Assembly (NCBI GenBank): GCA_020631895.1
Contig: JACKGR010000004.1
Coordinates: 15,260-79,259, forward strand
Length of the DNA stretch: 64,000 bases
Source of the DNA: Candidatus Nomurabacteria bacterium
GTDB lineage: Bacteria > Patescibacteriota > Saccharimonadia > Saccharimonadales > UBA7683
Direction of reading: 5' to 3'
Shown here: piece after piece, positions 1 through 64,000 of the stretch
How positions within the stretch are numbered: position 1 is the first letter of the stretch
Layout: each line of letters opens with the position of its first letter
The notes under the pieces: model-generated
Databases searched by the model: none
Told to the model about the DNA's origin: nothing
Seen by the model: only the letters and a program-made list of their open reading frames with translations
Program-made: the position numbers and the translations under genes

Positions 1-227
1 TGCCTACGTCCTAGCATTCCAAGCAAATCTTGATACATATGTGCATATGCGGAGTAATTTAATAACTGCAGAGGTATCATTAAAATAAGTGCTATGGCAT
101 TAATTTTGGCAAAATCAGACAGTACGCTACCAACATCTTTGCGAACAAAGTATATAGCAGCTCCAAGCAATACAATTGTTACTGCATTTAAAATTGCCTT
201 CCAGTTTTTTCTGAGAAAATTCTTCAT
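1..227 (-). CDS. Partial CDS (N-terminal ~75 codons, continues past window start): multi-pass membrane protein, flippase-like/UPF0104-type by resemblance only
   Basis: Not in the ORF track because it is open at the window edge. Reverse-strand ATG at 227..225 reads MKNFLRKNWKAILNAVTIVLLGAAIYFVRKDVGSVLSDFAKINAIALILMIPLQLLNYSAYAHMYQDLLGML with no stop down to position 1. Two hydrophobic spans. Confidence 0.4.
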   Translation of the reverse strand, partial: MKNFLRKNWKAILNAVTIVLLGAAIYFVRKDVGSVLSDFAKINAIALILMIPLQLLNYSAYAHMYQDLLGMLGRR

Positions 228-297
228 ATCAATACGAGTTATTATACCTCATATCGAGTCTTGCCCTTAGTGCCCAGATAGAAGATACTATTACTAC

Positions 298-1512
298 ATG
301 CAACTAGCAATTTTAGGACGACAACCGAAGCTATCCATTGCCGAACTTGAGGCATTATTTGGTGAGGACTCGCTTAAGCAAATCGGAAATGATATTTGTC
401 TAATCAACTCAGACACTGAACTACCCCAAAAAAGGTTAGGTGGAACAATTAAGTCAGCAAAAATACTAAGCAGACTGGAGAACTCTGATCTAGAGTCTTG
501 TTTTAAATACCTTGAGCAATCAATCCCTGAACATCTTCACTACCTACCTGAAGGTAAATTACAACTTGGGGTCAGTATTTACGGAGCCAAAGCCCAAAAA
601 AATTGGATATTAAAACGGATGCTAGCACTCAAGAAGATAATCAAAAAACATGGCCGTAGCGTTAGAGTTATTGAGAATAAATCGGAGATTCTCGAGAGCG
701 CTGTTGTTCTATACAACAAACTAACCGGATCACTTGGCTGGGAATTTTTATTAGTTAAAGATGGTAATGACTACATACTAGCGCAGACAACTGGAGTACA
801 AAACGTTGATGACTACTCAAAGCGAGACTTTGACCGCCCAAACCGAGATGCATTTAACGGCATGCTGCCTCCAAAGTTAGCCCAAATTATGATTAATCTG
901 GCAGTTGGAAGTTCGCAACATCAAAACGCCCCTAATTCCCCCGATATTTTAGATCCATTCTGCGGTTCTGGTGTAGTTTTACAAGAAGCACTACTTATGG
1001 GTTATAAAGCACACGGATCTGATATAAACCAAAAAATGGTTGATTACACAATCGAAAATCTTAACTGGCTGTCTGAAAATTTTCAAATTTCTAATTCTAA
1101 ATTTCAAATTGAACAAGCAGATGCTACCTCCTACCAATGGACACCAAATCCCAAATATATAGTCTGTGAGACTTTTCTTGGCAAGCCTCTCACATCACTA
1201 CCACCTTCAAATGAATTGAATCAGATTATAAACGAGGCAAACACTGTTGCTGAAAGATTTTTAAAAAATATATCCAGTCAATTATCTCTGGGCTCCAGAC
1301 TTTGCGTAGCGCTTCCTGCTTGGTACAACGATGTCGAAAATTCCAAATTGAAAATTCCAAATTCCAAATATATTCACCTCAAAATGCTTGACCATTTAAC
1401 AGATATGGGGTACACTCGTATAGATTTAAAACATGCTTCAAACGAGGATCTAATCTATCATAGACCAGATCAAATTGTAGCTAGAGAATTAGTAATACTG
1501 GAGAAGAAGTAA
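298..1512 (+). CDS. SAM-dependent methyltransferase, UPF0020/Trm11-like putative RNA methylase
   Basis: 404-aa ORF with ATG start. SAM motif I DPFCGSGVVLQEALLMGY. Ends 4 nt before rpmA. No canonical (D/N)PPY motif seen, so the substrate is unclear. Confidence 0.6.
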   Translation: MQLAILGRQPKLSIAELEALFGEDSLKQIGNDICLINSDTELPQKRLGGTIKSAKILSRLENSDLESCFKYLEQSIPEHLHYLPEGKLQLGVSIYGAKAQKNWILKRMLALKKIIKKHGRSVRVIENKSEILESAVVLYNKLTGSLGWEFLLVKDGNDYILAQTTGVQNVDDYSKRDFDRPNRDAFNGMLPPKLAQIMINLAVGSSQHQNAPNSPDILDPFCGSGVVLQEALLMGYKAHGSDINQKMVDYTIENLNWLSENFQISNSKFQIEQADATSYQWTPNPKYIVCETFLGKPLTSLPPSNELNQIINEANTVAERFLKNISSQLSLGSRLCVALPAWYNDVENSKLKIPNSKYIHLKMLDHLTDMGYTRIDLKHASNEDLIYHRPDQIVARELVILEKK

Positions 1513-1516
1513 ATAT

Positions 1517-1789
1517 ATGTCACATGTAAAAGCCGGCGGTACAAGTAAAAACCTCAAAGACTCCCAAGGTCAACGTCTTGGAGTGAAGCGTTTTGGTGGC
1601 CAAGCAGTTCGTGAGGGTGAAGTTATTGTAAGACAAGTCGGTGCCTCAAAAAGAGCTGGCGAAGGTACTTTTATTAGCAAAAACTTTACAATTCATGCAG
1701 CAAAAGATGGTATTGTTGGATTCGAAAAGCGAAAAGTAAGAACATTCACCGGTCGCTCAGTCCCCCGCGTCGAAGTAACCGTTAAATAA
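1517..1789 (+). CDS. rpmA: 50S ribosomal protein bL27
   Basis: 90 aa. N-terminus SHVKAGGTSKNLKDSQGQRLGVKRFGGQ is the bL27 signature. Confidence 0.95.
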   Translation: MSHVKAGGTSKNLKDSQGQRLGVKRFGGQAVREGEVIVRQVGASKRAGEGTFISKNFTIHAAKDGIVGFEKRKVRTFTGRSVPRVEVTVK

Positions 1790-1822
1790 TAATATTGGTT
1801 GTTAAAATAAATACTAAGATGT

Positions 1823-2053
1823 TTAATCTTTTGTCTTAGTGAGATCTAACTCTTCCCAACCACCATTTTGAGTTAATTGCGTTCTTTTACCTCTGTTATA
1901 TATCGATAGCACAGCACTACCAATAACTGCCAATCCAACCGCCATCACTCCCATAATTAGTTCTTTTGAGTGAATTCTATTCCGATTTATCCCAAGCTCG
2001 GGATTACTTAGTGTGCTCAAGATGTTGCCTAATCTTTGCGATAACATCAGCAA
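1823..2053 (-). CDS. Hypothetical small single-pass membrane protein (uncertain; may start at internal ATG 1954)
   Basis: 76-aa ORF with one hydrophobic span (GVMAVGLAVIGSAVLSIY). Overlaps the 3' end of the receiver gene by 50 nt. AGGTGG-like SD upstream of 2053. No homology recognised. Confidence 0.25.
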   Translation of the reverse strand: MLMLSQRLGNILSTLSNPELGINRNRIHSKELIMGVMAVGLAVIGSAVLSIYNRGKRTQLTQNGGWEELDLTKTKD

Positions 2054-2384
2054 TTACCACCTGAGATTTAACTAGATAGTCGTCCACTCCAAGACTCTCC
2101 GCTCTCTCTTTGTCCTTAGGCTGACTTAATGCAGTTAACATAATTATTATGACATTGGCTGTTTCTGGAGTGTTTCTCAATATATCCAAAACATCAAAAC
2201 CACTAATCTTTGGCATCATAGCATCAAGCAAGACTAAGTCGGGTTTATATTTTATTGCCTCAGATAAAGCGTCTTCACCGTTTTCTACGTGAGACACATC
2301 AAAACCTTCAGCCTTAAGTCGCATAGTATATATTTCAGCAAGTGAATTGTCGTCTTCAACAAAAAGAATCTTTGGTTTAGCCAT
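2004..2384 (-). CDS. Stand-alone response-regulator receiver domain (CheY-like)
   Basis: 126 aa. ILFVEDD acidic pocket, LVLLDAMMPKISG phospho-acceptor Asp context, LTALSQPKD conserved Lys region. No output domain and no kinase nearby. Its start overlaps the pyrG stop (TAATG). Confidence 0.85.
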   Translation of the reverse strand: MAKPKILFVEDDNSLAEIYTMRLKAEGFDVSHVENGEDALSEAIKYKPDLVLLDAMMPKISGFDVLDILRNTPETANVIIIMLTALSQPKDKERAESLGVDDYLVKSQVVIADVIAKIRQHLEHTK

Positions 2385-4012
2385 TACTGTTTTATAGTAG
2401 CAAGCTTAACGGGCTTTTTCAATGAGTTAATAAATCCTACAAATAGAGGGTGTGGTCGATTAGGTCTAGAGGTAAATTCTGGATGAAATTGACTTGCAAC
2501 AAAAAATCTATGGTCTTTCTTCTCAATTATTTCAGCCAACCCCTTCTCCTCCCAAACTCCCGATACATCCAGACCCTGTTTATTAAGAGCCGGAATATAT
2601 TTACTGTTTAGTTCATACCTATGACGATGCCTCTCGCTAATCATTGTTTGTTTATACAATTTTTTTGCTATACTCCCAGATTTTAAACTACACTTATAAG
2701 CCCCGAGTCGCATTGTTCCTCCGGTTCCCTCTTTGCCAACTTGATCATCCATTGTATTTATAACTGGCTCTGGAGTTCTCGGATCAAATTCTGTAGAATT
2801 TGCATCTTTAATTCCCGTTTGCCTAACCGCTGAAATTGCTGCAACTTGCATTCCAAGACACAAACCTAAGTACGGTAAGTTATTTTTTAAGGCATAGTCA
2901 GCTGCCAAGATTTTACCCTCTATGCCTCGATTACCAAAACCACCTGGTACCACAATCCCGTCAACAGATTTTAAAACCTTGCCAACAGTCCTTGGTGACC
3001 GCTCTAGCCTTTCAGCATCAATCCACTCTATCTGTACGTCTGCTGAATTATCCCAGCCCGCTGCCTTTAAGGCCTCTACTACAGAGAAGTAACTATCCTC
3101 ATTATCAAGATATTTAGCAACCATCCCAACTTTATATAGCTTCTTCTTGGGTGCAATAACGTGATCAACAAAACTTCGCCAGCTTTTGTTTTTTGATTTT
3201 AACAGACCCAGTCCTAGTCTTTTAGTAATATAATCCCCACTACCATTATCCTCAAGTGTTAGTGGTACTTGATAAACAGTATCGGCATTGGGCAGAAGAG
3301 CAATTGCCGCTTTGGGAACACCGCAAAACAAACTTAGTTTATCAATAGTATTGTCAGGCGCTACTTTCTCTGATCTTGCCAAGATCATATCTGGCACTAT
3401 ACCTGTGTTTCTTAAATCTTTAACAGCATTCTGTGCGGGCTTTGTTTTAAACTCTTTGCTTGCACCTAAATATGGGATATATACTACATGAATATACATG
3501 CAATTCTCTCTTCCGTATTTGATACCGAGCTCTCTAATAGCCTCTACAAAGCCCTGCCCCTCTATATCGCCGATTGTACCGCCAATCTCTACTATGTGTA
3601 CGTCAAAGCCCTCAGCTGCCGCCTCAATGTGCTCTTGCATAGCCTTAGTTACATGCGGAATATACTGAACAGTCTTTCCCAAATATTTTCCGGCTCTTTC
3701 ATCTTCGATTACTTGTTTAAGAATTTTGCCACTCATTGTAGAGCTCTTCTGAGTTAATTCTACATCCATAAATCTCTCGTAGTGACCCAGGTCTAGATCA
3801 GTTTCAGCACCGTCAGCAGTTACAAAACACTCGCCGTGCTCAGCTGGATTGAGTGTTCCGGCATCTACATTAAGATACGGATCGAGCTTTTGAATGTTCA
3901 CTTTTAAGCCACGGCTTTTGAGAATATTGCCAACAGATGCTGCTGAAATTCCTTTACCTACACCAGATAATACACCGCCTGTTACAAAGATATATTTTGT
4001 TTTTGATTTCAT
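2384..4012 (-). CDS. pyrG: CTP synthase
   Basis: YIFVTGGVLSGVGKGI N-terminal synthetase motif and C-terminal GATase (GLCLGMQ, HRHRYE). The ORF-track start at 4018 is GTG. ATG at 4012 gives MKSKTKYIFVTGG with an AAAAGGAG SD. Confidence 0.95.
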   Translation of the reverse strand: MKSKTKYIFVTGGVLSGVGKGISAASVGNILKSRGLKVNIQKLDPYLNVDAGTLNPAEHGECFVTADGAETDLDLGHYERFMDVELTQKSSTMSGKILKQVIEDERAGKYLGKTVQYIPHVTKAMQEHIEAAAEGFDVHIVEIGGTIGDIEGQGFVEAIRELGIKYGRENCMYIHVVYIPYLGASKEFKTKPAQNAVKDLRNTGIVPDMILARSEKVAPDNTIDKLSLFCGVPKAAIALLPNADTVYQVPLTLEDNGSGDYITKRLGLGLLKSKNKSWRSFVDHVIAPKKKLYKVGMVAKYLDNEDSYFSVVEALKAAGWDNSADVQIEWIDAERLERSPRTVGKVLKSVDGIVVPGGFGNRGIEGKILAADYALKNNLPYLGLCLGMQVAAISAVRQTGIKDANSTEFDPRTPEPVINTMDDQVGKEGTGGTMRLGAYKCSLKSGSIAKKLYKQTMISERHRHRYELNSKYIPALNKQGLDVSGVWEEKGLAEIIEKKDHRFFVASQFHPEFTSRPNRPHPLFVGFINSLKKPVKLATIKQ

Positions 4013-4149
4013 CAACACTCCTTTTTTGATTCATTAATAAAAAGAAGAAGAGGCCGGTTGTCCGGCCTCTTCTTGTGGCTATCTGGGTCTTTGGTGATGA
4101 TTAGAATGATTTTGTTTTTCAATCCAAAACTAAAACCTTCACTCTTCAC
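4012..4149 (-). CDS. Candidate 45-codon leader ORF of pyrG (speculative)
   Basis: AAGGAGG (4161..4155) lies 5 nt before GTG 4149. Reads MKSEGFSFGLKNKIILIITKDPDSHKKRPDNRPLLLFINESKKEC. Runs through the hairpin at 4042..4074. Stop TGA shares its A with the pyrG ATG (TGATG). Below the ORF-track size cutoff. Confidence 0.25.
   Translation of the reverse strand: MKSEGFSFGLKNKIILIITKDPDSHKKRPDNRPLLLFINESKKEC
4042..4074 (-). terminator. Strong rho-independent terminator/attenuator hairpin between ctpA and pyrG
   Basis: AAGAAGAGGCCGG-(4 nt loop)-CCGGCCTCTTCTT: a 13-bp GC-rich stem followed on the minus strand by CTTTTTATT. Lies only ~30 nt upstream of the pyrG ATG. Confidence 0.7.
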
Positions 4150-4175
4150 CAACACCTCCTTAGATAATGTATGAC

Positions 4176-4204
4176 ATTATGCATAACTACACTGAGTTTT
4201 GCAA
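4176..4204 (-). promoter_or_regulatory. Sigma70-like promoter for the pyrG leader
   Basis: Minus strand TTGCAA (4204..4199) - 17 nt - CATAAT (4181..4176), immediately after the ctpA stop codon. Confidence 0.35.
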
Positions 4205-4205
4205 G

Positions 4206-5432
4206 CTATTTTTTTAGATTACTAAATGCTCGGTCTTTTTGAGGATCACGCCCGTTGTTGAAATCATCTGCAGTTAATTTAACCTCTTCATCTGGCATAA
4301 TGCCCGCTTTATCGATGTTTTTACCCTTAGGGGTGTACCAGCGTGCGACAGTAACTTTTAGCTTGCCACCACTTGGTAAATCAATGAGCTCTTGTACGCT
4401 ACCCTTGCCAAAGGATTTCTCTCCGATTAAAGTGGCGACTCCGTGATCGTGTAGTGCTCCAGCTAGTATCTCACTAGCCGATGCAGATCCACCGTTAATC
4501 AACATCGCTGTTGGAATGCCCTCTAATATTGGATTGTTGCTAGTTCTAAGTGAGTCAGTCGTCTTTCCACCCTCTCGCTCCTCAACTACAACCTTGTTAT
4601 TTAGCCAAATGCCGGCCACTTGTACTGAACTGTCAAGCAAACCGCCTCCGTTATCTCTAACATCGACAACTACGCCTCTAACATTTTGCTTTTTAAAATC
4701 TGTTGCAGCCTGTTTGGCTAGCCCTGCAGTGTCATCACTGAAGCGACTAATCTTTAAATAACCGATTCCATCTACTACCTTACTGGTTACACTTGGAACA
4801 GAAATTTCAGCACGAGTAATAATAATCTCAAGTGGTTTGCCATCCCTAACAAATACTATTTTTACATCCGTTCCTGCCTCACCTCTTATCTTTGTAACAG
4901 CCTCTTCTACCGTCAATTTTGTGGCATCTTCGTCGCCAATTTTTACTATGGCATCGCCAGCTCTAACTCCGGCCTTTTGTGCAGGCGAACCATCAACTGG
5001 TGCTATCACAACAAGCTGTTTATTTTGAATTCCAAGCTCTGCTCCAATACCAGTAAAAGTTCCGTTCAGATCATCCGTAAATTGCTCGGCTTCTTTTTGG
5101 GTAAAATATGTCGTATATGGATCCCCGACTGCGTCTACCAAGCCTTTTTGCAATCCCTCCTCAAGAGTCTTGGTGTCTAATTTGCCATCATACTTTTTTC
5201 TTAAAATATCATATATTTTTTGAGTTTCAGTCAGATCCAAATTTGAGCTTAAAGTCTGATTTCCTTTGTTAGTGTATGGCGAAAAGAAGTAATCACCAAT
5301 AAACTGCGTTCTGGTGCCAACCGTGAATGCTATTAATATAGAAACTAAAAATAATCCTAGTGAAATCTTTTTTGACGACTTAGTTTTAGTGTTCAACTTT
5401 GTCGAAGAATTTTCTGTTTTACTATCATTCAT
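4206..5432 (-). CDS. ctpA: Carboxy-terminal processing protease (S41) with PDZ domain
   Basis: 408 aa. N-terminal TM anchor, PDZ (GDAIVKIGDED), S41 motifs GGSASASEILAGAL and FGKGSVQ. Confidence 0.88.
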   Translation of the reverse strand: MNDSKTENSSTKLNTKTKSSKKISLGLFLVSILIAFTVGTRTQFIGDYFFSPYTNKGNQTLSSNLDLTETQKIYDILRKKYDGKLDTKTLEEGLQKGLVDAVGDPYTTYFTQKEAEQFTDDLNGTFTGIGAELGIQNKQLVVIAPVDGSPAQKAGVRAGDAIVKIGDEDATKLTVEEAVTKIRGEAGTDVKIVFVRDGKPLEIIITRAEISVPSVTSKVVDGIGYLKISRFSDDTAGLAKQAATDFKKQNVRGVVVDVRDNGGGLLDSSVQVAGIWLNNKVVVEEREGGKTTDSLRTSNNPILEGIPTAMLINGGSASASEILAGALHDHGVATLIGEKSFGKGSVQELIDLPSGGKLKVTVARWYTPKGKNIDKAGIMPDEEVKLTADDFNNGRDPQKDRAFSNLKK

Positions 5433-5464
5433 GTACTAAAAATTGTACCATGTGTGTAGTACTT

Positions 5465-6481
5465 ATGGATACATTGATAAAAGTAGAAAAAATTACCTCA
5501 GCCGAATTTAATGGCCTGAAAAAATCACTCATGCCAGTGATAGTTCCGCTTGAACAATCACCAATTTGGGGCAAATTTGATGACAGCAATCCGGGCAGAT
5601 CATTTTTAGGAAGTTATAAATTTACAGATAAAAATGGTCTACTAATTGCGATCGGTAGCGCAACTTTATACAAACAAAAAGGTCGTGACTGGATTTGGTT
5701 TAAGCACGGTCCAATTTTTGCATCTACTCCAAACTCAGAGATTGTCAGTAGTTTGTGCCAAGCTATGAAGCGATATTTCTGTTCCATAGAAGAAGTTAAA
5801 CCGGTATTTATACGCCTTAACATGCCTACAAAGTCACCAGGTTTAAGTTTGCCATTTGAGCATACAATGTATGATCAAACTGTAATTGTTGATTTATCAT
5901 TATCTGAGGATGAGATTCTAGCCGGCATGAGTCAAAGTGGACGTCGTGGAGTCAGATCATCAGCAAAATCAGGTGTATTAATTGAGGAAGTTAGAGACGA
6001 AAGATCAGATTTTTTTAAAAAACACTGCTACCCGATTCTGAAAGAAACCGGCTCTAGGGATGGATTCGGTATTCACCCACTAAGCTTGTACACTTCTATG
6101 CTTGATGAGCTTGGAGATATTGCCAGACTCTACGTTGCCAAAAACGGCTCTAAAGTACTTGCCTGGGCAATTACAACGGAATACAACACACAGGCAATGT
6201 ACTACTACGGCGGTAGCAGTGCAGAGGCTAGAGATACTTTTGCAGCTTACGGGCTTCATTTTGAAATTATTAAGGACATGAAGTCACGAGGTAACAAAAC
6301 CTATGATTTTATGGGGATAGCTGGCAAAAACTTTGAATCACTTAAAAATGTTACTCAGTTTAAGATTAAGTTCAGCAAGAACATTGTTGATGTGCCATTC
6401 ACCTATGACCTGCCACTTCAGCCGGCAAAATATAAGCTTTTATCACTATCAATAAAAGCTAAAAGAAGCTTATTAAAGTGA
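5465..6481 (+). CDS. FemAB-family peptidoglycan cross-bridge aminoacyltransferase (FemX-like)
   Basis: ORF-track start 5399 is TTG and would overlap the ctpA start. ATG 5465 gives MDTLIKVEK. Typical FemAB features: YYYGGSS, FKIKFS near the C-terminus. Confidence 0.75.
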   Translation: MDTLIKVEKITSAEFNGLKKSLMPVIVPLEQSPIWGKFDDSNPGRSFLGSYKFTDKNGLLIAIGSATLYKQKGRDWIWFKHGPIFASTPNSEIVSSLCQAMKRYFCSIEEVKPVFIRLNMPTKSPGLSLPFEHTMYDQTVIVDLSLSEDEILAGMSQSGRRGVRSSAKSGVLIEEVRDERSDFFKKHCYPILKETGSRDGFGIHPLSLYTSMLDELGDIARLYVAKNGSKVLAWAITTEYNTQAMYYYGGSSAEARDTFAAYGLHFEIIKDMKSRGNKTYDFMGIAGKNFESLKNVTQFKIKFSKNIVDVPFTYDLPLQPAKYKLLSLSIKAKRSLLK

Positions 6482-6571
6482 AGTTTGTCATTCATGCGAA
6501 AGCGAGAATTTCTAGACTAAAAAGATACCTGCCTTCGCAGGAATGGCAGGAACGATAATCCTAATCTCTAA

Positions 6572-7684
6572 TTAGAAGTGAATAAACTGAAGGCTACCTA
6601 TGTTAATCCACATTTCGCTATACTCACCACGAACTGAGTAATTATATTGACTGACGTAAATCCTGTTACCGTCTACAGCTTCTACATACATTACATGCCC
6701 GTAATATCCACTCATCGAGACTGCGACGTCACCGACTCTTGGGTTGCCATCGACTGGGATTCCAGCAGCTCGTGCGTTACCTGGCCATTCATTTGCATTA
6801 CCGCGTCCACCCCAATAAGGCATGTTTCGTCCAGATTGATAAACCTTCCATGCCGTATAGCTAACACATTCGCGGTTATACATCCCCCAGCTGTCTACTA
6901 ATGAGTCTTGCGGTGCATTTGCCCAGCGTGAAGGATATCCACCTTTAGATGGGTCTCCAGCAACCGCGCTACCACCAAGACGGCTGTTGGCAGCTCTTTG
7001 CTGAGCCTTTAGGGCAGAAATCTGAGCACTTTGACTCTGAATTTGAGCATCAAATCCAGCTTTGCTCTGATTAACTGCACCAAGCTTTGCACTAGCCTCG
7101 TTATTCTTTTCGTTCAAAGAACCCCTGAGAGACTTCTGCTCATCGAGAATTCTTGAAACCTCTTTCTGCTGAGCATCAAGTTGAATTTTAAGTCTTTCGA
7201 TCTCATCAACAGTTTTTACAATATTCTCTTTTATCCGGTCTCTGTACTCTTGCTTATCAACAAAATCGCTGAGATTTTTAGAACTCGCAATCATCTCTAG
7301 TGGTGAAATATCGCCTTCAATGTACATTGATCGCACGCTAGCAGATAGCATATCCTTCTGCTCTGCAAGCTTCTTCTGTGCAGCTTCAATCTGACCATTA
7401 AGCTCATTTTGGCGAGCAGTATTAATGTCGATTTGTGCCTGGATAGTAGCTATTTGGGTTGCTAGGGCGTTAATCTCGCCCTGAATCCCCTGCGCTTGTA
7501 CAGCAAGCCCACTGGAAATACTTGAGTTTGCATTCTTCTGTCTCTCAATTGCATCAATTTGATCCTGCAGAGCATCAGCTCTTGCAGCAACGGGTGTCAA
7601 AATAGTAGTCAAGACCACAACACCGGCCGCGATGAGCGGAGTCAGTTTAGGAACCTTTTTTACCTGTTGATTGTGGTGGATCAT
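6572..7684 (-). CDS. Secreted coiled-coil + CHAP-domain peptidoglycan hydrolase (PcsB-like)
   Basis: Signal peptide (LTPVAARADA), ~200-aa Q/A/E-rich coiled-coil, C-terminal CHAP with catalytic Cys context NRECVSYTAWKV and His context GHVMYVEAV. Directly downstream of ftsX copy 1. Confidence 0.85.
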   Translation of the reverse strand: MIHHNQQVKKVPKLTPLIAAGVVVLTTILTPVAARADALQDQIDAIERQKNANSSISSGLAVQAQGIQGEINALATQIATIQAQIDINTARQNELNGQIEAAQKKLAEQKDMLSASVRSMYIEGDISPLEMIASSKNLSDFVDKQEYRDRIKENIVKTVDEIERLKIQLDAQQKEVSRILDEQKSLRGSLNEKNNEASAKLGAVNQSKAGFDAQIQSQSAQISALKAQQRAANSRLGGSAVAGDPSKGGYPSRWANAPQDSLVDSWGMYNRECVSYTAWKVYQSGRNMPYWGGRGNANEWPGNARAAGIPVDGNPRVGDVAVSMSGYYGHVMYVEAVDGNRIYVSQYNYSVRGEYSEMWINIGSLQFIHF

Positions 7685-7795
7685 AGTGTTTTTATTTTAT
7701 CATAACCCTTATGCTTATTCCAATTTTTACGAATTGTAACTATATAATACATTATGCTTATGCTTTTGTCAATATCCTATTAGTTTGATATTTAA

Positions 7796-7820
7796 ACCAC
7801 CCAAAAAAATTTTGGGTGGT
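7796..7820 (-). terminator. Rho-independent terminator after ftsX copy 1
   Basis: ACCACCCAAA-(5 nt)-TTTGGGTGGT: a 10-bp stem with a T-rich tail on the minus strand. Confidence 0.6.
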
Positions 7821-7842
7821 TCACTAAATCTATTATTTCGTT

Positions 7843-8802
7843 TTATTTAGAGTGGCTAAATCGGAGGTGTTTTCTGATCGCAAGGTATGCTGAGAATGAG
7901 CCTATTAAAATGCCGATTATTAGTGTGGCTGGTACTATCATCCAAATTAGACTCTGGAACTTTTCGACAGATGGTCGAATTTCCTCAACATAACTTCCTA
8001 GTTTTGGCGCTTGGCCTAGTACTAACAAATAGAAGAATGCGGATGCAAAAATACCGGCTATTGCTCCGTAAATTGAGGCCTCTACCAGGAATGGGCCCCT
8101 GATATACCACTTGCTGGCTCCAATGAGTTGCATTATCTCGATCTCATCTTTACGATTGAATATTGCCATTCTGATAGTGTTTAAGATAACTAGTATTGAA
8201 ATTGCTCCAAATAGTATTGAGGCGATGAAACCTGCGTTTCTAAGGAACTTTGCAATATTCCCCAGCCTATCAACTGCAACTCTTTTTGCGTCATCCTTGT
8301 ATGAATCTTTGTATACTATCTTGGAGTATTTTTTAGCCCTGGTGATTTCCACCACATTTTGCAGTTTGGCAGTATCATATGTTTTCACTTTTATACTGGC
8401 GGGGAATGTGTCATCGTTAGTTTGTGATAACGATTGCAGTTCTTTGATACTATCTTTAATGCTCGCCTCATAAGTTGCCCTGGCCTCCTCTTTGGATACA
8501 TATGTCACCTCTTTTACGCCAAGACTTGTATCGTTTCTAATTTCTGATGAGACTTCATCAATCTGTTCTTTTGAGACATTCGCATTGAAGTAGATCGATA
8601 CATCAATATTATCTGTAAATGACTTTACGGTGCTAGTTAAGGTGTAATTTGCAAATAGAGTTAAGAGGATGCAGGCCAGAGTTATGCCCATAACTACAGT
8701 AGCGGCAACTGACAGCCAAGCGTTTCTGATAAAACTATGCGAGCCAATTACAAATACTCGTCTGGCATTGATCAGCTTTCTTTTAAAGTTTGAGCCTTTC
8801 AT
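7843..8802 (-). CDS. ftsX: Cell-division ABC permease-like protein FtsX, copy 1
   Basis: MKGSNFKRKL start at ATG 8802, 1 nt after the 'ftsE stop. Four TM helices plus an extracellular domain. 19 substitutions over 319 aligned residues versus copy 2. Confidence 0.85.
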   Translation of the reverse strand: MKGSNFKRKLINARRVFVIGSHSFIRNAWLSVAATVVMGITLACILLTLFANYTLTSTVKSFTDNIDVSIYFNANVSKEQIDEVSSEIRNDTSLGVKEVTYVSKEEARATYEASIKDSIKELQSLSQTNDDTFPASIKVKTYDTAKLQNVVEITRAKKYSKIVYKDSYKDDAKRVAVDRLGNIAKFLRNAGFIASILFGAISILVILNTIRMAIFNRKDEIEIMQLIGASKWYIRGPFLVEASIYGAIAGIFASAFFYLLVLGQAPKLGSYVEEIRPSVEKFQSLIWMIVPATLIIGILIGSFSAYLAIRKHLRFSHSK

Positions 8803-8803
8803 G

Positions 8804-9250
8804 CTATTTAGCCCCCGCTTTAACAGATGTATCATTTGATATACGCCCACCATCTATTGTGATAACTCTTCGTTTTAGTTTTTTAACAATATCTTGGTTG
8901 TGAGTTGTCATTAAGACAGTTGTGCCGTGCTGGTTAATCTTCTCAAGTACTGCAACTACATCCCAAGCATGTTTTGGATCTAAGTTACCGGTTGGCTCAT
9001 CGGCAATCAAAATTTTAGGCTGCCTTACAACTGCCCGCGCAATAGCCACTCTTTGCTGCTCTCCACCGGAGAGTTCTTTAGGGAAGTTCTTCTCTTTCCC
9101 ATTTAACCCAACTAGGTCAATCACTCTTGGAACAGTGAAATTAATCTCTTTACTAGTCATGCCAACTATCTCAAGCGCAAAAGCAATATTCTCAAAAACC
9201 GTCCTGTTTGGTAGAAGTTTAAAGTCTTGATAGATTGTACCGATTTTGCG
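8804..9250 (-). pseudogene. ftsE: 5'-truncated ftsE remnant (C-terminal 148 codons; Walker A region missing)
   Basis: Aligns to residues ~79-226 of the full ftsE at 13480..14160 with a single aa difference (N/S). Retains LSGGEQQRVAIARA and Walker B ILIADEPTG but lacks GASGAGKST. Homology stops abruptly at ~9250. The only in-frame start is a TTG. Confidence 0.8.
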
Positions 9251-9286
9251 CAAGTAAACTTTAGCGAAACTAATGGATTTGAGTTT

Positions 9287-9700
9287 GTGCTGCCAGCGGG
9301 AACTTCTGATGACGGACTATACGGTCGTTTCTGGCTTAGCCCTGAACCGCCAACACCTGGTTTATTGCTGGTGGGTGTTCGATTTAGCGGAGCCTCTTGG
9401 GAGGGCAGTAGCTCAAATAGCATCGCAGTGTTCAGTTTACTAGACAGGCTAGTTGAAAATAATGCCAATGGGGCTGTGACGGGTGCGTATCAGGGCCTAG
9501 CGAATGAACTAGTTGGCGTGCTCTTTGATCAACAGTCAGACCAGATTGAGTTGAAACTGAGCCAGCCTATCCCGGTGTCGACTAACCGCTTTGTGGCAGT
9601 ATTAGATGCAGAGAATCTACCAATGGGCCAAAAAAGTGTAATATTCCCAGATAGAATAAGGGTTAGTAGCATCGAATGGCTGTGGTCAGCACCAGAATAA
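9287..9700 (+). CDS. ORF of uncertain status, possibly the 3' fragment of a gene truncated at the repeat junction
   Basis: The open frame begins inside the 'ftsE remnant (TTG 9227). There is no ATG until near its end. In-frame GTG at 9287. ~50% GC. No motif recognised. Confidence 0.25.
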   Translation: MLPAGTSDDGLYGRFWLSPEPPTPGLLLVGVRFSGASWEGSSSNSIAVFSLLDRLVENNANGAVTGAYQGLANELVGVLFDQQSDQIELKLSQPIPVSTNRFVAVLDAENLPMGQKSVIFPDRIRVSSIEWLWSAPE

Positions 9701-9723
9701 TTTATGTTTCTAGTAATAATTGC

Positions 9724-9753
9724 TTGACATTACTAGGGTACTTAACTTACTAT
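9724..9753 (+). promoter_or_regulatory. Sigma70-like promoter upstream of the surface protein gene
   Basis: TTGACA (9724..9729) - 18 nt - TACTAT (9748..9753), ~50 nt upstream of ATG 9801. Confidence 0.3.
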
Positions 9754-9800
9754 GTATAGAGTTCATTAATAGTAATGGAATGGAAAAATAGATAATTAAA

Positions 9801-11315
9801 ATGAAAAATAAACTTTCTAACATGACAAGCCCTTCCCATGGCTTGAAAGGCGAATCGAAGGGTTGGTTTAAGGGACAACAGCCAGTAGTTGCTCGTTTGC
9901 GACAATTATTAGCTAGCTTTAGTTTATTGGTAATGTTGACAGCATTGATGCTGGTCGGAAGTTTTGGTTTGCCGGCTCAGGATAATAACCAGGTAGCCGC
10001 CCAGTCAGCCCAGCCGACCTTTAAATGTGGTAATAGTTTTTATATTTCATCTGGTGATAATATCGGCGATCCGTCTCAGCTAAGCTTGGTTGTTTTTAGT
10101 GGGCAAACTGCTAGCTTACAAAACGTCGGCAGCCCAGCAGGCACATTTGACTACAATGGTATAGGCTTTAACCATCTCGATGGCTATATTTATGGTGTTA
10201 GCTCCGATAATAATCCGGGCGAAATTCTTCGCATTGGTTCTGACGGTAGTGCAGTGAGCTTAGGTATCCCAGCTGGTCTCCCGGTTGCTACCAACCTTGT
10301 TTATAATTCGGGTGCAGTGGGCGACAATGACCGATATTTCATACATCCAGCAACTGCAGGTGGAACACCTAATAACGACGTGTACGAGATTGATATCAGT
10401 ACTGCCACCCCCACAATTGTCGCTACGCATACTTTTAGTAGTTTTCAATACCAAGATTTTGATTTCAATCCACGAAATGGCATGGCCTATAGCTTTGATG
10501 GTTCTATTGATAGGGTAGTTCAGATAAATCTTAGTACCAACATCGTTACTCCGGTCGGGCCAGTCATAACATCCATTGGTTCTAATATCGGCGCGATCTT
10601 TTTTGATAGTGCTGACAACATGTACGTTGAGGCCAGTAACGGAAAAATCTTTAGGATTGCGATAACTAGTTTCGTTGTCACCGAGCTCGCAGACGGACCT
10701 AGTGTTTCTAGAGTTGACGGCACCTCCTGCCCCTATGCTCCAACCATCACCAAAGACGCTACCCCCCGCACTGTAGTTGCCGGTGGCGAAGTAACCTATA
10801 GCTACACCATCAGTAATGGGCATCCCACACTACCGATTACCGGCCTCGATTTTAGCGACACCATGGATAGTGGCCGAACCTATATAGCGGGTAGCTTAGA
10901 TAACTCCGAAGTGGGTGGTACCGCTAATAGCTACGGTGGCACTAACAGCCTGACCATTACCGATATTACTATTCCTCCCAATAGCAGTCAGGTAGTGACG
11001 GTAAAGGTGAAGATACCGAATGATATTACTGGAACCGTTACACTTAAGAACCAAGCCTGCATCGAAGGTGGTGGTTTGGGCAATCTAGCTCAGCCAATCT
11101 TTGATGAGATCTGCTCTGATGATCCAACTACCCCAGCCTTTGGTGACCCCACCAACATCGAGGTTAACCCAGCTCCACCAATTCCGGGTCCCCCAGAAAC
11201 TGGGCTGAATAAAACAAACAGCAACCAACTAGTAATTTCTTTTACGATTATCGGAATAGTGGTGCTGTTAGCTATTATTGCAAGATTAAAAAAGATAGGT
11301 GCGTTCTCCAAGTAA
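9801..11315 (+). CDS. Cell-wall-sorted surface protein: signal/TM, repeat (beta-propeller-like) domain, DUF11-type Ig-like domain, PPETG sorting signal
   Basis: 504 aa. N-terminal hydrophobic segment. YNGIGFNHLDGYIYGV-type repeats. TKDATPRTVVAGGEVTYSYTISNG resembles the DUF11 conserved repeat. C-terminus PPETG + LVISFTIIGIVVLLAIIA + RLKK tail. Confidence 0.85.
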   Translation: MKNKLSNMTSPSHGLKGESKGWFKGQQPVVARLRQLLASFSLLVMLTALMLVGSFGLPAQDNNQVAAQSAQPTFKCGNSFYISSGDNIGDPSQLSLVVFSGQTASLQNVGSPAGTFDYNGIGFNHLDGYIYGVSSDNNPGEILRIGSDGSAVSLGIPAGLPVATNLVYNSGAVGDNDRYFIHPATAGGTPNNDVYEIDISTATPTIVATHTFSSFQYQDFDFNPRNGMAYSFDGSIDRVVQINLSTNIVTPVGPVITSIGSNIGAIFFDSADNMYVEASNGKIFRIAITSFVVTELADGPSVSRVDGTSCPYAPTITKDATPRTVVAGGEVTYSYTISNGHPTLPITGLDFSDTMDSGRTYIAGSLDNSEVGGTANSYGGTNSLTITDITIPPNSSQVVTVKVKIPNDITGTVTLKNQACIEGGGLGNLAQPIFDEICSDDPTTPAFGDPTNIEVNPAPPIPGPPETGLNKTNSNQLVISFTIIGIVVLLAIIARLKKIGAFSK

Positions 11316-11728
11316 CTTACCGCGAACCCCTGTCCAGCAAAAATCTACAACAGTATTAGGTTTAAGTATGAAACTACAAATACAGTATACCAAAATCTCT
11401 AGCTACAAAATCCGAGAAGCACTTTGTAGTCAACTGGCGCAATATTTAGTACTGAATCATCCGTACTTTCTAGAATATACGATGTACCTAATTCCAGGGG
11501 GGGCATGTCATAGCCCCGAACCCTTAAATCCGCAGAGCCACGGATGAGGAACACCTAGTTGAACGAACCTCAGCGATTTAGTAAAACTGTTAGGCTTCAT
11601 GAGTTTAGTGCGCTGTATCCTAAGAATGGTCTTGGTGCCACTAAAGGTTTCTTCAATTTTAAAGCGGTGTCAGTAAGTTTTCTAAATTTTAGTCCGACTA
11701 CGGCTGAAGTCATGATTCATGGTTAGTA

Positions 11729-12412
11729 CTATGGAAATGGAAACTCATGTACAGACGGCTTTTGATTTGGGGTTACGAACTGAGGGCTTGCTACAATGAC
11801 TAAACGTCCGTCTGCCTCGCCCTTTAATGAACAAGAGTATAGGGTAAGTTTTGGATCAGTGCTCAAGTCTTCTATTTTAACTGCGTCACGAGCTACTGAA
11901 TAGCTATTTTTAACCTTATAGTCGTACCATTTACCCTCATAATGAACGCGGATGTTGTCGCCCTCACTGAGCTTATCGATATTATAAAATGGAGACTTTA
12001 CCCGAGTGCCCCCTGGAGTTAAGCCGAGACTGAAACGGTGAGCGCTGAGTATGAAGTTTCCTCCTTTTATTGGGTTGCCGCGATCTGAAAAACGCCACCA
12101 CGCACCTTTCTCTAAACTCGCAGGAGTGTTTTCACCAGGCCCCTCCCCATAATACGGAACTTCGATATTTAACTTTTCTATCTGAATACGATTTCTGTTG
12201 TCGTGTGCATCGTCTTCGGTATTTAAATCAATACTTGAAGCTATGTGGAACCTATTATTAACTATAGCCGGGGACTGGGTTAAAAATAATAAGTATGCAC
12301 CCCCCAGCAGAAGTATGATCGAGACAATTAAAACAAGCACTGATTTCTTTGATTTCTTCTTCACTGACACATTGTATTTATAATACATGTATGATCTATT
12401 GGTAAACATCAT
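11729..12412 (-). CDS. Sortase-family transpeptidase
   Basis: 227 aa. N-terminal TM anchor. Catalytic His context ILSAHRF, Cys context LTLYSCS (TLxTC-like), distal Arg (DGRLVIV). Confidence 0.85.
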   Translation of the reverse strand: MMFTNRSYMYYKYNVSVKKKSKKSVLVLIVSIILLLGGAYLLFLTQSPAIVNNRFHIASSIDLNTEDDAHDNRNRIQIEKLNIEVPYYGEGPGENTPASLEKGAWWRFSDRGNPIKGGNFILSAHRFSLGLTPGGTRVKSPFYNIDKLSEGDNIRVHYEGKWYDYKVKNSYSVARDAVKIEDLSTDPKLTLYSCSLKGEADGRLVIVASPQFVTPNQKPSVHEFPFP

Positions 12413-12518
12413 CTAGTATTATAACATAAGCAGTCGTAGTTAATCTACTCCGCAAGATTGATAAAACAGTCAAAAACAAATACATAAAATACTACTGTTA
12501 ACATACGTATTGGCGTTG

Positions 12519-13478
12519 TTATTTTGTATGACTAAAGCGTAGATGTTTTCTGATTGCAAGATACGCCGAGAATGAACCAATTGCAATCCCAATCAGCAGT
12601 GTAGCTGGGACAAGTAACCAAACTATACTCTGGAACTTTTCTACAGCCGGGCGAATTTCTTCAACGTAACTCCCCAGTTTTGGCGCCTGTCCTAATACTA
12701 ATAAGTAGAAGAATAAGCTCGCAAACACACCTGCAATCGCCCCGTAAATTGAAGCCTCCACCAGAAACGGACCCCTTATGTACCACTTGCTCGCACCAAT
12801 CAACTGCATAATTTCAATTTCGTCTTTTCTATTAAAGATTGCCATCCTAATGGTGTTTAAGATAACTAGTATTGAGATTGCCCCAAATAGTAAACTGGCT
12901 ACGAATCCCCCGTTTCTTAAAAACTTTGCGATATTACCGAGTCTATCCACCGCAACCCTTTTTGCATCATCCTTGTACGAATCTTTGTAAACAATTTTGG
13001 AGTACTTTTTAGCCCTGGTGATTTCTACTACATCTTGTAGCTTGCCGGTGTCGTATGTTTTTACTTTTATACTGGCCGGGAAGGTATCATCATTGGTCTG
13101 CGACAGTGACTGCAACTCTTTAATGCTATCCTTAATACTAGCCTCATAATTAGCCCTGGCCTCCTCTTTGGAGACGTATGTTACCTCTTTTACGCCTAAA
13201 CTTGAGTCGTTTCTGATTGCCGATGACACCTCGTCAATCTGTTCTTTTGAGACATTTGCATTGAAGTAGATAGAAACATCAATATTGTCTGTAAATGATT
13301 TTACGGTGCTTGTTAACGTATAGCTTGCAAACAATGTAAGTAGAATACACGCGAGAGTTATGCCCATCACGACTGTTGCCGCGACTGAAAGCCATGCGTT
13401 TCTGATAAAACTATGTGATCCGATTACAAAAACACGTCTAGCGTTAATCAGTTTTCTTTTGAAGTTTGATCCCTTCAT
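12519..13478 (-). CDS. ftsX: Cell-division protein FtsX, copy 2
   Basis: MKGSNFKRKL start at ATG 13478, adjacent to the ftsE stop. Four TM helices. Confidence 0.9.
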   Translation of the reverse strand: MKGSNFKRKLINARRVFVIGSHSFIRNAWLSVAATVVMGITLACILLTLFASYTLTSTVKSFTDNIDVSIYFNANVSKEQIDEVSSAIRNDSSLGVKEVTYVSKEEARANYEASIKDSIKELQSLSQTNDDTFPASIKVKTYDTGKLQDVVEITRAKKYSKIVYKDSYKDDAKRVAVDRLGNIAKFLRNGGFVASLLFGAISILVILNTIRMAIFNRKDEIEIMQLIGASKWYIRGPFLVEASIYGAIAGVFASLFFYLLVLGQAPKLGSYVEEIRPAVEKFQSIVWLLVPATLLIGIAIGSFSAYLAIRKHLRFSHTK

Positions 13479-13926
13479 GCTATTTAGCCCCTGCTTTAAC
13501 AGATGTGTCATTAGATATTCGGCCGCCATCAATTGTGATGACTCTTCGCTTCAGTTTTTTAACAATATCTTGGTTGTGGGTTGTCATTAAGACAGTTGTG
13601 CCGTGTTGATTAATCTTCTCTAAAACTGCCACAACGTCCCAGGCGTGTTTTGGGTCTAGGTTACCTGTTGGCTCATCAGCAATCAATATTTTTGGCTGTC
13701 GAACAACTGCACGTGCAATTGCGACTCTTTGTTGCTCACCGCCAGATAGCTCTTTAGGAAAGCTTTTTTCTTTACCATTTAAGCCAACAAGATCTATCAC
13801 CCGCGGAACTGTAAAGTTGATCTCTTTACTTGTCATACCGACAATCTCAAGTGCAAAAGCAATGTTTTCAAATACAGTTCTGTTTGGAAGCAGTTTAAAA
13901 TCTTGATAGATTGTACCAATTTTACG
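12519..13926. repeat. Direct repeat copy B (1408 bp) within the intact ftsE-ftsX operon
   Basis: See copy A. Homology ends at ~13926, inside full-length ftsE. Confidence 0.9.
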
Positions 13927-14160
13927 TCTTAAAAGTGGTATCTCGCGATCTTTTAACTGATCATAGTCAATGCCACCAACTACAATTTTACCTGCAGTAG
14001 GTTTTTCCTCACGAGTTAGAAGTTTTAGCAAGGTGGACTTGCCTGCTCCACTGGCACCGACTATTAATACAAACTCTTTTGGAGCAATATGAAGTGAAAC
14101 TCGGTCAAGTGCCAGCCCCTTTTTGCCATATTTTTTTGTTACTCGGTCAAATAGAATCAC
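13480..14160 (-). CDS. ftsE: Cell-division ABC ATPase FtsE (full length)
   Basis: 226 aa. Walker A GASGAGKST, signature LSGGEQQR, Walker B ILIADEPTG. Confidence 0.95.
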   Translation of the reverse strand: MILFDRVTKKYGKKGLALDRVSLHIAPKEFVLIVGASGAGKSTLLKLLTREEKPTAGKIVVGGIDYDQLKDREIPLLRRKIGTIYQDFKLLPNRTVFENIAFALEIVGMTSKEINFTVPRVIDLVGLNGKEKSFPKELSGGEQQRVAIARAVVRQPKILIADEPTGNLDPKHAWDVVAVLEKINQHGTTVLMTTHNQDIVKKLKRRVITIDGGRISNDTSVKAGAK

Positions 14161-14186
14161 GCTTACGATTGTAACAAATTTTTGGC

Positions 14187-15245
14187 TTAGTTCAAAAAGG
14201 GATCGAGGTCGCCGTCTAAAACTTTTTGTGCGTCTTTAACCTCAAACTTAGTTTTAGTATTTTTTACTTGGCTATATGGATGAAGCACGTAATTTCTGAT
14301 TTGATTTCCCCAGGCTGCCTCTTGGTTTGGCCCTTTGAGTTCAGAGATACGCTCGGCGTGTTGCTCAACTTGAAGCTGGGCTAATTTTGAGCGGAGAATC
14401 TTCATGGCAGTCTCTTTGTTTTGAATCTGAGACTTTTCGTTTTGAATTGAAACTACAATATTGGTTGGAATGTGTGTAATTCTAACAGCGCTGTCGGTTG
14501 TGTTAACACTTTGCCCACCGTGGCCACTGGCCCTGAAAACATCTACTCTAATATCCTTTTCATCAATCTCTACCTCGTCCGGCTCATCAATCTGAGGCAA
14601 AACCTCAACCATTGCAAAGCTAGTTTGACGCAAGTTGTCTGAGTTGAATGGACTAAGTCGAACCAAGCGATGCACACCATGCTCAGACTGCAATTTACCG
14701 AATGCGTTTACACCCGAGATGGTAATTGTTGCGCTTTTTATCCCTGCTTCCTCTCCTCGTGACTCATCCACCAGTTCTGCCTTATAGCCGCTCTTCTCTG
14801 CCCACCTTAAGTACATCCTCTCAAGCATCGATGTCCAGTCCATTGCATCAACTCCACCCGCTCCGGCTTGGAGCCTAATAACTGCATCATGATCATCGTA
14901 TGGACCGTTATATTTAAGAGACTTCTTTAAATCATCAAGATATCTTAAAGCTTCTTCAATTTGTTTTGATATTTCACTTGATAAAGACTCATCGCCCATC
15001 TCCGCCAACTCTCGAGCCTCATCAATCTTTTGTTTTAAAGTAACCCATGGCTCAACCGTCAATTTTAATTTAGCTTGTTTTTTTGATAGTTTTTGCGCAT
15101 TTTCAGAATTATCCCAGACATGAGGATCTTCAAGCTCCTTATTTATTTCATCAAGTTCTAATAATTTTCTATCAAAATCGAGCTCACGAAATGAACTATC
15201 GAGCTCTCCAGAAATTATTGATATTTTTTTAATCTGATCCTGCAT
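14187..15245 (-). CDS. prfB: Peptide chain release factor 2 (single uninterrupted ORF, no programmed frameshift)
   Basis: 352 aa. SPF tripeptide (RLSPFNS) and GGQ (SGHGGQSVN). The N-terminus is contiguous in one frame. Confidence 0.95.
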   Translation of the reverse strand: MQDQIKKISIISGELDSSFRELDFDRKLLELDEINKELEDPHVWDNSENAQKLSKKQAKLKLTVEPWVTLKQKIDEARELAEMGDESLSSEISKQIEEALRYLDDLKKSLKYNGPYDDHDAVIRLQAGAGGVDAMDWTSMLERMYLRWAEKSGYKAELVDESRGEEAGIKSATITISGVNAFGKLQSEHGVHRLVRLSPFNSDNLRQTSFAMVEVLPQIDEPDEVEIDEKDIRVDVFRASGHGGQSVNTTDSAVRITHIPTNIVVSIQNEKSQIQNKETAMKILRSKLAQLQVEQHAERISELKGPNQEAAWGNQIRNYVLHPYSQVKNTKTKFEVKDAQKVLDGDLDPFLN

Positions 15246-15264
15246 ACAAATAAGTATATCTTAC

Positions 15265-16536
15265 TTATATAAAGTCTGCTGTCCAATCCTGAGATTCAAA
15301 CTCTTGATTATAATCGTAGTCTGACGTGGGCACCTCAAATGGTAAGGTATATTCATCGCTTCTCTCGTGAGCCAAGTGATATGCTTTTCTAAGCTCTGCT
15401 TCTTCCCCGACACACTCGAATGGCTTCTCTAAATCGCCAATTCCCATAATTGCCTTAAATGTTTGAGTTAAACTTTCTTTTTTAAATAAATTCTCTCCAT
15501 TAAATATTGCTGATAGATCACTCGGCTCTACAAAAGGTGCAAATAGAAGAAAACTGTTAGCGCATTTTGGGCAATTTCCGCACCACCCAAGTTTTGAGTT
15601 ATCATTACCTAGCTTATAATTAAATACATTACACGATGAAAATTCTCTAGAATAATCATTCCATGCATATTCAACAAACATTTCTGCTATCTTTAGCTCG
15701 CTATATCTTCTGAGCGGCGAACCAACATTGATATCTTTAGAAATATAACTTTGAACATAATCGGAAAATGCTACTTCCGCTAGCCACGTTTTAGACCATT
15801 GATGGGCCACAGGAAGGTCGCCAATATATGAGTATGGCTCTTCTCCTTCGTGACCAATCGCGGTAAGAACGGTTTTCTTACCAAGCAGTATCGCTTGTAT
15901 AAGTGCTATTGAAAGTACAATATAAGTTATCGGGACATGTCCATCTAGCGCTCCCCTATCAGATGCAAGTCTCAAATTGTTCATATCGATTTGTCTTTTT
16001 GATTTTATGACAGGTTGATCAAATGTATCTAAAACTTTCGGATAGGCGCTAGAATTTGTCATATACCATGGTGAAAAATCTTGTCCTTTATCTTTTAGAA
16101 GCTGAGCTAGTAGAAGAGAATCTTTACCTCCGCTCTGTAGAACTAGAGGGGTATGATCTTTGGTTTGATATTGAACTGCTTTTGGGTTGCTTTGGATTGA
16201 AGTTTTAAAGTGACCTAGATCTTCTCGATTTAATTTATTCTCATAAGCGAATTGGCTCAAACCTTCTTGATATGCGGTTGAAAAAAATGATGCCTGAGTC
16301 TCATCAATTTCAAATTTTTTAGTATCAATATCCGGCAGAGGGAAAGTTTTATAATATGATGTTCCGATAAGAATAAATGCCAAGAACAAAGCTTTATCTA
16401 GGACTTCTTTATCGTAATCTTGGATAACGTCAGTAAATTCTACAGTTTCTGTAAACTCTATGCCTGAATTCTCGTAGGAGAAATATGCCTTGTTTTCAGC
16501 TTCAACAAATTTATAGTTCTTTAAAACAAAGCTCAC
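15265..16536 (-). CDS. PP-loop (SGGxDS) ATP-pyrophosphatase-fold protein; candidate MurL-type UDP-MurNAc-L-Ala-L-Glu epimerase
   Basis: 423 aa. LQSGGKDSLLLAQLL PP-loop. Cys cluster WCGNCPKCANSF. Its start overlaps the murD stop by 4 nt (ATGA). The function is inferred from gene pairing, not proven. Confidence 0.55.
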   Translation of the reverse strand: MSFVLKNYKFVEAENKAYFSYENSGIEFTETVEFTDVIQDYDKEVLDKALFLAFILIGTSYYKTFPLPDIDTKKFEIDETQASFFSTAYQEGLSQFAYENKLNREDLGHFKTSIQSNPKAVQYQTKDHTPLVLQSGGKDSLLLAQLLKDKGQDFSPWYMTNSSAYPKVLDTFDQPVIKSKRQIDMNNLRLASDRGALDGHVPITYIVLSIALIQAILLGKKTVLTAIGHEGEEPYSYIGDLPVAHQWSKTWLAEVAFSDYVQSYISKDINVGSPLRRYSELKIAEMFVEYAWNDYSREFSSCNVFNYKLGNDNSKLGWCGNCPKCANSFLLFAPFVEPSDLSAIFNGENLFKKESLTQTFKAIMGIGDLEKPFECVGEEAELRKAYHLAHERSDEYTLPFEVPTSDYDYNQEFESQDWTADFI

Positions 16537-17822
16537 TTTAGTTCTCCTACAATTTTTTGATACTGCTTACCACGCTCCTCGAAATTTTTAAACATGTCAA
16601 AGCTCGGACACCCTGGACTTAGCAAAACTAGATCACCTTCTGATGTATAACTTTGAGCCTTTTGAATAATAGCTTTGAAGTCTTTACTCTTTATAATCTC
16701 ATAATTATTGTAGCCCGCATTATTTAGGGCTGTCGCTATAGTCTCTGCCGTTTGTCCTATCAAAACAACTTTTTTAACTTCTTTTTTAGCAATGACCTGT
16801 GCAAGTTCCGAGAAATCAGCTTTACGGTCAAAACCACCAGCAATCAGAACAGTTGGTTGATTAAATGAACTTACGGCTGCTCTGGTTGATGCAGGATTTG
16901 GACTATAACTATCGTCATAATATTTAACCCCGTCTAATTCGCGGACAAATTCGAGCCTATGAGGTAACCCCCTAAAGTTTGTTACAGCATTTTTAATGGC
17001 ATTAATATCCTGAGTGTAGCGCCATGCAGCAGAAACTGCAGCGCAAATATTCTCTAAATTATGAGGACCCAGTAACCCGACTTCTGATATATCACATATG
17101 ATATTGCCATCAATATTTATTTTTGAATTCTTGTCGATATGGGCACCTTCATCTGTCATATAACGTACTTTTTTGGCTTGTGAACTTTGTGCTGCCTTTT
17201 TACTAAGTGGATTTGTAGGATGGTAAATCATTAAATTGTCTTCTGTCTGAAATCTACCAATATTACTTTTTGCCATTACATAATCATCCATATCGGCATG
17301 AATATTTAAATGATCCGGCTCAATCATTAGTATCACAGCTGTTTCTGGCGATTTCTCAATATCCCACAGCTGAAAACTTGATAGCTCAAACACAACAAAA
17401 TCTGAGGATTTTATCTTCGGTAATACCTCGAGTGCAGGTACGCCAATATTGCCGACAAGTTGTACTGTTTTGCCACTCGCTCTCAAAATTTCAGCGACCA
17501 ATGAGCAGGTAGTTCCCTTGCCTTTTGTGCCAGTCACCCCGATTATTGGAGCAGGGCATTCCTCAAAAAACTCATTTGTAGCTGACCAAATCTTTCCGTC
17601 GGTTTTAATTTTGTCTGGATTTAAACTTGCAGTTCTAACAACGAGATCAAAACCATTCAATTTTTTAAAAACACCTTCGCCGAGCACAGTATCTGCTCCT
17701 TGCGGTAGTGGACGTGCTGTCTCTTGTGCCTCGTCAAAAATAGTTACGTCAGCTCCTAGTTTGGACCAATATTTATAGTTCTCCTCTCCCTCCACTCCGT
17801 AACCAGCAACTGCTACCTTCAT
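16533..17822 (-). CDS. murD: UDP-N-acetylmuramoyl-L-alanine--glutamate ligase (MurD or MurD2-type)
   Basis: MKVAVAGYGVEGEENYKY Rossmann-like N-terminus. Mur ligase P-loop GVTGTKGKGTT. ATG 17822 follows a TGGAG SD and avoids overlap with the upstream gene. Alternative ATG at 17852. Confidence 0.88.
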   Translation of the reverse strand: MKVAVAGYGVEGEENYKYWSKLGADVTIFDEAQETARPLPQGADTVLGEGVFKKLNGFDLVVRTASLNPDKIKTDGKIWSATNEFFEECPAPIIGVTGTKGKGTTCSLVAEILRASGKTVQLVGNIGVPALEVLPKIKSSDFVVFELSSFQLWDIEKSPETAVILMIEPDHLNIHADMDDYVMAKSNIGRFQTEDNLMIYHPTNPLSKKAAQSSQAKKVRYMTDEGAHIDKNSKINIDGNIICDISEVGLLGPHNLENICAAVSAAWRYTQDINAIKNAVTNFRGLPHRLEFVRELDGVKYYDDSYSPNPASTRAAVSSFNQPTVLIAGGFDRKADFSELAQVIAKKEVKKVVLIGQTAETIATALNNAGYNNYEIIKSKDFKAIIQKAQSYTSEGDLVLLSPGCPSFDMFKNFEERGKQYQKIVGELK

Positions 17823-17823
17823 A

Positions 17824-19107
17824 CTAACTCCAGAGCTTTGCGAGCTCTTCATGCAACTCGTCTACTAGTTTTTGACCGCAGCTACCGAGCACTCCAAAGT
17901 CCCACAAGGCTTCTTTGTGAAACTCCTGAGCGATAGAAGTTACCCGGTTCATGGTAACGCCCTTTATTCTTTCGGGTATACGCTTGTAATCCATAACCTC
18001 ACCAGTTATCGAATACTCATAGCTATAGCCATGCAATATACTCCCAACTGTTTGTGCTCCCATCTGGAAGCTTCCAAGTGCATACTCCTTGGAGGCTTTG
18101 AGCTTTTCTGGTTTTAGATTACCTTTTAGAACTGTCTTTAGGTGTTTTACTATAACACCTAGAGCCTCTTTGGCATTTTCTGGACTAACCTGAAAATCAA
18201 AATCCCAGATACTATAATCATGTCCACGATTACCGCCAGAAAATATATAATATGCCAGACCTTTTTCTCTTATATCACCCAATATAAGAGAGTCAGTAGT
18301 TGCGGTCAGAATATTATTCAGGGCATTTAGCGCATCAATTTCAGGTTCTGAAATACGTCTTGGTAGCATCATTGTAAAGCTTACATAAAGTGACTCGACA
18401 GTTTTATTCTCTATATATAAAGGTTCATCGTGATGAGATAACTTAGTTTCAGGAAGAGAAATTTGGCTGCCCTCTGGTAATTCAAGATTTTTCTCTATTA
18501 TATTTACAAATTTATCCCGGCGTCCTTGAAAATCACCGGCGACTACAAAACAGATATTTGATAAATTATGAGTTCTTTTATAATGAGCGCGAACATCGTC
18601 TATCGTTACGTTATTAAGTTTGCCTAGACGTGATCTATCACTAGTAACTAAAAATCCAGCTCGCTCATAAAGTGCGAGACTTAGCTGTCTAAAATAATTA
18701 CTCAGGTGCCCCGAGAGCTCCTCTTTAACACTTCCTACCTCTGCAGTAAACTCTTCTTGTAAGAATAGTGGCTTTGAGATTGATAGCATTAAAAGACTTA
18801 AAATTCTATCCCACTCAAAGTCTGCACATTCACCTACGTAGCCAACGTTATACATATTTGTGTATGCATTAGAATAGGCACCGTTCTTTTTAACTTCAGC
18901 TTCAAACGTCCTGGCTTTTCTGAACTTTTGATTAGCACCACACAGAAGATGTTCCATTACGTGTGGAGTCTCCCATTTGTTTTCAGGAGCAAGAAAATCA
19001 CCAGCCCGAACTGTAAAATCATAGCTCATCACTTGTGCTTGGGGCACATCAATAAGTAACCCACTGACACCATTGCTTAGTTTTATTTCACGAACTGTAT
19101 GTTTCAT
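17824..19107 (-). CDS. M16 (pitrilysin/insulinase) family zinc peptidase
   Basis: 427 aa. Inverted zinc motif HVMEH (HxxEH) near the N-terminus. Confidence 0.8.
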   Translation of the reverse strand: MKHTVREIKLSNGVSGLLIDVPQAQVMSYDFTVRAGDFLAPENKWETPHVMEHLLCGANQKFRKARTFEAEVKKNGAYSNAYTNMYNVGYVGECADFEWDRILSLLMLSISKPLFLQEEFTAEVGSVKEELSGHLSNYFRQLSLALYERAGFLVTSDRSRLGKLNNVTIDDVRAHYKRTHNLSNICFVVAGDFQGRRDKFVNIIEKNLELPEGSQISLPETKLSHHDEPLYIENKTVESLYVSFTMMLPRRISEPEIDALNALNNILTATTDSLILGDIREKGLAYYIFSGGNRGHDYSIWDFDFQVSPENAKEALGVIVKHLKTVLKGNLKPEKLKASKEYALGSFQMGAQTVGSILHGYSYEYSITGEVMDYKRIPERIKGVTMNRVTSIAQEFHKEALWDFGVLGSCGQKLVDELHEELAKLWS

Positions 19108-19163
19108 TTACATTAGTATAGAGGTTTTTTAGCCTATGGGCTAGGTAAAAAGATACTTTTTAA

Positions 19164-21761
19164 CTAGTGTTTCTTTTTTCGATTCTGACGTTGCTTTTTG
19201 CGAGTCTTTTTAATTGTTGTCTTCTTTTTACTTGTTGGAACACTGACTCGTTTGACTACAGTACCTTCAAAATCCTCTGCGCTAGAAGCCACTCCGGTGG
19301 TAATTTGGTTAGCGTTATCGGTTGCGGCTTGGGCGGCTTTTGTAAGTTCAGTCTCAATCGCTCGATTAATCTGGTGTGGTTGTAAGTGGTTAAGGCCTCG
19401 TACAACCTCGTTTCTCAGCGTCTGTTGCATGGTCTCAAATAGTGCCTGACCCTCACGTCGATACTCGACAAGCGGATCTTTTTGGCCAATTGATCTCCAG
19501 CCAATTCCGTTTCTTAAATGATCCATGTTCTCAAGGTGCTGCATCCAAAGTTGATCAAGAACCTGCATAACAGCCTCTCGCTCAATCTGACGCATAATGT
19601 CCGCACCAAGCGCACTCTCTCTATCTACGTATAGTTCGTAGGCAAACTCTTTAAATTTAGCTACTCGAGTTTTTTGATCTTCGGTCTTTTTAAGTTCCTT
19701 GAGTTGCTTCTCACTAAATGGGAATACAGTCTCTAACTCACGATAAAATTCTTTTTGATCAAGCGGTACTACACTAGCCCAGGTTTCAGCCTCTTGCTCA
19801 ACCATTTGTTTAATCTGCTTACTGATATCTTCGGCCATTAAGGCTCGGCGTCTAATAGTGTAGACGGCTTTACGATGACGGTTCATGACATCGTCGTACT
19901 GAACTACATTCTTACGGGTGTCATAGTTATAGCCTTCAACCTTCTTTTGAGCGTTCTCTAAAGTTCGGCTAACAGCTCTATTCTCAATCGCTTGATCTTC
20001 AGCGACTCCAAGACGCTCCATCAGTGAGGCTATTCTCTCGCCACCAAAGATTCTCATAAGATCGTCCTCACAACTAACGTAGAACTGTGTCATTCCAGGA
20101 TCACCCTGACGTCCACATCGTCCTCTTAGCTGGTTATCGATTCGTCTTGACTCATGTCTCTCTGATCCAAGAACCACCAAGCCACCTAGCTCTTTGACGC
20201 CTTCACCAAGTACGATATCCGTACCACGACCAGCAATGTTAGTTGCTAGAGTTACCGCACCTTTTTGACCGGCTTTAGCCACAATCGACGCTTCGCCCTC
20301 GTTGTTTTTTGCATTTAATACTTGATGAGGCACCTTTGCTTCGGTTAGTAACTCTGAAAGTCGCTCGTTATTTTCAATTGACACAGTACCAATCAAGACT
20401 GGCTGACCTTTTTTATTTAGGGTTTTAACCTCGCTAATTAAAGCCTTAAACTTCCCGGCTTCGGTTTTATATATTCGATCAATTCTATCTTCACGAGCTA
20501 TTTTACGGTTTGACGGAATCTCAATAACATCGATTCCATAAATCTGGTTGAATTCCTCGGCCTCAGTAGTTGCGGTACCGGTCATACCTGAGAGTTTGTC
20601 GTATAATCTAAAGTAGTTTTGAAAGCTAATCGTAGCAAGAGTCATGCTCTCCTCTTGAATCTCAACACCTTCTTTGGCTTCAATAGCTTGATGTAGCCCC
20701 TCATTATAACGACGGCCATGCATCAATCGACCGGTAAATTCATCAACTATGATAATCTCTCCATCGTTGGATACTACGTATTCTTTATCACGATGGAACA
20801 ATGTCTCGGCTTTAAGTGCTTGATCCATATGGTAGATTAATCTTATGTGATCAGCATCATACAGGTTGTCTACTTTCAGTAATTTCTGGACCTTTTCAAC
20901 ACCCGTGTCATTTAACGCAACGCTACGCCTTTTCTCGTCAAGCTCATAATCCTCGGGAACTAGCTGGCGAGCTATATCAGCAAACATTGAGTATCCTGCT
21001 CCGCTAGCACTTGATGGTGCTGAAATAATCAAAGGAGTTCTAGCCTCGTCAATCAAAATTGAATCTACCTCATCAACTATTGCAAAATTAAGCTCTCGCT
21101 GGCGTAGGTTCTCTACGGTATTAACCATATTGTCGCGTAGATAATCAAAGCCAAACTCGTTGTTTGTACCATAAGTTATATCAGCGGCGTAAGCTTCTTT
21201 TCTTGTACATGGCTTCAGCTTCTTCATTCTTTTATCGTCATGGTGAGAGTTGTCATAGTTTGGGTCAAAGATAAATGAGTTCTCGGCAATAATCACACCC
21301 GTGCTCATTCCAAGCGCATGATAAACCTCGGCCATCCAACCAGCATCACGCTGTGCAAGATAATCGTTGACAGTAACAACGTGTGCACCTTTACCACTCA
21401 GGGCATTAAGATATACCGGTAAGGTTGCAACCAAAGTTTTACCTTCACCTGTCTTCATCTCTGCCACATTGCCTTCGTGTAACGCCATTCCACCTATAAG
21501 CTGCACGTCAAAATGACGCATTCCTAATGTTCTTTTCGACACCTCTCTAACTACAGCAAATGCATGAGGTAAAATATCATCTAATGTCTTTTTATCTTTG
21601 AGTTGCTGACGGAAAACTTCTGTCTGCTTTTTTAAGGTTGGTAGCGACATCTTCTCGTATACAGTTTCGAGCTCATTAATTGGAGCAACCTTTTTGCGAA
21701 GCCTTTTAACGGTCTTTGCTTGTGGGTCACCAAAAATTTTGTTCAGCACTCTAGTCTTCAT
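19164..21761 (-). CDS. secA: Preprotein translocase ATPase SecA
   Basis: 865 aa. MKTGEGKT Walker A, DEVDSILIDEARTPLIIS DEAD-like motor motif, Lys-rich C-terminal tail. Confidence 0.97.
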   Translation of the reverse strand: MKTRVLNKIFGDPQAKTVKRLRKKVAPINELETVYEKMSLPTLKKQTEVFRQQLKDKKTLDDILPHAFAVVREVSKRTLGMRHFDVQLIGGMALHEGNVAEMKTGEGKTLVATLPVYLNALSGKGAHVVTVNDYLAQRDAGWMAEVYHALGMSTGVIIAENSFIFDPNYDNSHHDDKRMKKLKPCTRKEAYAADITYGTNNEFGFDYLRDNMVNTVENLRQRELNFAIVDEVDSILIDEARTPLIISAPSSASGAGYSMFADIARQLVPEDYELDEKRRSVALNDTGVEKVQKLLKVDNLYDADHIRLIYHMDQALKAETLFHRDKEYVVSNDGEIIIVDEFTGRLMHGRRYNEGLHQAIEAKEGVEIQEESMTLATISFQNYFRLYDKLSGMTGTATTEAEEFNQIYGIDVIEIPSNRKIAREDRIDRIYKTEAGKFKALISEVKTLNKKGQPVLIGTVSIENNERLSELLTEAKVPHQVLNAKNNEGEASIVAKAGQKGAVTLATNIAGRGTDIVLGEGVKELGGLVVLGSERHESRRIDNQLRGRCGRQGDPGMTQFYVSCEDDLMRIFGGERIASLMERLGVAEDQAIENRAVSRTLENAQKKVEGYNYDTRKNVVQYDDVMNRHRKAVYTIRRRALMAEDISKQIKQMVEQEAETWASVVPLDQKEFYRELETVFPFSEKQLKELKKTEDQKTRVAKFKEFAYELYVDRESALGADIMRQIEREAVMQVLDQLWMQHLENMDHLRNGIGWRSIGQKDPLVEYRREGQALFETMQQTLRNEVVRGLNHLQPHQINRAIETELTKAAQAATDNANQITTGVASSAEDFEGTVVKRVSVPTSKKKTTIKKTRKKQRQNRKKKH

Positions 21762-22052
21762 TTAATAATCATCCCTCTTTTTACAAATTCAGAAATACCC
21801 TCCTAGTATATCGTAGAAGGGTATTATTTTATACTGAATTTAAGCAAAATCATTGGCTCATCAGGATGGATCTTGGGTGATTCAGAAGTTATTTTATCAG
21901 AGTAAAACATAGCCGTAGCTACGTTGAGCGAAGAAAAATAATTTCTGGACATCCGAATACATTTTGGGAGTTGATGATTTTTGTGTAATTTCAGTATTGA
22001 CGATTTCGCTGCCATTACAGCTCATCAGCTTAGCTATTACTCTAAGAATCGT

Positions 22053-22087
22053 CTGAGAGGTGCGCCCCGAAGGGCGCTCACTCTCAG
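22053..22087 (-). terminator. Long GC-rich hairpin without U-tract downstream of the SPFH gene (I-shaped terminator candidate)
   Basis: CTGAGAG-GTG-CGCCC-CGAA-GGGCG-CTCA-CTCTCAG: about 14 paired positions. Located ~115 nt after the SPFH stop codon. Confidence 0.4.
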
Positions 22088-22201
22088 TGAAGATTTTAAT
22101 GGCGTCTTCCCGCCAACTGTTTTCCTCTGCGAGCACAGTAGGTGCGCTCACTTCATAGGATGACTCTACAGCCAGAGTTCCTCTACCCGAGAAGGGTGTT
22201 G

Positions 22202-23140
22202 CTATCCGTTTCCGGAGTTCGCGGACGGAACCACGATCGCGGACTGCGACCCAGGCCAGCAGGTGAAGCCCGCAGGCACCGGCTGACGTGCCTCCACCAT
22301 CTCGGCCAGGGTGTCGAAGCACCGACTGACCAGGACGTTGGGGGCGTTGCTGACGCTGTCCGAGAGCTCGTTGTTGGCTCGCGCCTGCGCCTCCGCCGTC
22401 AGCTCACGCTGTTCGGCGATGCGAGTGTTGGCGATCTCCGCCTGGTACTCGTTGAGGCGCCTCTGCGTGTTGTCGTCGTAGCGGATGAGGGGGATCGTGA
22501 TGCTCAGCACATCGATCCGACCGGCGACCCGCTCACGCATGTCCGTGAGCACATCGTCCGAGAGGTCCCCCAGATTGGCGAGGCCCTCGGCGTTCTCCGA
22601 ACTCACCGCGTCGAGCGGGTTGAACTCGCCCAGCACGGTGTTGAGGGCGGCGTTGAACTCCCTTGTCACTACCGAGTCACGGATCCTGTCCATGTCCCGG
22701 TAGTCGCGGTACAGCTCATCGCCCTCGCCTTCGGCGATCCGCCAACGGATCGTGTTGTCCACGCAGGCGGTCGACTGGTTGCCGATCCGGATGTCCGTGC
22801 ACCTACCGTCGAGCTCACCACCACCTTCGTCGGCGTAGGTGTCGGTCTGGATGCTCGCATCGAGCTCCGGGACCTTCTCCCACGGCCACTTGAGGTGGAT
22901 GCCGTTGCTCAGCGTGTCGGTGGGCCGGCCGAAGCTGGTCACCACGCCGATACGACGAGTCCCGACAACCGTGAGGCTGCTGAGAACGAGGAAGACGATG
23001 GCAAACGCCACCGCAACACCAGCGACGAACTTGGCGGTGCTGGCGCCATCATCCGTCTTGGCAACCTTCTTGCAGATCAGCGCCACGATCACGACCAGGA
23101 TGGCCAAGATCATGAACACGAAAAACCATGGAAGGGGCAT
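22202..23140 (-). CDS. SPFH/Band-7 (prohibitin/stomatin-like) membrane protein
   Basis: 312 aa. Two N-terminal TM helices. RRIGVVTSFGRPTDTLSNGIHLKWPWEKV SPFH core start. C-terminal coiled region AEIANTRIAEQRELTAEAQARA. AGGAGG SD at 23150..23145. Confidence 0.85.
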   Translation of the reverse strand: MPLPWFFVFMILAILVVIVALICKKVAKTDDGASTAKFVAGVAVAFAIVFLVLSSLTVVGTRRIGVVTSFGRPTDTLSNGIHLKWPWEKVPELDASIQTDTYADEGGGELDGRCTDIRIGNQSTACVDNTIRWRIAEGEGDELYRDYRDMDRIRDSVVTREFNAALNTVLGEFNPLDAVSSENAEGLANLGDLSDDVLTDMRERVAGRIDVLSITIPLIRYDDNTQRRLNEYQAEIANTRIAEQRELTAEAQARANNELSDSVSNAPNVLVSRCFDTLAEMVEARQPVPAGFTCWPGSQSAIVVPSANSGNG

Positions 23141-23703
23141 CGCCCCTCCTTTCTGTCGGGCTCCTCAAACTTCAAGGAACATTGGATACTCCAAACCTTC
23201 ACAGGAATGGCTGTAATATATTAACATATTTTTTTTAAATAATCAATATTATTACTTAGTTTATATCCTTTCTACTCGGGATGTGAATGTACGTGGTTTT
23301 AACGCGCCATGCGAGGTTTCGTCACAAAGTGACAGCTCCTCAGCCCGGTTGGATTAGATCCTCCCGTAACTATTTATTGGCACAGCAAATAGAACAGATA
23401 CAGGAGTATCTTTTGGCACACGAAAAATAATAATTAGTCACTAATAATTAAAAACAGTTTAGTTGTATAAATACTGAAAGTTACCGAGTAATAAAAAGAC
23501 TGGGCAGAGCTTGTATACAGATCTGTTAATAGATAAATTGTGTGTTATAAAGCAAAGTTAAACCACGAGCTTCTGTATCCTCTACAGTTAGCTCTAAACG
23601 CGTTCTAACTCCGTTTGACAACTATTTTTTTCTGAAATGTGCGTGCAATTTATTCAAATGCACTAAAGACATTATAGGTCATTTGGGTAATATTGTCAAT
23701 AGA

Positions 23704-24081
23704 CTATATTGCATCTTGTCGGGGCTTACGCCGTAAAAACTTACGCAAACGACCGTGCCTATCCTGATGGTCTCCGCCATGTGTGGCTTTATATTTGTTA
23801 AGTTGATTCTTGAGCTTCTTCTCAACAATATCTACTGCAGCAAACATATTAACAGTTGAATCTTTGGCTGTGATCATTTGTTCTGGCAAATGCATAATCA
23901 CCTCGCATTGATTACGATCAGACTTAGTTTTGAGCTCCTGAAGCACAACTTCAACTTTAATACTCTTACGAGCATGACGTGGAACAAATCGATCGAGGCG
24001 TCCTATTTTTTTACGAATATACTTTTTAATATCGGCTTTTGTCTCGTAGTGGATACCTGTTATATCGATTTGTGTAATCAT
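23704..24081 (-). CDS. hpf: Ribosome hibernation promoting factor / RaiA family
   Basis: 125 aa. MITQIDITGIHYETKADIKKYIRKKIGRLDRF and VDIVEKKLKNQLNKYK match the S30AE/HPF fold pattern. Confidence 0.85.
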   Translation of the reverse strand: MITQIDITGIHYETKADIKKYIRKKIGRLDRFVPRHARKSIKVEVVLQELKTKSDRNQCEVIMHLPEQMITAKDSTVNMFAAVDIVEKKLKNQLNKYKATHGGDHQDRHGRLRKFLRRKPRQDAI

Positions 24082-24135
24082 TGGTGCTCCTTTTTATGTG
24101 GTACTTCTATTATACCGCACAAGCACAACTACAAA

Positions 24136-25434
24136 CTAGATTTTTTCTTTGCCACCCATGAAAGGTCGGAGAACTTTTGGAACCAAAATTGAACCGTCTT
24201 CTTGCTGATAGTTCTCTGCAATAGCTTTTAGAATTCTACCGAGGGCAAAAGCAGTTGCGTCATTAGTATGCACAAATTCAAGCTCTCCATTAGATCTTTT
24301 AACCTTTGTCTTTAGACTTCGTGCCTGATAATCGGTCATGTAATCTGCGGTGTGAGTCTCTCGATATTCACCCTGTGCTGGCATCCAAGTATTGATATCG
24401 ACTCCTTGGGCATTAGGCTTACCGATATCTGCTGTGCATTTTTGAATCAGCTGATATGGTAGCTCAAGTTGCTGAACTAAGTATTCTTGAATAGCAACTA
24501 GTAGTTTGTGCTCTTCTAGACCGGTGTCTGATGTACTAAAAACTTCCATCTCAATCTTATCAAACTGGTGCATTCTAAAAATTCCTTCGGTGTCTTTTCC
24601 ATACGAACCTGCCTCACGACGGAAAGATGTTGCATAAGCAATGTATCGTATTGGCAGTTGAGATTCATCGAGTGTCTCGTTCATATACATTGTGCACATG
24701 CTGTGTTCTGCACTAGCATTCATCCAAAGCTCATCTTGAGAAAGCTTGTAAGTTACCTCCTCGGCATCTAATCTGCCTGATGCTTCATAAGGTTCGGTCT
24801 TGACCATTGCTGGAGGCAAAACTGGAACAAACGGCTTGGCTTTTAAGTTTAGGCCCTGGTCATCGATAATCTTCTGAATTATTTTCTCATCAGAAAGCGT
24901 CTGCAAAACAAACTGAATAATTGCAAATTGCATCTGTACTAACTCACCCTTGATGTAGGCAAAACGTGCACCAGCAACCTTAGCGGCTCGTTCTTTATCT
25001 ATGCTGTCGTTAAGTTGACCCAGCTCAGCATCGCTCTTTGGTTTAAATTCGAACTTTGGTACTTCACCGACTGTTTTTTGAACGACATTGTCGTCTTCCG
25101 ATGATCCAACAGGTACAAAATCTAACGGTACGTTTGGCACTCTTCTAAGTATGCTCTGATATTCATGTTCAGTTGGCTCTAAGGCGGCTTCGAGCTCACT
25201 TAACGATTCTTTTATTCTCTTACCTTCGGCAATCAGCTCGGGGCTTGGCTGGCCGTTTTTCATTTGGGCAGCAGTTTCGTTTCGGGCTTTTCTAAGTTTT
25301 TCGATATCTTGAAGAGACTCTCTACGTTTGTGGTCGAGTTCAAGAAGTTTATCTATATCAATAGCGATATTTTTATGCTTTGCTGCTTGCTTTACGGCCT
25401 CAGCATTATCTCTTATAAACTGAATATCAATCAT
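24136..25434 (-). CDS. serS: Seryl-tRNA synthetase
   Basis: 432 aa. N-terminal coiled-coil arm (MIDIQFIRDN...) and class II core (FRREAGSYGKDTEGIFRMHQF). Confidence 0.95.
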   Translation of the reverse strand: MIDIQFIRDNAEAVKQAAKHKNIAIDIDKLLELDHKRRESLQDIEKLRKARNETAAQMKNGQPSPELIAEGKRIKESLSELEAALEPTEHEYQSILRRVPNVPLDFVPVGSSEDDNVVQKTVGEVPKFEFKPKSDAELGQLNDSIDKERAAKVAGARFAYIKGELVQMQFAIIQFVLQTLSDEKIIQKIIDDQGLNLKAKPFVPVLPPAMVKTEPYEASGRLDAEEVTYKLSQDELWMNASAEHSMCTMYMNETLDESQLPIRYIAYATSFRREAGSYGKDTEGIFRMHQFDKIEMEVFSTSDTGLEEHKLLVAIQEYLVQQLELPYQLIQKCTADIGKPNAQGVDINTWMPAQGEYRETHTADYMTDYQARSLKTKVKRSNGELEFVHTNDATAFALGRILKAIAENYQQEDGSILVPKVLRPFMGGKEKI

Positions 25435-25475
25435 GCCAACTAGTATACCGTATTATCTATCAAATTAGCTTAAAA

Positions 25476-25500
25476 GGGACTGGCTTTTGTTGCCAGTCCC
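25476..25500 (-). terminator. Rho-independent terminator after the 25572..26510 gene
   Basis: GGGACTGGC-(7 nt)-GCCAGTCCC followed by TTTTAAG on the minus strand. Confidence 0.6.
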
Positions 25501-25571
25501 TCCCGCTGTTTGTTTTGTTTAGTATACCACTTATGTGAATTCTTCAAATAGATTGTTGTGCTAAATACACG

Positions 25572-26510
25572 TTAATTTTTGGGTGTACCAATAATTTGTT
25601 CAGTAAATTTTTTAACATCCTCAACAGTAGTAAATTCGGTTGGAACAAGCAGCTTTTCAGCTGAACTGTCACGCTTACTTTCTGCCGGATCAATACTGTA
25701 AATTCCAGACTTTGTTGTAGCAGATACTTTTGTGAATATTCTATTCTTTTTACTCACCCAAACATCAATTTTCTGGACTTTTGAAGAGTCTAGTTCTGAA
25801 CATTTGGCACCCATCATCCCCATCATTCCCCCACTACTAACACTACTAGATAAATGATAGCTATCCTGATCGTTAACTTTTTCATCAGCCAATTTAATAA
25901 AATCCAAATTGTTAGACTTATGCTGAATAAATTGATTGATTAGCTGAGCTTGCATATCACTAGAGCTATCAAAGTTTGACATGCTACAACTATCTGATCG
26001 ATCGCTTGATATTTTTATCCATTTATCTTCGAGACTACCCGACAGTTCTCTTAGATAACTACTATACAACTTAAACTCAGCATTATTAATCTCGGCTTTT
26101 TTGATTGAAGACTCTATATCATTCAGTCTTAAATAGTAGTCACCGTCAGCGCCTACTACATCACCTTTAAGCTCAAGCGGAACCCTAAAAATCGCCAAAT
26201 CAATTTGCGCCGAGCCCTTATATATACTATCTTTTAACATTCCGTCGGTATCAATTGCGACAGCAATACTTGTACCAGGTTTGGCCGGAGCAAACTCAAT
26301 CTTAATTCTTCTAAATCCATCCTGTGATGAAATTAAGCTGTCCGAATTTTCAATTGCATCCGATAAAATCTTACTTGGGCGACCATTTTGATAGTTCTGA
26401 AAGGCTAAAGCTCCTACACCCACAATCAATACTAAAAGTAGCAACGCACCAACAATTAATAGTACATTTTGTCGTCTATTATTTTTTTGAGATTTAGACT
26501 TAGGTTTCAT
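25572..26510 (-). CDS. Hypothetical membrane-anchored extracytoplasmic protein, last gene of the MacB-like ABC operon
   Basis: 312 aa. Basic N-terminus plus a single TM (VLLIVGALLLLVLIVGVGALAF). No recognised motif. 9 nt downstream of the permease gene. Confidence 0.6.
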   Translation of the reverse strand: MKPKSKSQKNNRRQNVLLIVGALLLLVLIVGVGALAFQNYQNGRPSKILSDAIENSDSLISSQDGFRRIKIEFAPAKPGTSIAVAIDTDGMLKDSIYKGSAQIDLAIFRVPLELKGDVVGADGDYYLRLNDIESSIKKAEINNAEFKLYSSYLRELSGSLEDKWIKISSDRSDSCSMSNFDSSSDMQAQLINQFIQHKSNNLDFIKLADEKVNDQDSYHLSSSVSSGGMMGMMGAKCSELDSSKVQKIDVWVSKKNRIFTKVSATTKSGIYSIDPAESKRDSSAEKLLVPTEFTTVEDVKKFTEQIIGTPKN

Positions 26511-26519
26511 TGTTTATCT

Positions 26520-27905
26520 TTACTCTGTTCTCAGGGCCTCAATTGGGTCAAGTTTTGATGCTTTACGAGCCGGCAGTAGACCTGCAAACATAGCAACTAT
26601 CATCAGTGCGCCCACTAACATAACCATTTGCTCCGGCTTAAATTCTAATAAGCTCACTCCACTACCAAGCTCCAGCTTCTTATTGATAATCGGGTTAACC
26701 AAACTGCCTAGCGCATACCCAAATAAAATGCCCATAGTGCCTCCAATAAATCCAATCCACATCGCCTCAAAGATAAATAGCATGTTGATAGATCGTTTTC
26801 TCATGCCTAGAGCCTTCATGAGACCAATCTCGCGGGTTCTCTCAAGCACCGAGATATAAAGTGTGTTAACTATCCCAAATATTGAGGCAACGACGGTTAT
26901 TACCGAGAATACAACGATTACAATCTGAAGCGTTGAGATAAAATTGTTGATTAGCTTTTGTAAATCTTTTGAACTTTTTGAGTAATATCCGAGCTTCTCT
27001 ATTTTAGATTGAGCATCTAAAATTTTCTGCTCGTTTGTGCCGTCTTTTACACGAACAATTGCAGTTGGGTTACTCCTAAAGTTTGGCTGATTTTTAGTCA
27101 CAATATCTTGGAGAAACTGTAAATCTGTGTAATCAGCATACAGCGCAAACTCCGTGCCCGGTTGTTGTGTAGCGGTGTTTGCTCTGACACCGACGACCGT
27201 AAATGGTACTTCAGTCAAACCTTTTTGCTGAGATTCAGAAACTGCTTGGGCTGCATCTGCTGCAGATTTCTGTAACAATGCTTGTACCTCGTCCTGACTA
27301 GGAACCGATTGAGCTCTCACTGCAATAATAATCTTTTTTCCGACCGCATCTTGATTTGAGTTAAAACCAAGCGATTTTACAAATGGCTCCGGCAAAATTA
27401 CCTGTCGATTATCCTGCTTAACATTCTGATTCCCAGCAACTATGGATAGACTTTGTCTTGAGCCGAGTTGTTGAAATGTTGCAATGAACTTGTTTTGCCC
27501 TTCTCGGGATACATATTCTGGAGAGACGGTTACAACAGGTGTAACTTTTTCGCTAAACTTCTGACTTCGTAATTTCGATATGTCATCTTGAGTCATAAGT
27601 TTTACGGTTGTTAAATTGCCACCATTGCCGGCTACCGAACCAAGTGCGCCCGAATCGTTGTACTCTTTTGGTGAAGATTTGTCCTCATCACCAAACACTG
27701 CTTTATCTTTATATACAAATAGCTCGGATGGATCAAAGTTCTCTTGTAGAATTTTATCTACATAAGACCGTGCACCGTTAGTTGCAGCAAGTGTGATTAT
27801 TAGAGTAAAACCTCCAATTGCTATTGCTGTAGCTGTTAAGAATGTGCGCATTTTTGCGCTTCTCAAGCTTCTCCCAGATCTTCTTGTTATATCGCTAAGT
27901 TTCAT
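26520..27905 (-). CDS. ABC transporter permease, FtsX/MacB-type (4 TM with large extracytoplasmic domain)
   Basis: 461 aa. TM1, then a ~280-aa external domain, then 3 C-terminal TMs. LPARKASKLDPIEALR C-terminal signature of the FtsX-like permease family. Confidence 0.85.
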   Translation of the reverse strand: MKLSDITRRSGRSLRSAKMRTFLTATAIAIGGFTLIITLAATNGARSYVDKILQENFDPSELFVYKDKAVFGDEDKSSPKEYNDSGALGSVAGNGGNLTTVKLMTQDDISKLRSQKFSEKVTPVVTVSPEYVSREGQNKFIATFQQLGSRQSLSIVAGNQNVKQDNRQVILPEPFVKSLGFNSNQDAVGKKIIIAVRAQSVPSQDEVQALLQKSAADAAQAVSESQQKGLTEVPFTVVGVRANTATQQPGTEFALYADYTDLQFLQDIVTKNQPNFRSNPTAIVRVKDGTNEQKILDAQSKIEKLGYYSKSSKDLQKLINNFISTLQIVIVVFSVITVVASIFGIVNTLYISVLERTREIGLMKALGMRKRSINMLFIFEAMWIGFIGGTMGILFGYALGSLVNPIINKKLELGSGVSLLEFKPEQMVMLVGALMIVAMFAGLLPARKASKLDPIEALRTE

Positions 27906-28618
27906 TTTGTAACCTTTCTAACAGAAGTAAACTTTTTGGGTGAAATTTTCTTTACTATCTTGCCGTCTTTTAAGATAATCTGGTACTGACAGAGTTTAGC
28001 CAGGTCCTCATCATGAGTAACAACTATAAGTGTAGCGCCGAGAGTTTTGTTAAGCTCAAATAATTTTTTGATAATCAACGATCCTGTCGAGCTATCTAAG
28101 TTCCCGGTTGGTTCATCGGCAAAAATTAATTTTGGCTTATTCACAATTGACCGGGCAATCGCTAATCGTTGTTTTTGTCCACCGGACAACTTCCCGGCTT
28201 TTTGATTAATCTTCTCCGACAGATCAACTGCTGCTAAAGCTTCTTTGACCATCGATTTTCTCTTTCTACGTGGAACTCGTGCTATCTCAAGTGGCAACAT
28301 CACATTTTGAAGGCAAGTTTGATTAGCCTCAATAAAAAAGGCCTGAAATATAAAGCTCATCTCTGACGCTCTAAATTTATCAACAGCCTTTTGCTTCATC
28401 TTAGCTATTTCTGTCCCATTAATCATAACTGAACCAGAAGTTAGACGATCTAAACCACTCATAACATGCATTAATGTCGATTTACCCGACCCACTCTTAC
28501 CAATTATTGCAACTGTCGAACCTTCGGGAATAGTGAAGTTAATATTGCTAAGTGCAGTAAACGCACTATCTTTTTTACCGTAAACTTTAGTAAGATTTTT
28601 AACCTCTATCACCGTCAC
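27902..28618 (-). CDS. ABC transporter ATP-binding protein (MacB/LolD-like)
   Basis: 238 aa. GKSGSGKST Walker A, LSGGQKQRLAIARS, LIFADEPTGNLD. 4-nt overlap with the permease gene. Confidence 0.9.
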   Translation of the reverse strand: MTVIEVKNLTKVYGKKDSAFTALSNINFTIPEGSTVAIIGKSGSGKSTLMHVMSGLDRLTSGSVMINGTEIAKMKQKAVDKFRASEMSFIFQAFFIEANQTCLQNVMLPLEIARVPRRKRKSMVKEALAAVDLSEKINQKAGKLSGGQKQRLAIARSIVNKPKLIFADEPTGNLDSSTGSLIIKKLFELNKTLGATLIVVTHDEDLAKLCQYQIILKDGKIVKKISPKKFTSVRKVTK

Positions 28619-28697
28619 TCGCTTTCATTAATACACTAAGTATAACCCAGATAGCCTGTTTTAATCTATGGCGTGATTTGGTTATACGTATCTGTTG

Positions 28698-29477
28698 CTA
28701 CGGCCTCAATGTACCAGCAAATACCTGCCAAGCCAGGGCTGACTTTGCAACTAAACTTAGTATTACGTAAGCCCTCTCACCATATAGATAGTCGGACCAT
28801 CTACCGATTTTTTTATATTGCAAGATCATATTTATAGCAAACAGGTTAAAGAATACAAATATTGATACAAATATCCAGTAAACAAATGTCGGAGCAGAAC
28901 TTCCATTTTGTGCCGAAAGATAAAAATACAAAGCCACAACTACCCACGGAACTATTCCAGCCAGACAACCGATCCAGTATGTAACCCAGTATGGCTTTTC
29001 TCTACCCTGATTAGTTATCTCCATAGCAAGACCGAGTAGATTCATCACAGAAGTTAAGCTAAAAATCATGATCAGGCTACCAAGATCATAAATGCCAACC
29101 AAGAGAGAAATAGCGACCATCATAAGGCTGGCAGACAAAGAATATTCTATCCAACGAGCTTTGTTTATCCCCTTCTTTAAATCCGATTCATATCTTTTTC
29201 TGTAAACGGTTGCAATTACTAAGTGTGCCGCCGCAGACAAAACAAAGAATCCAACAATCAACCATACTAGTGATAAATCAAACAAAACTTTACTAGCTGG
29301 ATCAAGTCGTTGAGTAGCAATATTAAAGGATAGATAGTTACCCGAAACCGGTAACATAAACCCGGTGCTTAGTACCAAAACTGCAAGTGCTGACGCCGCA
29401 TGTAACAAGCCAGCTATTAAATTAAGCCGTCTTAGTTTAGAAAATTTAATTGATTCTGATTGACTCTTTTTTGCCAT
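28698..29477 (-). CDS. Heliorhodopsin (7-TM retinal protein, inverted topology family)
   Basis: 259 aa. Colinear by recall with heliorhodopsin 48C12: RWIEYSLSASLMMV (counterion Glu), CLAGIVPWVVV, GERAYVILSLVAKSALAWQVFAGTL (Schiff-base Lys in SLVAKSALAW). Both conserved His contexts present. Confidence 0.85.
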   Translation of the reverse strand: MAKKSQSESIKFSKLRRLNLIAGLLHAASALAVLVLSTGFMLPVSGNYLSFNIATQRLDPASKVLFDLSLVWLIVGFFVLSAAAHLVIATVYRKRYESDLKKGINKARWIEYSLSASLMMVAISLLVGIYDLGSLIMIFSLTSVMNLLGLAMEITNQGREKPYWVTYWIGCLAGIVPWVVVALYFYLSAQNGSSAPTFVYWIFVSIFVFFNLFAINMILQYKKIGRWSDYLYGERAYVILSLVAKSALAWQVFAGTLRP

Positions 29478-29532
29478 ATCCCCTCCTTGGTTATCTCAAT
29501 ATTACCAGAAGTGGTATAAAAGCGTAAACGAT

Positions 29533-31053
29533 TTAAAGATTGAGGTCTGGATAAATTCCCCGTGTTACCTCATCAACTTCAGCTCTAAGCTGAGGAAATG
29601 GGACGCCCTCCCTAGCCGTAACCCCTTCAAGTATCCAGAACAGCCGCTCAGCATGGCCGTATCCGCAGGTTGGTGGCATACCGTACTCAAGCATTTCTAC
29701 AAAATCAATATCAAGCATCATTGCCTCGTCATCACCTGAGTCACGCAGCTTTTGCTGCTCAGTAAATCGACCGAGCTGATCAATTGGATCATTTAACTCA
29801 GAGTAGGCCTTGCAGGCTTCCGTTCCACCCAGCAATAGATTAAACTGATCAGTTAACCGATTGTCTCCGGTTTGTAATTTAGCAAGCGGCTGTAGAAAAT
29901 CTGGAACGTCAACTAAAAAGGCTGGTCCGGCAAGTTCAACTCGAATCTTCTTCCAGAGTTTATCAATGACTCTAGACTTATTATCAATCTTCTCAACTTC
30001 TCCACCAATTTTTTTAAGTTCAGCAACAGCCTCTTCTAGAGTACAATCAAAGACATCGAGACCGTATCGTTCTTTTATAACTCCGACAAAACTAACTCTC
30101 GGAAAGTCCTCACCATCTTTTCCGAGATCAACTTCTTGACCATTCATAAGTTTAAACTGTCTTGTCCCCCAGGTTTTATCAGCTATAAATCGGACCATGT
30201 CCTGAGTGAATTTCATACCATCTTCCCAGTCTGCATATGCCCAGTACCATTCCATTGCAACGTGCTCTGGCAAGTGCTCATCGGAGTAATTCTCGTTTCT
30301 AAATCGTGGTCCAATATCAAATACCTTCTCAAAACCCGCTCCAATCAGTCTCTTTAGGGGAAGTTCATGAGAAATTCTTAGGTAGAAGTCTTGATCAAGT
30401 GCATCCATGTGGGTGACAAAAGGATTTGCATCCGCGCCACCAGTAGTTTGTTCGAGTACTGGGATATTAACTTCAACAAAATCATTATCAAGTAGAAAAT
30501 CCCGAGTCGCTCGCCAAAAATTTGACCGTCGAACAAACCTTTGACGGACATCTTCGTTTACGTTCATATCAACGTAACGTCGTCTTAGTCTCTCCTCTTT
30601 GTTGGTAAAACCTTCTTGCTGGGTTGGCATAGATCTTAGGGACTTTGTGAGTAGGCGTAGTTTTTTGACTGCAATTGAGATCTCGCCAGTTTTACTTTTG
30701 ATTACTTCACCCGAGGCCTCTATAAAATCACCTGAATCTAAAAGATTCAACTGCTCCATACTAAGTTCGCTATTACCGTAATCTGGATCATCCAACTGGC
30801 CCTCTTTAAAAAACAACTGAACTTGACCAGAATCATCTTTCAAAACGACAAACGCTAGCTTGCCAAACTTTCTAATACCAATAATCCTACCATCAGCAGT
30901 CACATCTGAACCTTCTAACTTATCAAAATCATTCAGAATTTGATTAGCTTTATGTGTCCTATTTGATTTTGCAGGGTAAGGATTTACACCGAGCGCCTTT
31001 AGCTCGTCTAATTTTCTGAGTCTCTCATCACGTAGTTCTTTTAAATTCGCCAT
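29533..31053 (-). CDS. lysS: Lysyl-tRNA synthetase, class II
   Basis: 506 aa. OB-fold N-domain and class II core (FRNENYSDEHLPEH, GGTEACKAYSELNDP). Confidence 0.95.
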   Translation of the reverse strand: MANLKELRDERLRKLDELKALGVNPYPAKSNRTHKANQILNDFDKLEGSDVTADGRIIGIRKFGKLAFVVLKDDSGQVQLFFKEGQLDDPDYGNSELSMEQLNLLDSGDFIEASGEVIKSKTGEISIAVKKLRLLTKSLRSMPTQQEGFTNKEERLRRRYVDMNVNEDVRQRFVRRSNFWRATRDFLLDNDFVEVNIPVLEQTTGGADANPFVTHMDALDQDFYLRISHELPLKRLIGAGFEKVFDIGPRFRNENYSDEHLPEHVAMEWYWAYADWEDGMKFTQDMVRFIADKTWGTRQFKLMNGQEVDLGKDGEDFPRVSFVGVIKERYGLDVFDCTLEEAVAELKKIGGEVEKIDNKSRVIDKLWKKIRVELAGPAFLVDVPDFLQPLAKLQTGDNRLTDQFNLLLGGTEACKAYSELNDPIDQLGRFTEQQKLRDSGDDEAMMLDIDFVEMLEYGMPPTCGYGHAERLFWILEGVTAREGVPFPQLRAEVDEVTRGIYPDLNL

Positions 31054-31096
31054 ATGTATCCTATTCTATCACTTGTTCTAAATTTTCTGCAGCTAA

Positions 31097-31132
31097 AAAC
31101 TCCCTGGCTTTAATTCTAGCGACAGGGAGTTT
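31097..31132 (-). terminator. Rho-independent terminator after greA
   Basis: AAACTCCCTG-(16 nt)-CAGGGAGTTT with a T-run on the minus strand. Confidence 0.55.
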
Positions 31133-31156
31133 ATTAATCTGTAACTTATTCTGTCG

Positions 31157-31612
31157 CTACTTTATCTCTTGAATCTCAACCTTAGTCTTACCTGCTGGAA
31201 GATTGATCTCGGCAGTATCTCCGACCTTCTTACCAAGTAGGGCTTTACCGATTGGTGATTGATCTGAGATTTTAGACTCGGCTGGGTTTGCTTCTACTGA
31301 GTCAACAATATGATACGTTACGATTTTTCGGCCAAGTTTAACAGATACAGAATTACCGATGCCAACAGAACTTGTGCTAGATCTCTTCACAATTTCAGCG
31401 TTTGCTAGAATATGGGTGACTTCTGCCATTCGGCTGTCTAAACGTTCCTGATCCTCTTTTGCGGCGTGGTACTCTGCATTCTCTTTTAAATCACCCTGAT
31501 CGCGAGCAGTACGAATATTATCAATAACTTCTACGAGTTTGACCTTTAATTCAGCAAGTTCTGCTTTTAGTTCTGCCACGCCCTGTTTGGTTAATTGAAA
31601 TTCTTTTTTCAT
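31157..31612 (-). CDS. greA: Transcription elongation factor GreA
   Basis: 151 aa. Coiled-coil N-domain with DLKENAEYHAAKE and C-terminal ISDQSPIGKALLGKKVGD. Confidence 0.92.
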   Translation of the reverse strand: MKKEFQLTKQGVAELKAELAELKVKLVEVIDNIRTARDQGDLKENAEYHAAKEDQERLDSRMAEVTHILANAEIVKRSSTSSVGIGNSVSVKLGRKIVTYHIVDSVEANPAESKISDQSPIGKALLGKKVGDTAEINLPAGKTKVEIQEIK

Positions 31613-31797
31613 AACTATGTCTCACTAACTCTTATTGATAAAAAATAAATACGTTTCTCCAGAAACGTATCGGAATGATTGCCACCTCATTACCGAGCTC
31701 GATTGTATCACTACAAATTTATTTTGTAAACAGAAGCTTCACTATATTTTGTGTACTAGTGCAAGCATGTACGCTATATGTAGTGTAATTACGCTAC

Positions 31798-33057
31798 TTA
31801 TAGCGCCTTATTTAATATGCCCAGAAGTGTAGTTTTATCTAACATTTCTGCCGATTCTGCCGATCTTGCTTTGTACTCAAGTCTATCAGCTTCAATTGTT
31901 TTTGCACTGACAACTACCCTATGAGGCAGTCCAATTAAATCGGCATCGGCAAATTTTTCACCCGGCCTTACATCTCGATCATCATATAACACCTCGATAC
32001 CACAATCAATTAGCTCCTTATACAGTTGATCGGCAGACTGAACGGTAGATTCATCCTCACCAATTCTAGCTAGGTACACTCTTGCTGGCGCAATGTTTTC
32101 GGGCCAAACTAAACCTTTATCGTCAGAGAAGTGCTCTGCTATCGCACCAACAAGCCTACTAATACCTATACCATAGCAACCAGCAATAATTTTTTGGTGT
32201 GCGCCTGTTTCGTCAACGTAGGTTACTCCTAAAGCATCGGTATACTTACTTTCAAGCGGAAAAATATTTCCAACCTCTATTGATTTTTTCTCCTCGAGTT
32301 TTGTTTTATCTATATCGACTTGATCCAACCTTTTATCATTTAGGACCTCTTTGTTCACGGCCAATTTATTTTTAAGATCAACAAAAATTGTATCTTCTCC
32401 GATATCGCTTAGCATCTGAAATTCATCACTAAATCGCTTAGTAAAAATACCACCATCAGCATATGTTCTGTATGTAATATCACCAATACCGAGTCTTTTA
32501 TATACTCTTTCATATGCAGTTGCAATCTTCTCGTATACTTCGTCGTGTTCGGATTGTGTTTTTGAAAAACTGTACATATCCTTCATTACAAATTCACGAC
32601 CACGCAGCAGTCCAGCTTGGGCTCTAAGCTCATTACGAAACTTTGTCTGAATCTGATAGACCATAACTGGCAAATCCTTATAAGAGCTAATGTAGTCCGA
32701 CAACATATCAACTATTGGTTCTTCGTGAGTTAAGCCCATGCCAAGTTCAGTTCCATTTAAGAGCTTCGTTTTAAACCAGTTGTCAACTTTTTTGTCATCC
32801 CATCTATCAGTTTTTTCAAAAATATCTTTTGGCTGCAAAACGGTCATTTGTACCTCTTGGCCACCAATTGAATCCATCTCTTCTCGTACGATTGTTTTAA
32901 TATTTTCGAGTACCTTAAGACCAAGTGGCATAAACACATAAACTCCCGCCATCTCTTTGTGTATAAATCCTGCCCTTATCAGCAACTGCGCATTTTTGGC
33001 GACCTCATCTGACGGAACGTCTTTGCGAGTTTTTGTAAATAATTGTGAGTATCTCAT
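31798..33057 (-). CDS. proS: Prolyl-tRNA synthetase, short form without INS editing domain
   Basis: 419 aa. MRYSQLFTKTRKD start. Motif 2 region LLRGREFVMKDMYSF. Motif 3 GCYGIGISRL only ~135 aa later. Confidence 0.9.
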   Translation of the reverse strand: MRYSQLFTKTRKDVPSDEVAKNAQLLIRAGFIHKEMAGVYVFMPLGLKVLENIKTIVREEMDSIGGQEVQMTVLQPKDIFEKTDRWDDKKVDNWFKTKLLNGTELGMGLTHEEPIVDMLSDYISSYKDLPVMVYQIQTKFRNELRAQAGLLRGREFVMKDMYSFSKTQSEHDEVYEKIATAYERVYKRLGIGDITYRTYADGGIFTKRFSDEFQMLSDIGEDTIFVDLKNKLAVNKEVLNDKRLDQVDIDKTKLEEKKSIEVGNIFPLESKYTDALGVTYVDETGAHQKIIAGCYGIGISRLVGAIAEHFSDDKGLVWPENIAPARVYLARIGEDESTVQSADQLYKELIDCGIEVLYDDRDVRPGEKFADADLIGLPHRVVVSAKTIEADRLEYKARSAESAEMLDKTTLLGILNKAL

Positions 33058-33061
33058 TAAC

Positions 33062-33817
33062 TTATCCTACCACAAATTTTGTTATTTGCTCGCCCCTCAT
33101 ATCCGTTGATGGCATAGCAATAATTGATTCGATGCCGCTACTGCTAGCCTCGCAAGCTGCCTGAAATTTTGATACCATTCCGCCCCTCCCTGTACGATTT
33201 TTATGTTTACTTGAAGTTCTTTTTGATAACATATCTTCTATGCGCACTTTATTATTAGGGTCTATAGTATCGACTAAACAATTCTCGTCATCTATTACCC
33301 CACCTTTGGCTGTAAATAGAACTAATTTGAAGGCATTAACTTTTTTAGCTATATGTGCAGCAAGACCGTCATTATCTCCTCCGACCGTAAGCTTCATTAA
33401 TTCGGTATCACTGAGTGCGTCGTTTTCATTAACTATCGAGACTACTCCTAATTTAAGTGCTGATTGCAAAGCAACCACAAACTGTGGCCCCTCGCTTGTG
33501 TCTTGAAGCTCATGATGAGTGACAAGCAAGCCTCCGGCAAGTACATTAACCTTTGCAAATGCCGATTCCCAAGCCGAGACGATACTCGAGGCTCCAAGTT
33601 GAGACAACGTAACCTCTGATAAGTTGTTACCAGATTTGACAAATTTTTTTGCTCGAGCTTGCCCGGCTTTAACTGCTCCGGAAGTTACTACTATCAAACT
33701 TGAAGGTAAGTATGTACTAACCAATCCTTTGGCATATTGGTCTATAAGTAACTGCTTGACTCCCGAATTGTTGGTGACTAATTCGGAGCCAAATTTAACG
33801 ACAATTATTTTATTCAT
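33062..33817 (-). CDS. proB: Glutamate 5-kinase (amino-acid kinase fold, no PUA domain)
   Basis: 251 aa. VVKFGSELVT, VVTSGAVKAGQ, IVNENDALS...VGGDNDGLAA, GRGGMVSKFQAA align with the E. coli ProB pattern from memory. Confidence 0.75.
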   Translation of the reverse strand: MNKIIVVKFGSELVTNNSGVKQLLIDQYAKGLVSTYLPSSLIVVTSGAVKAGQARAKKFVKSGNNLSEVTLSQLGASSIVSAWESAFAKVNVLAGGLLVTHHELQDTSEGPQFVVALQSALKLGVVSIVNENDALSDTELMKLTVGGDNDGLAAHIAKKVNAFKLVLFTAKGGVIDDENCLVDTIDPNNKVRIEDMLSKRTSSKHKNRTGRGGMVSKFQAACEASSSGIESIIAMPSTDMRGEQITKFVVG

Positions 33818-33970
33818 TATATTCCTTTACAAAAAACCCACTCTTTGATCTGAGCGGGCGTTATTTTAATGATAATCTTGAGTTCATCAAATTTACACCC
33901 TAGCGGGTGGAGTCGGTGAGCCTAAGAATATCCTAAAATATCTCATATTACTTTTATACCACAGTAGTAA

Positions 33971-34675
33971 CTAGAGCACAAAAAGCAATATAAATGCAAC
34001 ACTGTTTTTAAGTGCATGAATAAATATTCCCGGAAGAATACTTCTTGTTCTGTCCGCAAGATTACAAAGGACCAGACCCAATACAAATGTATCAAGCGCA
34101 ACATTCCACTGACCGTGCGCTAGCGCGAATAAAGAGCTAGAAATTAGCGCGGCCAACCAAAACGGACTACTTAGTCTTATACCTCTAAAGATAATTCCCC
34201 TAAAAAGAGTCTCTTCGATTATGGGTGTTAGTACAACTATGGCAATAAAACCGGCGATTTTATCTACAAGACTGAGAGGGCCGGATATACCAACATCTTG
34301 TGTCTGATTGGGATCAAAACTTTTAAACAAATAACTGATCAAGATAATAAGTAGTGAGCTAAATATTAAATATCCTATTACTGATAGTATGGTTAATTTT
34401 AACCAGTGATTCTTTGGTTTTCGGAGTCCCAGTGATGATATACCGCCACCGTATAGCTTAACCAATATCAACAGAATAAAGGCAATTGAGAAACCCAGCA
34501 CTGCGGTATTAAACAGAGTTTTTATAGAATCAGAATAAGACTCTATCGGAATAATGCTAGATAAACCTAGCGAAATAAGTTGCGAGACCATCAAAAGGCC
34601 AAAAGAGCCTACTAGTATGTAAGTTGGTGTTCTAGCCAGCTTCTGAAACATCTCCTGGCGAACAATTTTATTCAT
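33971..34675 (-). CDS. CPBP-family intramembrane glutamic endopeptidase (CAAX protease-like)
   Basis: 234 aa polytopic. EETLFRG motif 1, FALAHG motif 2, HALKN motif 3. Confidence 0.8.
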   Translation of the reverse strand: MNKIVRQEMFQKLARTPTYILVGSFGLLMVSQLISLGLSSIIPIESYSDSIKTLFNTAVLGFSIAFILLILVKLYGGGISSLGLRKPKNHWLKLTILSVIGYLIFSSLLIILISYLFKSFDPNQTQDVGISGPLSLVDKIAGFIAIVVLTPIIEETLFRGIIFRGIRLSSPFWLAALISSSLFALAHGQWNVALDTFVLGLVLCNLADRTRSILPGIFIHALKNSVAFILLFVL

Positions 34676-34682
34676 ACCAAAT

Positions 34683-35756
34683 CTAGAAGAACCGTTTAAT
34701 ATCTACTATTGTGATGATAAGCCCAAGAGCCAGCAACGCCACCATACCAGTACCGTGAATCTTCTCCTCAGTCTCTTTGGTAAGGGGTTTTCTCATTAAT
34801 CTATACAATAACATTACAAATAGTCTGCCTCCGTCAAGAGCTGGAATTGGGAGCATATTCATAACAGCTAGCGAAACCGATATGACACCTATCAAAAATA
34901 AGACAAATACAAAGCCCTGATTGGCCAGGTCTTTCAAGATAACCACTATGCCTACCGGACCAGTTACACTTTCACTAGCCTTCTGGCCTTGACCTGAAAA
35001 TAGATTGCCGACTGCACCGAAGATGCCTTTGACAGTCTCAACAGTGAACTGTGCTGTTGTTCCGACCCCTACTATAGGAGCAGACCAAGTTGATCTTAAT
35101 AGAGTTTGTTCAGCTAGAGATACACCAAAGTTACCTTTTTTTGGATCATCGCGAAGTTTTGTAGTTTTTGTGAAAGTTACTCCCTCGCTCCGGTATGCCA
35201 CTTTAACGGTTTTTCCTGCATTGTCTTTAGTAAGTTCTTGCAGCTGCTGGGCGCTATCAATCTTTGTATCGTTAACGCTAATAATACGATCTCCCTGGGA
35301 TACACCGATTGACTTTGCCGGAGAATCATCTGCAACCGATCCGGCAAAAACCTCTTGCTTGGCTACCTTTACATCACTCTTAATCGAGAATTGATTCTTG
35401 ATAATCTGCGGCATTCCAACCAATGACAATGCCGTAAAAATAACTATTGCAGCCAACCAGTTCATAATTACACCAGCGGCTATGATTCCAACCTTTTGCC
35501 TAAACCTAGCGGCGCCAAAACTACCCTTTTCGGTTGCGCTGTCATGCTCACCCTTTAATTTAACAAAACCGCCTATAGGCAACCAGTTTAGCGTGTATTC
35601 TGTCCCATTCTTTTTTGTAATTATTTTTGCCCTAGGCGGAAAACCAACCCCGAACTCTTCTACCTCGACGCCACTTTTTTTAGCTACAATAAAGTGTCCA
35701 AACTCGTGAACTACAACGAGCAAAACAAAAAGAATTATTCCGAGAGCAATTAACAT
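34683..35756 (-). CDS. rseP: Site-2 (M50) zinc metalloprotease RseP-like with PDZ
   Basis: 357 aa. HEFGHF in TM1, PDZ (GDRIISVNDTKI), NMLPIPALDGG. Confidence 0.88.
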   Translation of the reverse strand: MLIALGIILFVLLVVVHEFGHFIVAKKSGVEVEEFGVGFPPRAKIITKKNGTEYTLNWLPIGGFVKLKGEHDSATEKGSFGAARFRQKVGIIAAGVIMNWLAAIVIFTALSLVGMPQIIKNQFSIKSDVKVAKQEVFAGSVADDSPAKSIGVSQGDRIISVNDTKIDSAQQLQELTKDNAGKTVKVAYRSEGVTFTKTTKLRDDPKKGNFGVSLAEQTLLRSTWSAPIVGVGTTAQFTVETVKGIFGAVGNLFSGQGQKASESVTGPVGIVVILKDLANQGFVFVLFLIGVISVSLAVMNMLPIPALDGGRLFVMLLYRLMRKPLTKETEEKIHGTGMVALLALGLIITIVDIKRFF

Positions 35757-36460
35757 TAATTACCCCCAAATCTTCGGTTGCGTCTAGCAAATTCATCTAG
35801 CGCTTTATCAAAATCTTCTTCAGAAAATGCCGGCCAATGCTTGTCGACAAAATAAAGCTCAGCATACCTTACTCGCCAAAGCATAAAGTTACTGATTCTC
35901 ATCTCGCCACTGGTACGAATTGTAAAATCTATATCTGGGACCTCAGGATGATACAAATGCTGTGAAATTAGCTCATCGGTGACCTCATTTTCACCAAAAC
36001 CCTTGGCAATAATTGCCTTGGTCGCATCCACTAACTCACGCGAACCGCCATAATTAAAGCAAAGTGCTAGTGTTCCGCCTGTATTATTTTTTGAGTCTTC
36101 TTCTGCATCTCGCCATGCCTTTACGAGTTTTGGCGGCACTTTATCCTCTATGCCTAAAACAACTATCTTAATATTCTCTTTAATGAGCTCTTTTGAATCC
36201 TTGACTGCTAACTTCATTGCTAGGTTCATCAAATAATCAACTTCGTCCTTACTTCTACTCCAATTTTCTGTTGAGAATATATATGCAGAGACATATTTAA
36301 CACCCTTTTCAAAAGCAACTTTAGCAATTGTTTTTAGGTTTTCATATCCTTTTCTATGGCCTTCGAGAGTAGGCAAGCCTTGATCTCTGGCCCATCTACG
36401 ATTTCCATCTAATATAAAACCAACATGGGTAGGGATTGATGATGAATTATCTTGATGCAT
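35756..36460 (-). CDS. uppS: Undecaprenyl diphosphate synthase (isoprenyl transferase)
   Basis: 234 aa. HVGFILDGNRRWA, FSTENWSR, RTSGEMRISNFMLW. Confidence 0.93.
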   Translation of the reverse strand: MHQDNSSSIPTHVGFILDGNRRWARDQGLPTLEGHRKGYENLKTIAKVAFEKGVKYVSAYIFSTENWSRSKDEVDYLMNLAMKLAVKDSKELIKENIKIVVLGIEDKVPPKLVKAWRDAEEDSKNNTGGTLALCFNYGGSRELVDATKAIIAKGFGENEVTDELISQHLYHPEVPDIDFTIRTSGEMRISNFMLWRVRYAELYFVDKHWPAFSEEDFDKALDEFARRNRRFGGN

Positions 36461-36510
36461 TGGCGTTCATTATACCTGTTTTAAATCAATCAATATAGTC
36501 TGAAAGACCG

Positions 36511-37062
36511 TTAGACTTTCATGATTTCTTGCTCTTTAGCTTTATGAGCAGATTCAATTTTTGATTGATACTCAGTAATTGCATCAGTGATTTGGCTATC
36601 GACTCTTTTGTAATCGTCTTCAGTAATTTCTTTTGAATCCTTAAGTCGCTTAGCTTCTTTAAGTGCATCATGTCTGATGTTCCTCAGGCTTACTCTAGCT
36701 TCTTCTACAGTATCGCCCAGAGATTTAACTATCATTCTTCTACGTTCCTCTGTTAGGGGTGGCATCGGTACTCGAACAACTCTACCGTCATCAGTCGGGT
36801 TTAAGCCCATAGATTGATCATTTCTGATAGCTGTGGCAATAGCTTGAAGATTAGTCGGATCAAACGGCGTAATTTGAAGAAGTTGTGGCTCAGGCGCAGT
36901 AATGTTAGAAACCTGGTTTAGTGGCATCATTTGTCCATAAACTTCGACCATCAAACCTTCAACTATGCTAGGGTGCGCTCTACCGGTTCGCACTTTTTTA
37001 AGCTCATCCTCAAGATGATCCACCGCTGCCTGCATTTTATTTTTTTGGCTTTGTAAATCCAT
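36511..37062 (-). CDS. frr: Ribosome recycling factor
   Basis: 183 aa. RTGRAHPSIVEGLMVEVYG and LTEERRRMIVK motifs. Confidence 0.95.
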   Translation of the reverse strand: MDLQSQKNKMQAAVDHLEDELKKVRTGRAHPSIVEGLMVEVYGQMMPLNQVSNITAPEPQLLQITPFDPTNLQAIATAIRNDQSMGLNPTDDGRVVRVPMPPLTEERRRMIVKSLGDTVEEARVSLRNIRHDALKEAKRLKDSKEITEDDYKRVDSQITDAITEYQSKIESAHKAKEQEIMKV

Positions 37063-37107
37063 AAGTCTCCTTGTTATATCTAGTATTATACAAGACTCAG
37101 TCTTTAC

Positions 37108-37704
37108 TTAGTTAACTTCGCCAAGTTCGATTCTTTTGAATTGACGAATTACGGTGTTTTCGCCAAATTTTGCAATATTTTCTTTTAAGAACTGCTCTAC
37201 TGTTTGATCTGGATTTTTTATGTATGGCTGATCAAGCAAGCACTTTTCAGCGAAGTGTTTTTTGAGCATTCCTTCAACAATATTCTCTATCATGTTGTCT
37301 GGCTTGCCATCATTCTTAGCTTTCTCTTTAAACTCCTCTGCTTTTGCATCACGTTCGCTAGCTGGTACTTGCTCGCTAGAAACAAACTCCGGTGCAGATG
37401 CGGCAATGTGCATTGCAATCTCATGAACAAACTCTTTAAATCCATCTGTTCTTGCTACAAAGTCAGTCTCGCAGTTAACTTCAACGATTACACCGATTCG
37501 GCCACTGTGGACGTAGGCATCGACAATGCCCTGTCTTGCCTCGCGCTCACCTTTTTTCTCAGCTTTTGTTAAGCCCTTTTTTCTTAGAACTTCTAGAGCT
37601 TTATCAAAGTCACCATCTGCATCTGTTAATGCTGCTTTAGCATCAGTTAAACCGATTCCAGTTAATGCTTTGAGTCTCTTAATATCATCAATTGAAACTG
37701 CCAT
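37108..37704 (-). CDS. tsf: Elongation factor Ts (short form)
   Basis: 198 aa. IKRLKALTGIGLTDAKAAL UBA-like N-terminus. VEVNCETDFVART core. Confidence 0.92.
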   Translation of the reverse strand: MAVSIDDIKRLKALTGIGLTDAKAALTDADGDFDKALEVLRKKGLTKAEKKGEREARQGIVDAYVHSGRIGVIVEVNCETDFVARTDGFKEFVHEIAMHIAASAPEFVSSEQVPASERDAKAEEFKEKAKNDGKPDNMIENIVEGMLKKHFAEKCLLDQPYIKNPDQTVEQFLKENIAKFGENTVIRQFKRIELGEVN

Positions 37705-37719
37705 ATAATCTTATCCTTT

Positions 37720-38433
37720 CTATTCTTCTGTCTTTGCAACTTTTTGCTTTGCTTTTCCTTCATTTATCGCTGAAACCACATACTCAAGTAGTAATTGGAT
37801 GGCCTTTAACGCATCGTCATTTGCAGGTATCGGGTAATCAATGTTTCTTGGGTCTGAGTTGCTATCAACAACACCAATAACAGGTACGCCCAACTTTCGA
37901 GCCTCTTTGACCGCAAGGTGGTCTACACATACATCTGTAACGTAAACTAGGCCTGGCTTGCCCTGAAGATCTTTAATACCGCCATAAAGATAGTTCATCT
38001 CGTCGATTTCTTCTTGGAATCTTTGTACCTCGAGTTTGTTGTATCGATTGGCAAGCTCACCGCTAGCCATCTTATTTTCAAGATCTTGAAGGTGCTTGAT
38101 TCGACCGTTCATAGTCGTAGTGTTTGTTAGCATACCGCCAACCCAACGGTTCACAACATATGGCATGCCAGTGTCTTCGGCCGCTTTTTTTACAATCTCA
38201 ACTGCTTGTCTTTTTGTTCCTACCAAAAGCACTTTTTTGCCATCTGAAACCGCTTTTGTGATTACAGGCAAAACTGCCTCAACCGCCTCGACAGTCTTAG
38301 TCAGATCAATAATATGATTACCGGCTCTTTTACTGTGAAGATATGGAGCCATTTTTGGGTGCCACCGACTTGTTGAGTGACCAAAATGCGCACCCGCCTC
38401 TAATAGTTTTTTAATGTCTACAGATGTAGCCAT
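37720..38433 (-). CDS. rpsB: 30S ribosomal protein uS2
   Basis: 237 aa. LLEAGAHFGHSTSRWHPKM, VLLVGTKRQA, RWVGGMLTN. Confidence 0.96.
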   Translation of the reverse strand: MATSVDIKKLLEAGAHFGHSTSRWHPKMAPYLHSKRAGNHIIDLTKTVEAVEAVLPVITKAVSDGKKVLLVGTKRQAVEIVKKAAEDTGMPYVVNRWVGGMLTNTTTMNGRIKHLQDLENKMASGELANRYNKLEVQRFQEEIDEMNYLYGGIKDLQGKPGLVYVTDVCVDHLAVKEARKLGVPVIGVVDSNSDPRNIDYPIPANDDALKAIQLLLEYVVSAINEGKAKQKVAKTEE

Positions 38434-38581
38434 GATAGTTTAATCCTTTCGTTCTTCGCGGTAAGCAACCAATTGAATCTAAAGTTAGATTACAACCAGA
38501 AGGATTTTCTCACCGTTGCTTAATTTATTACTAGGTTATTCTAACAGATGGTGCACTTATCCGCAACAGGTGGTAACGATA

Positions 38582-38610
38582 TTGACTATTAGCTCATTAA
38601 CAGATATACT
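38582..38610 (+). promoter_or_regulatory. Sigma70-like promoter for rpmE
   Basis: TTGACT (38582..38587) - 17 nt - TATACT (38605..38610). Confidence 0.4.
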
Positions 38611-38685
38611 GGCTCAGTAATAAAACTAAAGCGACTGCAGGTGGCCACTGCTAACCGCTCAACTCTAATGGCCAGGAGAAATATT

Positions 38686-39078
38686 GTGAAGAAGGATCTG
38701 CACCCAAGCAGCTATCGACCAGTTGTCTTTCAGGACACATCTAATGGATTTGCGTTTTTAACACGCTCAACCGCTGATACTCAAGAAACCATTAAGTGGG
38801 AAGATGGCAACGAATATCCTCTAGTAAAGATTCACATCTCTAGCCAGTCTCACCCATTCTTCACCGGTGAAGAAAAGATTATTGATATCGAAGGTCGAGT
38901 TGATAAGTTTAAGGCTAGAGCTGAAGCTGCTGCAAAGGCACGTGATGCCAAACTTAAAGCTGCAAAAAAGCCGGCCAAGAAATCCGCTACCAAGGAGTCT
39001 AAAAAAGAAGATTCGAAAACTACTCCAATAGATGAAGCTGTTGAAACAAAAACCGAAGAAGCATCAAGCGAAGAGTAA
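38686..39078 (+). CDS. rpmE: 50S ribosomal protein bL31, type B (no CxxC), with ~55-aa Lys/Ala/Glu-rich C-terminal extension
   Basis: AGGAGA SD 6 nt before GTG 38686 gives [10 protein letters not shown], the usual bL31 start. SHPFFTG motif. The ORF-track start 38641 is an upstream GTG. Confidence 0.88.
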
Positions 39079-39091
39079 ATACAAACCCTTA

Positions 39092-39127
39092 AAAAACACC
39101 GCCATTATCAATACGGCGGTGTTTTTA
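39092..39127 (+). terminator. Rho-independent terminator after rpmE
   Basis: ACACCGCC-(11 nt)-GGCGGTGT followed by TTTTT. Confidence 0.65.
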
Positions 39128-39146
39128 GTAAGATATAGTTAAGATT

Positions 39147-40199
39147 ATGGACAACACAAAGCAGCTAAGAGATGAACTTGCAAAACTAACAGAGCAACTT
39201 AGTGCTCCGGATGCTTTTTCTGATCCAAAAATTGGTGAGAAGAATCGACGGCACGCTGAGCTCAAAGAGATTATCTTAACTTTTGATGAGAAGGATACTC
39301 TATCGGGTCAACTTAAAGAGGCTAACGAAATGCTTAGAGCTAACGATAGCGAGCTATCAGAACTTGCCAAGCAAGAAATTCCGGAGCTAGAGGCTAAAAT
39401 ATCTTCATTAGAAGAGAAATTAACAGAACTGCTAACGCCTAAAGATCCTAACGATCACAAAAACGCCGTTATTGAAATTAGAGCTGGCGCTGGCGGAGAT
39501 GAGGCTAGCCTATTTGCTTCAGAGCTTCTTAGAATGTATCTACGCTACTGCGAGACCCACAACTTGAAAACCGAGATTCTTAGCGAGAACGCTAACGATT
39601 CGGGCGGACATAAAGAAGTCATCATACTAGTCAAAGGCGAAGGCGCCTATAAGCAACTAAAGTTTGAGGGTGGAGTGCACCGCGTACAAAGAATCCCCGC
39701 AACTGAGAGCCAGGGCCGAATACACACATCAACCGTTACAGTTGCGGTCATGCCAGAGGCTGAAGAAACCGATGTTGAAATTAATGATGCAGATCTGAAA
39801 ATTGATACATACAGGGCATCCGGCCATGGCGGTCAAAGCGTCAACACCACTGATTCAGCTGTCCGTATCACCCACCTTCCAACCGGCATTGTTGTAACCA
39901 ACCAAGACGAAAAATCTCAAATTAAAAACAAACTAAAAGCAATGAGTGTCCTCCGCTCTCGCCTACTACAAAAGCAAATCGATGATGAGAATGCCAAACT
40001 TTCTGATCAACGAAAATCACTAATCGGGTCTGGTGACAGATCTGAGAAGATTAGAACCTATAACTTCCCCCAAGATCGAATCACCGACCATCGCATCGGT
40101 TACTCAAGAAGCAACATCCCACAAGCAATGAACGGTGACATAGAGGATCTAATCGAAAACCTCCAATCCTACGAATCTCAAATGTCTCGAGGTAATTAA
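39147..40199 (+). CDS. prfA: Peptide chain release factor 1
   Basis: 350 aa. PAT tripeptide ([14 protein letters not shown]) and GGQ (SGHGGQSVN). Confidence 0.96.
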
Positions 40200-40201
40200 T
40201 T

Positions 40202-40717
40202 ATGGGGAAGTATTTGATAGCAGGTCCTCCTGGTTCTGGAAAAAGTTCAGTTATAATAGAACTCAAATCTAGAGGCTTCAGCGCATACGATACAGATAGT
40301 CATCCAGGTGCAACTAGGCTCCAAGATAAAAATGGCAATAATGTGCCGTGGCCTAGTGGTACAATCGACTGGGAAAAATATGAATGGAACTGGCAGTCCG
40401 ATGTAATAAACAAACTTCTTATAAGTAGCCCTGATGTGTTTTTGGGTGGTATAACAACTAGAAACAAAGAGATGTACCGTCTTTTCGATAAGATTTTTGT
40501 AATATCTATCAACGATGAAATACAAACTCAGAGATTACTTGGAAGAAAAAACAAAGATTATGGCAAGCACCCTGACCAGCTCGCCGGTGAGCTAATCTAT
40601 CGCCCAAAACTTTATGCAGAGTTTGCTAGACTAGATAATTCGTCACAGATTGATGGAACATTATCAATAACTAAAATTACAGACAAGATTCTGGAAGAAA
40701 CGGGATTAATTTCATGA
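40202..40717 (+). CDS. Small P-loop NTPase/kinase-like protein of unknown substrate
   Basis: 171 aa. Walker A GPPGSGKSS at the N-terminus. Tightly packed between prfA (2-nt gap) and the TrmH-family gene (4-nt overlap). Confidence 0.6.
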   Translation: MGKYLIAGPPGSGKSSVIIELKSRGFSAYDTDSHPGATRLQDKNGNNVPWPSGTIDWEKYEWNWQSDVINKLLISSPDVFLGGITTRNKEMYRLFDKIFVISINDEIQTQRLLGRKNKDYGKHPDQLAGELIYRPKLYAEFARLDNSSQIDGTLSITKITDKILEETGLIS

Positions 40718-41502
40718 TTCCCATAATCACAAGTACATCTAACCCTAAGATTAAGTGGGTTAAAAGTTTGCAGAAGAACTCTACTCGTAAAGACGAGGGT
40801 GTGTTTGTTGTTGAGGGAGCCAAAGAAGTTGGTTTTGCGGTCGACAATGAGTTTCTACTCCATTCTATATTTGTCTGCCCAGATATATACGGCCAAGTTC
40901 CATCTTTTGGAGACAATATTGAAATTTACTCTATAAACAAAAATTGCTACGAGAAGATTGCTTATCGAGGATCAACAGATGGAATAATTGCTGTTTTTCA
41001 TAACAAAATTAAAAAGCTGGATGATCTTACTATGGGTGAGACCCCATTTTTTATCGTTGTTGAATCGATCGAGAAGCCTGGTAACCTTGGTGCGATAATC
41101 AGAACAGCGGATGGCGCTGGAGCCGATGGAGTCATCGTTTGCGATGAAAAAGTTGATATCTACAACCCGAACGTCATAAGAGCGAGCGTTGGCACAGTAT
41201 TTTCTACACAAGTTGTATCTACAGATGTAAAATCCTTGCTGGATTTTTTAAATAAGCATGAGATTACGTCTTATGGTGCAATATTATCTGATAATTCAAC
41301 AAAATATTCTGAATCAGATTTCACCAAACCGACAGCAATAATTCTAGGCGATGAACACAAAGGCCTAAGCTCTATCTGGCATAATAATTCAGAACCAATC
41401 CAGATACCAATGCTAGGAAGTAACGACTCTCTTAATGTAAGCAATGCCGCAGCGATCTTAGCTTATGAGGTCATTCGCCAAAGAAAGTCCACTTCAGAAT
41501 AA
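40714..41502 (+). CDS. SpoU/TrmH-family RNA 2'-O-methyltransferase (RlmB-like)
   Basis: 262 aa. EKPGNLGAIIRTADGAG, IILGDEHKGLS, IPMLGSNDSLNVSNAAAILAYE SPOUT motifs. Confidence 0.8.
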   Translation: MIPIITSTSNPKIKWVKSLQKNSTRKDEGVFVVEGAKEVGFAVDNEFLLHSIFVCPDIYGQVPSFGDNIEIYSINKNCYEKIAYRGSTDGIIAVFHNKIKKLDDLTMGETPFFIVVESIEKPGNLGAIIRTADGAGADGVIVCDEKVDIYNPNVIRASVGTVFSTQVVSTDVKSLLDFLNKHEITSYGAILSDNSTKYSESDFTKPTAIILGDEHKGLSSIWHNNSEPIQIPMLGSNDSLNVSNAAAILAYEVIRQRKSTSE

Positions 41503-41505
41503 GCC

Positions 41506-42318
41506 ATGTTAACTGTCCAAAATTGGCTATCAAATAATACACTAAGGCTTATGAAAGCCGGTATCGATTCCGCTAGGATAGATTGCCTTGTCATGCTAGA
41601 AAAAACCTTACAAAAGCAACGTGAGTGGCTACTAGCACACGGCGAACACTTAATTTCACACTCTAAGGAAGAAGAATTAAATAATATGTTGAGTGAGAGA
41701 TTGAGTCACAACCCTCTTGCATACATTACCGGATATAAAGAATTTTACTCTAGAAATTTTGTCGTCAATCCAAACGTTCTAATACCACGACCAGAATCTG
41801 AAGATATAATCGACTCGCTTTTAATGCTCGATAGAAGTTTTATTGAAAACGTAATAGATGTCGGTACCGGGTCGGGCTGTCTTGCAATAACTGCCAAACT
41901 TGAACTTCCGGATATTAAAATTGTAGCAAGCGATAACTCTGAAAATGCCATATTTATTGCCAAGCAAAATGCAAATCTTTTGGGTGCCAAAGTTGAGTTT
42001 AAAAAATCAGATTTACTCAAATCTATCACGGTAAACGATAAAACTGTTCTTCTGGCTAACCTCCCATACGTGCCTGACGGTTTAATTACATCTCAGGAAA
42101 TTATGATGGAGCCATCTACAGCAATTTTTTCTGGAGAAGAAGGGTTTGATCATTTTATAGAGTTCTGGAGCCAGCTCGCGGATATAAAAGCTCAGGCAAT
42201 AACTGTTATTGCGGAGAGTCTAATTAATCAACATGTCAAGATGATGGAATTAGCAAAAAAATCAGGATTTAATCTCATTAGAAAAAAAGGTTTAGTTCAA
42301 GTTTTTTTGCGAGCCTAA
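41506..42318 (+). CDS. prmC: Release-factor glutamine N5-methyltransferase PrmC/HemK
   Basis: 270 aa. VIDVGTGSGCLAI motif I. Motif IV is NLPY (ANLPYVP) instead of the usual NPPY. In the prfA operon. Confidence 0.82.
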   Translation: MLTVQNWLSNNTLRLMKAGIDSARIDCLVMLEKTLQKQREWLLAHGEHLISHSKEEELNNMLSERLSHNPLAYITGYKEFYSRNFVVNPNVLIPRPESEDIIDSLLMLDRSFIENVIDVGTGSGCLAITAKLELPDIKIVASDNSENAIFIAKQNANLLGAKVEFKKSDLLKSITVNDKTVLLANLPYVPDGLITSQEIMMEPSTAIFSGEEGFDHFIEFWSQLADIKAQAITVIAESLINQHVKMMELAKKSGFNLIRKKGLVQVFLRA

Positions 42319-43484
42319 ATATTTGGTGCTTTATCAAGCTTGATAGTTACTGATCTGGTCTCACCACCACTTAGTACGGTTAATTTTACCGAATCTCCTA
42401 CTGCGTAACTGCCAATGACTGTATTTAAAGGATGGTCAGAATCAAGAGCTCTATCATTTATTTTAGTAATGATGTCGCCAGGTCTCAAACCTGCCTTCTG
42501 CGCCGGACTCCCCTCAATAATAGAATCAGTGTCTGAGCTAATAAGTGCGCCATTGTCGGCCTCTAAATTTAACTGTTTGGCTATCAACTTATTAACCATG
42601 ACAAACTTAACTCCTAAGAATGGTCTCTGTACCTCTCCAGTTCTTTTTACGCTAGCAATTATGCCCTTGGTCTCGTTGATAGGTATAGCAAATCCAATAT
42701 TTTGAGCATCGGCTGCAATAGCAGTATTTATGCCTATTACTTCACCACTATAGTTGAGTAGCGGGCCACCGGAATTACCAGAGTTAATAGCAGCATCTGT
42801 CTGAAACAAATTTGTCAGGCTCTCTGATTGGCCACTATCCTGATCTCCCGCCTCAATAGGTCTGCCCACACCTGATATGATACCGGTGGTGACAGTATTT
42901 TGGAATTGGCCTAAAGCATTTCCGATTGCAATCACCTTTTGACCAGTTTTTACCGAGTCGGAATCTCCTAGTTTTGCAGGTATAAAATCTTTCGGATTTT
43001 TTACTTTTAAAATCGCTATGTCGTTTAATGGGTCTCTGCCAAGAACTGAAACGTCTTCATATACTGTTCCGTCTGAAGTTACTATTTTGACTGAACTACT
43101 TCCCTCGGGGACTACGTGTTTGTTAGTAAGAAGCGTCCCGTCAGCATCAATTATTACACCGGTACCTGCTGCTTGGCCAATGACTGATCTTTGACCAAAA
43201 TATGAGTTAACAATACGGTTTTGTTCAGTTATTACCGAGACCACGCTTTGGCCTGATTTTTTTGAGATATCTGAAATTACCTCGCCCTCTGATACAATAG
43301 TTTGTCTACTCTGCTCACTTCTCAAAGAAGGGCTAGTTCTTATTGCTACAATATAACCAACGCAAACTAAAATTATTCCAATTAATATAAAAATTACTGT
43401 TGCAAGAGCCAATAATGCAATTTTAACTGAATTGCCGGTTTTTGTTTTTTTGTCATCTGCTTTTGATAAAGATTTAGTACTCAT
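42315..43484 (-). CDS. HtrA/DegP-family serine protease with PDZ domain
   Basis: 389 aa. TM anchor. Triad contexts TNKHVV, NDIAILKV, GNSGGPL. C-terminal PDZ (GLRPGDIITKIND). Confidence 0.87.
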   Translation of the reverse strand: MSTKSLSKADDKKTKTGNSVKIALLALATVIFILIGIILVCVGYIVAIRTSPSLRSEQSRQTIVSEGEVISDISKKSGQSVVSVITEQNRIVNSYFGQRSVIGQAAGTGVIIDADGTLLTNKHVVPEGSSSVKIVTSDGTVYEDVSVLGRDPLNDIAILKVKNPKDFIPAKLGDSDSVKTGQKVIAIGNALGQFQNTVTTGIISGVGRPIEAGDQDSGQSESLTNLFQTDAAINSGNSGGPLLNYSGEVIGINTAIAADAQNIGFAIPINETKGIIASVKRTGEVQRPFLGVKFVMVNKLIAKQLNLEADNGALISSDTDSIIEGSPAQKAGLRPGDIITKINDRALDSDHPLNTVIGSYAVGDSVKLTVLSGGETRSVTIKLDKAPNI

Positions 43485-43506
43485 TAAACCTCCAATTGTT
43501 TTTGAT

Positions 43507-44280
43507 CTAAAGTATTGGGCTCCATCCTGAACTAATTAAAAGTGCAGCAACTGAGATTACGCTGAGAAGCGTGTTCTCAATAACTAGATTTCTGGTTAAT
43601 TTATCATTTTTATAGGCGTGATAAAGACTACCGAGAGTTAAGGAAATAATTGTAATAAAAATCGTAACACTTGCAATCAAAAGACCGCCCACTGAGAAGT
43701 ACTGTACCCAATGTAAAGCAAACCAGACTGTCTGAAGAGTAATAAAACTCCAAAGTAAGCTTAGTGCTCGGTAATGTGGTTCATCATAGTTGCTAAAATA
43801 ATGCCTTGCTGCTGCCCAAGATACAACCCAAGATAAAGCGCATACGAGTACAGCATGTTTCACTAATTCGGTTGAACCAAACAACATAGTTATGCCCAGA
43901 GTTTGCGCTGTAATTGCCTGAATACTTATCCATAACGCGCTACTCCTTGGCTTAATAAAGAGCAGCCAAATTGCATAAAGTCCAATCCAAGCGTAAGCAA
44001 CAGTAGATTCTTTGGATTGATGCATGAGTCCCACACTACTAACCCCAACCACAACATCTACTAAGTTAGCTTTTATATTGGTTACCCAGAACCTTGGCTG
44101 AACAGCTAGAGTTCGCCATTTACTAAGTAGCACTAACACTATTGCAAGTGGAGTTAGTTGCCAAATCAGCACCATAGCGCCGAGCACCAAACTAAATCCA
44201 ACATTTACACCAAAATGAAGTAAATCACCGGTATCAAAACCTGGCCGTTTGCCCCAAAAAGATTTTTTTGCCTGTAACAT
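43507..44280 (-). CDS. Hypothetical polytopic membrane protein
   Basis: 257 aa with ~8 hydrophobic spans. No motif recognised. Confidence 0.6.
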   Translation of the reverse strand: MLQAKKSFWGKRPGFDTGDLLHFGVNVGFSLVLGAMVLIWQLTPLAIVLVLLSKWRTLAVQPRFWVTNIKANLVDVVVGVSSVGLMHQSKESTVAYAWIGLYAIWLLFIKPRSSALWISIQAITAQTLGITMLFGSTELVKHAVLVCALSWVVSWAAARHYFSNYDEPHYRALSLLWSFITLQTVWFALHWVQYFSVGGLLIASVTIFITIISLTLGSLYHAYKNDKLTRNLVIENTLLSVISVAALLISSGWSPIL

Positions 44281-44306
44281 TTCTTCAACTAGTATAACAC
44301 TTTATT

Positions 44307-45959
44307 TTATTGGGTGGATGAACTAGTTGAGGCGCTAGACTTTCCTAAGATAATTAAGAAGTCTGCCTTATATTTTGATGCCTCAGGTACCGATGTTTTA
44401 TCTGATGCCGTCGTAGATAAATCTTTGAGCAGATATGATTTTGTTTTGGGTTTTTTGCCCGCAGAATTATCAACAACTATACTAGTTGGCCTGTCTACGC
44501 TAGCATTTGATATTAAAATTACCTCTACGCCCTTCTCAGATAATTTTTCAGCATATTTTTGAGCAAGCCCTGTTTGACCACTACCATTTAGGACTACTGC
44601 CGTGGCTGCTTCTGTTACCAATGGATCGGTACTTGTAAGTTTTTTAAAGAACAATTTTATATCTGCAAAGTTATTTATTCCTGCTTGTGGCATTACAATA
44701 CTTTGGCCAGAATACATACCTGTTGTTACTAAGGGTTCATCCGGATTAGCTAGATCGATAGATTTGATATTTGAAGATTTAACCTTTTTAGATAATTCAT
44801 GAAGTCTTCTTAGCTCACTTGTGTTAAAGTTTGTCGATACATTATCACCCGCGGCATCTAATAAACCACTAATTTTAGCAGGATTCGATAAGACGCCGAC
44901 GCTCAGCGCCTTGTCTTTTAGTGCTATCAGCATTTTACGTTGATACAATGTTCTATCAAAATCGCCTCTGCTCATGCCATATCCACCCTTGGCATTTCTA
45001 GATCGTGCCAACGCAAGTGCGTGTAATCCGTCTAGCTTATTGACTCCATTCTTTAGCCTAACTGGGCCACCGTCTTTAGGCTGAATGTTTGGATCGTAGA
45101 TACCTCGCGGATCATTGCTTTCAACAGTAATTTCTATACCACCAACTGCATCAACCGAGTCTTTAAATGCAGTGTAATCAATTTTTCCGTAATAATGTAT
45201 TGGTACGCCAAAATTTGTACTGACTATCTTTGAGAGGAGCCCCATGCCACCTTTTGGATAGCCTGGCTCATCAAATTTAACCGACTCTCCACACTCAAAT
45301 GCATTATTTATCTTGCCAGCATAACCAGCGGCACACTGCTCATCGTATTTGACCCACAAATCTCTAGGAATACTAGTAGTAAACGCGGTATTGTTTTTTG
45401 TATCGACACTAACTAACATAATCGAGTCTGTTAATGACGCGCCTCCGTGATCTGGCCCATCATCCTCCGAAGTTCCTGCGAGTAAAATATTAACCCGTCC
45501 CTCATCCTCACCTTTTAATTTTGTAGTCCTTAGAAGCCCCAAGACGTTACCATCAAAAACTTTTGATGAAGTCTGCAAAAACTTCCATCCAAAATATCCG
45601 CCTACAATCAATAGTAAAACAAGAATAAAAATAATGATTCTCTTCTTCTTTTTACTATTTTTTTGGTTGCCTTCGGAGTTTTTTAACTCTCGCTTCTTTT
45701 TAAATTGCCAAAAATGCGGCTTTTTGATTGGATTTTTAGCTTCAGGATTACCACCAAGCTCAAGATTTAATGTATTATCATCAGTCCATCTCTCGCTCTC
45801 AAAAGATATTTCCTGAGTAGCTGGCGATCTTCTAATAAACCCTTCTTGTGAAGACTGTGAGGCGTTAGATTTTTGTCTATTCGTACCTAAATTAGCTGGC
45901 CGTCTTCGGACAAAGCCATCAACACTAGAATTATTTATTGTTCTATTTTTTGGTCGCAT
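44307..45959 (-). CDS. LytR-CpsA-Psr (LCP) family cell-wall glycopolymer ligase with C-terminal LytR_C-like domain
   Basis: 550 aa. Basic cytoplasmic tail, single TM, LCP core (NILLAGTSEDD, SLTDSIMLVSVD, RSRNAKGG...DFDR). Confidence 0.85.
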   Translation of the reverse strand: MRPKNRTINNSSVDGFVRRRPANLGTNRQKSNASQSSQEGFIRRSPATQEISFESERWTDDNTLNLELGGNPEAKNPIKKPHFWQFKKKRELKNSEGNQKNSKKKKRIIIFILVLLLIVGGYFGWKFLQTSSKVFDGNVLGLLRTTKLKGEDEGRVNILLAGTSEDDGPDHGGASLTDSIMLVSVDTKNNTAFTTSIPRDLWVKYDEQCAAGYAGKINNAFECGESVKFDEPGYPKGGMGLLSKIVSTNFGVPIHYYGKIDYTAFKDSVDAVGGIEITVESNDPRGIYDPNIQPKDGGPVRLKNGVNKLDGLHALALARSRNAKGGYGMSRGDFDRTLYQRKMLIALKDKALSVGVLSNPAKISGLLDAAGDNVSTNFNTSELRRLHELSKKVKSSNIKSIDLANPDEPLVTTGMYSGQSIVMPQAGINNFADIKLFFKKLTSTDPLVTEAATAVVLNGSGQTGLAQKYAEKLSEKGVEVILISNASVDRPTSIVVDNSAGKKPKTKSYLLKDLSTTASDKTSVPEASKYKADFLIILGKSSASTSSSTQ

Positions 45960-46045
45960 ATAACTTATCTACGAGTATACCGGCTTTAACAAAAGCGGTA
46001 AACCCCGTGATTTATATTATTAGTACTGGTATACTTAAATCAGAT

Positions 46046-46783
46046 ATGAGTCAAAACAGTCAAAATAAACCTACGCAGAACGATAGCCAAATTACCATGC
46101 CTAATCAAACATCTCAACAAACAGAGTCAAAAGACGCCACACAAGAAAATACCGACCAGAACCTTGTCCATTCTTCCCAGGATTCTGAAATAGCAAGCTC
46201 TGATGTGACCGAAAATAAGCCAAAAAAAGAAGGTGGCATTGTATCACTCTTTGTTACAATTATCGTCGCTCTCTTGTTAGTTCAGGTTATAAATGTATTT
46301 TTTCTGCAAAGCTACCGCGTATATGGTAGTAGCATGTACTCAACTCTCTCAAATAACGATCGACTCATAATATCAAAATTTAGTAAAACAGCATCAAAAA
46401 TTACTGGTAAAACCTATCAACCAAAACGTGCAGACATTATTGTTTTTCAAAGCCCAGTTGATCCAGATATACAACTAATTAAACGTGTTATTGGTCTACC
46501 TGGTGACCGAGTTGTCGTTAAAGATGGTAGCATTACTGTTTATAACAAGGAGAATCCGAACGGTTTTAATCCCGACAATGCACCTTACGGAGAAGATTTG
46601 CCAAAAACTAGTGGTAACGCCGACATTACTGTTCCTAAAAATCACATATTTGTAAGTGGAGATAACCGTGAGGGTGGTAACTCGCTAGACTCACGCAACG
46701 AGCTTGGTACTGTGCCTGAAGAGAATATTATAGGCACTCTCAAAGTCCGAATTTGGCCCCTAAACGACGCCAAATTCTTTTAA
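46046..46783 (+). CDS. lepB: Signal peptidase I
   Basis: ATG 46046 (MSQNSQNK) avoids overlap with the divergent LCP gene. Catalytic Ser context GSSMYSTL, Lys context IKRVIGLPGD, GDNREGGNSLDSR. Confidence 0.87.
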   Translation: MSQNSQNKPTQNDSQITMPNQTSQQTESKDATQENTDQNLVHSSQDSEIASSDVTENKPKKEGGIVSLFVTIIVALLLVQVINVFFLQSYRVYGSSMYSTLSNNDRLIISKFSKTASKITGKTYQPKRADIIVFQSPVDPDIQLIKRVIGLPGDRVVVKDGSITVYNKENPNGFNPDNAPYGEDLPKTSGNADITVPKNHIFVSGDNREGGNSLDSRNELGTVPEENIIGTLKVRIWPLNDAKFF

Positions 46784-46793
46784 ACCAACTGTT

Positions 46794-47651
46794 TTAAAGT
46801 AGGCTATTGATCAACTTTTCTAGGTGAGAATCATCATTAAATCTGATGACCAATTGGCCACCTTTCGCCATATGTTTTACGGCAACTTTTGTATTAAGTT
46901 TTTTTGCTAGCTGAACCGTTTCTTTAGTTTCAGTCTTTGTTCTATCGATAACTTTAGGTTCTTTTGCTGCAAGCGTTTGCTTGTGCCCAACCACAAACTG
47001 TTCGGCCTGACGAACCGTCCACTTATTTATAATAATCAGTTCAAGTAGTTTTAGTTGGGTAGGTTCATCTTTTAAGGCAACTATCTGCCTAGCGTGACCT
47101 TCTACAATTACACCATCATGTAGAGCCTTTTTTGCCTGAGGTGGCAACTTTAAAAGCCTTACAATGTTGTGTACTGCCGATGGACTCTTGCCAACCTTAG
47201 CAGCGACTTCATCAAAACTTAGTCCAAATTGATCATGAAGTTTTAGGTAGGCAGAAGCAAGGTCGAGAATAGTTAAATCTTGTCTTTGGATGTTTTCAAT
47301 CAGAGCAATCTCCAGCTTCTCTTGCTCACCAAATGATCTAATTATTGCCGGTACTTCTTTTAGGCCGGCAATCTCAGCTGCCCGATATCGCCTCTCGCCG
47401 GCAATAATAATATAACTGCCGGCATTTTTTGCCACAATCAGTGGCTGAACAATGCCATGCTCTGTAATAGACGATGCCAGCTCAGCCAGTGAAGTCTCAT
47501 CAAAATGTTTTCTTGGTTGCTGTGGATCAGGCATTAAGGCAGTTAGAGGTATATTCTCAACTGTATCTTGATTTGAACCTACTGCAAGTGCTTCTGAAAG
47601 CATATCATCAGGAATTAACGATGAAAAATCCTTACCTAGCCCCTTAGACAT
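46794..47651 (-). CDS. parB: Chromosome partitioning protein ParB
   Basis: 285 aa. IVQPLIV, IIAGERRYRAAEIAG ParB box, HTH region. Confidence 0.92.
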   Translation of the reverse strand: MSKGLGKDFSSLIPDDMLSEALAVGSNQDTVENIPLTALMPDPQQPRKHFDETSLAELASSITEHGIVQPLIVAKNAGSYIIIAGERRYRAAEIAGLKEVPAIIRSFGEQEKLEIALIENIQRQDLTILDLASAYLKLHDQFGLSFDEVAAKVGKSPSAVHNIVRLLKLPPQAKKALHDGVIVEGHARQIVALKDEPTQLKLLELIIINKWTVRQAEQFVVGHKQTLAAKEPKVIDRTKTETKETVQLAKKLNTKVAVKHMAKGGQLVIRFNDDSHLEKLINSLL

Positions 47652-47663
47652 ACTGCTCCCTGA

Positions 47664-47745
47664 CAGGGATTATCCCTGCAAAAAATAATGTATTATTTTG
47701 AGAAATGAGTAAATTTTGTATCTCTTTTTGCAGGGATAATCCCTG
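47664..47745. repeat. 82-bp element: perfect 21-bp terminal inverted repeats, each containing a 15-bp near-palindrome, 40-bp AT-rich spacer
   Basis: CAGGGATTATCCCTGCAAAAA (47664..47684) and its exact reverse complement TTTTTGCAGGGATAATCCCTG (47725..47745). Fills most of the 108-nt parA-parB spacer. Confidence 0.9.
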
Positions 47746-47759
47746 TTCAATAACCCCAT

Positions 47760-48512
47760 TCACGATAGCCGCTCCAATACCTCTTTAGTTAACGCCTTAT
47801 AGGCGCGGGCACCCTTACTCCACTTATCGTATTCCCCCACCGGCTTACCGTGACTTGGTGCTTCCGCTACCCTTATATTACGCGGAACTACCGTCTCAAA
47901 CAACCTCTCTTTAAAGTTAGATTTAAGTTGTTCTTCTACCTGTGCAGACAACGTAGTTCTAGAGTTATACATCGTCATGACAACCCCTAGTATAGCTAAA
48001 TGTGGATTAAGTGCCTGGCGAACTAGCTTCATTGTCTCAAGCAGTTGCCCTAGGCCCTCAAGCGCATAGTACTCGGTCTGAACCGGTATAATTACTGAAT
48101 CAGCGGCAGTCAGCGCATTAACAGTCAGAAGCCCAAGGCTTGGCGGGCAATCAATTAGAACAATATCAAAATCTGACGTTTGAAGTGCTGATTTTAATCT
48201 CAAAGCTCTATCTTTAGCAGTCGCAATCTCAGTCTCAAGAGTAGCTAGTTCAGCATCGGTCGGTAGAACCGCTAGGTTATTATAATCAGTTGATTTTACT
48301 GCTTCATTTAACTTAACCTTACCAGTAAGGACATCTCGGGTTGTTTGATCTGTTTTACTAACATCCAGGCCACTAGAAGCGTTACCCTGGGGGTCAAGGT
48401 CAACTAAAAGAACTTTTTTACCGGATTTTGCAAGATTATAAGCAACGTTAATAGTTGTAGTTGTTTTACCAACTCCGCCTTTTTGATTTGTAACCGCAAT
48501 AATCTGCCCCAC
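47760..48512 (-). CDS. parA: Chromosome partitioning ATPase ParA/Soj
   Basis: 250 aa. Deviant Walker A NQKGGVGKTTT. DLDPQGN. IDCPPSLG. Confidence 0.93.
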   Translation of the reverse strand: MGQIIAVTNQKGGVGKTTTTINVAYNLAKSGKKVLLVDLDPQGNASSGLDVSKTDQTTRDVLTGKVKLNEAVKSTDYNNLAVLPTDAELATLETEIATAKDRALRLKSALQTSDFDIVLIDCPPSLGLLTVNALTAADSVIIPVQTEYYALEGLGQLLETMKLVRQALNPHLAILGVVMTMYNSRTTLSAQVEEQLKSNFKERLFETVVPRNIRVAEAPSHGKPVGEYDKWSKGARAYKALTKEVLERLS

Positions 48513-48577
48513 GTTTTGTTTTCCTCCAAATCTATAACTCTAGTATACAGGGTATTTGATGTCTGTTCTAGGCAACT

Positions 48578-48606
48578 AAAAATGAGCCCTTGGGCTCATT
48601 TTTTTG
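48578..48606 (-). terminator. Bidirectional rho-independent terminator after rplU
   Basis: AAAAATGAGCCC-TT-GGGCTCATTTTTTT. Confidence 0.65.
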
Positions 48607-48619
48607 TAAATACTTTCAT

Positions 48620-48925
48620 CTATCCGATTTTAGTAATTTGGATAACACTGTGTTGCTGCCGATGGCCACGAGTTTTATTAACTCGTTTTTTTGCTTTGTA
48701 GCGTATTGCTGTTACCTTGTCGGCTTTAACATTATCTTCAAGAACTTTTGCTTCAACCACTGCGTCTTTAACGACTGGCTGACCAACCTGAACTTTTTCA
48801 CCATCAATTATCATTAGTGGCTCAAACTTAAGAGTCTTTTTATCACCAACAAGCTCCACTTTAAACTTCTCATTCTCAGAGACGATATATTGATGACCAC
48901 CAGATACAATAACTGCTTTCTTCAT
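48620..48925 (-). CDS. rplU: 50S ribosomal protein bL21
   Basis: 101 aa. MKKAVIVSGGHQYIVSENEKFKVE and KAKKRVNKTRGHRQ. Confidence 0.93.
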   Translation of the reverse strand: MKKAVIVSGGHQYIVSENEKFKVELVGDKKTLKFEPLMIIDGEKVQVGQPVVKDAVVEAKVLEDNVKADKVTAIRYKAKKRVNKTRGHRQQHSVIQITKIG

Positions 48926-49009
48926 TCTTAACTTCTAATCTTTCCAATCGTTACGTCCACATAATGTAGATTTATTAAATTCAATCAAAAACTAGTGTAT
49001 CAGATGTAA

Positions 49010-49402
49010 TCACTCCTGTAAAGCTCTGTTTGTTTCAAGTTCATGGATGCGTTCATGGTCGAGCCCAAAGTAGTGTGCAATCTCGTGCCATAGGGTATGT
49101 TTGATGCGTTTTTTAAAATCTGATTTATCTTTTGATGCATAAAAAAGTGGCAACTTGAAGAGTGTAATTTTGTCCGGTAACTGTCCAGAAAAACCATTGC
49201 CCCTTTTGGTTATAGGAATACCCTCATATAACCCGAATAGACTTTGGTTACAGGCAAGCTTCAATTTTTGTCTTTGCTCTTTACTAGGCTCGTCCTCATA
49301 GGTGATTATCACGTTGTCTAACTTAGACGTATATTTATCCGGAAGCTGATCCAGGGCATCTCCGATAAGTTCTGCGAATTCCTCGTCTGCCGGAACGTTC
49401 AT
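49010..49402 (-). CDS. Zincin-like metallopeptidase-fold protein (Zincin_1/DUF1025-like)
   Basis: 130 aa. HExxH motif in TLWHEIAHYFGLD. Confidence 0.7.
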   Translation of the reverse strand: MNVPADEEFAELIGDALDQLPDKYTSKLDNVIITYEDEPSKEQRQKLKLACNQSLFGLYEGIPITKRGNGFSGQLPDKITLFKLPLFYASKDKSDFKKRIKHTLWHEIAHYFGLDHERIHELETNRALQE

Positions 49403-49680
49403 CAGGCTAGCCTCTGCATTAATTCGACATTCTTCTTGTTTATACCATTCGAGACTCTAGAGAATCCATGACCTTCAAGTATTTTGAGACAATTTCCTGC
49501 CCGTACACCAGTTCGACAATACAAAATTATGTCTGAAGTATTTTGTTTAGCTTTCAATTCATTTACTACTGATTCGTCCAAGAAGTTACCTGACGGTATG
49601 TTAATCGCTCCGCTAACATGGCCCTCCAAGAATTCAAACGGCTCTCTGACGTCTATAATTAGCTGATTAGCATCTATCAT
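49402..49680 (-). CDS. Single-domain rhodanese-like sulfurtransferase
   Basis: 92 aa. Active-site loop YCRTGVRAG. Confidence 0.8.
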   Translation of the reverse strand: MIDANQLIIDVREPFEFLEGHVSGAINIPSGNFLDESVVNELKAKQNTSDIILYCRTGVRAGNCLKILEGHGFSRVSNGINKKNVELMQRLA

Positions 49681-49702
49681 ACTATTAAGTATACACTTAA
49701 AA

Positions 49703-52570
49703 CTATGATTTTTTAAGTGAAATTTTTAGCTCGCTATCTTCAACTTTTACAGTTACTTCATATTCATCAGAAACAATTTCAGACATTTTGCCCAATGTTT
49801 CTGATTCGATAGTATCTCTGTGTTCAGTTATAGCATTTGATAGTTCTTTGCTATCTGTTAATAGACTCAGCTCTATCCTGTCGTCAACATTAAGCCCTGC
49901 TTGCTTGCGAGCGTTTTGGACAAATCTTATAACCTCGCGCATTAAGCCTTCGCGCTTTAGCTCTGGTGTTATATTTAGATCAACTTTGAGCTCCGACTCA
50001 GGATCGTAGCTTACGTTTTTAACATTCAATTCTTCCTTTAAGACATCTGCAAAATCAACAAATTGTCCTTCTTTTGGAATCTTCAAACTGGCTAGAGGTT
50101 GACGTACCTTAATACCCTCTTTTGCACGAATACTTAGCACCTCATTAACGTAATCTCTCACTGTCGACATCTCGTCTAATATTAACTCGTCAATGTGGCC
50201 AACTTTTGGCCAATCAAGAAGATGAACCGATTCTCCACCAGTTAGTTTTTGAAATAACTCTTCTGCTAGAAAAGGTGTAAACGGTGCCATGACCATACTT
50301 AATTGCACCAAGACATAATGGAGAGTTTTGTAAGCATTATTTTTGTCCTCATCATCACCTGACTTCCAAAAGCGCCTCCTGGATCTACGAACGTACCAAT
50401 TTGAAGCATCCTCTATAAATGGTAGGATTGGCTTAACAGCGTTCGGAATATCATAAACATCCATATGCTTTTCGACCTCCGCCGTCAGTTGATGGACCCT
50501 ACTAATAATCCATCGATCGAGCGAATTAGTGCAAAACTCCGAAGGGTCTTGATGACCTCCGTCGTATTCCCAATTATCAACCTCTGCATACATTGTGAAG
50601 AAATCGTACATGTTCCAAATCATACTCAGTTTTCTGGCTACATCACCTACGTCTTTATCTTGAAGGGCAAAATCTTCACCGTTTAGAACTGGACTTTGAA
50701 GAAATAGAAAACGTAAACTATCCGCAGAATATTGATCCATCAATTCATTTGGATCAGTATAGTTACCATAGCTTTTGCTCATTTTGCGGCCGTCATTACC
50801 CGAGATATTACCCGTAACGATAACGTTTTTAAATGCATTGTGACCAAATAGCCCGACATTAACTGCATGCATATAGTAGAACCACGCTCGGACTTGGCCG
50901 ACATACTCAACTATAAAATCGCCTGGAAAGTTAGCCTCAAACTTCTCTTTATTTTCAAATGGATAATGGAACTGAGCAAAAGGCATTGAGCCACTCTCAA
51001 ACCAGCAATCCATCACCTTATCGATTCGTTTATAATGGACACCGTCAATATCAAATTCAACGTCATCAATCCAGGGTCGGTGGTAATCCTCTAACTCTAC
51101 ACCAGAAAGCTGTTTAAGCTCGTCGTAGCTGCCCACAACATGGATCTTCTCGTTACCATCTTTATCCTCACCCTTCCAGACAGGCATTGCGGTGGCCCAG
51201 AATCTATCTCGAGACAGGTTCCAATCAGGTGCAGTCTCAACCGTTTTCTCGAACCTGCCGTGTTTAATGTGATCCGGGAACCAAGTGATATTCTCAGAGT
51301 TCTCAATCAGCATCTTCTCTTTTTGACTCTGAATATCCATAAACCAGCTCGGGTGTGCCCGGTACATCAGTCTAGTGCCACATCTGTAACAATGAGGATA
51401 ACTGTGTTTAACGTAATCTATCTTCCAGACAACTTTTCTCTCTAAAAGATCTTTTGCAATCTGTTTATTTATCTCCCAAACATTCTCACCTTTCCAGTCT
51501 CCTTCTCTAAAAATTCCGCTCTCATCAAGAACGTGTATAACCGGTATCTTATCTTCATTTGCTAGAACAAAATCTTCTTCACCGTATGCAGGTGCCAAGT
51601 GAACAATGCCTGAGCCATCCTCAGCACTTACATAATCTGCGTGCCAAATCTTATGAGCGTTCTCTCCACGATCGACAAAAAGAGGCTCGTAGGATTTGCC
51701 AACTAGCTCTTTGCCCTTGAGGTCTCTTAGTATTTTATATTCAAGCAGTTGATGCTTCTCATCCCTTAGGACTTTAGCTACTAGATCTTTTGCGAGTATC
51801 AGTTTTTCACCGTTGATCTCAACTTCTTGATAATCCATATCTTTATGAACCGCAACTGCGGTATTAGCTGGCAATGTCCATGGAGTAGTCGTCCAAGCTA
51901 GAAGTATTGTATCTTCTCCGACCAATTTAAATTTAACAAAAACACTTGGGTCAGTTACGTCTTGATATGCACCAGCGTCCATCGTAACCTCGTTTTTAGA
52001 CAATGGAGTTGCGTCTCGAGTACAATACATTAATACTCGCTCGCCTTCATATATCTTGCCTTTGTCATACAGGTTTTTAAAGGCCCACCACACACTCTCC
52101 ATGTACTCTTTGTCCATGGTTTTATAAGCACCCTTAAAGTCTACCCAGCGACCGATTCTATCAACAGTATCTTCCCAGTCTGAACCCGTTGAAACCATGT
52201 TCTCGCGATTGGCTTTTATATAATCCTCAAGACTAATTTTTGTACCAATATCTTGTCTGTCAGTTAGACCTAACTTTTTCTCGGTATAAGTTTCAGCAGG
52301 TAGGCCATGGCAGTCCCATCCCCAAACTCTCTCCACACGCTTACCCTTCATAGTCTGATAACGAGGCACGACGTCTTTTACGATTGAACTTAGTAGAGTT
52401 CCGTGATGAGGTACGCCAGTGATAAATGGAGGTCCGTCATAAAAGACGTATGCGTTATCCTTAGGGCGCAACTCAACCGACTTCTCAAAAGTTTTATTCT
52501 CTTTCCACTTTTGAACAAGATCTTTCTCGTATTCTAATGCGCGTCGCCGAGTATTTGCCTTAAACTTCAT
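49703..52570 (-). CDS. ileS: Isoleucyl-tRNA synthetase
   Basis: 955 aa. FYDGPPFITGVPHHGTLL (HIGH region), KMSKS (GRKMSKSYGN), CP1 editing insertion. Confidence 0.96.
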   Translation of the reverse strand: MKFKANTRRRALEYEKDLVQKWKENKTFEKSVELRPKDNAYVFYDGPPFITGVPHHGTLLSSIVKDVVPRYQTMKGKRVERVWGWDCHGLPAETYTEKKLGLTDRQDIGTKISLEDYIKANRENMVSTGSDWEDTVDRIGRWVDFKGAYKTMDKEYMESVWWAFKNLYDKGKIYEGERVLMYCTRDATPLSKNEVTMDAGAYQDVTDPSVFVKFKLVGEDTILLAWTTTPWTLPANTAVAVHKDMDYQEVEINGEKLILAKDLVAKVLRDEKHQLLEYKILRDLKGKELVGKSYEPLFVDRGENAHKIWHADYVSAEDGSGIVHLAPAYGEEDFVLANEDKIPVIHVLDESGIFREGDWKGENVWEINKQIAKDLLERKVVWKIDYVKHSYPHCYRCGTRLMYRAHPSWFMDIQSQKEKMLIENSENITWFPDHIKHGRFEKTVETAPDWNLSRDRFWATAMPVWKGEDKDGNEKIHVVGSYDELKQLSGVELEDYHRPWIDDVEFDIDGVHYKRIDKVMDCWFESGSMPFAQFHYPFENKEKFEANFPGDFIVEYVGQVRAWFYYMHAVNVGLFGHNAFKNVIVTGNISGNDGRKMSKSYGNYTDPNELMDQYSADSLRFLFLQSPVLNGEDFALQDKDVGDVARKLSMIWNMYDFFTMYAEVDNWEYDGGHQDPSEFCTNSLDRWIISRVHQLTAEVEKHMDVYDIPNAVKPILPFIEDASNWYVRRSRRRFWKSGDDEDKNNAYKTLHYVLVQLSMVMAPFTPFLAEELFQKLTGGESVHLLDWPKVGHIDELILDEMSTVRDYVNEVLSIRAKEGIKVRQPLASLKIPKEGQFVDFADVLKEELNVKNVSYDPESELKVDLNITPELKREGLMREVIRFVQNARKQAGLNVDDRIELSLLTDSKELSNAITEHRDTIESETLGKMSEIVSDEYEVTVKVEDSELKISLKKS

Positions 52571-52782
52571 ATTCGCCTTTCTTAAACAACAAAAATCACT
52601 TATTTTGTCTGTCAGAATCCACTTGTTGCGGACGGTACCATCTGACTTCCAAAAGAAGTGATTCTTTTAGCTCTTATTTATTTGAACTAACGGGTCAAAT
52701 CCGGTGAGGTCTAATCCGATTTCTCGTTTCTTCTCACTAGCTTCGTGGTTGATAGCCACTTATCTATTTCTAGAACGCTTGT
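52571..52782 (-). promoter_or_regulatory. T-box-like riboswitch leader of ileS
   Basis: Minus-strand GUCAGA-[UGGUACC]-GUCC-GCAACAAGU-GGAU-UCUGAC (52646..52611) matches antiterminator architecture with the 7-nt UGGN-type bulge. Upstream hairpin GUGG-CUAUCAA-CCAC (52759..52745) displays AUC-A (Ile codon + purine). U-rich tract follows. Confidence 0.55.
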
Positions 52783-52788
52783 ATGCTT

Positions 52789-52817
52789 ATATTACTACTT
52801 ATACTTAGGATTTTCAA
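52789..52817 (-). promoter_or_regulatory. Sigma70-like promoter for the ileS leader
   Basis: Minus strand TTGAAA (52817..52812) - 17 nt - TAATAT (52794..52789). Gives a ~210-nt leader. Confidence 0.4.
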
Positions 52818-53081
52818 CTACTGGGCGTAGAAACTCAGCTCTGAGGCTGTTGGCCACTTATCTTGCTCTAGCCAAGATTCCACTAGTGAGTTGTCATCTC
52901 TGAGCGCCAAAATAGCCGGTATTGACGTAATGTCATGAATTCCAGCTAAATCAGCGCCCTCAGGAGAGTCATAGTCCATAAGGCTTAACTTCTTGCCGGT
53001 AGCGCGATGAAAATTTTCAGCGTACTGATTGGCGGACGTATCGTGCTCACTATTTGGTCGGAATAACATAATTACTTTCAT
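52818..53081 (-). CDS. Hypothetical small protein with thioredoxin-fold-like pattern but no Cys
   Basis: 87 aa. VIMLF strand, then RPNSEHD where CxxC would sit. SIPAILAL resembles the cis-Pro loop and strand. Immediately downstream of nrdJ. Confidence 0.45.
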   Translation of the reverse strand: MKVIMLFRPNSEHDTSANQYAENFHRATGKKLSLMDYDSPEGADLAGIHDITSIPAILALRDDNSLVESWLEQDKWPTASELSFYAQ

Positions 53082-53150
53082 AACTATTAGTATACCTCAA
53101 ACAGCTTATCCTAATGAAACGCCCACATAATCTTACCTACCGAGTAATAT

Positions 53151-55961
53151 TTAAGAGCAACCAGAGGTTGTACCGCAAGATGTACAGACGTAACAACTAC
53201 CAGCACGTTGTGTAATGTTTCCGCAGCTATAGCAAAGCGGGGCAGTTTCTGCAGAACTTATTGTTCGTCTCTCATCTGAGATTGACTCATTTTGCTTGGA
53301 AGCTGAATCGATTGGAATACTAAGAATTGGCTGTTCAATCGACTGCGCATCCTGTAATGATGCCTTGGTATCATCTAGTAGATTTGCTTGATTTGCAGAT
53401 GCTTCAGCTTCTAGATCATCTAGACTAACCAATCCTAGCTCAAGTTGATCATCTAGACTGAGGTATGTTTTTGCGAGGCGCCTGAAAATGTAATCTACCA
53501 GACTTGAAGCCATTTTTATCTCAGTATCATCAGTAACTCCAGCCGGGGCAAACGAGGTGTTTATAAACGCCTTTACGTAGCTCTTTAGTGGCACGCCGTA
53601 CTGAAGGCCATGACTAACCGATATAGCAAATGCATCCATTATTCCTCCCAAAGTTGATCCTTGCTTAGCAATCTGTAGAAATAGCTCGCCCGGAGTTCCA
53701 TCATCGTACTCACCTACCGTTACAAAGCCTTTACTGTCAGCGACTCTGAACGCAAATGTTTTAGCTTGTCTAGTCCGAGGTAGTACGCGTCTTAGATGCG
53801 GCTGCATAGCAACGAGTTGCTCTGTAACTTGATCAGCTGTTTGAGGAACGTGAGCATCAAGCTTGTCTTCTGACTCAGTCTTGTCTTTTTTGTCAGACAT
53901 CGGCTGGGCAACTTTTGATCCATCACGATATATTGCTACCGCCTTTAGGCCGAGCTTCCACGAGACCATATGCAGTTCTTCAATGTCTTCGACTGTAGAT
54001 TGCTCGGGCATGTTTACAGTTTTGCTAATTGCTCCAGAGATAAATGGCTGTACAGCGCCCATCATCTTAACGTGACCCATATAATGGATTGCGTTTTCAC
54101 CAACTGCACAAGCAAAAGTATCATAGTGCTCCTTCTTCAGATGCGGTGCGCCCACTACTGTACTCCGCTCGTGGATATAATCCTCAATATCTTTAATCTG
54201 CGCCTGATTATACCCCATTGTAGTGAGAGCGCGCGGGACAGTCTGGTTAACAATTACCATATTTCCGCCACCAACAAGTTTTTTATACTTTGTTAGTGAG
54301 AAGTCCGGCTCAACTCCAGTTGTGTCACAATCCATCATAAAACCAATTGTTCCAGTTGGCGCCAAAACTGTTGCTTGAGAGTTTCTAACTCCGTATCTTT
54401 CTCCTAGCTCAACAGCATCATCCCATGCCTCTGCAGCTGCCGACAGAAGCTCTTCAGCCACTAGGCGCGGGTCAATCAGTCTAACAGCATCGCGATGCTG
54501 AGACAGCACCTTCATCATGCCTTCGCGGTCTTTATTAAATCCTGAGAAGGTTCCAACCTGTTTAGCTATCTTTGCGCTTGTAGCGTAGGCGTAGCCAGTC
54601 ATTATAGCTGTAATTGCAGCGGCTTGAGCTCTACCCTCATCACTGTCATAAGGTAACCCTTGAGCCATTAGTAGCGCTCCGAGGTTTGCATAGCCCATTC
54701 CAAGCTCACGGTAAGCTTTTGCATTTTTACTAATACTCTCAGTTGGATATTCAGAATAACCAACTAATATCTCCTGTGCAGTGAAAACTACTTCTACAGT
54801 TTGTTTAAACGCCTCAATGTCAAATGATCCATCCTCATTTAGATATTTCAACAAGTTTATTGATGCCAGGTTGCAAGCTGAATTATCGAGGTGCATGTAC
54901 TCTGAGCATGGGTTTGATCCGTTGATTCTACCGGCGTTGGGAGTAGTGTGCCAATGATTAATTGTTGTGTCGTACTGAAGACCTGGATCTGCGCATTCCC
55001 AAGCACTTTCAGCTATTTGTCGCCACAAATCTCGAGCTTTTGTAGTTTTATAAACCTTTTTATCTTTGACTCCAACTAACTGCCAATCCTCGTCGTTCTC
55101 AACCGCTTTCATAAATTCATCAGTTACACGCACTGAGTTATTAGCATTTTGATATTGCACACTAAAGATGTCGGTACCGTCCAAACTCATATCAAAGCCT
55201 GCTTCTTGCAGAACTCGAGCCTTACGCTCTTCAATCGCTTTACACCAAATAAACTCTTCAACATCGGGATGATCAATATTCATAATCACCATTTTTGCGG
55301 CTCGACGTGTCTTTCCACCAGATTTTATAGCACCAGCCGAGCTATCAGCTCCACGCATAAAACTAAGTGGGCCAGAAGCCTTACCTCCGCTTTGCCCCAA
55401 TGCTTCAACCGATGATCTAATAGAACTTACATTGACACCAGATCCAGATCCACCCTTAAAAATCATACCTTCTTCTGCATACCAATTAAGAATTGAAGGC
55501 ATCGTATCTTCTACTGCCAAAATAAAGCATGCACTAGCTTGCTGTGCACGAGAGGCAGCTCCAATGTTAAACCAAACCGGGGAGTTAAAGGCAGCTCTTT
55601 GTGACGCTAAAATGTATTTAAGTTCTGCGTTGAAAATTTCGGCTTGCTCGTGTGAACTAAAATAATCTTCTTGCTCGCCGTGACGAGTAATTGTATCTGC
55701 TACACGATTAATTAGGGTTTTGAGGCTATCTTCTCTATCTCTAGCTCCTGGAGTACCGCAAAAATATTTTTGACTAACAATGTTAATCGCATTCATGCTC
55801 CAAGTATCAGGAAACTCAACAGCCTTTTGTTCAAAAGCAATTTTTCCTGTTACTGGATTATCGATTTTTGAATCTCTTCGTACCCATTTGAACATATCAT
55901 ACGGATCAGTTCCTTCTTTTGTAAAATAGCGCCGAATATTGAGCACTGTAGCTTGTGCCAT
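53151..55961 (-). CDS. nrdJ: Class II (adenosylcobalamin-dependent) ribonucleotide reductase
   Basis: 936 aa. GGSGSGVNVSSIRS, NPCSEYM active-site Cys region, C-terminal Cys-rich tail CYSCGNITQRAGSCYVCTSCGTTSGCS. Confidence 0.92.
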   Translation of the reverse strand: MAQATVLNIRRYFTKEGTDPYDMFKWVRRDSKIDNPVTGKIAFEQKAVEFPDTWSMNAINIVSQKYFCGTPGARDREDSLKTLINRVADTITRHGEQEDYFSSHEQAEIFNAELKYILASQRAAFNSPVWFNIGAASRAQQASACFILAVEDTMPSILNWYAEEGMIFKGGSGSGVNVSSIRSSVEALGQSGGKASGPLSFMRGADSSAGAIKSGGKTRRAAKMVIMNIDHPDVEEFIWCKAIEERKARVLQEAGFDMSLDGTDIFSVQYQNANNSVRVTDEFMKAVENDEDWQLVGVKDKKVYKTTKARDLWRQIAESAWECADPGLQYDTTINHWHTTPNAGRINGSNPCSEYMHLDNSACNLASINLLKYLNEDGSFDIEAFKQTVEVVFTAQEILVGYSEYPTESISKNAKAYRELGMGYANLGALLMAQGLPYDSDEGRAQAAAITAIMTGYAYATSAKIAKQVGTFSGFNKDREGMMKVLSQHRDAVRLIDPRLVAEELLSAAAEAWDDAVELGERYGVRNSQATVLAPTGTIGFMMDCDTTGVEPDFSLTKYKKLVGGGNMVIVNQTVPRALTTMGYNQAQIKDIEDYIHERSTVVGAPHLKKEHYDTFACAVGENAIHYMGHVKMMGAVQPFISGAISKTVNMPEQSTVEDIEELHMVSWKLGLKAVAIYRDGSKVAQPMSDKKDKTESEDKLDAHVPQTADQVTEQLVAMQPHLRRVLPRTRQAKTFAFRVADSKGFVTVGEYDDGTPGELFLQIAKQGSTLGGIMDAFAISVSHGLQYGVPLKSYVKAFINTSFAPAGVTDDTEIKMASSLVDYIFRRLAKTYLSLDDQLELGLVSLDDLEAEASANQANLLDDTKASLQDAQSIEQPILSIPIDSASKQNESISDERRTISSAETAPLCYSCGNITQRAGSCYVCTSCGTTSGCS

Positions 55962-56072
55962 ATAACCCCTCCTAGGTTCCCCTTAGTTTGTTTTAAATGT
56001 TTGTTTAGAGCGTCAGCGGGCTCTCGCCCTCCACCTAGTCACTCCCCCGGATAATTTTAATAAAATAACCCA

Positions 56073-56094
56073 GGGCAATTACTAATCATTGCCC
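56073..56094 (-). terminator. Hairpin with U-rich tail between nrdR and nrdJ (terminator/attenuator candidate)
   Basis: GGGCAAT-(8 nt)-ATTGCCC followed on the minus strand by TGGGTTATTTTATT. Confidence 0.4.
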
Positions 56095-56123
56095 AGTCTA
56101 TAAACTAGTTATTAGTGAATATG

Positions 56124-56585
56124 TTAGTTCTTTTTACGAGCTTTTAGTGCGTCTAGACCGTCTTCAAAGCTTTTAATACTTGTGAACTGTCTGTAAACAC
56201 TAGCGAATCGTACGTAGGCGACCTCATCTGCTCCGATGAGCTCCTCCATAACCATTTCACCAATTTCCCCAGCCCTCACTTCAGGCTTACCTAAATCGTA
56301 CAACTTACGCTCAATACGTGCAACCATATCTTCGCGCTGTGGTGCTGAAATTGATGTCTTTTCGCTAGCCCTCTCGATACCGCAAAGTATTTTATCGCGA
56401 TTGAAAACTTCTCGAACGTTATCTTTTTTTACAACAATAAGATTTGGCCGTTCTACGCGTTCATATGTCGTAAATCGAGCCGCACAAGAATCGCATTCAC
56501 GTCTACGTCTTGTGCTCTCTCCGTTAGCCACATCACGTGATTCAATCACTTTTGAGTCTACAGATTGGCATTTTGGGCATTTCAT
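56124..56585 (-). CDS. nrdR: Transcriptional repressor NrdR (zinc ribbon + ATP-cone)
   Basis: ATG 56585 gives MKCPKCQSVDSKVIESR...CDSCAARFTTYE. The ORF-track start 56591 is GTG. Confidence 0.93.
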   Translation of the reverse strand: MKCPKCQSVDSKVIESRDVANGESTRRRRECDSCAARFTTYERVERPNLIVVKKDNVREVFNRDKILCGIERASEKTSISAPQREDMVARIERKLYDLGKPEVRAGEIGEMVMEELIGADEVAYVRFASVYRQFTSIKSFEDGLDALKARKKN

Positions 56586-56623
56586 ATTCACTCCGATTTG
56601 TTACATTTGTTCTAAGTAGTTAT

Positions 56624-56639
56624 ATCCTATATATAGCGT
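56624..56639 (-). promoter_or_regulatory. Candidate NrdR box upstream of nrdR-nrdJ
   Basis: Minus strand ACGCTATATATAGGAT matches 13 of 16 positions of the acaCwAtATaTwGtgt palindrome recalled from the literature. A convincing second box was not found. Confidence 0.3.
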
Positions 56640-56686
56640 ACTTCTGCATTAGTATACCGCTAATGCTAGCGTACGTGCAAGTACAA

Positions 56687-57970
56687 TTATTTTTCTTTTT
56701 CATCGTCTTCAGGAGTAGAATCATCTTCTGTATTTTTTTTGCGTCTAAATCGTCTCAAAAATGCAGGCACTTCTCTCTCCTCGGATTTTTCATTATCTTC
56801 ATGCTCATCATCACTTGCCCAAATGTTCGATTTTGGCACATCTTCTTCCTTATGAAAAGGCGTCGGCTCGTCATCGTCATCTACCTGATGCTCAGATTCA
56901 TCATCCATATTAATTGTTTCTACTTCACCCTCGACATCACCTAACTGATTAGAAATACCTGTAGAAATCTCATCTTCATCGTCATCTTCAATATTTTGAG
57001 CTTTTGCAAAGTATGCGGCATCAAAACCGGTAGCAACGACTGTTATAGAAACCTGATCTTTCATATCTGGCTTGATAGTTGCACCAAAGATTATATTTGC
57101 ATCTGGTGAAACTGCCGCGGTTATAACTTCAGCGGCCTCGTTTACCTCATGCATTGATAAGTCTGTACCACCAGTAACATTAAATACAACTCCCCTAGCT
57201 CCATCGATAGATACTTCTAGCAGTGGTGACTCTATGGCTTGCTGGGCAGCGAGTACAGCTCGGTTCTCACCAGTAGCGCTACCGATACCCATAAGTGCCG
57301 ATCCGGCATTACTCATGATTGACTTGACATCAGCAAAGTCTAGGTTGATTAGCCCATGCTCAGTGATCAGATCAGATATTCCTTGAACTCCCTGACGTAA
57401 AACATCATCTGCAACGACAAATGCCTCCAGTAGAGGCGTATTTCTATCAATTGTCTGAAGGAGTCTGTCATTTGGTATGGTTATTAATGTATCCACATAT
57501 TTTGCAAGGTTCTCAATTGCATATTCGGCATTTTTACGTCGGCGTTCGCCTTCAAATGCAAAAGGACGAGTGGCAACTCCAACTGTGAGAATCTCCATCT
57601 CTCGAGCAAGGCGAGCCACTACGGGACCGCCACCGCTACCAGATCCACCACCGGCACCAAGAGTTATGAAGACCATGTCTGCACCAGTAAGTGCCTCTTT
57701 TATCTCAGATTCTGACTCCTCAGCAGCTTTTTGACCGACAACAGGATCAGCACCAGCGCCAAGCCCTCTTGTGACTTCTTTACCTATATGAATCTTTACC
57801 GAAGCTTTAGAGTGATACAAAGCCTGAGCATCAGTATTTATGGCTACAAACTGAACACCTTTAAGCCCAGCTTCTGCCATGCGATTTATTGCCGAACCAC
57901 CTGCACCACCAACCCCAACAACCTTGATTGATGCGAACGCTTGTATGTCTGCTGGTTTTACTTCTGGCAC
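56687..57970 (-). CDS. ftsZ: Cell division GTPase FtsZ with long acidic linker and extended tail
   Basis: 427 aa. NTDAQAL, tubulin signature [13 protein letters not shown]-terminal peptide [12 protein letters not shown] followed by 21 further residues, mostly acidic. Confidence 0.96.
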
Positions 57971-58108
57971 AATTTATCTCCCACTTAACTTATGCTCTTA
58001 GTATAACTGTTAGCTAAATAAAATCAATCGTCCTGAAAAAATCACTCGTCATCAGGGGTGACGTCGAACACTTTAAGTGTCCAGATTATAAAATATTGTG
58101 TTCGAAAC

Positions 58109-59356
58109 TTAGAATCCGATTTTATTTAATATGCTTTTTAGCATTGAATGAGCTTGCTGGGCACCTTGCTTTAGACCACCACCAAGCCACTTGCCTCCAA
58201 AAGCAGATTCTTCATCTCTATGTAAATCAAGTAGCATTAAACCAGCAACAACTGCTAGTTCTGGTTTAGCGAGTCTCTCTTTGAGTCCTGTAATATGCTC
58301 TGTCGGAAATGATACCCTTGCAGAAACAGAAAGCTCTTCTCTAGCAATTCTATCGATTCCAGGTAGCTGAGCAGTGCCGCCCGTCAAGCAGACTCCTCCT
58401 GGGAGTTTTTTACTAAGTCCAATTTTAGAAAGCTCTTTATCAACAGCATCAAACAACTCTGCAAGCCTAGCTGAAATTATTAGCTCGATGTCTTTAGTCA
58501 AAAACACATGCTCTTGGCGTGATACCAACACCTTAATGTGCTTAGGTCGTGTTTTACCGTTTTCTCCAAGATATTTATAATGCCGCTTTACAGCTTCGGC
58601 AACTTTTAATTCTGTCCTAAGCCCAATAGCGAGATCATTGGTAATGTGTGTACCTCCTATAGGCAAAACGCTAACTTGTTGAACATCACCATCTTCGATA
58701 GTAATTAAATTTGTAGTTGTTGAACCGATATCAATCACTGCTACACCGTGCTCTTTTTGATCACGAGTTATTGTTGCCTGTGCCGCGGCTAAGCTAGAGA
58801 CACTAATCCGGTTAATTCGTATATTTGCTGTCTCAAAAACTTTCTCTAGGTTTTTAAGGGCAGGGGCTGAAACGGTTACTACATGCGCATCAACCTCAAG
58901 GCGTGTCCCGCTCATTCCAATTGGGTCTTTGATATTCGCCTGACCATCAACTGTATAGCTTCGTGGAAAAACACTTAATATTTCGTGATGTTGAGGTATC
59001 TGAAGAACGGTCGCTGCGTCCTCGACTCTAAGTAGATCATCTGTATTAATCTCTTGACTAGATGTAGCAACAATACCCTTAGAGGCGATACCTTTAATGT
59101 GGGTCCCGTTAATATTAACAGTTGCACTTGATACTTGATGTCCAGCCATTCTCTCGGCCAATGCAATCGCCTGATCCACAGCCTGGGCTGTCTCAGAAAT
59201 GTTGACGACGCTTCCTTTTCTGAATCCACTATTTGGCGCTTCGCCAACTCCAATTAAGCTTACGGATTGATCCTCTTGTTTAATTAAGCCAATGGAGCAC
59301 CTTACCACCGTGGTACCGACATCGATGCCCACCGCTAACTCTTGATGTTCTTGCAT
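58109..59356 (-). CDS. ftsA: Cell division protein FtsA
   Basis: 415 aa. Actin-fold phosphate motifs VGIDVGTT and VIDIGSTTT. Upstream of ftsZ. Confidence 0.92.
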   Translation of the reverse strand: MQEHQELAVGIDVGTTVVRCSIGLIKQEDQSVSLIGVGEAPNSGFRKGSVVNISETAQAVDQAIALAERMAGHQVSSATVNINGTHIKGIASKGIVATSSQEINTDDLLRVEDAATVLQIPQHHEILSVFPRSYTVDGQANIKDPIGMSGTRLEVDAHVVTVSAPALKNLEKVFETANIRINRISVSSLAAAQATITRDQKEHGVAVIDIGSTTTNLITIEDGDVQQVSVLPIGGTHITNDLAIGLRTELKVAEAVKRHYKYLGENGKTRPKHIKVLVSRQEHVFLTKDIELIISARLAELFDAVDKELSKIGLSKKLPGGVCLTGGTAQLPGIDRIAREELSVSARVSFPTEHITGLKERLAKPELAVVAGLMLLDLHRDEESAFGGKWLGGGLKQGAQQAHSMLKSILNKIGF

Positions 59357-59412
59357 AACAAGTAGTATACCGCTTACGCTAGTTAGGATGCAACCATCTG
59401 AATATAAAAAAA

Positions 59413-60162
59413 CTAAAGTGAAGTAATAATTTCGGCGGAGTCTTTGGTGATTAAAAGAGTGTGCTCAAATTGAGCTGAAAGTGAGCCATCACTAGTTGAT
59501 ATTGTCCACCCGTCGCGACCCATTACTACATCATCTCCCCCGAGAGTACTCATCGGCTCAATACAAATAGTCATTCCTTCATTTAAAACCCTACCTGTCC
59601 CAGCAATTCCATAATTTGGTATATCAGGCTCTTCGTGTACTCCATGACCAACTCCATGACCAACTAAATCACGGACTATTCCAAAACCATGCCTTGTCAT
59701 TGCTTTTTCAACAGCTGCACCAATATCACCGGTTTTTACACCATCATGAAGTGTATTTATTCCTGCCTCTAGCGCATCTTGTGTCCCTTTGAGTAGTCGT
59801 CTTTTTGCGCCGGTTCCTTCTCCCACAATCATAGTAAATGCCGAGTCTGCAATCATACCTTTATACCCGACGCAAAGATCAAAACTAACTAAATCACCAT
59901 TTTCAATTACTCTAGCTCCAGGAATACCATGAACAACCTCATCATTGACTGAGATACAAATTACATCAGGAAATCCCTCGTATCCTAGTAGTGCAGTATC
60001 TCCACCAAGTCTATGAATCTCTTTTTTTGCATGATCAGCTAGATATTTGGTTGTGACACCGACTTCAACTTGGCCTTTTAAGTACTCAAATACTAAGGCG
60101 ATAATCTGACCACTAACTCTAATATTGGAAATTTCGTTGGCAGTTTTTACTTTTGTATACAT
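59413..60162 (-). CDS. map: Methionine aminopeptidase type I
   Basis: 249 aa. VVHGIP, DLCVGYKGMIADSA, GHGVG, TICIEPM metal-ligand contexts. Confidence 0.93.
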   Translation of the reverse strand: MYTKVKTANEISNIRVSGQIIALVFEYLKGQVEVGVTTKYLADHAKKEIHRLGGDTALLGYEGFPDVICISVNDEVVHGIPGARVIENGDLVSFDLCVGYKGMIADSAFTMIVGEGTGAKRRLLKGTQDALEAGINTLHDGVKTGDIGAAVEKAMTRHGFGIVRDLVGHGVGHGVHEEPDIPNYGIAGTGRVLNEGMTICIEPMSTLGGDDVVMGRDGWTISTSDGSLSAQFEHTLLITKDSAEIITSL

Positions 60163-60165
60163 TCG

Positions 60166-60723
60166 CTACTCATCACTATTAACGATTTTTAATTGAACAA
60201 GCCGCTCTTCAATTTGATCGTGAACCTGCCCTACGGTGCCCTTGCCCTGAATGTGTACCACGGGTATATTATTGGCTTTCATGAGTGAAGTTATCCGAGG
60301 AATCTCTCTGTTATATATATTAAGTCGTTCCTCGATTGCCTCTTCATTATCATCAACCCGTCCCCTAATCTTAAGCCGGCGAATGATCTCCTCGTGGGAA
60401 ACATCTAAAACAATTACGAGTTGTATTTTTTGATTCAGATTAGATTGCTCAGAAACAAGCCACTCTGCCTGATCTAATGTTCTTGGATATCCATCTAGTA
60501 TTACCTGATCAATTGATTTAGCTCGGGATATTGCCTCACCGATCTGAGAGTTTACTTTTTTTGATTCAATCAATTCGCCTGATAACATACCGTCGAGTAC
60601 TTGTGGATCCCGAGAGTCGCGGAGTAATTGACCTGCAGAGAGCCATCTCCATCCATGTCTGGCTGATAAAATTTGTCCTTGTACACTTTTACCTGCTCCG
60701 GCTGGTCCAAAAAATATAATCAT
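60166..60723 (-). CDS. adk: Adenylate kinase (short, no zinc lid)
   Basis: 185 aa. P-loop FFGPAGAGKSVQG. LDGYPRTLDQAEWL. Confidence 0.88.
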   Translation of the reverse strand: MIIFFGPAGAGKSVQGQILSARHGWRWLSAGQLLRDSRDPQVLDGMLSGELIESKKVNSQIGEAISRAKSIDQVILDGYPRTLDQAEWLVSEQSNLNQKIQLVIVLDVSHEEIIRRLKIRGRVDDNEEAIEERLNIYNREIPRITSLMKANNIPVVHIQGKGTVGQVHDQIEERLVQLKIVNSDE

Positions 60724-60745
60724 ATCAACCCTTCTTGATATTAAA

Positions 60746-61195
60746 TTAGCTTAGCTGTTGCTTAACAAGTTCGGCAATCTTTCCGCCATCCGCGGATGCC
60801 CCAGCCTTAGATTTTACAGCACCGATTACTCTGCCCATATCTTTTATTGTTACCTGCCCCATATCACCAATCGTCTGGCTGACTAATACTTTGAGATCTT
60901 GTTCTGACATCTGCTCTGGTAAATATTTTTGAATTAATTCGTATTCAGCCTTTTCGCCATTTGCTTGATCTTCTCTTCCGGCATTTGCATAAACAGTGCT
61001 AGATTCAAGCCTTTTTTTTGCTTCTTTTGATAGCAAATCAATAACTTGATCATCGCTTAGGCCACTGTCCCGCACACCAAGTTCAACTTCTTTATTTAAA
61101 ATTGCAGCTTTGAGCATTTTGAGTGCCTCGGTGACGTCTGAGTTTCCTGAAAGCATTGCTGATTTCAGATCATCTTCAATAAGTTGTTTTAGCAT
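60746..61195 (-). CDS. GatB/YqeY-domain protein
   Basis: 149 aa. LKQLIEDDLKSAMLSGN and LIQKYLPEQMSEQDL pattern. Confidence 0.85.
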   Translation of the reverse strand: MLKQLIEDDLKSAMLSGNSDVTEALKMLKAAILNKEVELGVRDSGLSDDQVIDLLSKEAKKRLESSTVYANAGREDQANGEKAEYELIQKYLPEQMSEQDLKVLVSQTIGDMGQVTIKDMGRVIGAVKSKAGASADGGKIAELVKQQLS

Positions 61196-61410
61196 TATTT
61201 CTGACCTAATCGAATGCGTTTCATTTTTTCTGCTTTGCGACTTTTTCTAATTATCGCTTTTTCTCTACGTTCTCGTTTGCTAAGAGGTTTGATGAAAAAC
61301 TCGTTATTTTTTGCAGTTGCAATAACGCCGGCTGACGCAACCTTGCGGTTGAAACGGCGAATTAGGTTTTCAACACCTTCTTTGTTATCTTTTCTTGTTA
61401 CTTGAATCAT
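61195..61410 (-). CDS. rpsU: 30S ribosomal protein bS21
   Basis: ATG 61410 gives MIQVTRKDNKEGVENLIRRFNRKVASAGV. Basic C-terminus. The ORF-track start 61419 is TTG. Confidence 0.82.
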   Translation of the reverse strand: MIQVTRKDNKEGVENLIRRFNRKVASAGVIATAKNNEFFIKPLSKRERREKAIIRKSRKAEKMKRIRLGQK

Positions 61411-61454
61411 ATTATGCAATTGTACTACAGATAGCGACTACTGACAAGTCTAAA

Positions 61455-61730
61455 TTACTTACCCTGACTCCGCTGACTCTTTAGTACCATACTCTGCAGC
61501 TCTTTAAACAGAATAAAGTGTTTGTTGGTGTAATATATTTTACTATTTCCCTTTTTCTCTGAAATCAAAAATCCGATCTTCTCAAGTCTTTTGAGCTCTC
61601 TTTGTATATTACCCGGGTCTTCTCTGATTAACTTTGCAAGTCCACGAACATGAGTTTTAAAATCTGGGTATTTTGCATAGACAATGATGATCTTTCGTCT
61701 AACTCTCGATGTGATGAATGTGTCTAGCAT
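61455..61730 (-). CDS. Winged-helix (ArsR/MarR-like) DNA-binding protein
   Basis: 91 aa. RGLAKLIREDPGNIQRELKRLEKIGFLISEKKGNSKIYY is an HTH + wing pattern. Confidence 0.65.
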   Translation of the reverse strand: MLDTFITSRVRRKIIIVYAKYPDFKTHVRGLAKLIREDPGNIQRELKRLEKIGFLISEKKGNSKIYYTNKHFILFKELQSMVLKSQRSQGK

Positions 61731-61774
61731 TATGCTATTAGTATATCACGAGCACCGTAGTAAATTCGACACTG

Positions 61775-62428
61775 TTATTTCCAGTTTTTTATTGCATTCT
61801 TTAAGATTTCGATAATTGCTTCTTGGTTGGGAATATCGTCTTCTTCAAAATAGTGACTAATGTCCATAAGTGTATCCATAACAGTTAAGATGTGTATCTC
61901 GTCGGCCAAAACGTGCATTTTATCAACTGCCTGAACCGAAGCTAATGGCGTTACTATTACTAATTTTTTGATGGATATTTTTTTTAAATAATTACTGGCT
62001 GCAATTAGAGATAATCCGTTAGTAAGACCATCAGCAACCAAAATAACCACTTTGTTTCTTACAATTTCTTCTTTAAGGATCCCACCGTTACCTAGAATTC
62101 TATTTAGCTGATGCCACTGCTCCATTTTTTCTTGCTCTATAACCCCTCTATATTCAGATTCAAGGCTCTCTAGTTCTCCTGTGCTATACATATCGTTATA
62201 AGTAAACCCGCCATTTTGATCCACAACTCCGAGAACACTTGGTTCTCCTGGAATTTTAATGTCCTCCATTAGCATAAGCATTAGCGGACAATGAAGTTCA
62301 GCGGCTATCTGCGCTCCAACTACAACGCCGCCATCAGTGAGTGCAATTATTACAGAATCGGCCGATTTATAATCTTTTAGAAGAGCTGCTAATTGCTTAC
62401 CGGCTTTTGTTCTAGACGAAAAATACAT
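61775..62428 (-). CDS. Phosphoribosyltransferase-domain protein of unknown substrate (COG1926-like)
   Basis: 217 aa. PRPP-binding loop VVILVADGLTNGLS. N-terminal GGVVVGAQIA. Confidence 0.7.
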   Translation of the reverse strand: MYFSSRTKAGKQLAALLKDYKSADSVIIALTDGGVVVGAQIAAELHCPLMLMLMEDIKIPGEPSVLGVVDQNGGFTYNDMYSTGELESLESEYRGVIEQEKMEQWHQLNRILGNGGILKEEIVRNKVVILVADGLTNGLSLIAASNYLKKISIKKLVIVTPLASVQAVDKMHVLADEIHILTVMDTLMDISHYFEEDDIPNQEAIIEILKNAIKNWK

Positions 62429-62475
62429 ACTTAGAGTGTAACAAAAGTTATACTAAGATTGTGAAGTATTATTTA

Positions 62476-64000
62476 GTGAGCCCCGTAGGAGTGATCGCAG
62501 GAAAGCAGGATAGCCTGACATATTCTTCTGATGAGGATTTTATAAATGGTCAGATAGTCAAGATTCCCTTCGGCAAAACTATGCGCATTGGAGTTATGGT
62601 GTCTTTGACTGCCAAACCAAAGTTCGCGACCAAGCCTATTGATAGCGCCTTGGAGGGATCTGTTTTGCCGGATCATTTGATAAAGTTGGCGATTTGGATA
62701 AGTGAATACTATGCTACCAGGTTGCCTTTTGTTTTTCAATCAATACTTCCAACCGGTTTATCAAAGAATAGACGAAAAATTGCTATTGACGGGCCTACGA
62801 TAAAAAGAAGTTCAAGCGTTCTTAAGCTAACAAAAGATCAGGAGAAAGTACTAAAGGATATCAGGTCATCGAGGCAGACGACACACTTACTACACGGAGT
62901 TACTGGTTCGGGTAAAACTAAAATATACCAAGAGCTGGCCCAAGATGCATTAAGTAAAAACCAAAGTGTGATAATTTTGGTTCCAGAAATTTCATTAACC
63001 CCTCAGCTGTCGTCTGAGTTTAAGCAGTTACATGAAAATGTTATGGTGCTTCACTCCAGATTAACAGAAGCTCAAAAGCACCAGAATTGGTTAACTTTAC
63101 TGAATTCTGCAGAACCATGGGTGCTAGTAGGACCAAGGTCTACAATGTTCTACCCGGTAAATAACTTAGGGTTAATTGTAATTGATGAAGCGCACGAGCC
63201 AAGTTACCAACAAGATTCCCAGCCTCAATATAACGCACTGAGGGTGGCTAGAAAATTAGCCGATCTAACCACTAATAACACTAAACTTATTTTAGGCTCG
63301 GCCACCCCTTCTGTCTCGGATTATTATTATGCCGTGGAGACAAAAACACCAATACACCGTATTTCATCCCAGACTATGGCTCGTCAAACTGAAGTAGAGA
63401 TTGTCGATATTACAGATAGACAAAACTTTGGTATACATTCGTTGTTCAGTAAAAAATTGATTAATGCTATGAACACAGCTGTTACTCAGAATGAACAAAT
63501 ACTCCTCTTCCACAACAGACGAGGTACGGCAAGAATGAGTCTTTGCTCAAATTGTGGTTGGTCTGCATCATGCGTAAATTGCCATGTTCCGCTACGCCTT
63601 CACCAAGACAAGAACACACTTCTTTGTCATATCTGCGGCTTAACTACCATTTTACCTAAAACTTGCCCGGAGTGTTCAAGTGTTCATATCGATTTTAAAG
63701 GTTTTGGAATCAAGAAGATTGAGTCAGAGATAAGCAAGCTGTTTCCAAAATTAAATGTAGCAAGGTTTGATAGTGATACAGAAGTTAAGCTACAGCTACA
63801 AAATCGATACCAAGATTTGTACGATAATAAAATACAAATAATCGTAGGTACGCAAGGTATTGCAAAAGGTCTTGATCTGCCAAATCTGTCAACAATTGGA
63901 ATCATTCAAGCGGACACTGAACTATTTATACCTGATTATTCAAGTTCAGAGAGAGCCTTCCAATTAATAACTCAAGTTATTGGTAGAGCAGGAAGACAAG
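62476..64000 (+). CDS. priA: Primosomal protein N' (PriA helicase), partial, continues past window end
   Basis: Not in the ORF track (no stop in window). Frame open from 62452, with possible starts TTG 62458, GTG 62461 and GTG 62476. GVTGSGKT Walker A, VIDEAHE, Cys4 zinc motifs CSNCGWSASCVNCHV...CHICG...CPEC. Confidence 0.88.
   Translation, partial: MSPVGVIAGKQDSLTYSSDEDFINGQIVKIPFGKTMRIGVMVSLTAKPKFATKPIDSALEGSVLPDHLIKLAIWISEYYATRLPFVFQSILPTGLSKNRRKIAIDGPTIKRSSSVLKLTKDQEKVLKDIRSSRQTTHLLHGVTGSGKTKIYQELAQDALSKNQSVIILVPEISLTPQLSSEFKQLHENVMVLHSRLTEAQKHQNWLTLLNSAEPWVLVGPRSTMFYPVNNLGLIVIDEAHEPSYQQDSQPQYNALRVARKLADLTTNNTKLILGSATPSVSDYYYAVETKTPIHRISSQTMARQTEVEIVDITDRQNFGIHSLFSKKLINAMNTAVTQNEQILLFHNRRGTARMSLCSNCGWSASCVNCHVPLRLHQDKNTLLCHICGLTTILPKTCPECSSVHIDFKGFGIKKIESEISKLFPKLNVARFDSDTEVKLQLQNRYQDLYDNKIQIIVGTQGIAKGLDLPNLSTIGIIQADTELFIPDYSSSERAFQLITQVIGRAGRQ

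Follow-up and report, generated by a model that had tools for sequence, protein, structure and literature searches.

A strain-variable gene slot between hpf and secA in a Saccharibacteria clade, framed by conserved elements and a putative hammerhead ribozyme

How did a block of high-GC DNA come to lie between hpf and secA in a low-GC genome, and how might a gene placed there be expressed next to an essential one? Saccharibacteria are ultrasmall epibionts with minimal genomes, and the ways in which they acquire new functions and express them are poorly understood. We addressed this question in a 64-kb stretch of DNA (the window, by which we mean that stretch at its full length) and in related loci, which are given L numbers. 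The best named matches of the SecA protein were to "Candidatus Saccharibacteria bacterium" and Saccharimonadales, in agreement with the Saccharibacteria-like host proposed in the initial annotation. We consider it likely that the block is a payload comprising an ORF only, carried by a modular expression cassette in a strain-variable hpf-secA slot of one genus-level Saccharibacteria clade and framed by two elements, U and D, with a hammerhead. The coordinates of the features are collected in Table 1.

The high-GC block and its SPFH gene

The block at 22050-23212 has a GC content of 0.619, compared to 0.403 for the remainder of the window. As 1-kb windows outside the block had a mean GC of 0.404 (sd, 0.023; maximum, 0.479), the block stands about 10 sd from the rest, and the annotated contrast between a 60-65% GC block and a 38-40% GC window is real. 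Its sole long ORF encodes, as had been proposed, a two-TM SPFH/Band-7 protein on the minus strand. The gene is intact, with every family-invariant residue retained, and it has the ribosome-binding site of its own that was ascribed to it. GC at codon positions 1, 2 and 3 is 0.61, 0.44 and 0.86, respectively, whereas GC3 is 0.34 to 0.38 in hpf and secA; with a GC3 of 0.86 amid host genes at about 0.35, translation may be limited. The annotated limits of the block were too wide, although the GC anomaly itself stands. The foreign composition is narrower and comprises essentially the ORF (approximately 22202-23170), while 21999-22201 is a conserved structured element of about 0.50 GC (D) that is not part of the import. 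Nucleotide similarity to phage-like contigs was confined to 22251-22975, within the ORF. The SPFH ORF is the sole compositionally foreign DNA in the region.

Table 1. Features of the hpf-secA slot in the window
Feature	Position	Strand	Remarks
hpf, ribosome hibernation factor, 125 aa	23704..24081	-	Upstream boundary gene; L003/L004 orthologues match Pfam Ribosomal_S30AE
Sigma-70-type promoter TTGACA-17-TATAAT	23671..23699	-	12/12 consensus; just downstream of hpf, directed into the slot; kept in L003 and L004
Conserved leader	23543..23670 (23543 end approximate)	-	Alignment; common to loci with different cassettes
U element, 5' leader	23266..23398	-	Three co-varying hairpins plus tail GUACAUUCACAUYCCC..GAAAGG; nhmmer E 6e-31
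AT-rich spacer, T1 (SPFH-312) cassette only	23156..23265	-	Between U tail and SPFH RBS; seen in window/L001 and L088/L089
GGAGG RBS of SPFH gene	23145..23149	-	Sequence
Payload, 312-aa two-TM SPFH/Band-7 protein	22202..23140	-	GC 0.638, GC3 0.856
D element 5' part, hairpins H0-H4	22089..22201	-	Starts at stop codon; moves with cassette in exchange; alignment and pair counts
D helices H5/H6, GC-rich hairpin	22053..22087	-	Pairing counts; stays with secA flank
Type-III hammerhead motif GACGAU-U/CUUAG..CUAAG-CUGAUGA-GCUG..CAGC-GAA-AUCGUC	21999..22053	-	Core and three stems complete; predicted cleavage 22047/22046
D-secA spacer	21762..21998	-	Variable (63 nt in L088); final ~45 nt are conserved secA leader with RBS
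secA, 865 aa	19164..21761	-	Downstream boundary gene

The initial annotation had allowed for a chimeric assembly. The idea that high-GC actinobacterial reads were joined into a low-GC contig, by misassembly or binning contamination, would suit the abrupt GC steps and the metagenomic source but is refuted for practical purposes, since the cassette is joined to low-GC DNA in four further assemblies from four different runs and the U/D junction architecture recurs in JGI, NCBI and Logan records. Both flanks are present in L001 and L088; L002 covers the secA flank, and L089 covers the hpf flank and has D downstream. L001 (SRR27686864) was 99.4% identical over 21011-23672, crossing both GC junctions, and L002 (SRR14610230) was 100% identical over 21462-23229. 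L088 and L089, from two more samples, carried a copy with 88% identity, again in the order hpf-SPFH-secA. Because independent assemblies cross the junctions, the block is not an assembly artefact.

The 312-aa protein matched the SPFH/Band-7 superfamily profile PF01145 (E 9.8e-16; 58.7 bits, cut-off 23.6; residues 58-252). An AlphaFold model (pLDDT 69.7) predicted a beta/alpha core preceded by helices at residues 5-26 and 30-55 and followed by one at 223-263, that is, the anchor, core and long helix of the SPFH architecture in a fold resembling that of the cage formers. The best Foldseek matches of the model were HflK/C, prohibitin and stomatin (E 4.5e-9; probability 1.0), with TM-scores of just about 0.35. 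A sequence profile search against the PDB returned no match for this protein; its kinship to SPFH structures is visible by fold comparison only. The protein resembles the cage-forming SPFH proteins (HflK/C, prohibitin, stomatin and flotillin) in its Pfam Band_7 domain and its fold matches. Orthology to HflK/HflC, however, was rejected: among the NCBIfam models, TIGR01932 gave 23.6 bits (cut-off, 134), TIGR01933 gave 12 bits (cut-off, 159) and NF008259 gave 13.5 bits (cut-off, 427). Paired HflK/HflC genes were absent, and the window protein differs from HflK/HflC in having an N-terminal TM hairpin and four conserved cysteines. Because of these cysteines, the SPFH domain probably lies outside the cytoplasm. 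The protein would probably form an SPFH-type oligomeric ring or cage held by the TM hairpin.

The affinity of the gene is of the actinobacterial type. The protein matched PHROG 200, a family of actinobacteriophage band-7-like membrane proteins (phrog_200; E 4.4e-46), with which it shares the Band_7 domain. All 292 phage records matched were from actinophages, the best identity being 46-47% over 75% of the protein, and identity to the Rhodococcus and Gordonia phage proteins was 44-47%. Plasmid matches by tblastn were to Actinobacteria without exception. The named protein homologues were from Aeromicrobium, and the names of further cluster members added none beyond it. Outside Saccharibacteria, the nearest relatives were on uniformly high-GC phage-like contigs (64-66% identity), with the Aeromicrobium and actinophage proteins more distant; the nearest outside relatives therefore sit in phage-like contigs, not in a host chromosome. 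At just 64-66% identity, they do not identify a direct donor. Taken together, deviant composition and nearest relatives in another lineage support horizontal acquisition. Of the actinobacterial host suggested as the donor, the actinobacterial affinity stands, seen in plasmids, actinophages and Aeromicrobium, while the host itself does not emerge as the source.

As had been noted, there was no trace of an integrase, a transposase or a target duplication. We found no integrase, transposase or flanking direct repeat at the block, in the window or at related loci, and the tRNA and att site of classical genomic islands or integrative elements were likewise missing from the window and related loci. 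A search for a recombinase or other mobility function able to capture an ORF between U and D was also negative. Integron, transposon and genomic-island readings were rejected, given that integrase, transposase, tRNA and target duplication were all lacking.

Payload turnover in the hpf-secA slot

The hpf-secA gap in this genus is a strain-variable cassette slot, not the site of a one-off island. The sample of the close clade was small (about 10 distinct loci), and it held at least five unrelated high-GC payload types, three of the five belonging to the SPFH family. Each slot payload is cut down to its ORF, between U and D. L003 carries a 570-aa TM protein (GC 0.62), a homologue of which occupies the slot in L008, and L004 carries a 395-aa Band_7 protein that is just 23.5% identical to the window protein. 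In L005 and L006 the payload encodes NfeD and flotillin. L005 has, in addition, a second cassette for a TM protein and a lipoprotein, which occurs in L087 too, so that the locus reads as a tandem array, U-cassette-D-U-cassette-D-secA. Across the slot loci compared, payload GC3 was 0.70 to 0.93, compared to 0.34 to 0.53 in host genes. PADLOC defence-system models matched none of the secA-slot payloads, and a defence reading was rejected; the only PADLOC match was the L091 helicase (type-IV DinG; 1e-43).

The neighbours of the slot loci are serS, hpf, secA, an M16 peptidase gene, a Mur ligase gene and prfB. In sister lineages the slot is empty and hpf directly adjoins secA, in keeping with the contiguous Bacillus subtilis junction cited in the initial annotation. 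One of these sister lineages keeps a decayed hammerhead remnant (37 bits). Distant loci were filtered for GC blocks of at least 500 nt at the median + 0.13; since this filter missed the ~560-nt cassette of L075, the absence of a block in distant loci means the absence of a large block, and smaller ones may exist.

Turnover was visible within a species. L003 and L004 belong to the same species and carry unrelated cassettes, while their flanks are 95-96% identical in nucleotide sequence and their SecA proteins are 99.9% identical in amino acids, with 2.4% synonymous change. The exchange breakpoints are sharp: one lies 159 nt past the hpf stop codon, and the other lies in D, between H4 and H5. 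The exchanged modules bring their own promoters. In the P0127 group, every contig ended shortly before secA on its upstream side, a hint of heterogeneity. Comparison of the window with L088 gave 88-94% identity in the slot region and 79-82% in the flanking genes, with synonymous change of 0.20 in the slot and 0.46 to 0.50 in the flanking genes.

These observations bear on the possibility that a chromosomal gene of an actinobacterial host was inserted only once into an intergenic region that is otherwise inert, bringing along an RBS and a GC-rich terminator that lacks a U-tract. Such an event would agree with the high GC and GC3, the named homologues in Aeromicrobium, the lack of a mobility gene, the GGAGG of the SPFH gene, and the life of cultivated Saccharibacteria on Actinobacteria (PMC10633639). 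We regard it as very unlikely, because at least five unrelated high-GC payloads and a tandem array occur in this one slot, the T1 cassette is also present in a lineage whose flanking genes are just 79-82% identical, the foreign similarity stops within the ORF, the nearest outside relatives are on phage-like contigs, and the supposed terminator is conserved host-side sequence that adjoins the hammerhead. On the points of a single island and a terminator of its own, which are those of the initial annotation, it is already contradicted.

Flanking elements and the hammerhead motif

The long flanks of the gene had been described as AT-rich and noncoding, but they hold a full-consensus promoter and the structured U and D elements. 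The conserved leader lies on the host side of the left L003/L004 breakpoint. The U element is found upstream of every cassette type and supplies the RBS in most cassettes; in those other than T1, the distance from the beginning of the U-tail motif to the cassette is 31-41 nt, whereas T1 uses its own GGAGG behind a T1-specific AT-rich spacer. Use of the promoter and read-through into secA are inferred from these arrangements. A permissive Rfam search of the region and related loci found no family matching U or D, the only hit being a weak HH9 for the window hammerhead, and no match was found at the gathering level anywhere in the window. Below threshold, we observed matches to ROOL (20.7 bits) and, in L075, to RAGATH-10 (29.5 bits).

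In secA-slot loci, D spans about 200 nt and consists of a multi-hairpin domain of about 150 nt ahead of the ribozyme motif. The helices of D are paired in 93% of cells, a share that drops to 36-46% after sliding of the partners; 7 pairs are compensatory, and the fold z-score is -4.9. For H5 and H6, in loci with unrelated cassettes, the paired shares are 100% and 90%, respectively, and each of the two has one compensatory pair. The exact D-core pattern occurred in one JGI contig only and in zero viral contigs, which argues that D is not a dispersed repeat. The GC-rich hairpin formed by H5 and H6, annotated as the gene's own actinobacterial-style terminator, exists but has a different identity: it is conserved beside unrelated cassettes, stays on the secA side of the breakpoint in the L003/L004 exchange, and directly abuts the hammerhead motif. 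An inverted repeat was also observed in the D-secA spacer region.

D ends in what is, by its sequence, a canonical type-III hammerhead motif, a putative ribozyme. The type-III core (C3 U4 G5 A6 N7 G8 A9 / G12 A13 A14 / A15.1-U16.1 / H17 not G) is exact in the window and in all eight copies of subtype a. In subtype b it is exact in four of five copies, the exception being a second copy in L090 with U4 changed to C; a copy in L093 is clearly decayed. Since RNAalifold mis-pairs the hammerhead core, we tested the canonical structure explicitly. In both subtypes, stems I and II are loop-closed and stem III is open, with covariation in a three-helix form. Across the 8 copies of subtype a, the stems are paired in 100% of cells, and stem I contains 2 compensatory pairs; as stems II and III hardly vary, this covariation comes from stem I of one divergent copy. 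Pairing in subtype b is likewise complete (100% of cells), and 9 of its 16 pairs are compensatory; none of 500 shuffles reached these values. The minimum-energy fold of the isolated 55 nt of the window copy is a three-helix junction.

In Rfam, the window copy matched HH9 only (18.7 bits; E 0.25), and subtype b matched RF00008 with 34.7, 33.6 and 29.2 bits (E 6e-4 to 0.02); no copy reached the RF00008 gathering threshold of 48.5 bits. Our covariance model of the secA-slot hammerhead (R1) detected no copies in about 80 distant secA loci. This model missed subtype b because it was too sequence-specific, and we therefore employed a generic hammerhead scanner, which gave 19 matches compared to 0.05 per shuffle. 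Each of the 19 lies at the 3' end of a high-GC block. Subtype b follows high-GC ORFs in two other Saccharibacteria lineages, beside gltX in L090 and L091 (a lineage identified via GluRS) and between serS and hpf in L075. Import of the hammerhead together with the gene was rejected, as the homologues in actinophages, actinobacterial megaplasmids and phage-like contigs have no hammerhead beside them and the similarity at the nucleotide level breaks off within the ORF.

The slot could be real and the hammerhead-like sequence catalytically inactive, with D confined to two roles: stabilising the transcript, like a terminator or a structured 3' UTR, and offering homology for recombination. The Rfam scores under gathering, the near invariance of stems II and III in the window subtype, and the altered L090 and decayed L093 copies would be in line with this proposal. 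However, 13 of 13 core positions are exact in the eight subtype-a copies and in four of the five subtype-b copies, stems I and III vary freely with compensation, and the isolated sequence folds as a three-way junction. Conservation of an unpaired core is hard to account for without catalysis, and we consider an inactive motif unlikely.

Proposed mechanism and relation to known systems

The arrangement of the slot suggests how a cassette might be expressed. Transcription would start from the consensus promoter after hpf, or from module promoters, and proceed through U, the ORF and D; as no intrinsic terminator follows the ORF, the transcript would run on towards secA. The hammerhead is predicted to cleave itself between 22047 and 22046. 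The D hairpins would then cap the 3' end of the cassette mRNA, which would bear a 2',3'-cyclic phosphate, and the secA mRNA would begin with a 5'-OH and the ribozyme body. We propose that, by separating the two mRNAs, cleavage would allow foreign genes to be placed and exchanged ahead of an essential gene, with their mRNA fates uncoupled. Homologous recombination within the conserved flanks would carry cassettes from strain to strain. Natural competence and recombination have been reported for Saccharibacteria (Wang et al. 2023, PMC10633639).

In prophages, type-III hammerheads cluster beside variable genes, and a role in cutting long transcripts into gene-length mRNAs has been proposed (Perreault et al. 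2011, PMC3088659). The slot shares with these the type-III hammerhead right after genes or short blocks of changing identity, the variable genes alongside and the tandem arrangement (PMC3088659). It differs in its location among Saccharibacteria housekeeping genes, away from any prophage or integrase, in the foreign composition of its payloads (the GC3 contrast given above), in their conserved 5' leader, in the multi-hairpin domain of the secA slot and in turnover within a species. Judged by its sequence, the slot appears to be a new variant of the hammerhead-flanked variable genes of prophages.

This kinship raises the question of whether the slot is a remnant or outpost of a Saccharibacteria phage or mobile element, a hammerhead-punctuated "moron" array in which U, D and the hammerhead are phage transcript-processing signals and not a host-evolved landing pad. 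Besides the prophage precedent (PMC3088659), the payloads resemble phage accessory genes, the exchanged modules bring promoters with them, and subtype b clusters in viral contigs as well: its core was found in 48 IMG/VR contigs, 41 of which have full hammerheads (58 in total, often 2-3 per contig). However, no phage structural, replication or integrase gene lies within about 6 kb of any locus or in the 64-kb window, and the neighbours are housekeeping genes. Moreover, the window hammerhead subtype was absent from the viral contigs searched and occurs once per genome fragment, and the hammerhead-bearing viral contigs show no comparable GC contrast. Overall, we think a phage origin of the slot improbable, to about the same degree as an inactive hammerhead.

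Several other systems resemble the cassette slot in part. Phage morons are accessory units, transcribed independently and of deviant composition, that have been inserted among conserved genes. The slot likewise holds a self-contained module (promoter, leader, ORF and 3' signal) of deviant GC that differs between close relatives, but it lies in a cellular chromosome, and its 3' end is a ribozyme motif instead of an intrinsic terminator. As in integron cassette arrays, the payloads are ORF-sized, strain variable, fixed in a promoter-proximal position and stacked in tandem. Unlike integrons, the slot loci have no intI integrase gene, and their neighbours are housekeeping genes; D, which is RNA-like and combines several hairpins with a hammerhead, does not have the imperfect-palindrome form of an attC site, and the breakpoints look like homologous recombination in conserved flanks. 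In synthetic biology, RiboJ-type insulators place a hammerhead between the promoter or 5' UTR and the gene. The slot hammerhead would likewise give the secA mRNA a context-independent 5' end, although here the element is natural and its insulating function is deduced from its placement.

Gene transfer between Saccharimonadia/Patescibacteria and actinobacterial hosts has been reported (e.g. bioRxiv 10.64898/2026.09.16.751625; PMC12455944). Cross-phylum acquisition from the world of the host is common to these reports and the slot. No dedicated slot, ribozyme or conserved RNA flanks emerged from bioRxiv 10.64898/2026.09.16.751625 or from full-text searches for hammerhead in combination with Saccharibacteria or Patescibacteria.

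A wider reading, which we offer tentatively as a possibility, is that Saccharibacteria keep ribozyme-insulated "landing pads", with a leader on one side and a structured 3' domain and predicted self-cleaving hammerhead on the other. Bare ORFs, mostly for envelope proteins and especially SPFH scaffolds, would be installed there repeatedly from hosts or from phages of actinobacterial hosts and shuffled by natural transformation, in an integrase-free, RNA-defined cassette system. If so, an epibiont with a tiny genome would sample genes of the host world beside an essential gene without polar effects.

The locus represents a specific, repeatable route for new genes into these genomes: a fixed secA-adjacent slot with intraspecies turnover and ORF-sized imports from a high-GC phage/actinobacterial gene pool. 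Ever since hammerheads were seen beside variable genes of prophages, the biological role of such ribozymes has awaited explanation. If the ribozyme is active, it would provide a natural physiological role for bacterial chromosomal hammerheads, that of insulating or processing swapped-in genes upstream of an essential gene. Since three of the five payload types are SPFH membrane scaffolds, our results also suggest that these are a function repeatedly selected in the lineage, with a role in the envelope of the epibiont or at its interface with the host that is testable in genetically tractable Saccharibacteria systems.

The high-GC block and its gene

The block at 22050-23212 has a GC content of 0.619, compared to 0.403 in the rest of the window. 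Outside it, 1-kb windows reached a maximum of 0.479 (mean, 0.404; standard deviation, 0.023), which places the block about 10 standard deviations out. The next-highest regions in 1-kb windows, 9900-10700 and 53500-53900, were mild (approximately 0.46 to 0.48). The block contains a single long ORF, served by a GGAGG ribosome-binding site (RBS), whose GC content at codon positions 1, 2, and 3 is 0.61, 0.44, and 0.86 and whose product matches Pfam Band_7/SPFH (E, 1e-15). Windowed GC, the ORF, and this match confirmed the one-gene, high-GC block described in the initial annotation. In an Rfam search of the whole window (1-64000), no family reached its gathering score, and no tRNA, rRNA, or riboswitch was detected.

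An assembly chimera was ruled out by contigs from other runs and samples. Locus L001 (SRR27686864), from another run, matches 21011-23672 at 99.4% identity and crosses both GC junctions. L002 (SRR14610230) is 100% identical over 21462-23229, and L088 and L089, from two more samples, carry an 88%-identical copy with the order hpf-SPFH-secA kept. The Saccharibacteria-like host inferred earlier was correct: among named sequences, SecA is closest to those of "Candidatus Saccharibacteria bacterium" (89%) and Saccharimonadales, and a SecA-anchored scan of species-representative genomes yielded 80 loci, nearly all titled Saccharibacteria, Saccharimonadales, or unclassified bacterial MAGs (4 are under other bin names).

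The window copy of the SPFH protein keeps all family-invariant residues. Across the family, the four cysteines of the soluble domain show little or no variation, and Lys is abundant in the loop that joins the two N-terminal transmembrane (TM) helices; together, these features suggest that the SPFH domain may be extracytoplasmic and disulfide bonded. The AlphaFold model (pLDDT, 69.7) consists of a TM hairpin, an SPFH core, and a long helix, and the best fold matches were HflK/C, prohibitin, stomatin, erlin, and flotillin (E, about 5e-9; TM-scores low, about 0.35). Assignment as an HflK or HflC orthologue was rejected. The predicted activity is most likely that of a ring- or cage-forming membrane scaffold.

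A variable slot in a conserved frame

Features of the hpf-secA slot, payloads of related loci, and hammerhead-terminated blocks elsewhere
Feature	Locus	Position	Strand	SecA identity	Description
Promoter	Window	23699-23671	-		12/12 consensus, just after hpf
U element	Window	23398-23266	-		5' leader, ahead of every payload type
SPFH ORF	Window	22202-23140	-		312 aa
D element	Window	22201-21999	-		3' element, begins at stop codon
H5/H6 hairpin	Window	22053-22087			Part of D
Hammerhead motif	Window	22053-21999	-		Directly 3' of H5/H6, type-III topology
Inverted repeats	Window	21831-21849 / 21979-21997			19 nt, 84% complementary
Hairpin	Window	21794-21805 / 21814-21825			12 nt, 92% complementary, just upstream of secA RBS
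Payload	L003			94%	570-aa membrane protein, no Pfam match, GC 0.62
Payload	L004			94%	395-aa Band_7 protein, 23.5% identical to the window's
Payload	L005/L006			89%	NfeD and 496-aa flotillin
First cassette	L005				172-aa TM protein and 203-aa lipoprotein, found again in L087
Payload	L008			84%	Homologue of L003 protein
High-GC block	L090	1204-3681			HATPase_c_3 protein and 232-aa partner, hammerhead-terminated
High-GC block	L091	2984-4798			DinG-like helicase (PADLOC type-IV DinG, 1e-43), hammerhead-terminated
High-GC ORF	L075			64%	GC 0.62, opposite strand, between serS and hpf; hammerhead 33 nt after stop

In the closest relatives, other high-GC genes occupy the space just upstream of secA. 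Five payload types were found, three of them of the SPFH family, and all five are predicted membrane or envelope proteins with a GC3 of 0.70 to 0.93, compared to 0.34 to 0.38 in hpf and secA. With five payload types at the same site and two cassettes in tandem in L005, the earlier description of a single-gene island does not hold. Sister lineages (SecA 86% identical) have secA directly after hpf and an empty slot, and a filter for blocks of at least 500 nt found no large high-GC block ahead of secA in distant Saccharibacteria loci. The empty gap of one sister lineage (L093:5876-5932, also L094 to L102) holds a decayed hammerhead-like remnant, with C3 changed to U and stems I and II broken, that scored 37 bits with R1, a covariance model from the secA-slot hammerhead. 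This suggests that the slot or the ribozyme existed before the cassettes seen today or that the L093 lineage has lost a cassette. In at least four assemblies of the SecA 89% group (L105 to L108), the contigs all break off at position 1 of the locus, approximately 540 nt ahead of secA, within a low-GC ORF and lacking the D element; such shared end points hint that the population is heterogeneous or that a repeat lies there.

The payloads share a frame. U forms three hairpins that show compensatory changes; downstream of them is a conserved tail, GUACAUUCACAUYCCC..GAAAGG, which in most cassettes places the RBS 7 to 11 nt ahead of the start codon; the window cassette has an extra AT-rich spacer of about 110 nt and its own GGAGG. 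No intrinsic terminator was found after the SPFH ORF. D forms successive hairpins, H0 to H6, with 93% of cells paired versus 36 to 46% with partners slid, 7 pairs with compensatory change, and a fold z-score of -4.9. The hairpin that had been read as an actinobacterial-style terminator is H5/H6 of D, and it is part of the locus rather than of the import because it is retained next to unrelated payloads and, at the exchange breakpoint, falls on the secA side. Several unrelated payload ORFs end ...GGCAAC-TAG at D; the 3' ends (window 22202-22213, L003, L008, L005, and L088) read GGC AAC TAG or GGA AAC GGA TAG, and C-termini G-N or N-G are common to unrelated ORFs. From these sequences, the payload-D junction seems to fall at the 3' end of the ORF or slightly within it.

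The window hammerhead, GACGAU-U|CUUAG-(loop)-CUAAG-CUGAUGA-GCUG-(loop)-CAGC-GAA-AUCGUC, has all canonical core nucleotides and three helices, and the minimum-energy fold of the isolated 55 nt is a three-way junction. Among eight copies of this hammerhead, the stems are paired in all cells, H17 is U or C by copy, and the most divergent copy has two compensatory pairs in stem I. Rfam gave this subtype only a weak match (HH9, 18.7 bits; E, 0.25). A generic motif scanner returned 19 matches in 1.37 Mb of fetched loci, compared to 0.05 per dinucleotide shuffle, and all 19 occur a short distance downstream of a high-GC ORF block.

The spacer between D and secA measures 228 nt in the window versus 63 nt in L088. 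The inverted repeats surround about 130 nt of it, a segment that could represent a small inserted element, for example, a MITE. The leader around the 12-nt hairpin (GGGTATTTCTGAATTTGTAAAAAGAGGGATG) is kept in L003, L004, and L105, and this region may be a secA leader element.

Loci L003 and L004 come from the same species (flanks 95 to 96% identical in nucleotides; SecA, 99.9% amino acid identity and 2.4% synonymous change), yet their payloads are unrelated. Their identity drops sharply 159 nt after the hpf stop and in D between H4 and H5; therefore, the exchanged module runs from its own promoter (TTGACA-N18-TATAAT in L003, extended -10 in L004) through U and the ORF into the 5' part of D. 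The window and L088 share 88 to 94% identity across the slot region, compared to 79% for hpf and 82% for secA; the SPFH gene shows 0.20 synonymous change, versus 0.46 to 0.50 in the flanks. These values suggest that slot contents passed between lineages after core-genome divergence. Saccharibacteria have natural competence and homologous recombination with flanks of about 0.5 to 1 kb (PMC10633639), a plausible route for the exchange. The evidence best supports reading the locus as a modular expression cassette that ends in a hammerhead and occupies a strain-variable slot, with cleavage, transcription, and read-through predicted from sequence.

Origin of the payload genes

By tblastn against 72,556 plasmids, the SPFH protein matched only Actinobacteria (Tsukamurella, Arthrobacter, and Mycobacterium), and the unrelated T2 payload matched only Curtobacterium and Pseudarthrobacter megaplasmids. 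Among 50,697 phage records, 292 of 292 matches were actinophages ("band-7-like membrane protein," 44 to 47% identity); among phage families, PHROG 200 matched (E, 4e-46). Named protein matches were from Aeromicrobium (52 to 58%). In a neighbor-joining tree, a single clade contains the four copies known from Saccharibacteria and the top 30 or so matches, with the homologues P0026 and P0023 as deeper members (identity to the window protein, 56% and 59% overall and, within residues 69 to 310, 64% and 66%). Their contigs are phage-like and uniformly high in GC (0.60 and 0.66), encoding DNA ligase, MoxR-AAA and VWA, DUF6744, and many small codirectional ORFs. No hammerheads were found near the P0026 and P0023 genes, and nucleotide similarity to these contigs is limited to 22251-22975, within the ORF.

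These plasmid, phage, named-protein, and contig matches give good support to the gene pool of actinobacteria and actinophages as the source, with a phage the more likely vehicle than a host chromosome. Interleaving in the distance tree, with relatives 56 to 66% identical, suggests more than one transfer. Of the cross-phylum acquisition first proposed, the foreign, actinobacterial-world origin, the intact gene, and the Saccharibacteria host stand; the proposal missed the main point of the locus and misassigned the hairpin.

Homologues of the window's payload type (T1) and T2 occur on L109 (Arthrobacter NZ_CP104273.1) and L110 (Curtobacterium pS16 NZ_CP126255.1), "non-mobilizable plasmids" of 400 to 550 kb with mostly hypothetical genes plus RNA ligase, RtcB, and oligoribonuclease. 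Rhodococcus phage Peregrin and similar large actinophages have similar content (RNA ligase and RtcB), and the two replicons may be phage-like.

Hammerheads at other loci and in viruses

SPFH homologues also lie beside gltX in L090 (70% identity) and L091/L092 (62%), in islands with a GC content of 0.63 to 0.64 within genomes of about 0.50; the named GluRS relatives of the L090/L091 lineage are all Saccharibacteria, Saccharimonadales, or Patescibacteria. These islands carry a type-III hammerhead of another subtype (subtype b; stem II, GUCC-AAAA-GGAC) 137 to 203 nt after the stop codon, and in L090 and L091 the high-GC block before the island is followed by a second hammerhead of its own. The cargo of these other blocks looks defense-type, unlike membrane proteins. 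RAGATH RNAs are defined by association with genes near hammerhead and twister ribozymes; in L075, a weak Rfam match to RAGATH-10 (5228-5293, minus strand; 29.5 bits; E, 0.1; gathering score, 41.2) overlaps the 5' end of the hammerhead-terminated ORF.

In five distinct copies of subtype b, 100% of cells are paired and 9 of 16 pairs are compensatory, statistics reached by 0 of 500 shuffles; RF00008 scored 29 to 35 bits (E, 6e-4 to 0.02), below its gathering score of 48.5. The subtype b core is present in 48 IMG/VR viral contigs, 41 of which contain full hammerheads by the scanner (58 in total, often 2 to 3 per contig). These clusters match the prophage arrangement of Perreault et al. (PMC3088659).

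Full-text searches pairing "hammerhead" with Saccharibacteria or Patescibacteria yielded no relevant paper. Hammerhead-flanked variable genes of prophages are the known counterpart; the arrangement described here is a variant of them in a chromosomal housekeeping locus, loaded with cross-phylum ORFs.
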